A stretch of DNA of 61,220 nucleotides, filler included, from Basidiobolus ranarum (Eukaryota): the NCBI GenBank assembly GCA_040143965.1. It is 2 parts of 2 records of this genome, joined end to end, with 100 filler letters (N's around TTAATTAATTAA, not from the genome) between each part and the next. Parts side by side here need not be neighbours in the genome. Positions count along the whole stretch, not along the records: positions 30,702 to 61,220 come from JASJQH010006974.1; 1 more part is not named here. One strand, 5' to 3'. The notes beneath the pieces were generated by a model. The model was not told where the DNA came from. It worked only from the letters and a program-made list of their open reading frames with translations, and searched no databases. Every line of letters begins with the position of its first letter. Position 1 is the stretch's first letter. Positions 1-61,220 of this stretch are shown one piece after another. Position numbers and translations under genes: made by a program.

Positions 1-1019
1 ACTATATAGATGTTTAGACTATGTTAATTTTAACATGCCCCAGCCTTTAAGAATTCTGATTGAATGTAATATTTCATTATCCTCCTTGTTGAAAATTGTT
101 GGAAGTTATAATAGAAACACAGATAAGTGGATATGACCTATCAGCTTTGTGTATTAGGATATGAAAGGAACCCCACTGAAAGGAGCACTATCGAAAAACA
201 TAGAAGTCATCATTGCACAAGTTATTTGTTCTCTTGACAACACAGCAACCCTCCAATATTGAGAGGTCCATTATCCTAGATGTTATGCTAGTTCACTTTT
301 TTCTTGAATAATTCTTAAAATTAACTACCAACCCGCCTGTACACTAATCATTATATAGAAATCTGTATATGTATATTGCCTGTATTAGTATTTATATCTT
401 TATAACGGAGCAGCCCTGAGAATTTTACAGCTTCAAGATGGAAGAAAAGGTGTATTACCACATATCAGCAGGAGTTTAAGCACACAACCCTAATCGAAAT
501 GAATATTGGTATTGATCGAGCTAGTCCTAAGTTATGAGGATTAATCTCAATGTAATTGCATGCATTTCATATACCATTTTACACATATTTTTTGTTATAA
601 TTGAGTCCCAAGCCTCATTTCCCACTCGCCGGTAAAGAAATGATATTTTGTTTTCTTAGCAGTATACATCATGGTATTTATCACTAGCCATGAGTGGATT
701 TGGAGATATAAGTGGTAGAGGATTAAAATCATGGTGAATACCTTGCTAATTAACTATTCGCGAAGTATCTCTGCTTTATTTCATGTAAGTTTTGAGCCGG
801 TGACCGCCGGCATGATTTATTTTTATTAACAGGAAAGTGAAAGTTACATTACACTAGTACAAATACCTTAAACTATGTATATCAAGAAAGTGGTGAATTA
901 TACACGATCATGCATATGCGTGGACTAAGTGTTACATGTCAAAAAAGAATAGTTTTGGGTGATTTTGGATGGGTGATATCAAAGGGTTGTCTTTCATAAA
1001 CAACACCAAGTTAAACAAA

Positions 1020-4000
1020 TCATTTGATTCCAGTCTCCAGTTGGAGAGGGTTGAGTTCTAGATAATCCTCATCTCCAAAGGAGGAATTTCTGGTAGAAGA
1101 TCCACTTTCCGAGAAGGGCCGCAATTTCATTAAGCCGGTTCTCTCTTCTGGTGGAGGCAACAGTACTCCTTCGCCGTACTTCTCCATTTCTCTAACAATG
1201 TCGATATCCTCATAAAACCATACTTGCTTTATGAACAGTATTACGTATCTTGGAAATATGGCGATCAAGACAGCGGCAAAGTAAGCACACCAAAAGCTCG
1301 CGGAACCATAAACGTATAGCCCAGATCCGTATGATTCAGCAGAGCTCAGAAACGAATAAGCGAATGCGTATATATGTACAGCTATGATACTACCAGCAAC
1401 GGACGCAAACATAATCCAATTCCATGAATAAGAGTTCATACCAACTGTAACAGTAGCAATGGTTATGACCGTAACCGAAACGCTTGTTGAGAAATCATAC
1501 AAGTCCGAATCTGCTCCAGACTGACTTATGTTGTTCAAAAATATGAAGTAAAAGGTATAAAAGCATACTAACGACTGATATATGGCCTCAAGTATGTATA
1601 CCCAAAAACGGCGCATCCCATAACGGCTTTGTCGAATACCCAACATGTATAGATTGGGAAAGCGCATCGCATTTTGGTATGAAACTGCTCGATCGCAAGT
1701 GCCAATGGCAATCACTGGCATTAACGTGAAGACAAGGTTGTATAGTTGAAGATACATGAAGTCGAAAAATGTATTCGCAGAAAAGCCGCAGAAGAATTGA
1801 TACCAGAGAATAACAAGTACAAATACCACATTCTTGTAGAAGAAGTTCAGAACCATTTCTGCAATACGTAAGTAAGACCAAAGCCCGTGTACGAGTAAGA
1901 GATTTTCCAAATACTTAAATTGAGAAAAGTTGTAATCAGCAGCCATGGCAGCCTGCAAGCCCTCCTCTCCGGCAATTGCTACTCCAACATCAGCTGCTTG
2001 AATCATGCTCACATCATTAGCGCCATCGCCAATCGCTAAGCAAACGGCCTTTCTGCCTTTCTTAACCATATGGACAATTTGAGCTTTTTGTAATGGGCTG
2101 ACACGACAGCATATTACAGAACGGCATAGTGGGGTGATTTCTAACAACTGTGTCCTGCACTCGGTGTCTTCCAACAGGTGCTTTAAAGCACTTCCCTCAA
2201 TTACCATTGCGTGAACCATATTCGAACGGTGTAAATTGAGTGATCTTCGAGGAAGAGGGAGCGACTCGAAATAAGACGTACCGCTAAGGTGGTCCTCTTT
2301 ATCTCCTCGAATACTAGCCACAACATCGTAAAATTCTTTTTTGGCGCTTTCTTTACTATCCCCTTTGATGGTCCATAACTGCATATCATTGGTTAACAGG
2401 TTACAAGCAAAACCGATATTAATTGCAGTTTGCATTTTGTCTCCAGTCAATACCCAGATTTTGATACCAGCCTGTCGCAAAGCCAGGATACACTCTGGTG
2501 CATTCTCTTGAAGCTTGTCCTCAATTGCGGTGGCACCTATCAAAATCAACTCAACTTCTATTTTCTCATAGCATTTTTCAACCTCACCATCACGATTATC
2601 TAGTGAAGTTGAAGCTTCTTGAAGCTGTTTAGCCCATTGCTGATAAAATTCTTCCGTCAAGGGGCGATAAGCAAGGCATAGAGTACGAAGGCCTAGATAA
2701 AGAAATTCATTAGCGCTACATCATTTTGTGTCAAATAGCCAGAAACGTCACTGACCGTCATTTGAGAACGAATCTATGTGTTGAGCAGTCGAGTTAACCA
2801 AATTGCTCTGTCCGTCAGCAAGTCTTTCAAAAATAATATTGTCGGCGCCTTTAGTTAACAAAACTAAATCATTCCATGGTGCCGGGCGGCGTACAATGAC
2901 AGACATCCTCTTACGGGTGCTGTTGAATTCCAATATGTGGAGTAACTCAAATTCCATTTCCTCACCGAGTATATCAATAGTCATCAAGTTCTTAGATCTA
3001 CCTAAAAATGAAAACCCGAGGTCTCTTGCGGCTGAAACCAGGGCACTTTCATCGGGTGATTCGGCACGATACGCGAAAAGAGGTTGGTTTGGTAGGACCT
3101 CATCAGGCTTTTCGATAACCACTGTGTGGCATACTGCTAATAGGCTAAAGAAATCCCGGATACTTTCCGCTTGTTCGCGCTCATCAGGAACAAGTATATG
3201 CTCTTCCTTAAGCTGTCTTAAATCTTTAAACACCTGTGGATCAATAAAAGCAAGCTTTTCCAAATCAAGGCAAGCATATTTGGAATCGTAAATATTCCTC
3301 ATTTCTGTTAGGAATTGTTGGAATATTTGATTGCGGTAAAAGGGTTCGTTTCTTGCAGACTCTGGAGCAGATCCTTGACGCTCTCGGGCTCCTTTGGCGG
3401 CATCAGTTTCTCTGCCAGTAGAGTCTCCATACATTTTTCCATTGATTGTACATTTACTAAACTCCATGATGTTCCGGGTCAAAGTGCCAGTTTTATCCGA
3501 AAAAACGTATTCGATTTGACCCAAATCATCCGACAAGTTCCACTAGATAGTTCAGAAAATTTAGAAGCAGCCTTACTCAACCATTTAAGACTCAATTACT
3601 AACCGACTTCGGAACACAGGTTGTCTGAGTAGCTTCATTGTACATGTTCTTATCATTAAAAATAAAATAAGCCTTGGAATAAAAGGGTAAATGTTAGATC
3701 CAGTATTACTAGGAACAGAAACCTCGTGGTGCTTACCTGCCAGGTCTTAACAAATTCTACACTCACATATAATGAGATCGGAATGATATTCTGAAAGATA
3801 ATTAAACTCGACCTAAAATAGAATGCCATGGATTAGTGTCAGCTCAAATGCCCTAATTTTCTTTTAGCATATTTACCAGAACGTTAGGAAGCCTAACAGA
3901 AATGGCGAGCTTGTACCGCCATCATCAAAGGAATTCTGATTTCCGGCTTGTATAAAGCCACTGGCAATGGCGCAAATCAAGCACAGCACCAATAGAATAG

Positions 4001-5247
4001 CGAAATTTACAATAACCTAATGATGAAAGTTTAACGAAGTTTCTTTGAAGATTCCGGGGAATATTTAGATGGTTCAATACCTGGCGGTTCATGGTTTTTT
4101 CGATTTTACTTCTTTTTGACGGCGTATTGCCGGAATTTAGCAATATCTTTGTATCGCCACCAGTAAATACAGCTACACCGATGACAAAGCTAGTGTTTCT
4201 GATAACATGGCCTCGAAGCAATGTGTTGCTAATGTTAATGGGCACCGAAGATGGCTTTTTTCTTGGGCTAAGATGTTGTGAACTCTTGTCGGAGTCATCA
4301 TTTTGATATATATGCATGGTGGCTTGATAAGCATAAAGATTAGATGTGGGCACATCAGAGTCTATGTAAAATTTGGCGTCGGCAAATTCAGCTGGCGTTT
4401 GTAGATGAAGTGTTTCATCTATCGCCAATCTTGTTTTCAGATTAGTCTCACCATCAAGTTCCTTCGTTTCGATAAAGCATTCTCCCTCTGGTTCGCCAGA
4501 AGAAAGAATCACCAGATCCACAGGGCAGGTTTCATTATTCCGAAGATACACGATATCCCCTACTCTTATATCTTGCCAGACTGCCTCTTGAAACTCTGCC
4601 ACGCTACAATTAGATTCCTGGAATACTACGGGATCATCTTTACCTTTAACTCGTGTCTCTTCATTGATGTACCCGAACAATTTATATTTATATAGCGGAG
4701 CCGTGAGAATATCGCTTGTTCGATTCCATATTCTCTGCCAAAAACTGGGTTGATGAAGGGGATGATTCGTGTTTATCCAATTCTTCAGGATCCGAGTCTT
4801 GGATCCATTGTATTTGAGATCCATTCTGTACCTCTTGTAATCTTCCACACCATCCTTGATAGCAGTGATAGTGATTACTGTAGTTAGAGGCATTATAGCA
4901 AAGAAAGGACTGCTGACCCCCACATAAGGTAAAAACTGTAGGATAGCCATAAACAAGAAGTACATATTCGCCACTCGGCGAAATTGTTCGAATAGATTTT
5001 TGGGCAAGAAGCTTAACAATGTGTATTTGGCGGTGCGTATACGATTAGTGGGGAATTCTTTCTTAGGGAAACCATGTCTATTCAGCGCTTTAGGCGGTAG
5101 TACGATATTTACATAAATCTGTATACTGCCCCCGCTTCGTCGATGGCGTGAGGGTGAACGTAACAATGATTTCTCTACTCTCTTCTTTTGAGCTTTCTCT
5201 CGTTGAGAAGGAAGAAATCTTCGCCCACCAAATTTGATTTTACCCAT
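1020..5247 (-). CDS. DNF1: P4-type ATPase phospholipid flippase, Dnf1/Dnf2-like (multi-exon)
   Basis: Joins ORFs 3925-5247, 2748-3536 and 1020-2660 via short GT-AG introns. Motifs: IRTAKYTLLSFLPKNLFEQFRRVAN, ETKELDGETNLK, FQNIIPISLY, WNLSDDLGQIEYVFSDKTGTLT (phospho-Asp), LTGDKMQTAINIG, GDGANDVSMIQ and C-terminal TM helices. Confidence 0.95.
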
Positions 5248-8200
5248 CTGTTATAGTAACTGTCGGTTATAGCGTGGATGATCTCCGAGTGTATTGAGAG
5301 AGTGCGGAAATCGAAATGATATCGAAGTGTAAGTAATACAGGGTCTGAAATAGCAAAACGTGAAAGTAGCTACGGAAGTTCAAATGTGATGAAGTCAAGA
5401 CAAGGCCTTGGAGTGTACGCAGGGTGCGATAAGTAAGAAAGAGAATAAAGACAAATTTAACAACGCGCCATCAAAAGATGGGTTAATTACAAACACTGGT
5501 CCGTTCGATTCTAAAGGTCACTATGGTATCGATTACTGGCCACTTCTCTCCACTATTTATATAAATTTGACGATCGATGGAGGTGCTGAGCGTCAACTAC
5601 TCTAATGATTTCCTTTTTTAGTGAACTCTCAGTGATTCTGGGAGAAATTGGATATAGCCAACATAACTATTTGATGAGGTCTATGTAGACTTGGCATTAT
5701 CTTGATTTAGGATTATCAGTAACCTTACTGATATTCTTTAGAAAGGGGGCTGGTAAACAATAGGATGTATAAAAAACTCACTGAGTTGCACAGATACTTA
5801 TTCATGAATCACGCTTCCCCGAGGTTCTTTTGGTATCGTCCATAATCAAATGGCTATAAAGGCCTTATGAAGCTGGGATAAACCAGACCTGTTCCTGGCT
5901 TTGCTCTGCTTCGAGCATTTACATCACTTTCCTGAGCAGCTCGGGTTCCACCAACTGCTTTACATTGTGAGTGTATCAGGTAGGACAGATTCAATTCCTC
6001 ACTTTCCAGCCCCGTTACTCAGCCTCCAAGCTTTGACAAGAAATCTAAAACCTGTCTTGAATACGAAATATCAACACCATGCCAAGACCACAAACTTCGC
6101 CAAGAACCTGCAAGTCAATTTAATTACGATTTACCACTCTCTTGTAAGGTAAAATCTTTGTTTACTAGGAACTCATTTTGGCTCATCATGGCAAATAATC
6201 GTAGAGCTTCATATGGGATCATTGTATGATCGGGATATGCTCAGTATAAAATGGGTTACTTGTACCGCCAGACCAAGGAAGTTGTCTGGGCCAAATATAG
6301 TGTTTAAATTGCCAAGTAAAATATCTAATATCATTTCCACGTAGACTAAACCAAGAAATTAGGTTAAAGGAGGCATTGACTCAGATCGATATAAACGTTG
6401 GGAGAATGGCCTTGTATTGCTATTAGAAATTAGAATTCTTAGTGATCACAATCTGATTTTTATATTTACTTAACCCAGACATATAATTCTATACCTATTC
6501 ACATTTTTCCTTCAATTAGCGAAGGTAGGGAGAACCAACCTGGTTTATTAATAAGAGAGCGATAGGGGTAGGGCGCGCAAATAAGCCAATAGATGCGACT
6601 CACCATAACGAACTTAGAATGGGTTGTCCGTTACCTTATCCATTTGAAATGGAGACAATTCTCCAACATCTATGGTGCTACATTCTTATTTAAGAAATGC
6701 CTCCACCTCTGTAAGTGTATTGTTCAGTAGATGTCGGTCTTCTTTTGGGTATTCCATTCAGAATGAATATGCTTTAGACATCAAAGTGGCCATCTTTCTA
6801 TATATGACGATGAATCAAAATGCTATAATAAATTTAGCATTGTATGCACTGTTCTTAGAGAGTAATAATGCGATGTTTATGGTTAAGATCGACCGGCTTA
6901 GGCTTGGGTAATTGGTATAAAGAAAACCACCTGCTACCAGGCCATTTGGCTGATAGTGTTTCGTTCGCCAAGAAATATCTGAGTATGCTACGTTACACGG
7001 GAAGAATAATGAAAACTTTCGATATCTAATCTCCAAGATTGGCCAGATGATTTACCATCGTCATCAAATGGCAATTGATATAGCACATCATTGACACAAG
7101 GCTTTATATCTACATACGAAGGTGCTGAAACATGCTTTTTGTATCACCAGTACACTTGAAAGAATACATTTAGTTATTTACTGTGGAAAATGATACTATC
7201 AGTTCCAGTTCAGGTGAATTTTTCAATATTCGCCCACAAGTTACGGCCATGTTATTTGATTAATACCCTTAAGATAGGGATTATTCATAACCTGTTTCTC
7301 TAGTAAACAATCACATACCAAGTTATTTTACACATGAACTTTATTAGGTTTCTGATTCAGTTGGCTGCATATTATACTTTCACTGATAATCTACATAAAT
7401 ATTGAACACTTGTTAGTTTGCAGAATAGCTACCTTCACGTAATACCAGTAAAGTTTGAACAATTCATCAATGAACGAAATTAAAACGCTCTTTGTTCGAC
7501 CGGTATACAAACTCATAATTAAACTTCAGGTTGCGAAGTCTGTTACTACTCTGACAAACCAGCAGAGTACTTTTAGATTTGAGTCGAATGCGCTTGAAGG
7601 TGGTACCTCTTGCTTACTATAGCTCTCTTTATCCTATCAACGTTGAATAGAATTCTATTGTAGCTATGTGCTACATCAAATCCGCAATAGTATGTGTACG
7701 TCGATCTCATTCTATTTTATCCATCTATACAAGTGATTCTTAGGTAGAGGAATATAAACAATGTTGTCCGTTTCAAATATATTTGTTAGGAGAACTGTGC
7801 TCAACTGGCACTATTTGTAGAAGGATGGGTTAATAGGCCCACTTCCTTAAATTAACCTTAATGACCCTCTTTCTAAGATATTGATATGTGTAATCTTTAT
7901 AGGAGTAAATACCTTCTTTGCAGTTGAAAGATAATCCATACGTGAAGAGATATTCACCATATACTGATCAACGGTGAACAAGTGAAGGAGAAAGTATCAC
8001 AACGAATATTTCTATGTATACCTTTTGCAATTGATTGTTCAAATTCATACCGTTTCTTGCCTGGGGATTTGCACCATGGTATGTATTACTGCCAAACTTA
8101 ATCCTTTGACGCCGCATTGTTATTCTTTAGTTGATAATATAGAAACTCTAAATGGATAAGTGATAATGATGTCACTACAAAATAATACGCGTTGATGCTA

Positions 8201-9804
8201 ATCAATAGCAAGCTGATGCCTACTATTAGTTTCACACTACAGAGGGATGGAGTGCCAAGCAGTGGGAAGATCAGTACTCTTATATTGTTAAGATTGATGT
8301 AACAATACCATTAGAGGGGGTGAGAAAATATTGAGGGGTGTTTACCTTAACCGCGTTTTCATACTAGAATTATTCCTTACCTCATCTGAATCCGAGGTGA
8401 ATTCCATGGGGTTTATTTAAATCTCTCATCCCTCTTTGATAATCTTTTCGACCTATTATTTGCAAGTATTTAGATTATGACCCTAAGAATGCTTAATCGA
8501 TACAAGGTACATGGAAAGATGTTTGATGTAAAGTTTTGTAACATTCATTATTGGTTGTCATTGGTTCGAATGATGAAGCTTGCTTAGCCTGACGCCTCTA
8601 AATTTGTTGTCATCATAGATCTCGTGGGTGAGTATTTGTTACTATTGGAGAAATTATTACGTTCAGCCCTTTTACTATTTGTAAATCTGACTCGTTTACC
8701 ATGCATTCAAACTTAATTTAGCACACTTCTTTATCGTGCAGCCTTTGTTCGATCAAAAGTCAATCTACCACATGTAAAGAACTGGCTTGAGTAAGGGAGA
8801 ATTAATAAACCGCTGTTTGTTGCTTAATATGTTGATACTAGTTACTTTCGGTATACTCTCATTTAGCTATCATTATTTTTATTGTGAAAGAATACTGTTC
8901 ATACCTTCGATTGGTATCGAATATCGGAGTAAATGAACCAACGTATTTTAGCAGATTTTATTTGAATATTTGTTAATACCCGAACTTCTTTGACGGTAGG
9001 TGAAGAACTTATTTTTCGTTTCGCCATTTCATTAGAGCTCATGGTTTTTGAGTGATAGCGGTTACTGATGTTTCATTTGGTAATATGTGTTAATGTTATG
9101 TCATATCTGAGATACCCTAAATAGAAAATGCCCCTCTCTATCCCTCCAAATAAATCCTTGATATAATGCAGCGACGATAAAATTAGATTAAGCTGCTGCC
9201 TCCTGATTCACATCCCTTCAAAGAGGCACCTAAAGTTGCAGGGAGCTTATGAGTACTAGTCAGACCCATGCGAGTGTCAGTAAAAACAAGTATTAACTGC
9301 ATTTATTGAAGTTCAAATTTCACCATTTGGAGAGTAAATATCTTCCAATGCTACAAGGTTTTTTATGCCATTATTGCTTATTTAGCGTATATAACTTTTA
9401 GCTTAAGCCCACTTGTTCACAGCTTATTTCCACGGCTTAAACGCAAAAGACATATATATATACCTATACTATTTCTGCTAGCAGAAACATGAACTCGACA
9501 ATTGTTTCATTTGAATCACCCTAGCATACGGAGCAATCATATAGCAAAATGATTTGACGCCTCACGAAATTTCTCAGGGACGATGTGAACGATGGTTGTC
9601 AGATATACGATATCAAAAATACTTTTCATTCCGGGCTATTCATACAATGGTTTGGCTTTCATTTACTCATACATGAATATGCAAAGCAAGCACAAGGTTC
9701 ACTTGGATTAATAATAGGAGAATGATTCTACTGAAAGTGCTTATAAGTACTTCCTCGTTGACAATCAAAATAGTATACTATATCTGCTACTTTGAACTGC
9801 AAGT

Positions 9805-10651
9805 ATGTTCTCGAATATCTTTGGGCTAGTTTTATTATTGTTGGCTCTAGTTCATATTACTTCTGGGCATATGGAAATGGTTGAACCTCCGCCCAGAAGA
9901 TCATCCCACAATCCTTACTTTCAGAAGAAAGGCGATGTGGATGATGATATCATGTCCCCTCTTAGTGACAAGGTAAAAATTGCTTCGTCTAACTTACAAT
10001 ACGAATAAACGTACTAATCATGGGTGTCGCTTTTAGAGGCCATTTCCTTGTCAAGGTGCATCCAAGGGGCCCAGTGTAAATACCTATTCTGCAGGCTCAA
10101 GTGTCAAGATCAAGATCGCCGGAGGTACTCCACACCAAGGTGGTACCTGTCAATTCGTGATTTCGTACGATAGCAAAAACTGGGTGGTTCTAAAAACAGT
10201 TCTTCGTGATTGTTTGAACTCGGGTTTGAACTTTGATGTGCCACTTCCGGCCAATGCTCCTTCTGGAGAAGCTGTGCTAGCTTGGACTTGGATAAGCAAG
10301 GAGGGGAACCGAGATTTTTACATGAATTGTGCTGATGTAACCATCAAAGGTAAATTGGGTGGATCGATCACTGGGCCAAAGTTGGCGATCGCACAATTAC
10401 CAAGTTACCCAAAAATTCCAGAATACCCAGAAAAAGGATGGGATGATGTTTCAATTTTTGAGAAACGCCCCATGATAACCATTAACAGTAACGGATCTAT
10501 CTCGAAGAATGGAAAGAGTGATATACAAGTCGACTTGGATGTCGGAAATAATCCCAAGAAAAACAAAGAAAAAGGTAAAGGTAAAGGTAACGATAAAGGA
10601 AAAGACAAAGACAAAGGCAAAGGCAAAGATAAGAATTGGAGAAACACCTGA
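9805..10651 (+). CDS. Secreted lytic polysaccharide monooxygenase, AA11-like, with Lys/Gly/Asp-rich C-terminal tail
   Basis: Signal peptide MFSNIFGLVLLLLALVHITSG is followed directly by His (HMEMVEPPPRR). Phase-0 intron 9973-10036 (GTAAAA..TACTAAT..TTTTAG). Exon 2 reads RPFPCQG...GTPHQGGTCQFVISYD...LAWTWISKEGNRDFYMNCADV, the AA11 histidine-brace/Tyr pattern. Confidence 0.88.
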
Positions 10652-11601
10652 TACAAAAACAATCAAATAACCTTTTATTCCTTTTTGTTGGCACTTTACA
10701 CTGCATCTCTTGAAGGAGTATGACTAGTGGATAGCGAATTTTTTTATCATGATCACTTCATTGCTTTTTGTAATGACTGAAGCGGGCTTCTTTAACCTAT
10801 GTATTCAATTCCTTTGGCTTTTATAGTGGATTCTTTCATTGTGCTTGAATTTTGAGCAATAAATTGATTTAAATCAAATTGACTAGCTTGTAGAGATCGT
10901 TTGATCGGCAAGTTTTGTAATGATTTTATACTTGACCCACGTAACAGAGCAGGATGTTCGTGTCTCAACACTCGAGAATTCGTGATTACATAATTGGAGA
11001 AATTACAACTTGAAAACGGATATGCACGATCAACAATACATCAAAGTACATGAAACTCTCTGTAATACCTCACATCCACTGTTGAAGCATAGCATTCCGA
11101 AACGTAAATCCGACAGCGTAATTGATTCTTGAAGATGCAAACTAGTGCCTTTACGCAGATCTAGATGCCTTTTGAAATGACAATTCTCTGGCATTGGTTT
11201 GAGTTGATAATATTAAAGTAACGAGATTACTACTCAGACTTGATTAGTCTCATCTCTAAATGAAACGGAATTGATCGGCAAGTGTGTTGATATTTCTAAT
11301 GGCAAGCATCTCTGATTAGTTAGGTTTCTAAATAATCTGGAGATGAAGAACTAAAACATGGTGGTTTAAGAATTGTGAGGCAGGATTCATCTAAAAGGAA
11401 ACAAATAGATGCTACCAAACGAAACAAAGGCAGCAACTAGAACTTCCATAAATTCAACGTTGCTAGTTGTCAACCCTTCTTAAGTACCTAACATTGTATC
11501 TTCTATTCAGATACAATTTCCATCACCATTTTATTCTTTCTGTCATTGTGTTGGCTAGTTAATGATTTTGTGAGTTCTCTTATTATCTAAAAGTAGAAAC
11601 T

Positions 11602-12573
11602 ATGGACTCTGGATTGAGTCTTCCGTATTGTACAGGCCCTTATATTAACTCAAGCATGCACTGTGGTGTGTTCGATTTTACAGCAGCTATGAAATCATGT
11701 GTTCCATCGAAGGGCTTTAAGCACGACGTAGCTCCATTGTCGCCGGACATCAAGAAGATTATCATGATGATATCAAATGTTTTTGAACACTCAAGGACTG
11801 ACTTCCATTACCAATCTTGTCGAGACCTCGACGACAAACGAGGTTATACCTGTGGGTTTGTCGGATTTACTACATCAGCTGGCGAGGCCTTGACGGTAAT
11901 TCAAGAATATTTTAAAGTGAAGGGTGAACAGTCTAAGGTATTTGAGAAATTTCTCCCAACACTAAACGAGTTCTCCAATATGACCCTTTGTCATACTGAG
12001 CCCAAAGATGTCGATTTGTATGGATTCACTGAAGCTTGGAAGCTAGCGGCTTGTGATGAAAAATTTCGTCATATCCAAGTAGAGGTGGCTGATCAAAACA
12101 TTCTTCGACCAGCAATTTACTTGGCTGGAAAAGCTGGGATTCATTCGACCCTTGGTAGGTTGATTTTTTATGATACTGCATTACAGCATGGATATGAGAA
12201 TGATGATGGAATTAGTCTTCGGAGTATCATGAGACTTGCTGGAAGACATACTACTGAATACGACTATCTCAATCATTTCTTACGAATAAGGAGACGCTTA
12301 CTATGCTGTTTCCCAGACGATGTGTGGCCTGAAAGTGCCAATCGAGTTTCCGATTTAATGCATATTTTAGAAACCGAAAATTTGGACCTTGAACCACCAA
12401 TTTTGTTGAAAAGTTACCACATTACAATTGAAGGGGATGAAGTAACTGACAAGGAGTGCTCAGAACCCGAAGATACTGAGGAGGAACCTCAACCTAGTGA
12501 TTGGAAAACGATGTGGTCCCATCATCAATCCAACAATACGTCACCTCATTCACATAACCGATTTAACCCATGA
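11602..12573 (+). CDS. Glycoside hydrolase family 46 chitosanase (lysozyme-like fold); true N-terminus uncertain
   Basis: Catalytic-type motifs SNVFEHS (Glu) and DLDDKRGYTCGFVGFTT (Asp), plus FTEAWKLAACDEKFRHIQ and LGRLIFYDTALQHG, all typical of GH46. The catalytic domain is uninterrupted by introns. Confidence 0.88.
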   Translation: MDSGLSLPYCTGPYINSSMHCGVFDFTAAMKSCVPSKGFKHDVAPLSPDIKKIIMMISNVFEHSRTDFHYQSCRDLDDKRGYTCGFVGFTTSAGEALTVIQEYFKVKGEQSKVFEKFLPTLNEFSNMTLCHTEPKDVDLYGFTEAWKLAACDEKFRHIQVEVADQNILRPAIYLAGKAGIHSTLGRLIFYDTALQHGYENDDGISLRSIMRLAGRHTTEYDYLNHFLRIRRRLLCCFPDDVWPESANRVSDLMHILETENLDLEPPILLKSYHITIEGDEVTDKECSEPEDTEEEPQPSDWKTMWSHHQSNNTSPHSHNRFNP

Positions 12574-13250
12574 TTCAAAAAATCAAGGTTACCTTCACTG
12601 CCATAACCTTCTATTGGGGAAATAAAAACTTTTTATTCAACAACATCAAGCTCCATATTTAGTCAACTTAAATATTACTCAACTTCCTGTGAAAGCCAAT
12701 AACTTAGACGGAGTTCTATTGACTAGAACTGGTCAAGTCAAAAAACAAATGCAGGAATTTTACTTGCAATTATGACCGAGAATTTACCTCTTTGAGAGTA
12801 GAGGTTTGAGAGTGAGAGCCCGTAACACATCGATACTAACCGAAAGAGTGGATTGACTCGATCGTTGCGAAATAAGATCAGGTTGATATATGAAATTGTT
12901 CTTTAATTCAATCTCGTAGTATACAGAATTCATTCCCCTCTTGCATTTAACTCTCCAAGGCAAAATCATCTCAAATAACAACCTGATACAGATATGATTA
13001 ATCAAACAACCACGAAACTATCAGCTTTGGTATACAAATGTTTTACAGAAATCAACTGTGATGAGATATGCTGTTATATTAAGAGAGATACTATGAGAAA
13101 TAGTATATTTCAAAAAAGTAAATAAGGAAACTTTTACTGAGATTAATGCAGGAGTCAACTACAATAAGTAATTCATAGTTTCAATAAAGCGATGAAAATA
13201 TGGCCTGCCATTTGTAGCGTTACAGCAATAAAAGCTACCTGAAAGCGCTA

Positions 13251-14837
13251 CTACTTTTGCTTTTCGTCTTCAGGTTGCATATAGCATCCGGGGGGTACCA
13301 TAGCTGGGTAGGGCATAAAATCCATCGGCGGTGGCGGTAGAGGAACTCCATACTCATCACAATAGACTCCCATAGGCGGTAGGAATTCCTCGGGCACATG
13401 AAAATGATCCGGGAACATACCTGGGTCGTATATAGGCATATCAGGATATGGTGGCATATAACCCTCAGGAACAGGGTAGCCTGAAAAGGCTGCTGGATCC
13501 GGACATACAGGAGGAAAGGGTGTACCAGGCACCACCGGATACCCATAGGCATATGGGTCAGGATAGTAAGGCCCAGGAATATACATACCTTGATCCTAAA
13601 AAAAAGAATGAATTTACAAGTCCCAAAATAAGAGATTCATTGATTCATATTTACGTGCGACATAGGATATGGATATTGCGGATAGGGCGTGACAAAAGGC
13701 GGTACCTTCAATTTATAAGAATCAATAAATGTGAAGAGTAACATCAATGAACGATATTAAAGATAAACATAACTTACTTCAGAATACTGAGATGTTCGGT
13801 TGCTTTGCTCAGCGTGCTCGGAACTGTCAATATTGTGGCGAGTAGGCTGGGGTGAGCTATTTTGCGATGGTGCATTAGATGAATATATGCTATTCGATCT
13901 ACTCGGTGGAGGTATTGTGGGAAGGGGTTTGGCCCCAGGGCCCGCTGAACCGATGTGAGGAGTCATGTCACCCTCAGTTCCATAAGATGAGCTGGGTCTA
14001 TCAAGATCCGGTTTGCTGGTGTTAGTTGGAATGGGCTGCGTGCTACTACGTCTTGGTGCACTATTTTCCATATTGCTAATAGGTGATCCGGCAGGTTTTA
14101 TGTTTCCTAAAGGTTGATCCTTTTGGTTGCTTGCAATAGCTATAGGAGTAGTTGGTGTGGGAGCACTCAATGGAATTATCGGCGTACCAGTCTTGCTTAC
14201 AATTGGTGAGGGAGTAAATGGGGAAATATACGGCAATGGCGGTGGGTGTTTTTGACCGTCCTAAATAACGAGCATGAGTTTTATGTATAGTATATACTAT
14301 ATGATTGAAGGTGTAGAATCTTTGTGACTCTCTTTTCTTCATAAACAGGTTTTGATTATTAGCAAATAGTGCTTTTCAACTTACCACTGGAAAGAAAGTA
14401 AACTCTAAGTACACTTCACCGGCTGGCTCCCCTTTATCTTTCAATTCGAACCAACCTAAAAAAAATAACCACATCAGTAAATATTAAATACTATTTGAAA
14501 AGTAGGAAGGATAATTACTGTCGAGTTGATAATGTGTTATAGCTGGACTAAAATCAACTTCACTTTCACCAATAAAAGCATGTTCTCTAAGATTTTGGTC
14601 ATAACATTTAACTACGACTTTGTGTACACCTTCAGTTATATCAAACGTAAGACGTTCGTTCCAAGTAGGCTTCTGACCTCCATTTTTATCTGCTTTAGTA
14701 CGTTGACGTGAATTTCCAAGCTCAAACTGAAGAAAAGGATCCTGTTTTCCGATCTTTTGGACCACTCTCAATTCTCTACCCTTACATGGTCTGACCTCTA
14801 GAGTTCCTAAAGATTTGGTTTTCTTCTTGATAACCAT
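13251..14837 (-). CDS. C2-domain protein with long Pro-rich tail, Fic1/Inn1 (cytokinetic ingression protein)-like (multi-exon)
   Basis: N-terminal C2 domain LGTLEVRPCKGRELR..KQDPF..RTKADKNGGQKPTWNERLTF. Ser/Pro-rich exon 13757-14236 and Pro/Tyr-rich last exon 13251-13586 carry many PxxP motifs. Confidence 0.75.
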
Positions 14838-16353
14838 AACTGCGTACAATTAAGTAAATACTATAAAGAAGTTATCAAAAAATGATAGGCAATGTCCAAG
14901 AGGAGAAGGAATAAAATAACCGTGTTTCTATAATGGGATTTACCATTCACTCAAAAACAAGTAAATATTTAAAAGTACAGGGTTAGAAAATTGTACAAAG
15001 TTCTAAAGAGGACAGAATAAAGATTTTTTAAGAAATATCTTGAATCACAGTTGAACGCTAAAAGGAGAAAAGAAAGTACTACCGCAAAATATCCTCCTAA
15101 AGAAGTAGAAGCACACTGAAGAAACAACGTGCGACTTTTGGTTGAGAATTAAGGGAGATCATTTTACTCCGATATAAACTCTGTTTCATATAGCCTAATA
15201 ATTCTGTTGAGTTTTTGTATAAATTAAAATATGTACTAATATTATAGGCTACTTGCACTTCAAAACCATCGAATTGTACCCAGTGGAAGTCTGGAATTTC
15301 GATCGTTTTGTACATGTGACGTGCAGACTTAACAAGAAAAGCAACACTAACTCCCAAATGAATATCGTTGTAGTGCCATTCTGAGCGTTCCCTGTTGTTT
15401 TTCGGTCACTCGCAGGGGACTTGTTCGACCCATCTGGAATTTACTTTTCTCATCTGGGAACAAAGATCTAGAGTTATTGCATGTTTTGATACTCATGCAT
15501 AAAATAAAAGATCCACTCATTTCGGAAGCATTTCGATTGTACTAATATAAGGATGCATCAAATGAGATCATCTTTGGTAAGCAAATAAGTTTACCACACC
15601 TGATGACCAACGATCTATAAAAAGATAATATAAATGTCATTAACTGAATATGTATAGAGTAAGACGCTTTGATCTGTTCATCGGCCCCAGTTGTATGACT
15701 TGATATTAACGTAGCAATTAGACATTAGGATGAACTAACTTCTGAATTTCAAGGAGTTTTTGGGGCACAGTTGATCTAGCCAATCATGACTTCTCCATAG
15801 GTTCGATCTATTCTATACTTCTAGGTACTAACTCTCGATCGTATACATCACATATACACAGATTACCTTTCGCTTCTTCTGGTCTACAAACCTTTACTTA
15901 ATACGATTTTATCTAGCCGTAAGTGTTCTATGATTACTGAGTGGCAGTGCCTCTCTCTTCTTATGGTACCGACTAGTCTATATAAGGCTCTTCGCTGATT
16001 CCGCTGGTATGAAGATGTTTCTTTCGTCAAGGATGATACTGTCCACCCGATATATCCATTGATAGTAATAAGATTTCATCCATGGACAAGTCACATGCTA
16101 TTCTTAGATTTACGAGCAAATCAACATGAAAGGGAGCGTACGAGTTTACAGGTGTGGTATAGCTGTAATCAGACATCACAATTTTTATTTTCTATGAGAT
16201 TTGCAATAACCGAAAACAGTCCAAAGTGATCATTTTTATGTCGAAAAAGTCATGCAGGATTGGTATGTGGGTAAGTAAAAGAGGAATGGTATGACACGGT
16301 AATAGGAAGATAAAATAATATAGAAAAAAGAAGTACAATTAAAGTGATCGAAT

Positions 16354-18669
16354 TTAGAAGAACAATAGTTCAGTGTTCTTAGGTAAAGGCCAGAATTTGT
16401 CGGCAACAAGATCTTCCAATTGATCAGACAATTCACGAACACGATCCACGAGTCCAACAATAGTATCACAGGTGGCCTTAGCTTGCTCTTCGTGTTCCAT
16501 TTCCATTACCTTCTCAACTTGCTCAAGCATGTTTTCATTCTGTGCTTGGAGTTCAGTAAGGATAGGACTCAAACGATTCAAGAGTGAGATTTCAGGCTCA
16601 CTAGCAACATTAATTGATGCCATGGCGGCGGCAGAGGTGGCAAGTTCTCTTCTGTATTCAAAAGCGGCAGGAAGCACTTGTTGATGAACCATTGTACGTA
16701 ATGTGTTAGCCTCCATAATGACATCCTTGGAGTATCTTTCGATAAGAATGTGATATCTGGAGTTCAACTCTGACTCGGTAAAGACACCGGTAGTCTTGAT
16801 GAGCATGTCTCTATGAACATCAAGGCGAAGTTGGTTGAAGGCTTCGACGGAGCTACGAATATTGGGAAGACCGCGCTTTTCAGCTTCTTGAGCCCAAGCC
16901 TCAGAGTAGTTATCTCCTTCGAAACGAACGGGCTTGGTGGAAGTGATGAATTGCTTAATGACAGCTACCTTATCAGCATCGGTAACAAAGTCCTTAGTTC
17001 CCTTTTGTTTCAAGAGAGCTTCGGTAATGTCTTCCAAAGCAGAAGCGACAGCGGCGTTAAGAACGGTAACAGGGAAAGCAGGTGATTGCTTGGAACCGAC
17101 AGCACGGAATTCGAATTTGTTACCAGTGAAGGCGAAAGGAGATGTACGATTACGATCAGTCAAATCACGGGAGATGTTAGGAAGGGAAGCAACCTTAACG
17201 TCCAAGACAGTTCCACCAACCTTGATGGATTGGATATGAGGTTGGGAGAAAGTTTTCACAGGGCGAGACTCCTCAATAGAGTTAAGTACTTCATTAAGGT
17301 GCTCACCAAGGAAAGCAGAGACAATACCAGGAGGGGCTTCAGCAGCACCAAGACGATGGTCATTAGCGGCGCTAGCAATAGAAGCACGAAGGAGACCACC
17401 ATGCTTGTGAACGGCGTGAAGAGTTGCCAACAAGAAGAGCAAGAAACGATAGTTAGTTTCAGGCTTAACAGTAGGATCAAGAAGGTTTTCACCGCGATCG
17501 GTGGACAAAGCCCAGTTGCAATGCTTTCCGGAACCATTAACACCCTTGAAAGGCTTCTCATGATACAAGACCTTCAAGTTATGTTTGTGAGCAACCTTAT
17601 GGATAACCTCCATAGTAACAAGATTGTGATCAACGGCAACAACGGCTTCTTCGAAGATAGGAGCAACTTCGAATTGAGCAGGTGCGACTTCATTATGGCG
17701 AGTTTTGATGGGAATACCAAGTTTGGTGAGCTCGAGCTCAACTTCACTGATAGCAGCCAAGACGCGGGTAGGCATTCTACCGAAGTAATGATCTTCCATC
17801 TGTTGATGCTTAGGAGGAAGGTTACCGATCAAAGTACGTCCACAAGTTTTTAAATCAGGACGAAGGGCATAAAGAGCGCGATCGACAAGGAAAAATTCCT
17901 GTTCCGTACCAAGAGTAGTATGTACACGGTTGACAAGGGGGGGAACACCAGCAGGGACAGGTTGAAGGAGATTCAACAATCTGGATGATGCCTTGGAAAC
18001 GGCCTCGCAAGAACGAAGGAGAACAGTTTTCTCATCTAAAGCATCACCATTGTATGAGATGAATACTGAAGGGATATACAAGACAGAGGTGTTGTGGGGG
18101 CCAGGTTGGATGAACATAGGACTGGTAGTATCCCATACAGTGTATCCACGAGCTTCGAAAGTGGTTCTCATACCACCTGATGGGAAACTAGAAGCATCAG
18201 GTTCAGATTGAAGAAGTTGAGATCCAGAAAGAGCTTCAACGGCGAAAACCTATTCAAGCTAGAGTCAGATACAAGTAAAAATGGTATAATGAATGATACA
18301 GAAACTCACCTCATCAGCAGGGCCGGTTCTTAAAGTCAAAAATGAATCATGCTTCTCGGCGGTGGTGCCAGTTTGAGGTTGGAACCAGTGAGAATAATGA
18401 GTAGCACCACGCTCCATAGCCCAGACACGGGCAGCATGGGCAACTGCATCAGCAGTGACTTTGTCAAGATGCTGGCGACCTCTAACTTGCTTAAGGAATT
18501 GGCCAAAAATAGGTTTTGGCAAGGCTTTGGAAAGAGCTTTAAGAGTAAGGACATTTTGACCATAGAATTCGGAGGGATAAATTCCTCTTCCGTTGGTGGT
18601 AGGATATTCGACCTTGCGAGAAGGTCTGTGAACACTGTTCATGATTGCTTGAATTCTAGATTGACTCAT
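16354..18669 (-). CDS. glnN: Glutamine synthetase type III (GSIII), two coding exons, intron 18250-18309
   Basis: GSIII signature motifs: HYSHWFQP..AEKHDSF, EPDASSFPSGG (restored by splicing GTGAGT..TAG), TFEARGYTVWD, GTEQEFFL, HNEVAPAQFE, EKPFKGVNGSGKHCNW, RLGAAEAPP, DRNRTSPFAFTGNKFEFR. Length over 700 aa fits GSIII, not GSII. Confidence 0.95.
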
Positions 18670-21600
18670 TTTGAAACCTGTCCTGTTATAAACTTACGAA
18701 ATAATCGAATAAGAGGAAGGGGTGGAATAATGTTAACAGTACTCTCGCGTCAATTTATAGAATTTGAACTAAGATTGAGCTCGATCAAAATATTACCCAA
18801 TCAAACAAACTATTCGAGTACGTCATGCTACAATCCAGCACAAAAGCGACACAAGGAGAAGAATTATGCCAATTCTACAAACAGGATATTTAATAAGCCA
18901 TACGCAGGGAGATTTGGATCATTTAAAACTGGATATGAAGTAGGCTTCGCGTGGCGAAGAAATGAAACAATTTATCAATATAAGTCAGAATGATTAATGC
19001 GCTACAGTAGTCAAATATTACACGAAGTACCATCAATTTCCATGTCCAAATCCATCTCCAGCGTGTGGATGATAAAAATAAAAAAGAATGATTTATGGTA
19101 TGACAAATGACTGTGTGAGCATTTTTTTCCAGCACAAAGATAGGCCAAATAGATCTGATTCGTGCAGGAAGTTTGCAAATGATGAACTCGAAAAAAGTGA
19201 TTTGTTATCAATAGATAAGTATCAAGACTTCGAAAAAAACCGGGCAGACTCCGTTGATAGCGAACTTTTCGGAACCATTTCAGGTAGATGTATTATGATT
19301 CATTAGGAACAAGAACCCATTTAGGATGTAGAATGTGAATCTACCCACTTTAAGTTGCTCGTTGTGTTTAGGGCTCTTTACAGGCCTAAAGGGTGCACAA
19401 GACCAATGAAGTCTAAATTCCGAGCCCCTCATAAATGGCAATTGGTCGTGATTCTAATTTGGCTCATTTTTAATGCTACAGGACCAAAGTCACATAGGAT
19501 CACTAGAATATAGAGCTCTATATGGTTTGAGAATACTTACATTACATGATATTTTTGTTTAGCCTAGTGCTGTAGAATGTTACAACTTTAACCTTTTCTC
19601 TGTACACTGCCTTGTGTCTTGCTCTCGCCAGCAACTAGATTATCTTTGTATTTCGTTGCCAAGTGATAGCACTGCTGACTGGACTGTATACAATATTTTT
19701 ATAGTAAGCGCAACATCTTAATTTGTGATTGATATCCTCCAACTGGTTTTGTTCAAGCAATGCTCACTCCAATCTACAATGCGTTTATTGATCTGTAAGT
19801 TTCTCAAAGTTTCACTTGAGGGTTTACCACATTTTATTGGCATTTTAATGCACATGCTTTCATGGGTGCGAATTATCATGACGGTGGGAAGATATGGCAT
19901 AAGTGAGGTTGGGCATTGATTAGAAGTTAAATCAGAGTGATTGTTTCGTCTTGATCGGAAAAGGATGATAATTGCAGGGTTCAACTTCATCATTAGTAAG
20001 TTAAATATCAAATGACAAGGTCTCTATACCTTTCAAAACGCCCTCTTTGGAATCAGTTGCTGGAGTTATGTGTTAAATCAAGCTTGCCAGTAACGGGATT
20101 ATGCTTAGTAGCTCTTATTTTGTGTCGCTATGGTAGTTGATTTGGCGAGATATCAGGCCGATTTTGATAGAAGGGTTTAGGATACTTCTACTCGGAGAGT
20201 AGCCTCGACTGTGTTTGTAATATAGCTCACATCACTGTAGAAGTGCTTTTAGGCGGTTGATTCATCACCATAGTAGTGTTGAGTGTTGAATGTTGTGAAA
20301 CAATATAAGAGTGGATCGGCTATCGATGAAGTCGATGTATGCATTTATCCGACCTCTGGTAGAGGCTTAGTATGGTCCTGGGTGCTGAATAGAATGGTTG
20401 ATGTAATGTCGCGCAGTCTGAAACCATGGTAGTTAAATTAGCTAGCTTTAAACGATCTGAATATACACCAAGGATGTCCTTTTTTGACACAGCTGCATAT
20501 TCGATTGTATGTGAACCACTGAGCCTACCAAGAGTCCCGAGTTATAGTATAGTCGTGATTCATCCAGCCCTCGAGCCCTACTGGATTGAAGTTGATAGAC
20601 TGGTAGTTCCCAAATATCCGCTTTTGAGAGGACAATGTGGGTCATTCGACGTTTCTTTTGGTAGTTTTCTGGCGAATTTAATGTCGGTCACACCTATCAA
20701 TGAGGGATAAATAGGGAGAGATCACCAAAAATGGATTGTATCAGGGAGTTAGAAAATTAATTGTTGAGGTAATTGAACAACAACTGGTATTTCTAATGTT
20801 TATGAGCAAACTGTGCTTAAGGTACTTGACGTGATCAATTAATTGATCACCAAATCTGAATGATTCCAGCAGCTCCAACTAATCAGAAATAATGATTACT
20901 CAAATATGACATCAATCACACTCGAGCTGCTGGATGAATATCGAACTTACTGACAGTTGTTTAAAACGGAACAAATTTACTGATTAATTGTTACATTTCG
21001 TCACTTACTTGCACAAACTTGTCTAATCAGAGTGACTATATCCACGATTTACAAATGACTCCATTTGATATTGATAGGATAGCTCCTTGCAAACCATGGC
21101 AATTCAAGTAGCTCCACTTTTCCCATTTCCTAACAAGAACACGGTATATCTTTGGCGTATATACATCGAAGCTAGATAAATTCAGAGCAATATCTATAAC
21201 AGCCCAAGAGATTGCATAAAGGTGGCAAGATACATTTAGTAAAGCTCAAAATCAATATAATTGGGATTAAAGATTATCTACATTAGTCTTCTATTTTCAC
21301 TATTAGTAATAGCCATTATTAATCAATCATCCATATTGATAACTATGCTTACCAATTCTTTGTCTTATTTATCCATCAATTAGTCATATATGTAGAGTAA
21401 CTATCTTCCTATTTTGATCCCATCCCATCCCATCCAATGCTATGCTATTTCTTATCTACTGAGGCAATTTGTAATCGCTTTATAATTAGTCTTCCATCAT
21501 GATCCAATCAAGTTATTGTCAGGACATCACCTATTTGATTACTCACTAACGTCTGATTCTCTAACTCACTCATAGCATATCTTTTACTTATTGTGGGCTG

Positions 21601-22814
21601 ATTCTAGAAGTTTGGTAAGCATATAGGTGATTTATAATAATGTATAAGAGATAAGCTCCAACATTCAGTGCTTAGAAATGTGTCCAAGTTTCGCAATATC
21701 GAGGGCCTGGAAATAGTCACTGGTAAAATACCAATTTACAAGAATGTGAGCTCAAAACTAATTTAAGAGTACTAAATACAAATGTCAGTAACGTCATTAA
21801 AGATAGCGGAGTCCCTTCATAATGTCAGAGGCTTTTTTCTGAGCTCTGATTAAACTGTGTGTTAAATAGAAAGTTGAATCATTGGGTGAATTCAAAGATA
21901 TGACATTAAACATCAATTGAAAAAAGTGAATCAGTTATGTGCAAAAGTGTACCCTATAAATACTAAGTATGCACTCATGATTTCGGTGGATACCAATGGA
22001 ACTTGGATATAATGTTACAATCTACCATTTTGTAGACAATGGAGTGTATCTCAGTTGAGGCAATATTAATGTTTGTTGGATTCCGCGAAAGTTTTGTCTA
22101 CAATATTTTATGTCGAAAAGTTTGCTAGTTACATAACTAATTGCAGTCAGATTCTTTCTAATCACAACTTGGGAATGCAAAATGAGCTTCACAAACCGCT
22201 AGAATCTTTTCTATGCCTGTGATCTTAATCAGGTGCACAGTTTGATTGGTCTTCCACCAAGTGTGGTAATATTTGCATATAGTAGATAGAGCAACTTGAT
22301 TGTTTAACGTTTGTACAGGATTGAATTTACCATGTCACATAGTCATCATCTTTGGGAGTTTTGTACTGTTAATTGATAGCGCAAGTTTTACTTTGATACT
22401 GTCATATTGGTTCTGGGTATCCAGTATTTCACTTTTATCAGTACATGTCAGGTTAGTCCTCTAGTTCATGGTATTCATGTGGTCAGTTGTACAAAATGTC
22501 ATATTCACTAAAGTTTCACTCCGTGAGAAAGTGTAAACTAGAGTTCAGAATCTCTCACGATCTGATTATTGTCTGCGTTAAGAACGGGTTTTGGTATGCC
22601 AATCAATGATACACCCTGGTCACGGGATACATGTTGGTATATCAGTGTTACACATGTGCAATACTTAAGTCCAAGTTCATTTAGCTATTCACAGTCGATA
22701 GTATAAAAAAATATAGCACTATCTTTAGATATTTGTTGTTTGAGGATCTAATTATATATTGGGTTTAGTTTATTCGAGCTTTGAAGTATTAAGTAAATTA
22801 AGATACAGAAATGT

Positions 22815-24344
22815 CTATACATCACTTCTAACCTTCCTAATTAGATTGTTCATTGCTTGATATGTTCCTAGACAACAACAGAGTATGCCAACTGTTACAA
22901 TGATTCCGGACCAAATAAATTTGGTTGCTGATGCGTTTCGTACTCCAAATAATTTAAAGTTGAACAATACTGGCAGAACGAAGATTAGCATTGAGTTGGA
23001 AATGGCTCCTAACAAGGTCATCACATCTGAGAAGAAGTGTAATTTGATCGCAACTACAGCTGCCGAGAATATTAGAATGCTCCTAAATAAGGCACGAGTT
23101 AGGAACTCTCTCGCAGGGGACATATGGGCAAGATCGATATTCAGGTTAGTCTCTGCTTCAAGAGATAGCGAGGCTAATAAGATGGGATTTGTCAAGAGTA
23201 CATGGGCGGTGATGACGGAAACCGCCAGAGTTAGATAAGCTCCAGACGGTAGATTGGCTAAAATGGGCGACTGAGTTTTGTCCCCGTATACGTAATATCC
23301 TACAATGGCGGTCAGAAGGTACATCCCGGCTACCGTGAGAATAGAATAGCCGTATACTTTTGGCCATGATTTACGGTCCTTCATACTATGTTCTACATGT
23401 GGAAAAACACAATTTCCTCCGAATGAAAATCCGATAGCTGCAAGTACAGATGGAAATGCGCCAATATTTGCAAATGTATGGGAATTTGATAGATTAGCAG
23501 GTAAATCTATAATTCCCAATACAATGATCACCACCACCATAATAACTGTGGAGAACGCTCCAAAGAAGCTCAGGATGGCAACCTCCTTCAAGGTTTTCAT
23601 CAAAACAAAAGGTAACCAGGTTACCAAAGCACATACAATAACCCTGATGTATAACAATTTCAGTTAACGTTATTGATAATAAAGATGAGAATGTCGGTAT
23701 TACCAAGTGGTTTCGTCCCAGTTTGGGAGAAAAGAGCTACAAAGAGCAGTTAAGTTGGTCGCGGCGAGAATGAGAAAGAGTGCTGAAGAGCCAAACAGGA
23801 TAGTCCAGGTAAAGAATGTAACAATTTTCTTTCCAATGGGACCAAATGCTGCTTCACCTACTTCAGGTAGACTATTCAGCCGAATGCTAAATGGTCAGAA
23901 AATAATTAGAGATGGACGAAAGGCTGACTCTAGATCTCAAACCATACCCATCAACATATAGGCATTTTATCAAGAGATTCCCTGTATAATATACAATGGT
24001 AGCACAAAGCAGTATGCTGAGAATACCGATCCACCCGCCTTCCATGAGACAAAGAGGAAGTTGAAGAATGCCAGTTCCTGCCATTATACAACTACGATGT
24101 GTGAGAATATGGACCATTAGATTCAAGAATATGATATTCCTACACAAGATTGAAATACGCGCCAAGATTAGAGCCATGATTTCCTTCATCAAACAACTCG
24201 TTTTCGGAAGCATTCGGCTTATGAGACTCTGTTATCCAAAAGTCAGTTATAGAATCACAAGTAAATAAAGCAATGACAGGTACCTATAGCGCCAATACTA
24301 TCGTAGGTATGGTATGTAGTCGAGGTGAGTGGCTTGTAGTCCAT
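22815..24344 (-). CDS. AAAP/Aa_trans family amino-acid transporter (Avt1-like), multi-exon
   Basis: Spliced N-terminus ...GSNLGAYFNLVCIMAGTGILQLP..EGGWIG, then IGFSFGGNCVFPHVEHSMK and GYYVYGDKTQSPILANLP, with multiple hydrophobic helices. Confidence 0.9.
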
Positions 24345-25345
24345 GTTCGGTGTATTTTGAGGCGAGATCAATTTTGTCTTGGAATGTGTATGGCCAAAAG
24401 AGTTAACGCAAAATGGTGTCTGCTGAATAATATACAAGATGGAGCGAATATGTCAATGAAGGCCAGGAGTGTGCTTGACAGAGGGTACTGATGAGTTGGA
24501 TCTGTGTCGAAGAAAGCTTATTTATGTATATCAAGAAACAGTCACTGTCAACTGATCCAGTTAAGTGGAATGCTTACTGTAGTTAATTTCAAGTGGGAAG
24601 AAAATCATCGCCGTTTATTGGCAAATTGGTAAACCTGAAACATCTTAATCATCCGATCATATTGCTGAAAATGAAACTTGCGTGATGTATCTTGAAAAAA
24701 TGGATTTCGACTACCACATGACACTAGTTCTCTTGGATTTGAATCAGGTGGATTACCACGAACGCCTAATAACAAGCATGACCTATGAAATCGGAAGAAA
24801 AGAGCGTAGCAGCCTCTAAGAAGCCTCGTATGAAATGCTGTGCCAAGATCCGAGATTTGTTTTTCTTGGTGAGGGAGCATTGCGTGAATTGTGACGTTCT
24901 GGTTGTATTGTTTATCTTTGGAATGCGGTGGTGTTGCGGATAATTGCACATTTAGGATACGGTTGGGTCTTGTGACATCTTGAGAGCTTGCTGCACATCT
25001 TGACTCAATGTGGCTGGACGAGATCTCTGGGGTTACTAGTTCAAATGATGCTTGATCACTTGACTACTACAGTGGTTTTTTAGGATCACAGAATCAAATT
25101 CCGATTGCAAAAATACCATATTCATTGCAGCTAATATAGCAGGGCTAAATTAGAAAATTCACTGCTGACTAGATGCATGATGATCAATTGTACTACAGGT
25201 TTCAGTATATATGCTTTGGATTTTAATTCTTGGGAAACCTTCTTTCACATTCTTGCAGTGGACCAATACAATAACCAAAAGAAGATAGTGGGGGTGTCAA
25301 TATTGTTATACCTTGGTTGGATAGCTGCCCTTTTTCACTATGCCA

Positions 25346-25895
25346 TAGAGAAGTTGGTGGTTTTCACTTATTGATCTATTGAGTATTCAGTTGACATTTA
25401 TAGTTTTGTCAAGATGTAAATAAACTCACATGTAGAATGTGTTAAGGAAGGTCCCAGGAACATGTGTGCAAAGCTTGGGGCTTCTAGCACAAGTTTGAAA
25501 AATCCATACATCTGAGAACTTCTAAGTTGGTAAAAATATTCTAAGTAAATTCCTCATGAGAATGATAGGTAATATCTGTTGAAATTAGCATTGCCTAAAC
25601 ACCTATATAGTCATATATAGCTTAGTACTTAGTTATCTTATAATTCACTAAGATATTTTCCATTATTCTCAATTGGAATTTACTTAGAAGTTCTCAGATA
25701 TATAGATTTTAGCCCCAAACTTTGCACACATGTTCCTGGGACCTTCCTTAACACATTCTACACGTTAGTTTGTTTACATCTTGACAAAACTATAAATGTC
25801 AACTGAATACTCAATAAATCAATAAGTGAAAACCGCCAATTTCTCTAATTCTCCAAACCACTTCCAACAGGCTCCCAAATACTTTAACAAATAAG
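25346..25895. mobile_element. Fold-back / MITE-like element with long imperfect inverted repeat arms
   Basis: Left arm starts at 25346 (TAGAGAAGTTGGTGGTTTTCACTTATTGA...GGAAGGTCCCAGGAACATGTGTGCAAAG) and is the near-exact reverse complement of the arm ending at 25847 (CTTTGCACACATGTTCCTGGGACCTTCC...TCAATAAGTGAAAACCGCCAATTTCTCTA). A diverged copy lies near 60708-60842. Confidence 0.8.
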
Positions 25896-28278
25896 TCATC
25901 AAGTGAAAACCACGAGTTTTGTAGTAGGAGTAACATGTAATGGGGGAAAAGGATTTTGATATCAAATGAAGAGTATTTATTAATCCAGTAATCCAGTTAT
26001 GCAGTCAGCTATTAGATTTTCATCATAATTTGGAAGTCTAGACTTCAGTTTTTTGGAGATAGCTATTATAGCCTGCACTATCTCTTACACCAAGATATAT
26101 ATTTTTTATGATATCAATGTGCACACGAGGAACATAAACCATGTGTTACATACTTCCGTTTTTCAGGGTAGCTTTAGTAATGCGTTTAATTTAAATATTG
26201 CTTGCGAACCATGAGTAGAGGACTTTTTTTTATCAAACTATGACTAAGATATTCTAGCAAGTTTTAGAACGATCTCACAAACCATGAAGAAATTAAATAG
26301 CCTATATAAAAGCAACGCCTCCTATCAAGGTTGGATTACGATGGTGTGCTACTGGAGAAGATTGCAACGAAACATCCTATGTATTCTAAGTTTTTATGAT
26401 TCTAAAACAGGTACATACATTCCTACTAAAATGCTGTTTCGGGCTTTAGTTATAGGGATCCTCTCATCCTGAGTTACCGACTCTCATTAAAATCAATGTC
26501 CTGATGAGGGAGTTGGCGTTTAAGTCTCATCGCCTGATAACAAGTGATAAAATATAGTCAATGTAAACTGCCATGCATAATCCAAATTGAATAGATATAT
26601 TTATATCTTAACTCTGGATCAACATCAGTATAATGATAAGGAAAGCGTGTGGGTGTGACCACTTTATCAAACCTCCTTATATAGATGACTTTGTACTGAT
26701 ATGTATGTATACGATGGTGATTACTTTGCCCAGTTTACTTCAAAGCATTAAATTTTCAGAATCATTAGTACTATTTGATCGAGCTGAGCTAAAGGATCGA
26801 TGTCATAGAGCTTTTTGTGCTTTTACTCTCGAGTAGAGTAGGAATTTATTGAAGTGATTTTGAGATGGTATTTGCTTTTATGCAAAACACTTGCAACTTG
26901 ACTTCCTCAGTGATACTAGTATGAAGCGCTATAACGAATTACCTAATGTGTACACACTTTTCTATCACGGTGCCTTGACAGAGCTAAAGGCTACATTGGA
27001 ACATCTTGAATTAACTTAAGTCAAGAATCATTTATACATTACGCACGTAGGAAATGCTCCTTTATTTTAAGCAAGTGGTATAATTCCTACTTGTGTTTCA
27101 GACTACAGTAAGAAAAGGCTGTTCTGGTATAGAATGATCTACGGTCATGTTATGCTATCGTGGCACTTACTAAGTTTGGCCTAATTGTATACGATACAGA
27201 ACACGTCAGATCGTTAGGTATTCTAGTTACTGACTTCGACACAAGTATGTAAAGAATACTCAGATGGCTTCACTAAGAGTTTAAACACTATGATACAATA
27301 TCCACTATTCAATCCGAAAGATCATGAATATGCCCAATATTGACTTCCAATATACCAATATCCACTGTACCACTTGAGTCTTCTAACATGATCTAGACTT
27401 CGTCTATATTCGCACAATATTTTTTGACAGACAGGGCATAATCATACTACGACGCTGAACATTTATCTAAGGATTAACAGCGAAATTTGCCATCTTTTTG
27501 TTGATAAAGGGCTCGTACCCAAGCGAGTGAGCTCTATGTGTCAAAAGATAAGCTTAGTTTGATCGAAAGCTCTAGGCACTTACGTTACCCATACTCTTGC
27601 AATACTAGACACTCCATATTTCGAGGACATATTCAGAGGCTCTCTCGTGGGAGTGTGCAAGAGCATTCCACTCTACTTATTACATTTAATATGAGATTTC
27701 ATGTAGCATATTTGAGTTATCATCTAGATGGATCGCTTGGATTATCTGTAGCATTCAGAATTATGCCATTAGGTTGAGCTTCTGTAACAAGACAATCATG
27801 TATTCAAGCTGATCGAATTCCCCATTTTAGCTACAGATCTGATTTTCGCTCCAGAAGTGGATCTTCAGGCTATCTATCCAAATTGGTTGGTTACTGAGTT
27901 CAAGATCTTAGATGATATAGCCTTTTTTAGGAAAGCAAAGTCTTACGTATCTTTGGATTTTGACTAGTGTTCTAGACGGAATTGATTTCTATTAAAGCTG
28001 CATACTGTGGAGTTTCAAGCTTGGAGAGAGTTTCTGGTTGTATTGGGATTCTTTTTTGACTACGTCAAGTCACTGATGATAAATCGATCCTACGTACAAT
28101 CATGTTATTTGGCCAAAATTCCCAGTTTGGAAGATCACCGAATGATGTTTGAGTGGTTCTTTGGATTTGTATCTAGGCCTGTCGGTAGGAAAATGGTTGT
28201 TTATTTACAGATATGATTGGGGTTATTACTGGGCAATTCACTGCTCAAATTCAGCATATAGATCAAAAAATTCGTGTT

Positions 28279-28887
28279 TTATATATCTTCATAATAACGC
28301 GCTAGCACGTAATAAGCATCTTGGCTCAGCCTCAACAATGCTACATTTTCCATAGCCTTCTCAAAGTTATCATTATTTAACGAACGAAGCCAAGTATCAT
28401 CATCGCGTGTATATATCCATTGAAGTAGTTCAGCGAAACATTCAACATAGGAGACATTCAAATTCACATGATTGATGCCAGAAATGGCATTCGAACTAAG
28501 TGCGAGATCGTGCGGATACTCTTCAACTGTTGGAGAGGTTGGTGGGGTGGATTTACGAGTCAAGTCCCACAATATTCTACTATCCTGCACAAAGTAAAAG
28601 TCATGAACCCAAAACTGGTCAGAATTTCCCTCCTTGTCTATTATGTGCAAACAGGTGTTGGTAGAGAAATGATTGTTAAATAGAATTGCTCCCATTTGCC
28701 TTAAGTTTTTTAGAACATGGGACTTTGGTACTGTCTGGGTCTCTGAAATTCGAATATATTCTACTTGCAAAACAGGATTGCCTTGAATCTTTTCCCAACT
28801 CATAAGTGGTGCTTCAGTTGATGGAGTGTACAAGGTAGAGTGGCATGTTTCGAGAGGAGTCAGTGATTTGTCAGGCGATAGAATCAT
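28279..28887 (-). CDS. Hypothetical protein with BTB/POZ-like C-terminal segment
   Basis: Single 202-aa ATG ORF. The segment ECFAELLQWIYTRDD..NFEKAMENVALLRL resembles the F..LL.(W/Y)IYT helix pattern of BTB domains. Confidence 0.55.
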   Translation of the reverse strand: MILSPDKSLTPLETCHSTLYTPSTEAPLMSWEKIQGNPVLQVEYIRISETQTVPKSHVLKNLRQMGAILFNNHFSTNTCLHIIDKEGNSDQFWVHDFYFVQDSRILWDLTRKSTPPTSPTVEEYPHDLALSSNAISGINHVNLNVSYVECFAELLQWIYTRDDDTWLRSLNNDNFEKAMENVALLRLSQDAYYVLARYYEDI

Positions 28888-30601
28888 TGTGGTGACTTGG
28901 GGTTAGGCTTAACTAACACTTGAAAACCATACAAATAAATCTAAGAATCGGTAAAATTCAAGAGACAATCAGATCGTATTTATATGTTTCGGAGCCAGCA
29001 ATCTACACAACTTTCGCGGTAGCATACGCATTTCTGTTGATGGGCCTAGATGTTGATTTTTGCTACTCTATCAATTGATTGATGATTAGGTGACTATGGC
29101 ATCCTTGATATCCCCGCTATCCTCCTGATCCACATCCATAACTCAAACATAGTTTCTGGCGTTCATGCTAATACAATCTATGTGCATATCTATTGCCATG
29201 TGTCACAGCATCCAAGGACTGTTCTGATATTCAAAAGTAAGTTCAGCCTCGCTTGTTTACAAAGTATATTTACTAGCCATCGGTGTCTTGTCCTTTCCGT
29301 GAGATACAATGAACAGAGTTCACTATTCCAACCTTGCGGCTATAATCATTAGTGAGCTACAGCTATCCAGCAAAGTATCAATCATCCATAGGGACTTCAT
29401 TTAGCCGGCAGTATATCCCCTAACCCTCGAGTAATTGCAGGTGATGAGTGTGAATATAGTACGTACTTTGGCGTAGATTATTTTCTGAAACAGCGGAGTA
29501 TTTAGGTCCTACAAGCTCAGTACTATAGTTGAAATTTGTACCAAAATAGTAATTCAATATTTGAAATGATATATAGTACCAATCCGAATCACCCCACCTC
29601 GCCAATCGGCTTGCATATTCGATGGTATCTTGCGAGTTAGTATAAATTTGTGCCTTATTATACCGTCTCCCAATCCATATCCCAACTGAAAGCCCTTGAC
29701 TCCTCTAGCAGTGGCGTAGACATCTCTAAGGGACATTTAGTATTACTTGAGATGGAGTTCAATTGGAACACAATGAATTCCCATCGATGTATAGTGAATC
29801 GATCGAAGACTAAAAAAGCCTAGCATTTCCTATTGTTTGGCCACTGTGCCAATCTCCTACAATTTTACGACATGGAAATTATTTTGTGGATTAATTAGAA
29901 AGTGATAAATATTTGGTTGCTGATTGTAAAGATCACGGCTAACATCACTGCGGAAACTTGTTGACAGTTTCTCCCAGTTGTAAGATATTTCTGTTGCAAC
30001 TCATTAAATATGCACTCTGTTGGACTCCGAAATCCAGATGCCCAACTGTCCTACATTGTATACTCCTTGTCACTGCATGTTTGGCACTACTGGTAACCCT
30101 CTTTGCTCAGTATACGCTTCAGAGTCAGTGGGTTAAAAGATAGCTGGTCGTGGCTAAATAAAAGTGAATGATCCGATCGGCAGTCCATCAATCCCTCATT
30201 TTATTTGTTAGTAGAAACCGACCTACATGGTTCGCCAATGCATTTAGAAATGAATAAGCACCTTAACAAGTTAGACCAGGTACAAGCGATGATTCTCAAC
30301 CGATGATAATGATTTCTTTTATGTTTTGATATACACCGTTTTATGCTAATGACGAGTCAATTTTATCGTTGAGCACATACATATACTATAATTGCTCATT
30401 ATTATGCAATATATATGCATCTATCATGTGATATCAGCTTGGTGAATTATTTGATACCAAATTCTTTTCACGCTCTATCTATTGATAAATAGACTTACTT
30501 GTTCCATAGGGCCAGCGGTTATCATACCTTGGCTCAATGTTATTGTAGTAGAGTAAAAATGATAGGTATTGATCCAATCACAGGGTGCTGGAGAGTGCCA
30601 A

Positions 30602-30701
30602 NNNNNNNNNNNNNNNNNNNNNNNNNNNNNNNNNNNNNNNNNNNNTTAATTAATTAANNNNNNNNNNNNNNNNNNNNNNNNNNNNNNNNNNNNNNNNNNN
30701 N
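30602..30701. other. Assembly gap with artificial spacer (N44-TTAATTAATTAA-N44)
   Basis: Symmetric N runs around a 12-mer that places TAA stops in all six frames. Confidence 0.97.
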
Positions 30702-30761
30702 ATCGCTAGATTCGTATTGGCCACTGTTTATTAAATAGTGACGCTAACTTTGTCTTTCAAG

Positions 30762-30983
30762 ATATGCTTTGGAGTTGGAAGAAATCAAGAAGACCGTTAC
30801 CCCTGAATCTTTCAAGGAGCCTACCCAAAGAGGTGCTTCCAAGAAGGCCATCAAGAAGCTTTTCGAAGAACGGTAAGCTCAACTGATCTTACCATGAAGC
30901 GTTTGTCCATGTTACTAACAGTCTGATATTATAGTTATGTTTCTGGAAAGAACAAGTGGTTCTTCACCAAGCTTAGATTCTAA
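30762..30983 (+). CDS. RPL27: 60S ribosomal protein L27 (eL27), 3' exons only; 5' part lost in the gap
   Basis: Exons 30762-30872 and 30935-30983 give YALELEEIKKTVTPESFKEPTQRGASKKAIKKLFEERYVSGKNKWFFTKLRF*, the conserved eL27 C-terminus. Confidence 0.93.
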
Positions 30984-31457
30984 GCTAGAAGGAATTACTT
31001 CTGATGTGTGTCATATAGTTTCTTTGAATAAACTACATGAACATGCTTCTCATATTTAACTGTTTCTATGTTTTTCTCGGTGAACGTATATATGGATTTA
31101 CATACTGTCAACAAATTATTATTGAAATTGTTATTGTTATTGAAATTGATGTATGTTTGGTAATAAACTGCTCATAAAGGATCTACGATACGACAGCTAA
31201 AACACCAATACATAAGTAACCAGTTCATACACCGCAAAAGTTAATCTTACAGGTAGGTTACGTTTACTCTAGCGCTTGCACTAAAAAGTCTGGACCACAT
31301 GAAATGACTAGCTCATGGATCCCTGCCATTTTGCGCGTAAACAAGAAAGTCGACCAAAAAAAGATTGTGTGAAAAGTTGCAACTTTATTTACAAGTACAA
31401 CAGGTGAGAGAGTTAGATTCAGGATGGAGAAATATGTACAGAAAAGAAAATTTCCTT

Positions 31458-31500
31458 ACCCTGTGTAATATCCCTTGCTAACCCTGTGTAATATCCCTTG
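31458..31500. repeat. Short direct tandem duplication (ACCCTGTGTAATATCCCTTG x2, 23-nt period)
   Basis: Two identical 20-mers at 31458 and 31481. Confidence 0.85.
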
Positions 31501-31747
31501 AAATATGAACTTACCAATCAGTTATTGACATGGCTGTCCAAATCTCACCTCACTACGTACGATTGACATTCTGAAGAACATCAACAAATCCATATGTAAT
31601 TCAACACTTCTATATCACAAGCCCAAGTCTACGTTACTGTATTGCTTATTGAAAATACTAATAAATATATGATTGAGTCACTAAATGTTGGTTTATTGTC
31701 AAGAATGCCATCATAAACAAGATCGTATGTCACGAAGAAATAATAAC

Positions 31748-32401
31748 TTAGTTTTCCTACAAAATAGACTAGTTTAGATATTGCATGTTCAACATAGCGA
31801 AGAGGTAGTAGTGATGTACTTACGGGAATTTCGACTTCACCGTCATCAATAGCGTCGGTAAGATCCTTAGGGCTTTGACCGTCGACAGTACAACCGACAG
31901 AGAAGCATGTACCAAGAATTTCCTTAACGGTACCCTTCAACTCACGAGCCAAGGACTTGAAGCGCATGGTTCTGGCAATCTCGATAACATCTTCCAAAGT
32001 GATGTTGCCGGAGTGCTTGATGTTCTTCTCCTTCTTGCGATCACGGATAGGCTCCTTAAGAGCTCTGATGACCAAGGAAGAGGCAGATGGAACAACAGAA
32101 ACAGCGGCTTGACGGTTTTGGATGGTCAATTGGATAGTGATACGAAGACCCTTCCAGTCTTGAGTGGCCTTAGCAATATCTTGACCAACCTTCTTGGGGG
32201 AAAGACCAAGAGGACCAATCTTGGGAGCAAGAGCAGAAGAGGCACCAACCTCACCACCAGTAGCTCTGAGGTAGACTAAAAATGTAGCAAGTTAGCAAAC
32301 AAACTTCCACTTAGAATGATGGTGTGAACACTACTTTAGTTCATAAATGAGTCAATCCACTTACTAATCTTAACTTCGTTGGGATCGGCCTTTGGGGGCA
32401 T
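31748..32401 (-). CDS. RPL12: 60S ribosomal protein L12 (uL11), three exons
   Basis: [43 protein letters not shown]...[18 protein letters not shown]...EVEIP|EN*. Introns at 32276-32364 and 31757-31823. Confidence 0.97.
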
Positions 32402-32703
32402 TTTCTATATAGCTAATTAGATGGATGACCGAGGGAAAACGATACGATATCTAACACCAAAGGATGGCTGAAAAGGAAGAATTAGAAAGCCAATCTGATT
32501 TCCACTTAAAAACCTCTGAGCTGAAAATCGTGAACACTCATTCGCTACTCGGGATTCACCGGTTTGCCGGTTAACTTAGTCATTTAATGATTTTGGATCA
32601 CAAATTATCTGTGACTTCTAAAGTATATAGCCTGGATTCAGCAAAAGATAATACTTGAGATTGTGTATGTTGTCGCACGTCTTCTACCATTTATTGCTAA
32701 AGA

Positions 32704-35051
32704 ATGGATTTTCCTGAGCTAATCCGAAAACTTGTTAAGGATATAGAGACTCAAAATCCATACTCAAAAAAGTTTACTGATTATCATTTGCGTGAGTGGA
32801 CACCGTTAATTTACACCTTAAAACCCAGCTGGACTAGGTGAAGAATAAACTTTTCCTTTTTTTTCAGAGATTTGTTCAGCTAAGATTATTATCATTTTCG
32901 TTTAGTTCGGAATTTACTACTTTTACCGACGTACTACTTGCTGTCATATGTTCAACACAACAGTGTGGACTTTCAGAAGTCGCAAGCATTCAGGTAGCGT
33001 TTGGAAGCGTGTATGATATATTTATTTAATTGACTAAAAGGTTCAAATTTGACCAAATTGATAAAGTTCAACTGCCGTTTTACCCTAGAGGTTTTGAGTT
33101 CGAGTTTATGGGAGTGTATTTGTCCTGACTCGTATACTTCGTTGCTTCGTATGATTCATCAAGTTCAAACTGAAGAAGAAGAATGTAAGTAATATTGAAA
33201 TCTAGGATATTTACACCACTTGAAGTTTAACATTCTCAAACGAAATTTCTTCAAGTTATATGTCGTTCCCTTCTTTATGAGTTTTTCTTGGAGCATATTA
33301 AATCTGGAGGAATACAAAGTCCCGTCTTGAGTTGGATATTGAATTTTCTCTTGGAAGAATGTTCCCAATTTTTCTTCGAGTTCCCCGGAACCGAAGATAT
33401 TCGAGAAGAATTTTTGACTACTTTAGGAAGGGTAATTATATGAACATTTTCCATTCCTCAAAGTTCTATTATGTACTCTAGATAAAGTTGACTTACTATC
33501 TTACCCTCTATAGATTAGCCTCATTAGTGGTTACGATGATGTTGAGTTGAAGGATACTGTAGACCGATGCATCGCCCGTTTTGACAGAAGGGAATTCGTA
33601 GATCATGTTCAGCTACAGATTCAGAAACATATAAGTACCAAGTATGCTTTTCAAATGACCATATCATCATGATATCTCAACTCCGATCGGTACTAAAGGA
33701 TTTAACTGTAGGCTTAGAATGTGCATTGACGAACTAGAACAACTTGTGAACACACCCTCAAGAATGCAGCAAACTGCATGGCATCTATCAAAGGTTCAAA
33801 CATGAACAATCGCATAAACAGACACGTCCTTTATACTAACACAGTAGATACTCTGAGTTTAGATATTAACCTCGAAGGATATATATGACTGTGCACCATT
33901 GAGATTCCTGTAAATTGATTTATTCATGATATATGCATCATGGTCCATCCCATTTACATCCACATTTCCTGAATCCTAGAATCCAGTACTACGCTGGGGA
34001 ATTTCCAGATCAAGTATATCCCACTATAGACTATATGAGAGTACTGGGTACATTTGGCAAGCAAGAGACCCAGAAGGTGAGTTCTTTCTCATAAGGTATA
34101 TGTAAGTGCTGTAAGACTCACCCACTTTGCACCTTAGCTAAAACCACCGAAATGGCTTACTATATTTTGTTCAAGTTCCTTTGACCTTATCAAATTTGAA
34201 GTTGATTTGGGTCTTGGTATGGAGTCCATGTTGGAAGAGGATTTCGATAATGTACGGATATTTCATTTAACCTTTGCCGCGATGAATACCAACCAACATG
34301 AATTCTCTAGTGGATAGATTTTAGCGACTTTGAGGATTTATGGAAACCTGACGATTTAAATATTGCCATCTTAAGTAATCATTGTGAATATAATCATCGA
34401 CTTGTTGTGTTGGAAATTGGCGAGATACTTGGCAACACTTTAAACTCTAGGTTGGTCCAGTCCTATGTCATTTTTGTAAATCTTACGCGACTAACATCCA
34501 TATTTTGTACTTAGAATGTACTCAAGGTTATTAAGCGCATTAGGATTGATCAGTAATAACTTGTCTATCAACACCGACAATATGGAGGAGGTATAAATAG
34601 GTTGTTAAGTGACATCATGATCTAGCACTTACCTTTTCTTCCACAACAATAGACCCAAGAGTTGTCCAGACTTTTGTTAGATGTTTGGATTCATTCGATT
34701 CAACATTCAAATACCATATTTCATCGACTAGGGGAAGATTTGGAATTCGAGAAATATTTCAAAATAGCATGCGGAACATTTATATGGACTTGGAATTTTA
34801 ACCTATCTACAAGTATCAATACGGATTCTCATCTCATACTGCTGTTGAATCGATTGATACAATTACACGAGTACTATGAGAAGCATATGACATCGTCATA
34901 TTCCACGTTGCTCGCTTGTTTGATCAATAAGTTGGCTATGGAGTGTCCATTAGAGAGCCTACAGACAGAGACTATCTCTGATGTGGTAAAATTGTATCCT
35001 AACTTGTTATGGTTGATACGAGAACGTCTTGATAATCAGTCAAGCATATAG
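32704..35051 (+). CDS. Uncharacterised multi-exon protein (probably helical); family not recognised
   Basis: ATG at 32704 (MDFPELIRKLVKDIETQNP), a regular series of short GT..CTAAC/CTCAC..AG introns, last exon ORF 34662-35051 and an AATAAA just after the stop. Divergent from RPL12. Confidence 0.6.
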
Positions 35052-35438
35052 AATAGAGTATCAACCAAATAAATATGTTATTTAGTAATTCAACCGAAAT
35101 AACTGGCCCGGAGTAATGCTAGTTCATTATTTAATCTAGACACCATCATCATATTCTTTGTAACCGTTCATGTTTGGGTTAAGGGTTGATTTCTGAAACA
35201 ATGATTAGCATTTATATCATTGAGGCTTATAAAAAACCATGAATTCCCACTTTTTATTATGGGAAAGATTTCCAACCAATTTTTAGGTTGATAATTCGGA
35301 ATAAGTTCTAGCTCTCAAAGTTAAAATTTTGTTAGTAGTCATATATAGAGTTCGAAAAGAATTGTTTCAACTTGACATTGATAAATAATATTCATTAAAA
35401 TCCTTCTAGTTGTCATTTAAACCTGAACACTTACTACT

Positions 35439-36112
35439 ATGTCTGATAAAAGTGAACCTAACCAAGTGAACTTTTCCACCGAGAAAATCGTGGATTTTCA
35501 ACAAAATGTTGAACACACTCCGGAGCAACATGCGGCAACTGTATCTGATGCAGTAAAGGTAAAGTAAACCCTTTTCTTAAATTCAACCAAGTATGAGTTG
35601 AACCACAATTATCTTCTACAATTCTTTAACTCCATTCTCTTTTACTTCGACTATTGTTAACTTTTAAAATAGTCCATTTCAGTGAAAGATTTTTCCAAGG
35701 CTCCACAGATGCCCTGTTTCCGTGATAGTGTATTGTATGGTATCGGTAGTGGTACTGGTCTTGGTGTTGGTCATTTTTTACTTAAAAGTGAGTACTTTTC
35801 CTTGAGAGGATTCTTTTCACTTTATTAAACTTCTTTTCTATAGAAAGTATTAAACCTGCATGTAATTGGGCTGTTGGTGGGTTTGCCTTAGTTTCTATCC
35901 TATCTTGGTAAGTTTATTATAATAATGGTTTTATCAACTTCTACATAGTTCACTCACCAAATTGAATATGAAGGGAGGTGTGTCAATATCAAAGACGTGT
36001 CAAATTACATCAGATTGAGACCATTGTAAATACCTTAAAAGAGCATCAAATTCGTAAGAAACTACAACTAGAGAAACCTAGACCTGAGGAGAATTCACCC
36101 GAACAAAATTGA
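35439..36112 (+). CDS. COX20: Cytochrome c oxidase assembly protein Cox20 (four exons)
   Basis: Spliced product contains QMPCFRDSVLYGIGSGTGLGVGHF..IKPACNWAVGGFALVSILSWEVCQYQRR, the Cox20 two-TM signature. Confidence 0.88.
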
Positions 36113-36462
36113 TGTTTCTCATTGCATACCGCGCTTTCCATATATTCATAAGATTCGATTGACTTCATTGTTTGGTCTAATGATGATTTATTTCCCATCA
36201 TTCGTATATTGAAGGATGAAAAGAAATTGTGAAGACACAATAGAGAGCAAAAAGAAAGGAATAAACGAAGTGAAATATAATGATGAAATGTTTCTCGTTC
36301 TAAGAAAAAATCAGGTTTTCGACCCAGAATTTAGTAATACAAGAATGAACAAAGGGATTAAGATTCTTTGGATGCTATAATTCTCACACATCTGCTGATT
36401 TAAAACCATAAAATAGCAACATACATGAGAAATCTCTTTTTCATCTACGAAGGGAGTCATTC

Positions 36463-38428
36463 TTAACGAGTTTGAACAATATCATCAATCTTGAGGATCA
36501 TCTTCACTGTTTCGGCAGCAAGCTCGATGGCACTGGTGGACACAAGGAGGGGTTGGATTACATTCTCCTCAAGGATATTTGTAATGGTTCCCTTGCGGAC
36601 ATTGATACCGGCAGTCTTTTCACCTTGAGCATGCTTGTTTCTGAGTTCGGTAACAATACCAATGGGGTTCAAACCAGCGTTCTCGGCTAAAGTGGTAGGG
36701 ATAACTTCCAAAGCCTCGGCAAATGCTTGGAAACAATGAGCCTCCATACCCTTGAGAGTCTTGGCATGCTCCATGAGAGTTTGAGAAACCTCGATTTCAG
36801 GAGCACCACCACCAGCAACAAGAGCCTTCTTCTTGACTAGACATCTGATAACGCAAAGGGCGTCATGTAGAGATCTGTGAGCTTCTTCGAGTACAAGGCC
36901 ATTGGCACCACGGCAAAGGATGGAGACAGTGCGACCGGAGTTCTTGACACCAGTGACCTTCACAACACGAGTACCGTCGTTGTTAACTTCTTCAACAAGA
37001 TCGGCGTAACCCAACTTGTCTTCAGTGAATGAGTCGACATCAGCAATTGGCTTGCATCCAGTGCTCTTGCAAATAAACTCGACCTCCTCTCTCTCAATAT
37101 CTTTGATAACCAAAATCTTTAATTTGGAGAGGAAATGTAGGGAAAGATCATTTACGGCATCTCTAAGAATAGACTTCTGAATAAGAACAACATTACATCC
37201 AGCCTTCTTGATCTTCTTGCACATGTTCAAAAGATATTGTCTTTCTTCCTTCAAAATCTTATCCATTTGACGGTAATCGTTAACAATAACTTGATTCTCC
37301 ATGTCAGGCTTGGGTGGAGATAATTGGAATTGAATCAATCCGATCTTAGCCTTCTCTACGCGAGTAGGTCCGCCAGCAGATTTAATAACATTTTGAGTCA
37401 ACACCAAACCATCAATAAGTTCGGTATCATCGATAGTACCTCCGACTTTCTTGACAATACGGATATCCTTCAAATCAACGTTGGTTGCGGTGGCAGGGTC
37501 GATGACATTCATGACAGCATCAACAGCAATGGGTGACAACAAACTAGAGTATTGAGAGACGATCTAAAGTTGATTTTGAATTTAGATTGAATTCACTGAT
37601 ACCAATGATGCAACAAAGATGGTAATTACTTTGGAATTTAAGGATGTACTGGCACTCTGTAAAAGAGATTCTCTATCGGATAACTCAATCTTAGTAGCCA
37701 TTTCAGTCAAGATTTCGGTGGTTTTAGCAGCAGCACGTTGGAAAGATTCGGCAATAGTGGTAGGGTGAATTCCTGATGAAATGATTTGATTAGCTTCACT
37801 CAAAGTGAAAGATACATCCTATAATTGTTTACCTTTGGAGAGGAGTTTCTCAGCAGCAGTAAGTAAGCTACCAGCGAGAACAACTACAGAAGTAGTACCG
37901 TCACCGGCTTCAACATCTTGGGCGGCAGATAAATCGACCAACTATTACAAAAAAGGTAAATAGACATCTACTAAAGAGATCTGATTAAATAAATATGTAT
38001 ACCATCTTGGCAGCAGGATGCAAAACAGCCATGTGTTTCAAAATAGTAGCACCATCATTAGTAATGACGACTTCACCAGAGCTGGTTTGGATCTTGGATA
38101 CAAGTTAGAAATCGACATTATCTAGTATATATTGAGTAAGTAGATCGAACGTACCATCTTGTCCATACCCTTAGGACCAAGAGAGGTTCTAACAGCATCA
38201 GCAACGGCTGTATAAAATGATCACAAAATAGTTAAAACCAAATAGATTGAAAAGGGAATTTAAACTAAAAAGTGACTTGAAATTGGCGAGATGTGAGATG
38301 AAAAAATAAGCACCTTTAGCAGCAACAATGTTGCTAAGTCTGACTTCAACAGGCTTAGATTTGTCTTTGAAAGATTGGTTAGAACCAGAACCGGCGGCAG
38401 AAACGGGGGCTTTAGCAACTTCAGCCAT
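36463..38428 (-). CDS. CCT4: T-complex protein 1 subunit delta (chaperonin CCT4), multi-exon
   Basis: [97 protein letters not shown]. Confidence 0.97.
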
Positions 38429-38832
38429 TATGTATTAAAATTCAAAAACAAAAAAAGCTTGACAAAAGAGAGAAGCCTGGCAGGTTCACTGTTTTGACAA
38501 TTGCTAGAGTAAATTTTGGTTTACTGAAGTTTACCTGGGTTAGCTAGGGCAGGTATACATGATCTAAAATAGGTGCGAACATTCTAGATATATTTTTTGT
38601 TATTTGACATGATACTTGATCACTTATTTGATTTACTCAACTATTATAAAAAAGTATATATGTATATAGCTACGATTTGATGGTTGACGAAAAAAAAAAG
38701 TTGACCATCATTTTACTAGTCAATTGAAGAAAAAAAACACTCACAAATCTCAACCAATGCGAACCGAGTAATTTGAATTATTCATTATCATATCTCACAG
38801 CGTGTTTACATAATTCTTATCCACAATTCATT

Positions 38833-38962
38833 TTGATCCGAGTGACCGGTGTCGTCGTCACGTTACGTGTGGACACAACGGAGTCATTGGATCGCTGCGA
38901 AGATCTTGGTGTCTCAAAAGGTTTATTGGCGTTCTAATGAACTGAACACGTAGTGGATCAAT
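38833..38962 (+). ncRNA. Candidate structured RNA of unknown class
   Basis: GC-rich island in AT-rich intergenic DNA with several nested stems that rely on G-U pairs on the + strand. No known snRNA, snoRNA, tRNA or ribozyme consensus recognised. Confidence 0.35.
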
Positions 38963-39124
38963 AATTCATTGAAGGTGGTGCAAATAAAGCATATTACATC
39001 CAAAGATTAATTGAGAGAGGGATAGAAGTCTTAAATAATGTGCACGGCTAATCACGTTTTCATCAATATGTAATTTACAGAGAAGTAATATCAAAGAAGA
39101 GTAAAGTAGGGGCGAGAAATATAT

Positions 39125-41491
39125 TTACATACCAATACGTACAATATCTCTTCTTTGATTACGGTACTGCAATACATCACGAGAAGTCAAATTGGTCAAT
39201 GCTTTCATAAAGGCAATATAAGATATACCCTGCTTCAAAAAGTCGTCACGTAAAGTCTGGAATCTGGTTTGATTGCCAATTGGTATACGTCGACGAATAT
39301 CTTTTTCAACTGCCTTGACTTCATTCATGAGTTCAACTCTAGTGAATCCTTCAAGATTGCCAGCTTGAACTGCGTTCATGGTTGAGAATTTAAACAGACG
39401 AATGGCCTCCTCGACATGTTGCTCGGTGGCTACTGGGGACAGGGTCATTTTGGCTAGGGATTCAGATATGCGCACGATAGCCTCCAGTTGTCTCACGGTA
39501 ATTGGAATAGATGATCGGCTATTGTTCTGTCGTTCCATTTCATGCACATCTTTGCGAAGAGTTACAAAGTAACTGCTCAATCGTTCGGCAGCTTCGGTAG
39601 ATAGACGAGGTGCGCATTTTCTAATAGATTGATTAGTAAGGTGGTCTTTAGCTGGTTTAGATAACTTCGATCTACTTACGATTTGCAATAACTAATATAG
39701 CCTCTCATCCTATCGATGCTAATTTCTCCAACGGTAGCATCCTCATCAGCCTTGTTCATATGAATATGCATAACATGTCTGGCAATTGTTTTATCTCTTT
39801 GTTCATTGTGTTCATCACGCACAATGAAGATCATATCGAATCTGGAAAGAATGGTGGTTTGGAAGTCAATATTTTCTTTGGGAGTTTTGAGATCATTATA
39901 GCGTCCAAAGATAGGATTGGCTGCAGCCAAGACGGAGGTACGAGAGTTGAGAATAGTAGTGATTCCTGCTTTGGCGATGGAGATGGTTTGTTGTTCCATA
40001 GCTTCGTGAATCGCAACTCTGTCTTCTTCTCGCATCTTATCAAATTCATCGATACATACAATGCCACCATCAGCTAAAACCATGGCACCTCCTTCAAGGT
40101 AAAATTCACTGGAACCGGAGTCACGAATGACAGATGCTGTAAGACCAGCTGCACTACTTCCCTTACCAGAGGTATATACAGAAATCGGTGCCACCTTTTC
40201 AGCAAACTTCAACAGTTGAGATTTGGCAGTGGAAGGGTCACCGAGCAAAAGAACATTAAGATCACCTCTGAGCTTCATTCCATCAGGCAAAACCTTTTTA
40301 GATCCACTGAATAACAAGCAAGTAATAGCTTTCTTGATATCTAAATAATGCAACCAACAGTTAGAGGTATTCAATTAAATAAAATTTTCTTGAGGATTTA
40401 CCTTGATTGCCGTAAATAGCTGGAGCAATACTGCTTGAAAACATATCATACAAATTAGCGTTACGAGACATTTTGATGAACTCCTCTTCCTCTCTTTCGG
40501 TGAAGTTGATGTGACCACGATGCTGACCATCGATTTCAGGTTGAATACCGACCACACGAATATATGGTGTACGAATGGCAACAGCCCCGGCATTTCTTGA
40601 GTTCTTACTTTGGAAGATAGAGAAGATACCGATAATATTAACTCTTGTTCCAGGAACGACCTTATTGGTCAGGTATCTATCAGCACTTAGAAGAGTATGT
40701 CTAGGCAGTTCACCCACTCGAACCAGATCAGGAAGCTCTTGTAATTTCAACGTTTGTTGATCTACGAACTTGGATTTATCGTGAATGATGACATAAGGAT
40801 CTAATGGGCATTCTTTTCTTTCATTCTCGGGTGGTTGGTTATCACATGTTCGAGGTAATGTGACACCAGAGAATCCTCCGCTGACAGGAAGTAACTTCAC
40901 TTGACGACATCCTTTGCACATAACTTGGATGTGCGTAGCTTTAGAAGTGAGAGTAGAAGCTCCGATAACAATTCCTGCAACTCTAACCAACTTGGATATG
41001 GTGGTGGAGTTCAAATCACGAAGATGAACAATATTTGCATTTGACTTGAGTGTTACTTGACATTCGGGCGCATGTTGCTCCGCATCGACTCCGGGGTAGA
41101 GAATTTTCGTAGCAGCGGTACGTACGGCAGACTCGAATAAGGGTAAATGCTCAGTGGGGGAATCTTGAAGGCTTTGGGCAAGGCCTTCGTTATAGCTAAT
41201 AAGGTGGCCAAGGTCAATCTCTAGGAAATATTCTTTGACCATTAGGTTCTGGCGTAGCTGATCTCTGTGAGTTACAAGTTCAACGCATTAGGAAACGTAT
41301 GGAAGTTATAAAAAAACGAAATTATGAAATAGAAGATATTCTTGCCTATAAATATAATCATTATCAAGTCGAAAGTTTTGAATAAAATCATTGTATTGTC
41401 CCTCAAGGATTCCACGAGTTTCATCGGGTTGTTCAGCGGGTAAAACTGAGGTAGAGTAAATCTGTCCTTTGTCCCAGCCGAGGGAAGCCAT
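39125..41491 (-). CDS. MCM5: DNA replication licensing factor MCM5, four exons (first intron GC-AG)
   Basis: Zn finger [34 protein letters not shown] (Walker A), [11 protein letters not shown] (Walker B), SRFD arginine finger, [20 protein letters not shown]. Confidence 0.97.
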
Positions 41492-42143
41492 ATTGTAATA
41501 ATGAAAAGGTGGGGCTGTTCCGTAAAGAAAGGAAATAAAGGTTCAAGGATTAAATCAATCGATACATATACCAACGCAACGCATTGTTTGGATATCTCGC
41601 ATTCCAGATTCGGATTTGATGGAGAAAATATAAACAAACAACAAAGCTGTCCTAAATATTCCAATCGAAATCGACCAATACTTTCCGACCATTCCTACAA
41701 AACCGGCTGAAGCTACATGATTCGTGGATTTATTTTTCATTGCTCAATATTATCGTTACTACAAGAAATTCTTGATAATTTATTATGCACTTGAGTGTAA
41801 TTCAGCATTTTCCGCGAGATATTTTACAGGATTTGACTTCGCCATATCAAATGCTTCGATCGTCTTGACCTCTGTTGGTGTGACCCTATGAATAAGATAT
41901 TTATTGAGTTAAGAAATTGCTATAAATTAAGATAGGGCTTAGAACATTTGGCGGTTACTTTTGTCATACTACAAAAAATAAAAGGATGGGCCAGTTGAAC
42001 TTTTGCTTGTAGAAACGGGAATAATGGCTGGGAAGATTATGCCTACTAGATTTGCATTGGATTTACAAAACAGATCGAGATATAACAAAAATTGTTAGTA
42101 AATTGTCAGGTAATTTCATTTCAGAAAAACCAAGTTATGATTT

Positions 42144-45270
<3,127 letters not shown>

Positions 45271-46049
45271 ATTATCTATTTCTGTTATCAATAGAGATAG
45301 TTCTTTTCGAAAGAATGTCTAATAGCTAAAGTCAATCGTTTACAAAATGGAAGTGTTCTTATGGGAGTGGAGTTACTAGCACAATGCTCGATAATAAAGT
45401 TGGTGTAGGCGAATGATTAAAGACTGAAGATAGCGATGTTGTAAGAAAGATAGTCGGCTTGACTGTAGTTAAAAGCAGAATGGGAAACGAAAGTGACTTG
45501 ATCTTATGTGTACAAGGCTTGATTAGTGGTAAGAGCAAGTGCAAGAGTGGAGAGAAAGGATTCATGTATGAAGTATATGCAATCGTAACCCTAAGATCGT
45601 TAATATGATGCGATTGGCGCTTTATTTTTCTTTCTTTGCCAACAGTGTTTGTATGCATATGTGTGTATGTGTCAAGTTGAGAAACATTATTCACATATTA
45701 TCGGACTTTTATTCATCTGTTGTAATGTTTGAATTTCATTCGATCACGATTAAACCTCCGAGAAGTTACGCAGGACATTAATTCCGATTTAGTTATTTTG
45801 AAGGCAACACAAGGGAAACTCAAATTTAGCCACATCATCTGACAAGTGCGATCATTCTGTAAACAACCTTGTTTGAAATCAGTGTTACATGAATCCTTTG
45901 TGATATCAAAGTCACTGGTGATGATCAAAAAGCAAGGCTAAGGTAATCCAGTGTATGCTCATTGTGGACTCTTTATTATGAGAATAGTGTCAAAGAAATG
46001 AGTTTTGTAACGAGTTTAATGAAATGCCAATTGAAATATAGATTTGGGT

Positions 46050-46895
46050 TTAACTAACTGTTTCGAAAACCTGCTCATAAGTTACAGTGTTGTTTCTCGT
46101 TTGCGCATAAGCCCCAGCTAGCACCCATATTTGCTCTCCCACTGTGGCACACTCCGGAGTTGTCTGGAAATTATCAAGAACTGTCCATTCGTTCAAGCGG
46201 TCCATGTGTGCCATTCTTACTTCACCTCGGCTGTTGACACCTGTGATATAATTCGCAGCAGTGCCAACAAGATGAAGGAGACTTTCCCCCAGCTTAGTCC
46301 AACGGCCCTTGTCATAAACATAAACAGGATACCCAATTTGATCTCTTGGCTCAAACAAACCGAATCCTTTGCCATCACCCGTGGCTGCGACTGATACCAC
46401 TGTTCGGTTTTCAAGCTCAGGAGACCTCTCTATTTTGTTCCACTGACAGGACCTCTTGAGGGAGTCATAAGCGCAGAACTGAATATCGTTATGAACATTG
46501 TAACCCCACACGTACTCTGTTTGATCATTTCTGCTTGCTCCTAATGCTACCAAGTAGCCTTGGACACGATCCCATGAACTAGTATCAAATCTCCCAACGT
46601 GACCAAACTTATTCACCCCCCAGGCGGTGTTACGATCAAGTGCTGAAAACTCTGCATATCTTCCAGGCTTTTGAACCCATACATTATTGAGAAGTTGCCA
46701 CACTGTTTCGTCTTCTTTCAGTCCCCAGAGAATATTATCTGCACCAACAGAGATACGTGTCATACCTGGATCCTCAACCAACACATACTCGGGATTTGCT
46801 GGGCCGTTCGCTGATCTATATATGGTTCCTTCTGTGACTAGGATTCCATAGGTTATGGTTAGAACGCAACCTTTCACAAATCTGGAAGAAAACAT
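46050..46895 (-). CDS. Secreted tectonin-type beta-propeller protein (putative lectin), intronless
   Basis: Hydrophobic N-terminus, then repeated blades ISVGADNILWGLKEDETVWQ..WVQKPG / FSALDRNTAWGVNKFGHVGR..WDRVQG / VWGYNVHNDI..WNKIE / ITGVNSRGEV..WTVL, matching tectonin repeats. Confidence 0.75.
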   Translation of the reverse strand: MFSSRFVKGCVLTITYGILVTEGTIYRSANGPANPEYVLVEDPGMTRISVGADNILWGLKEDETVWQLLNNVWVQKPGRYAEFSALDRNTAWGVNKFGHVGRFDTSSWDRVQGYLVALGASRNDQTEYVWGYNVHNDIQFCAYDSLKRSCQWNKIERSPELENRTVVSVAATGDGKGFGLFEPRDQIGYPVYVYDKGRWTKLGESLLHLVGTAANYITGVNSRGEVRMAHMDRLNEWTVLDNFQTTPECATVGEQIWVLAGAYAQTRNNTVTYEQVFETVS

Positions 46896-47409
46896 GAAGA
46901 GTGCTTGTATATGGAGATGTGAGAAAATGACCCTACAAGGGAGGTGATGCTACTACAAGATAGAAGATGGAGGTCGAGTGACACCCACCATTATTTAGAG
47001 ATCTTGCTTTGTTATATTGGAAGAAGCTTCATTTGAAACCAAATCCTCAACATTCTTATTACTATGACTCGAATTTGTTACGAAATCGTTTCGAGAATTG
47101 GCCACAATAAGACTTCGATATTTAACACTCAATTGGAAACCAATATTAGCATTAACATATAAGTATTTAATAAAATAGGATGGTTTGTGGTGGAACTGAA
47201 CTCTTAAATTAACAGCATTGGAGTGGGGTGAATATCACAATCTACCACCTACACCTGGCTATTGCGAGCATTTGGCTTGGTTGCAAGTTAGCATGGATAA
47301 CAAAAGAATCGAAAATTGGATATCCTTGCTAATCTTTATAAATTATTTGTTCTATAGATGTGATTCTAAACTAGCTTAGATTGATGAAATGCCATACATA
47401 TATACAGAG

Positions 47410-48348
47410 TTAGAATGTCTTGTTACTAGTCTTTAAGGAGCCTGGCATCTTCGAGCGAATCAACTCAGTATACTCTTCTCGAATGTTCTCAAGATGTGTC
47501 TCTAAATAATGCTGAACTTCCGACTTCTCAAAAGTATTCGGAAATACCAAGAATCCCGGTATAGTTCTTGAAAACTCCGTAGAAATCATTAAGGGTAAGT
47601 TTCTCCATTGAGCATATCCCAACTCTACGAGGTGCTTTGATAGGGCCTCTTTACAACGGTGGTATTCTATTGAGGAAATATCCTTGTGCTTAAATACCAA
47701 GTTACTGGTTTGGAAGATGGTTTTCCATTCATCTTCAATTGTGCGAAGATTTTTCATTCTACTGATAGAGCTTTTCGATTGTGTGTGAGGGTTGGAAAAG
47801 GAGCTTCTAAGCCCTTTCTCAAAGATTTCTTTCAAGGTTTTTCCTTTGGGTAAAGATTGTTGATTCTCCCGAGAATACTGTTCTTGAAGATTTTTTAAAT
47901 ACTCCTCCAACCTTTCTATATCATTTTTAACGTTGGGAATTTCAAATTGCTGACAATATTGAAGAAATTCCAAAGTCAGTTTGGAACTGAGGAAGTTTTC
48001 CGTCTCGTGGGTGGGAAGTTGTTTTGATATTTGTTCCTGAGAGTGAGGATACTCTTTCAGACTAGAGATAGAAAAAGTTTGTTGTACAAGGTTCCCTTCT
48101 TTCGTATAAAACGACACTTCCACTGGAGAGCGAAGTAAACTTTCTAAAGCGTTTGCTTTCCCCTCTCCTTTCTTCAAGAGAGGACCAAGTATTCGGTTAA
48201 GTTGTTGTAAGGAACGTTGATTTAACTCCTTCTTTTCCGGTATGGAGTGAAAGAAATCCGGATGAACTTTTAAAAGCAGTCGTCTTAGAGTTTTATTGAC
48301 TATCTTTACTGTCGAGGGAGGTTGAATCACTTTTTTAGCAACATTCAT
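47410..48348 (-). CDS. DUF4460 / TCAIM-like (J-domain-like) probable mitochondrial protein
   Basis: LRRLLLKVHPDFFHSIPEKKELNQRSLQQLN resembles the DUF4460 N-terminal motif. First in-frame ATG at 48348. Confidence 0.75.
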   Translation of the reverse strand: MNVAKKVIQPPSTVKIVNKTLRRLLLKVHPDFFHSIPEKKELNQRSLQQLNRILGPLLKKGEGKANALESLLRSPVEVSFYTKEGNLVQQTFSISSLKEYPHSQEQISKQLPTHETENFLSSKLTLEFLQYCQQFEIPNVKNDIERLEEYLKNLQEQYSRENQQSLPKGKTLKEIFEKGLRSSFSNPHTQSKSSISRMKNLRTIEDEWKTIFQTSNLVFKHKDISSIEYHRCKEALSKHLVELGYAQWRNLPLMISTEFSRTIPGFLVFPNTFEKSEVQHYLETHLENIREEYTELIRSKMPGSLKTSNKTF

Positions 48349-48664
48349 AGGTAATATGCGACAAGTTGTCAATAAGAGAACGAAGTGTGTAAAATCTCTG
48401 ATTAACTTTAACTTTTAAAATTTCCTAAAAATTTGATAGTAACAATCCAATGCTTAGGAATCTTCGATATAGATGACACAAATCATTATACCACTAGTAT
48501 AAAAATATTGCATATTGTATTCACCATTTAGTTGACTAAAATAAAGTTACTGAAAGATATGTGATTGGATAATCCGATATTTTGAAAAAGATATCCATTT
48601 AATAGTTGATGATAAATTTTCATAACCTTCACCAAAACTCAAGACAGTCATCATAATATATTCC

Positions 48665-49210
48665 ATGTCGAAGGCTATACCCACCCCCGCAGAATTTCGA
48701 ATCCTATATCGTCGTCTCTGGAAATTTGGAGGAAAGGCAGCTGCTCCTTCCAAACAAGGAGTACGTGTTATACATGAAAAAATCCGGGAAGGGTTCAAAG
48801 AGAACTCGAGCGTACGTGATGGGGATAAATTAATTGACATTTACGAAAGAGGTGGTCTTAAAGGAAGCTAATAGAAATGTTCGGAAAAAGGTTACTTATT
48901 ATATTCCTTTCTTAGGTTTAAATACTGTACAATTATTTCAAGTAGCTGTCTCGAGAAGAGGTGTGGAACATAAACTCATCCAGAACTTACTTTCTATGGC
49001 TTATTTCCAAGGAAAATATAAAATTAGGTAACTCTTCTCTATTCTCATTCCACTGGTCAAATCATTCTACTTACTAACTTGCTATTCAGGCCACCCTTTT
49101 TTAATCGTAAACTTAAGCCTAACCAACAACAATTACACCAAGAAGCCTATGATGAATACTTTGCGATGCTTGAGAAGCTGAACGGTTCTCTTCGCGTAAG
49201 TCTTCGCTAG
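48665..49210 (+). CDS. Small LYR-like protein, IRC19/DUF1763-like (three exons)
   Basis: FRILYRRLWK..IREGF; spliced GLNTVQLFQVAVSRRGVEHKLIQNLL..YDEYFAMLEKLNGSLRVSLR*. Confidence 0.65.
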
Positions 49211-49408
49211 AGGATCTTGCTTCCAAATTGTACAATAGTTAAGACGATTCATTAAATAAAACTCAGCTGAGCATAGATGTATATTCGTTGTCACAAGATG
49301 ATATATTAATTATGCACCAATGATGAGTTATAAAAATTGGATGAATACATGGTATAGAGGTGTGTATATTAGGAATCTATTAGGATTAGGTATGGGAAGT
49401 AGATGAAG

Positions 49409-51246
49409 TTACGAAGGAGGCCAAACTGACTGCAAAACATCAGAAATGATGCCTTGATCGGAGGATGATTGAGCTTTGATTGAATCATTCAGTGGAAACA
49501 AGCGATGGCCAAGTACTTTGCTCAATATAATGAGAACCAAGTCGGGCGTCACGTGAGTTTTTTCATAAATCGCCGCTAAAGCCCTACAATTGTATATTGA
49601 GATTACAAACACACCAAGTGGTCAGTTAAGAGAATGATTGTTAGTGATTATTGTCACCGTATGAGGTATATTCGGTAACATTCTAACCTTACTGCAGATA
49701 CCAAGTCCGTAGAAGCGCGAGCGGTTGCTCCGGTCTTAAATCTTAAATTGGTACGGATTGCGGTTAAAATGTCGCGTAAATAACGATTGATTTCCGGATT
49801 TACGATAACATTTCTAGCTCGTTGAGAAATGTCCTTTACTTCCTTGAAACGGCACAAGGTTATAAAACTGTATTTTAGTATGGTATTCATAAGGTAAAGA
49901 GACGAGAGTAATTACTTGATAGGGAAATGCAAAGTAGCGTTTGCTCTGCAAAAGAGACTTCGCCTCAATACCTCCTTCGTACGTGTAGTTAAGGTAGAAC
50001 TTATCAAGCTATAATTCGCATCTAAATATTAATAAATCAAGGGCATTAAACTGGACCTGTATATTTCATTTCTTACCAGATGTTTTGACTTGAGCATCGT
50101 ACTGCTTAATGGCACAACCGCAATAATTACGAAGGGGTCCGGAACGTGACATAGAGTATTACAATCTACAAACGATCCCTTCGACAGAATCTATCCCATA
50201 TGAAAACGGTTACTATGGCAAACATATATACATATATACACTAACATATACTCACCTCAGATATTGCGCATTGAATGGTATCGTTTGCGGCATCTAGACC
50301 TTCGACTATAACGATGTTTGCTAGTTTTTTGGAGGGATTGAAGATTCGGGAACTGTATATTGTGGAAGATTTTCTGAGTGGTTTTGAGGCTAGTGTGTCC
50401 TTAGAATTTCGGTTATCAAGCCGTTGAAGTGGGATAGTTTCCGGATCTCCATACTGCTTTACAGGCTTGAAGTGTTGGTCATTCAACGAGTCTGGTTTCG
50501 CTGGTGGATTCTTATTGACGAATTGACAAATTACAAAACCGATTAATTATGGTAGATAGAGTTGATGAAGTCCGACGTTCAAAATACCTCTAAATATTCT
50601 CTAAAAGATACAGTGATATTATTTTTGCTTTGTCTGTCATTATGGGTTCGACCTGAAAAACGTTCAGTAGGCACACGGTGCCCTAATACACTTAAAAGGG
50701 TCTTACGATCCTCAGGAGAACGATCATCTGCTGAGAAACTTCTATATTTCTTCTCGGTCGGTTCTCTATTTATAGACATACCTTTCTTCACAAGGGGATC
50801 TAAATTTGAAGGCTTCGAGCCAAGTATAAATCCCGATGGAGGTACTAAACCGCTCATTGGGGTATTCGTTCTAGCCAAAGATGCAGCACGAGGTCGTAGA
50901 ATGGCATCTTTACTTTTGTTAAACATGGTGTCGTATAAATCAGTGGGGGAATCCAGTTGTGAGCAGTTAATTCTTGCACAAGTGAGTCCAAAAACCTCTT
51001 GTGACATCTGTAGAATGTGTTAGAAAGAGAGAGAAACATAGAGAACTTATGACAAAAGTCTATGACCTGTACAAGCATATCTGATAACTCTTGAAGTGTT
51101 TCTGGATGAGTTTTCAATAGTAAAGGCTTACTGCCAGTAATTAAGCAAAGAAGTATAGACATTAGCACATCTTCGGAGTATTGAGAACCAGGCCCGCGGC
51201 AAATTGCCTGTATCCGTTGCCTGTATCGTCCTCTGGGTTGTTTCAT
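49409..51246 (-). CDS. Degenerate AAA+/ChlI-MoxR lid-domain protein, Mtc2-like (multi-exon)
   Basis: SILLCLIT, LANIVIVEGLDAANDTIQCAISE, PDPFVIIAV, LDKFYLN, VIVNPEINRYLRDILTAIR..GATARASTDL..ALAA..HVTPDLV..KVLGHRL (AAA-lid pattern). No intact Walker A seen. Confidence 0.7.
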
Positions 51247-51503
51247 TTGAAAAATACTTCTAGATCGTAAGGTGTTGCTTATTACTAAAAGTCAATGTAA
51301 GCTTAAAATCAATAATTTTGCCATTAAATCTACTGGACCATCATTCTCGGTTGCCATTGGTGAGCTTAAATCAACTGTATCTACTTAATCATTACATTTA
51401 AGTAAATTTAGTCTAAGCCACGTCAAATGATAGATTCGAAGTGTTGTTTAAAACCAGATTCGATAGCATTCAAACATCCAAATCGATTGTGCAATTTATC
51501 TTA

Positions 51504-54500
51504 ATGGAGAGAGATTCAGGTTGTAGTAAACAAGTTTTCACATCCAGAACTAACATTAACCTTTATTTAGGGACAAAGGGATTTTGCTTGTATGAGGATA
51601 GTGGATTAGAAGCCGAACTCAAGCTTGCCGAAGCGCTAGTATACCATATTTACTTATCATTGCTTTTCTTAGCTCTATGCTAAATAGATCTATAGTTTCC
51701 TGAACTCGAGTTTGTAGGGCGTAGTGTTGAACAGATACAGGCCGTACGTGCCTTTCTAGCTAATCATAGCAGAGTTAAAAACAATGGAATAGTATAAATC
51801 AAGTCGTTTCTATTGCTTTTACTCGGTCTAAATATTGAAAATCCAGCCATACCTTATTGCTTGTGGCCTTCCTCCTGGCTTTGGAAAAACCACATTTTTC
51901 CAACAACTTTTAAATTTTGTGAAAGTAAAAGAAAACCAATGCATACTTCAGCAACCTAGTAGAATCCATGAAGGATTTACCCCTGCCGAAGTTGAACGTA
52001 AGTAAACCCATAGTTAGATCACACTTGCCATAAAGTTAACTCTCTTTATTCGGTAGATTTGGCCAGTGCTCAGTACATACGCATAGCCATTAATCAAAAT
52101 GTAACTTTAATCCCTCCGGATGCCTCCACCTTTGCAAAAGCACTTTCAATTGCTCTTGAGCAACAAATCCGATCGAAACTTCTCTTACCATCGGTAATAT
52201 TGTATAGAATGACTCTGCATTGAAGAGTTTTAACCCAGGATATACACAGTATACATCTGAAGAATATTGTAATCTCAAACGGCTAGGACTTCCCAGTGTA
52301 ATCGATGCTTACCCAGAGTTCACATTCTTCATTCACTGGGATTGTCTTGAAGCATTTGAAAGTACACAATACGATCACTATTATGGGTGGAGCCCTGACC
52401 CTAGCACCAAAGATTACGACCTCCAAAATTCGCTTACAGTAATATATAGTTATGCCATTTTAGATGACTATCTTTAACCAGTTGTTCATTATCAGAGATA
52501 CCGTGATTTTTGGGAGATAGTTCGTCCACTCTTGTGGCATCCCCGATGCTTTGTATGCTGCTGCGGTAATTCGACCGCATTGTCGGTCATGGGATTCAAG
52601 AGCTCTGCGGTGGAAGATTTACCAAGTCAAACGTTGTTTGTTAATCTTCCTACGCTTAGTTCAGAAGATATCAAGTAAGCATCACACTGTCTAGTCGCAT
52701 TATGGGATATACTGTGAACTCTATCATACGTAGGTCTATAGCGCAACACACAGTATTCCCAAAGGGCAACACCATTCAACAAGAGTTCTCTTGGAGTGAT
52801 GAAGTACTGGATAAGATCTCCCTAAAACTCTATGGACTTACTCAAGGGATACCACGATTGGTCCGTTTAGGTTTCGTGTACCTTTATTATAAAATATTCA
52901 TCGCACACGACGACATTCAAGAGGTAGTATATTCAATACACACATATATATGAACTCTCTAACATCCTAGCTGTAGCCATTGGAGAATGAGGAAGATATG
53001 ATGATTATTCATCGTCAATTTGTTCTCCCGGAGTTGGTTCGCTTGTACCTTCCTTGGCGTAGAATATATGTATATCTGATGGCGATGTTTCTCTTGAATA
53101 TCCCATTCTCTTGTAAAGACGAAATTGATTTTGAGGGAAGCAAGATCCCACTCTGGATCTTGGCCCACAAAGTGAATGTTCCTTTAAGAGTGGTATGTGA
53201 ATTCCATCAGTATAGGGCTATACCATATCATTACTTATTGATTGGATATAAGTATCAAAGTAGTGAACTCGAGAAACGATGGATTCCAACCTTTTCCATT
53301 TGGAGTGTTGATCAATTTATAGGCTCATCAAATAACGGGCATTTCGGGATAAATCAAGGATTTTTAAAAATATTACGTTCTTTTATCACTATACCTACGA
53401 AATTTCACCTTGAATCTAGAGAGATGTTCTTAAAAACTGTGGTAAAATCGTACCTTCAAAACGCCTCGGAAACCACTTGGGATTCGGTGTTCTATTTCTT
53501 ACAAGATACCGAATTGAAAGGTGAACCTTATCTACCAGAAAATTTCACTTGTTCTTATCAGGGCCTGGATAGTTCCTCCGCTCCAGTCACCGACCTGTAT
53601 CATCTCGTTCACGATATAACCATTTGCTTGTCTTTCAAGTCGATGCAGGATCAATTCGGTGTTTGCTTTATATCCTCGGAAATCAATCGATTTCAAGAGA
53701 CTCTTGGAACGGAGAGAGGGATCTTGGTGATAGTCTCAACAGGACTACTTCATAAAGATATAAAAGTCTATTTTCCACAAGAAGAGGAGTTCGCCAAGTT
53801 AGAACCAGGTAGGTATGATCTTCAGAAAGGACGTCTGGTACGCAAACGTAAGAATAGCTGTTTACTGGATGTTCCAGAAAATATTAGGGTAAGTGATGGA
53901 GTTAATGAGATTGTAAATTCTTTCTGACCATGTTTCATTAGGTGTTCATACTTTTTCGACCTGGACTAATGAAAGTGATAAAAGAACGAGAAGTCATTTT
54001 GTTAGAGCACTTGATGAGAAATTCCAGTATCATCATATGGCAGGCTTGCTTTCAGTATTTCTTAGGTGATTATTTTCATTCAACATTCAATTAATATCCA
54101 CGGTTCATCATATATTCTTCCAGTGTCGGAGAAAGCAATGGAAAACAATCATCTTCACCGGCAAATAGGGAAACAGAGAAATGAAATTGATGAGAATGAT
54201 GACAGTCGTGATGAAGGGGAGGGAGAAGGGGAAGGAGCAAGCAAAGACAACGATACTGTTGAAAGTAAAGTTAATACACATCTGCTTCATATCCACTCAA
54301 CATTTAACATGTATATTTACCAATCAGTTAAACATATCAGCGTAATTCATAAAGAATCTGGAGAGGTCTTACTTCAACATTTGGGGATTTCCCCTGATAT
54401 CAAATTCAAACATATCATCGGAGATCTAAGGGTGAACAATTCGTCCAACTTCGTTTACATCTGGGAGGTGAATAAGAAGCTTTATAGTAATGCAGTCAAT

Positions 54501-54596
54501 GCTTTTGATGTTTTAGAAGATGAGGCGACGATTTTATTATCAATACGACCTAAGTTAGATATACTTGACTTGTATAGTACAGTGTTTAACGACTAA
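51504..54596 (+). CDS. P-loop NTPase plus putative restriction-endonuclease-like domain; Crinkler(CR)-type architecture (multi-exon)
   Basis: Spliced reading gives EFVGRSVEQIQ, Walker A LIACGLPPGFGKTTF (about 51855-51900), Walker-B-position FFIHWDCLE, LTQGIPRLV, and later SSAPVTDLYHLVHDITICLSFKS. Exon joins are approximate. Confidence 0.55.
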
Positions 54597-54817
54597 GCTG
54601 AAATCAAAAGATAAATCTGGATTCATACTCCACTTGCACTCATAATGTTATTTAAAATTGCAAAATTTAAATTCTCCTCTCTTCTCTTCACTTCCTACAT
54701 ATGAATAGACTCTGGCAAAGATATAATCAACGAAAAGTAATACTACAATGGCTCACTACAACGAAGATAGAAGAGAGGGATCATGATATATATATATATA
54801 TATACTGTTACAGTGCA

Positions 54818-57800
54818 TTATTCATAAGGTTTCGTCTTGGGATGTTTCGTTGATATTCCAATTGGAGGGAATTCAAGAGGAGAATTTGAAATCTGATAGT
54901 TCCTTCTGTCAATATTTGGTTGGGGGTTATTAGATCCATAGCTTATCCCTCGTGGCGGGAGGGAAGGAAAAGAGGAAGATTCCAAGAATATTTCATCTTC
55001 ATCGGTGGATGAACCACTAGGGTTATTCTTTAGTTTAGGTGGATTCCAGGTGACGGAATGTGGTTTTGGATAGTCTGAAAATTCATTCTCTGATTCTGGC
55101 CAGTCGTAGCTATCTTCATTCAGAGGCATTGAAACTGGACTTTCTCCACTCTCTGCATTCGACCTCGTATTATGTTCATGAATCACTCCTAAATCTACCA
55201 AAACATCGTTCCGGGTATCGTTTGTTCTACGCTCCTTATTCATATTAACATCACTGCCTAAAGATAAAGTGACATTTGTATCCATCGCATCTAGTATATT
55301 TTCTGCATGGAACTCTCATTAATATATACATAGTTGGATGATGCATCGTTGGTGGATTACCTTCAAGTAAAGCCGGCAGATTAGGGTCATTAGATTTTGC
55401 ATTCCATCCTGGAAGGTATTCCCTGTTATTCATCAAATATGGGTCAGAGACATGGTCGTGCTCTATACTACTATAGACAACTTACACCCCATAGGGAACT
55501 GTACACTGGTTAATGGCATTTAGCTTTCTGGCCAACGGTAAATGCAATGTTTCATCCCAATTCTCCAGTTTGTCAGGACTCATATACGTCTGAAAGTCGA
55601 ATTGTCTTGAGCTCCACAACGAAACATATGGTAATCGACAGCAAACAGTTTCTACTTCATGAATCCAACTAATAATTAACATTAACACATATAGATGCGT
55701 GAGAGGAAGAGTCAATTATCGATAACATTACCCTGAGTCTGGCCATTTGACGTTTGTATCTCCATGTTCGACACCCTTAATTAAGCTGCATTTAGTACTA
55801 TTCAATAAACTGGATTAAGCTACATACTTCCACAACACCAAGGACCTCACTCCAGTCGGCATTTCTGGATAACGACCATTCAACTAAATCAGAATAAGAC
55901 CCCGATAGAGTTTCTACTGTATAGGTCCTCCCTACGCAACATTATGAATTTTCAAGTCAGAAATGAACGTTTGAGATCAACAAACCATTTTTCTTCATCG
56001 CTTTGTCGTGTTTCTCGACAGTTATACGGCATAGTGTGAGTATCCCACCAGTGCTAAAGTATAATATGTCTTGAAGATGTAGACCTGGTTGAGTAGCTGT
56101 TATGGGTATGTTGGCTATTTCACTGGTGACTGGCTGAAAATAGTTGATCATTGCTGTTTGATGACTATGGTGTTGAGTGGCGGTACTTCCGGATTGCGAG
56201 AAAGGCAGCAAAGGATCGCAGCGAATTTGATCTTTGCCATGCAATTCTCGATTTCTGATCCGTAGAAATGGCTTCAATGCCTTGGGAGATTCGTGGGAAT
56301 CAAAAGTTTCACCAAATAGACGCGTTGGCCACCTATTGAGACTCCCTAATAACGGGCTAATTGTATATACATCTGTTGGTTTAGTCAAGGATAATCACAG
56401 CATCAAATAAGCAATCAGGTATAGCTTTAGTAAGGATACGGGATGTGCCACGAACAGTGTTGATTGAAACCCATTTGGAATCTTGACTGAATGTAATGTT
56501 CTTGATTTGTGCCGAAGTGTATCCCCTATAAAGCTCACATCTAGTAATACGTCAGTTTTCCGATCTGGACAAACTTGGAAACAACTTGTTAAGATACCTC
56601 CGAATTCCGTTCCCTAAATGCTCATCATTTGCATTGACTGATATTTCATATATATATGCACAATATCCTCCTACTGGTGCAATGGCAATTAACGAGCCAC
56701 TGGGGCTGAATGCAACAATATCCAAGCTCTCCTCGCCAACCTCAAAATATCCCACTTTACATAAATGACGTATATCTTGTGCCCGAGTATTCGTCAAAGA
56801 AATAACTCCAAGTTTATCAAGATCAAAAATGATCACCTTTATGTGACAAGTATTAGATGACATATTAAGTAAATTACCAACCATATCCTATTTCAAACCT
56901 GGTTCGAATGAGGTTGGGGTAACTGGCTTCTACGACTGTCTTCTGGATTCTGTCGATAGCTGTTCCAATAATTAGATAGCTTACGATAGCCCAAATCACC
57001 TGTTAAACAATCCTTATTAATACCCTGAAGACTGCCCACACTACGTCTTGAATAACAGACCTATACTTTTCATTCCTAACAAAGCCTCATGAGCAACTTG
57101 AGTCACGTTGAGCCCATTTCGATCCTGCGATACGGGCTCATAGCTCATATTGTAAGACTCATCTGTAGTGACATACGCTAATAGGCGATTTCCAACTGAT
57201 AACACTGGTAAGTTTTCGGAATTGGGATGTGCATCATTCAATTTAAAGATAACTTGGAGCGTCTTGGGCGAGATCACTTCTATGGTTGAGCCGTGATACT
57301 ATTTGATAAGATATTAGGCTAGCTACAGTGAAGTTGACATACTAAATATACACCAACCACAACGATTCCTCGTTCACAACATTCGACACCTAAGCCACAT
57401 TCAACCGAGTAATTTAGATTTTTAACGATCTTGTGAGTCTGCAGAGAGAAGAAGCACAGGGTGGATCCTTGTACTTTTGCGCCTTCAGTCTTTCGCATGC
57501 TGGGTATTGAAGAATTAGCAAAAATACTAAGTATTCAGCTACTGATTGATAGCCTACCTTATCGCGAGAATTCCTCGCTGGTTCTTAAAACAGTCTTCAT
57601 TATCAGTAGCTCTAGGTGTTGGAACATTCTATTGATAATAAGATGTGAGAAATTTCATTTACGACTCTAGATTTGCTTAGAGTGAGAGAGGTAACCTTAA
57701 TGCAAAATACATCGTATTCCTCTTTTCTACAAGAAATAATTTCGGTGATATTGGAGAGATCAGACAGATCCCACACTTGAAATCCATCATGATATCCAAG

Positions 57801-58431
57801 AATCAAGCAAAATTTCCTACAATAAAGGCCACTTAACAAGCGATAATAGAAAATCAACCACTATATTCTACTAACCGCTGAGGATGAGTGAAGGTTTTTT
57901 CAGCATCAGATACGTGATCCTGTGAAGTTCGATAGACTCCCTCAATCCAATCAAAAGAAGCACATGTCACCACACTTCTAGGCTCGACACTTACTGTGCC
58001 ATCTTGATCAAAAGTTTCATAAGCTAAGTTCTCAGGCTCTTCGTTTAATTTCGGTGGTGTGGCTATACTTTTCATCTTGTTCAAGGTTTCTGGTAGATTG
58101 TTGTATACATACGTAGATATCCCTTGTATTATAGTGGTCACCTTTTCTTTTTTACTTACTCTGAGAAGTATCAATATTAGTAAGAATCAAATATAAGGTT
58201 GAACTTTTAGAAATACAACTTCAAAATCTTCGGCTCAGCTTTTACACCTGGTGAGAAGGAAGTAGTAATGTTGCCAACATCTACAGTAGGTGAGGCCAAG
58301 GGCGATAAAATAGTGCCATTCTTTAGTGGTGAATTGTAAAGAGATAGACCGTAATGAGAATCAGTTTCTGTGTCGACCTCTGCCACCTCATTGGAGAGAG
58401 TCGCAAGTCTTGGAAATTGAAATGACGCCAC
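54818..58431 (-). CDS. BCAS3/ATG18-like WD40 beta-propeller protein (multi-exon, 5' end uncertain)
   Basis: LILGYHDGFQVWDL, LSVGNRLLAY, IVAFSPSGSLIA, ELYRGYTSAQIKNITFSQDSKWVSINTVRGTSHVYTISP, WSLSRNADWSEV and WIHEVET..SLWSSRQFDFQTY match BCAS3-family motifs. Confidence 0.85.
56373..56439 (-). other. U12-type (minor spliceosome) GT-AG intron
   Basis: 5' site GTATCCTTA, branch site TATCCTTGAC followed by only 11 nt to the end of the AG, and no polypyrimidine tract. Removal restores RGTSH-VYTISP. Confidence 0.9.
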
Positions 58432-59166
58432 TTTGGAAAACTGACTCGACTAGTGGTTGACAAAGTGTTGCTCTGCGAACGGATTAATTTAGTAGAGCAA
58501 ACTCAAGAAGTGTACAAATAATCAATAAGCGATTGAAAGTTAAAGATATGAGGGGTTTTAGGGTGGTAGTCTTGTTAAGATTAAGAAATTACTATTCTGG
58601 ACGGGCACATAAATACTGACAGTCACGCAAAAAAAAATTTGGTAAAAGCTCAGATTTAATCGAAACTCTCTAGTATTTAACTTTCAATACATGCTCGTAC
58701 ACTATTGGACTGAATTTTAAGGCAGTCACTCATTTAACTATTCGACCGTATATCGCCCAATCAACACACAATCAATGTACAGTTGTGGAGAAGTATAATA
58801 TCAGAAATGGGGTAGTAAACTTGTATCCGGAAATGGGGTGGACATTTGATCTAAGGCCATATTACTGTTTGTCATTAGTGCGTATATGGTTTGAAGATAT
58901 AGTTTGTATACATGGTCTCTGTTGTATACATATACAGATCCACCCTTTGGACCTGGGAATATGGATTAGTCCAATCACAAATGCTGCTTAACCCTAACCC
59001 TACATAGCAATCTACACCGAATCCGGTACTTATTGCATGAGGTTTTATTGGAATCATTGTTGTTATTTCACTAAAGTATATTTGTATTGCTTCTCGATTG
59101 GCTCTTATGCATGCATGATATAATGGTTGTCAATATGCTTACTGTGAATATTGCGTTGGTTGATAG

Positions 59167-59225
59167 AATCTATTGTAAGTTAATGGTATAATCTATTGTA
59201 AGTTAATGGTATAATCTATTGCAAG
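59167..59225. repeat. 23-nt tandem repeat (AATCTATTGTAAGTTAATGGTAT x about 2.5)
   Basis: Identical units at 59167 and 59190, partial third unit at 59213. Confidence 0.9.
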
Positions 59226-60707
59226 CTCATCATCTCTGGGTAGTCACTTGATTTAAACGTCATCGAGTTCAGCAGTTAGACTTCGCACAATGATTTCTAG
59301 AGTTACTTAGATTCAGTAAAGCTTCGTCATGGTACTATGATAACAAGTAGATTTTGATATTTTCGATCAAATCCAATGCATGTAATGAAATAATCAGCAT
59401 GCATTTAATCGTGTGTTTAATCTTCTTTCACCTATTTAACCAAATCTCTATCTCAATTTCATTCTTCATAATGTTTATTTACCGTAACTTTAAGAATTCT
59501 TCGCTATTGTTCCTAACTGCGACTGAAGAGAATATATGTGCTTGGTAACTCCAAAAGCGACAGTTGGCGAAATATCCTTTAAGCCAGACACAAGCCATGA
59601 CTTTAGAAACTAGTTCTGTTAACATGGTATATATCACACAAGTGTTAGTTACTGACAATCCGTTTGCTGTATTTAGCAGATACCAATTACTAATTGTCAG
59701 CTAGATTTCACAGATGTTAAACTCAATCTTAATTATAGCTATAAAGCTAAAAAAAGGCGACACTATAGCAATAAATGTAGAAAGATCCTAACCACTCTCC
59801 GATCCTATATTATTCAACGATTGTGTGTTAGCGGGATGTACTTACGTTAAAGTCATTCCGACAATGGGATTAATCTTAATATTTGACGCAGTATTTACTA
59901 GCTCTTCTTGGTCCTATTTCATGGTTACTGGTGAGTCCTTCGTATAGTTCTCTAACTGCTTAGCGTGTGGTGATGCTACGTTTTTATAGACAGGATAATA
60001 TTCGCCCCAGGGAGCTCCAACCGGTATTTGAGCAAGCAAGGCAAAGATAAAGAGTAAACTAAGCGCAATATACATGACAGTAAAGCCTACAGGCCATTTA
60101 ACCATGAAGTATATTTCTGGTAGGAGTGTCATCATGATTTTTTCCCCAAGTTACATCAATAACAAAATATTCAAATGGTATAATAAGAGAATTAACAAAA
60201 TATATTCAATCTTTGGATATTCTCATATATTTGTTTGGTTTTATTTCTACCTCATTTGTTGTAATTAACTTTCTAAAAACTTCTGTGATAATATCAAGAT
60301 GTTTGTCTGAAAGTTTGGCCACTTCCAATAATGTTAGTATGTCCATTAGTTAAAAATATTTTTTAATGATGTTTTGGATTGGGGGTAAATATTTATCAAC
60401 ATAATATAATAAAAACATTGACAAGTCCAAAAGTATATATATGTATATAGCTATAACATATATTTTAGTGGTGTATACATGAATCAAACTTCAAACATGG
60501 CCACATTGGTTTACTAACCCCTCCCCCCAAAAAAAAATATAGTTACCTTCAATGGATCCATTCTCATTATTTTGCATCAAGTATAATTTACTATCAAAGC
60601 ATCAGCTGCTGAATGAATCAGTTTACTTTTCATCTAGTGAAGTTGAGAAATCTCTCATGATATATAATATTTTTCTTTATCATGAATGAATTTTATGGAG
60701 TATTTGT

Positions 60708-60842
60708 TTTGTTGAAGTATTTTGGGAGTTGTTGAAAGTGATTAGGAAAACTAGAAGAATTGGTGGTTTTCACTTACTGATTTATTCAGTGCAAGCTGCA
60801 CTCATAGTTTTGTCAAGGAGTAGATAAATGAACATGTAAAAT
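60708..60842. mobile_element. Diverged second copy of the 25.3-25.9 kb inverted-repeat arm
   Basis: TTGTTGAAGTATTTTGGGAGTTGTTGAAAGTGATTAGGAAAACTAGAAGAATTGGTGGTTTTCACTTACTGATTTATT...ATAGTTTTGTCAAG aligns by eye to the reverse complement of about 25755-25892. Confidence 0.75.
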
Positions 60843-61220
60843 ATAATCATCCCTATGATAAATATGGGTATGAACACCATAAGAAAACCAGAGAAAACAC
60901 AAATATAGGGGTAGCAATACCATAAAAAAATGGTAGGAAAAGAAGACTGGTAGAGTTACTATAAGAAATTGGATGCAATGTCATTATAATAACATTACAA
61001 AGAAGCAGGAAAATAGTATGAAATCCTGTTGGAGGATCTTGACATAATGGGGGTAGACTTTGAGTATTAGAAGCAACTTATGATAGTGTGTTTTAGTCAC
61101 TTCATTCTTAAGAGTATATTGTGACTTATATAGTAGAAAAGTAAATCAATTGTTTGAGATATTCAGGAGTTTGTGTAATAAGATATAATAGATAAGTGGG
61201 GGTAATAAGACATACTTGTT

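Follow-up and report, generated by a model that had tools for sequence, protein, structure and literature searches.

A 67 nt intron that interrupts a gene of the BCAS3 family in Basidiobolus ranarum (GenBank assembly GCA_040143965.1) carries sequence motifs associated with the minor spliceosome. B. ranarum is an early-diverging fungus of the phylum Basidiobolomycota. The question raised by this locus is whether or not the intron is genuinely of the U12 type and, if so, whether it is an old part of the gene and whether it has a regulatory role. All coordinates given here refer to the window, which is the whole stretch of DNA that was analysed (61,220 nt, filler included). A slash within a sequence marks a splice junction.

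The intron and its host gene

We identified the host gene by searching with the exon downstream of the intron. This returned K7432_003289 of Basidiobolus ranarum, a deposited protein of 583 aa, with 100% identity over the aligned 94% of the query, and it was the only match at E <= 0.001 among 182 candidates. Over residues 316-473 the protein matches PF21034 (BCAS3 WD40 repeat) with a score of 74.6 bits (cut-off 26.3, E 7.7e-21), in agreement with the BCAS3-like identity proposed in an initial annotation of this DNA. Pfam searches with single exons gave only a sub-threshold WD40 match. The deposited model spans 58075..55731 only and is truncated at both ends. A paralogue (P0002) could be aligned from 58437 to 54833, and the open frame runs onward to a stop at 54818-54820. 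Outside the deposited model, the frame at 55485-55715 reads WIHEVETVCCRLPYVSLWSSRQFDFQTY and aligns with the paralogue. This frame resembles the C-terminal consensus of the relatives, W-L-S-x-V-E-I...L-W-x-x-P-Q-F-x-F, and had no Pfam match at E <= 0.1. When K7432_003289 was mapped onto the window, ten introns of 52-67 nt were recovered. The intron in question is the eighth of these and is referred to below as intron 8. At 67 nt it is short, as are all introns of the host gene. The features that are used in the rest of the text are as follows.

54818..58437, minus strand: host gene, BCAS3 WD40 family, delimited by the deposited model, the paralogue alignment and the open frame
56440..56540, minus strand: exon 8, upstream of intron 8; 101 nt, coding at its end for ..CELYRGYTSAQIKNITFSQDSKWVSINTVRGTS, then C, position 1 of the His405 codon
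56373..56439, minus strand: intron 8 of the deposited model, a probable U12-type intron of the GT-AG subtype; 67 nt, phase 1
56432..56439, minus strand: 5' splice site of intron 8, GTATCCTT, followed by AC; agrees with the RTATCCTT consensus at 8 of 8 positions
56384..56391, minus strand: predicted branch-point box of intron 8, TCCTTGAC; a perfect match to TCCTTRAC
56381..56383, minus strand: in-frame TAA inside intron 8; a stop, if the intron is retained, after 19 extra residues (RILTKAIPDCLFDAVIILD)
56373..56374, minus strand: 3' splice site AG of intron 8 (..AACAG/AT), from the sequence and from splice mapping of the deposited protein
55986..56372, minus strand: exon 9, downstream of intron 8; 387 nt, opening with the AT that completes His405, followed by VYTISPLLG..

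On the minus strand the sequence across intron 8 reads ..GGCACATCCC/GTATCCTTACTAAAGC...GATTATCCTTGACTAAACCAACAG/ATGTATAT.. and the terminal dinucleotides are GT..AG. The donor lies in the context C/GTATCCTTAC, with the first intron base at 56439. Upon re-reading the sequence, we found that the coordinates, strand, length, phase and letters quoted in the initial annotation were all correct, and that the matches it had pointed out, of GTATCCTT to RTATCCTT and of TCCTTGAC to TCCTTRAC, are indeed without mismatch. The A at 56385, the presumed branch nucleotide, precedes the final base of the intron, the G at 56373, by 12 nt. In U12-type introns the branch point is about 10-15 nt from the 3' splice site. 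Judging from its sequence and position, TCCTTGAC probably acts as the branch point. Thus, at the donor, the branch box, the termini and the intron boundaries, the sequence of intron 8 agrees throughout with that of a U12-type intron.

The other introns of the gene provide a comparison. The nine other donors (GTTAGT, GTTACC, GTAGGC, GTTGGT, GTCTGT, GTTTGA, GTATCT, GTTTGT and GTATGT) are of a loose U2 type, so the observation that other donors are U2-type holds for all of the remaining introns in the model of this gene. Two of the nine have C at +5 (GTTACC and GTATCT, the latter being the start of intron 7). None of the nine contains a TCCTT box. The initial annotation also remarked that intron 8 has no pyrimidine tract. 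This is true (11 pyrimidines in the 20 nt before the acceptor), but it has no value as a diagnostic sign, since the nine U2-type neighbours of intron 8 have 9-14 of 20.

The status of 56373..56439 as an intron comes from protein homology, that is, from the deposited protein and from the conservation of His405. The junction is the one used in the deposited protein, ..NTVRGTS-H-VYTISP.., and intron 8 splits the His405 codon in phase 1 (C/AT). With phmmer, 558 relatives at E <= 0.001 were found among 1.84 billion representatives, and in most of the best 150 of these 558, which were the ones we used, the aligned stretch spans residue 405. For the junction itself we examined a 60-residue segment, in which 147 of 150 other proteins (the best phmmer relatives plus P0005) were aligned. 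His405 is His in 146 of these 147 and Thr403 is identical in all 147. Residues 401-409 are covered by 146 of the 147, with a single gap character among those 146. Removal of intron 8 therefore restores a conserved strand, R-G-T-[ST]-H-[VIL]-[FY], as had been noted for the RGTSHVY motif of this protein.

Because the deposited model is imperfect at its ends, we considered whether 56373..56439 might not be an intron, or might have been given the wrong junction, as an artefact of that model. This is extremely improbable. At 67 nt the segment is not divisible by three, and it includes an in-frame TAA, so that intron 8 must go, and at exactly these boundaries. Only this junction restores R-G-T-S-H-V-Y with its nearly invariant His, and it is unique because the flanking bases permit no equivalent shifted junction. 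With the intron left in place, the stop-to-stop frame 56381..56551 (minus strand) reads ..NTVRGTSRILTKAIPDCLFDAVIILD and then stops. Retention would be predicted to result in a truncated protein or in mRNA decay.

Motif matches, chance and the choice of spliceosome

To gauge the weight of the motifs, we compared their frequency in the window with chance. The window has 9 occurrences of RTATCCTT where 6.3 +/- 2.6 are expected, and at least 9 occurred in 24 of 100 shuffles. TCCTTRAC occurs 8 times where 4.1 +/- 1.9 are expected, with at least 8 in 5 of 100 shuffles. Counted singly, both motifs are at the level of chance. The exact donor GTATCCTT is found twice in the window, once as the donor of intron 8 and once at 33550-33557 (minus strand), where no partner lies at a normal intron's distance. 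Of 300 simulated windows, 25% contained one or more cases of a donor and a branch motif with a nearby AG within 1000 nt, and the real window has two such arrangements. Since simulated windows give this pairing by chance, the pairing alone is insufficient evidence for intron 8.

The second arrangement in the window, 33557..32719 (minus strand), was rejected as an intron. At 839 nt it exceeds the host-gene introns in length by a factor of more than 10, and it is antisense to an apparent plus-strand gene with reverse-complemented GTAAGT donors. A weak candidate at 22612..22562 (minus strand), GTATCATT..TTCTTAAC, was likewise rejected; it has one mismatch in each motif and is located downstream of the stop codon at which the nearest minus-strand frame ends. 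We also considered an introner-like origin of intron 8 from a repeated element. A blastn-short comparison of intron 8 with the window gave only chance matches of 10-15 nt, and with no second copy in the window, nothing indicates a repeated element.

A relaxed scan of the window, allowing up to one mismatch per motif, introns of up to 400 nt and a distance of 8-20 nt between the branch A and the 3' end, gave 34 donor-acceptor combinations. Intron 8 alone was free of mismatches; all the others had one mismatch per motif. The joint probability of finding both motifs at the ends of an ordinary intron is about 9.5e-8, which corresponds to an expectation of about 0.004 such pairs by chance among about 45,000 introns, a total that we rounded from the published 249 introns at 0.554% for B. 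meristosporus. The perfect motifs at ends that are fixed by homology, the lack of any other mismatch-free combination and this joint probability together place intron 8 beyond chance.

We conclude that intron 8 is very probably a genuine U12-type intron that is removed by the minor spliceosome. What has been published on the genus is consistent with this. According to the searchable text of Larue & Roy 2023 (PMC10639083), B. meristosporus has 249 minor introns, or 0.554% of its introns, the highest density yet found in fungi, whereas no convincing minor introns occur in Ascomycota and Basidiomycota. The corresponding text of Olthof et al. 2024 (PMC11347168) gives 237 minor introns (0.5%) for B. 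meristosporus. In what these texts report, the statement in the initial annotation that minor splicing is lost in Dikarya and retained in some early-diverging fungi is borne out. A density of 0.5-0.55% would lead one to expect about one minor intron in a gene-dense window of 61 kb. The same text of PMC10639083 describes minor introns as biased away from phase 0, with an average of 22% in phase 0, and the phase 1 of intron 8 is consistent with that bias.

The initial annotation also proposed a working U11/U12/U4atac/U6atac system in B. ranarum. Such a system is presumably present, but this is supported only indirectly, through the genus and lineage. As given in the text of PMC11347168, fungi of the zoopagomycote lineage have U11, U12 and U6atac genes at high confidence, and B. 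meristosporus has a putative, divergent U4atac that appears at a lowered threshold only. An Rfam scan of our window at the gathering score gave 0 families.

If intron 8 is spliced in this manner, the U11/U12 di-snRNP would recognise it as one unit. U11 would pair with the rigid donor GTATCCTT, and U12 would pair with TCCTTGAC in such a way that the branch adenosine bulges out at a distance of 12 nt from the 3' AG. The U4atac/U6atac.U5 particle would then join and U6atac would displace U11 at the donor. The acceptor would be chosen by the short, fixed distance from branch to AG, and hence a pyrimidine tract would be unnecessary. Recognition by U11/U12 and replacement of U11 by U6atac at the donor are established steps of minor splicing in general. 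Removal would join C/AT into the codon for the invariant His in the propeller strand R-G-T-[ST]-H-[VIL]-[FY], and failed removal would give a stop after 19 residues.

The main alternative for the splicing itself is that intron 8 has U12-like motifs and yet is removed by the major (U2-type) spliceosome, as a minor-like or converting intron. The host gene lends this some plausibility. Its U2-type donors are very loose, two of the nine lacking G at +5, so that, judged by sequence alone, GTATCC may be usable by the major spliceosome. Its U2-type introns also have a short distance from likely branch to AG and weak pyrimidine tracts (9-14 of 20), and this similar architecture suggests that the major spliceosome of this fungus tolerates it. 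Intermediate classes of intron, both minor-like and hybrid, are described in the searchable text of PMC11347168, where U4atac is putative even in the congener B. meristosporus. However, intron 8 matches both motifs at all of their 8 + 8 positions, the probability by chance being about 1e-7, and such preservation would imply selection by pairing with U11/U6atac and with U12. In addition, the genus is rich in minor introns and belongs to a lineage with minor snRNAs, going by the searchable texts of PMC10639083 and PMC11347168. We therefore consider removal by the major spliceosome improbable, though less so than an artefact of the model.

A different alternative concerns what minor splicing of intron 8 does. 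BCAS3 is linked to autophagy, and intron 8 might act as a bottleneck, with slow minor splicing, retention and a premature stop limiting the output of an autophagy-linked gene. The position of the stop 19 residues into the retained intron is compatible with this. In the parts of PMC10639083 open to searching, minor splicing is linked to proliferation in animals and plants. The same source, however, reports for Rhizophagus, the only fungus rich in minor introns to have been tested there, that minor splicing does not rise in proliferating cells and that retention of minor introns in these cells is modestly higher, not lower. Moreover, no sequence feature sets intron 8 apart from a constitutive minor intron. 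The suggestion in the initial annotation that the intron may rate-limit this gene thus found no support beyond the stop upon retention, and we think a bottleneck unlikely, if somewhat less so than removal by the major spliceosome. A few hundred minor introns are to be expected in Basidiobolus; a U12-type intron 8 would be one of these, and a special regulatory role is unnecessary to account for it.

Age of the intron

The initial annotation regarded the intron as probably ancient. We examined this by comparing intron positions among relatives. A locus search with a 10-protein alignment gave 55 genomic loci encoding BCAS3 relatives, some of which are near-duplicates (for example L011/L012, L032/L033 and L028/L030). 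Four of the 55 stop short of the His405 site (L025, L028, L030 and L031). Thirty-nine are uninterrupted through [RK]-[GE]-T-x-H-[VI]-F, and 12 further loci are uninterrupted with the variants K-[PAR]-T-V-H or N-R-T-V-H. Hence, 51 loci of relatives extend to the site, and an intron of any type at the His405 codon was found in 0 of them; none of these loci is known to be close to Basidiobolus. Animal-like BCAS3 loci have a break about 22 residues upstream, after ..AKV, and no intron at the His405 codon.

Of the two patterns used in the search, one starts from the His codon itself, which favours the intron-less state in these counts. In the unbiased subset, consisting of 13 loci with the upstream pattern, 9 reach the His405 site and all 9 are continuous there. 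With the Basidiobolus protein as the query, 50 loci were unbroken across residue 405 +/- 6, with no match edge there. Among metagenome contigs, which are mostly prokaryotic and so carry little weight here, 0 had a U12 donor at the position of the His405 codon after D-S-[RK]-W...R-G-T-[ST].

As a comparison, we applied the same measure to introns 2-6 of the host gene; introns 1 and 7 are at the borders of similarity, and introns 9 and 10 are outside the coverage. For intron 2, 7 loci were continuous and 0 had a match edge no more than 5 residues away; the corresponding numbers were 6 and 1 for intron 3, 5 and 0 for intron 4, 7 and 0 for intron 5, and 6 and 2 for intron 6. Like intron 8, the introns compared in this way are not common to these relatives.

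From these comparisons, the antiquity of intron 8 appears unsupported, although it is not disproved, and the sequences would fit either loss of the intron in other lineages or its acquisition along the branch to Basidiobolus. Tentatively, intron 8 may be no ancient relic but a U12-type intron gained specifically on that branch, a reading that we hold as possible, though less likely than not. The searchable text of PMC10639083 gives a low reconstructed density of minor introns for the ancestor of Zoopagomycota despite Basidiobolus having the highest in fungi, and this low ancestral density keeps a gain of intron 8 alive. The reading is weakened by the other introns being unshared as well, by the near-duplicates among the loci, by the lack of any known close relative of Basidiobolus among them and by the single copy of intron 8 in the window. 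Gain of minor introns is rarely documented, and a lineage-specific gain would be the more interesting outcome, if true.

Comparison with known minor introns

That Basidiobolus has many minor introns is known; intron 8 and B. ranarum are absent from the searchable literature text. A search of such text for "Basidiobolus ranarum" together with the minor spliceosome found no report, and one for a minor or U12 intron in BCAS3 found no relevant report, with U12 matches judged by title. For U12 introns in Basidiobolus, PMC10639083 and PMC11347168 were the only literature found, the remaining matches looking unrelated by title. The orthologous intron of B. meristosporus may already be catalogued in the published intron lists. 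Intron 8 leaves the known range of minor splicing unchanged and its practical value is modest. It adds a well-supported minor intron in a second species of the genus that holds the fungal record. It also provides a clean and short test substrate, with 67 nt, perfect signals and a premature stop as a read-out of retention, and is suited to asking whether minor splicing in Basidiobolus functions with only a divergent U4atac. In addition, it is a defined site at which gain of a minor intron can be tested against the paralogue K7432_011183 and against K493DRAFT_335147 and K493DRAFT_408339 of B. meristosporus.

Compared with known systems, the host protein has the nearly invariant block of the BCAS3 family, L-x-R-G-x-T...D-S-R-W...R-G-T-T-H-V-F. 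The set of minor introns known from B. meristosporus is from the same genus as the host of intron 8 but from a different species. When set against U12-type GT-AG introns, intron 8 is the same in its donor, in a branch box 12 nt from the AG, in its termini and in its non-zero phase. We found no difference in sequence between intron 8 and the U12-type class, and its dependence on the minor spliceosome is what this likeness predicts.

Extent of the BCAS3-family gene

Proteins P0002, P0003 and P0004 are paralogues of K7432_003289, the deposited protein of the BCAS3 WD40 family whose gene hosts the U12-type intron. B. ranarum has a second gene of this family (K7432_011183, 53% identical), and at least two members, K493DRAFT_335147 and K493DRAFT_408339, are present in B. 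meristosporus. The features discussed here are:

54818-58437, minus strand: BCAS3-family host gene, as extended beyond the deposited model by paralogue alignment and, at its 3' end, by an open frame to the stop
56541-56597, minus strand: intron 7 of K7432_003289, starting GTATCTTAAC

The deposited model encodes 583 aa (58075..55731, minus strand) and, judged by alignment of a 992-aa paralogue to the window, is truncated at both its N- and C-terminal ends. On the N-terminal side the paralogue extends into further exons at 58437-58222 and from 58159 onward, and no in-frame ATG was found upstream of the 58437 exon. On the C-terminal side it aligns at about 55715-55485, 55420-55356 and 55303-54833. 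The stop of the model (PDSG*) falls at a likely missed donor, G|GTAATG, near 55730.

Intron 7 and other U12-like motifs

The start of intron 7, GTATCTTAAC, matches the U12 donor consensus at seven of eight positions. This intron has a CTGAC branch approximately 12 nt from the AG and contains no TCCTT box, which indicates that very short branch-to-AG distances also occur in U2-type introns here. Thus, that distance by itself is not diagnostic in B. ranarum.

Two other U12-like motif pairs in the window, both on the minus strand, were judged to be chance matches. One (donor at 33550-33557) spans 839 nt and runs antisense to what appears to be a gene on the plus strand; the second (22562-22612, 51 nt) has one mismatch per motif and lies downstream of the stop of the nearest minus-strand frame. 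The window contains 88 N bases, and its GC content is uniform at 37-40%.

Intron position in animal-like relatives

The animal-like BCAS3 loci L010, L031, L025, L028 and L030, the first two of which are on one contig, share an exon boundary after ..AKV, approximately 22 residues upstream of the His405 codon that the U12-type intron splits. On the 3' side of this boundary there is either an intron of several kb or the end of the sequence. No intron occurs at this point in the Basidiobolus gene.
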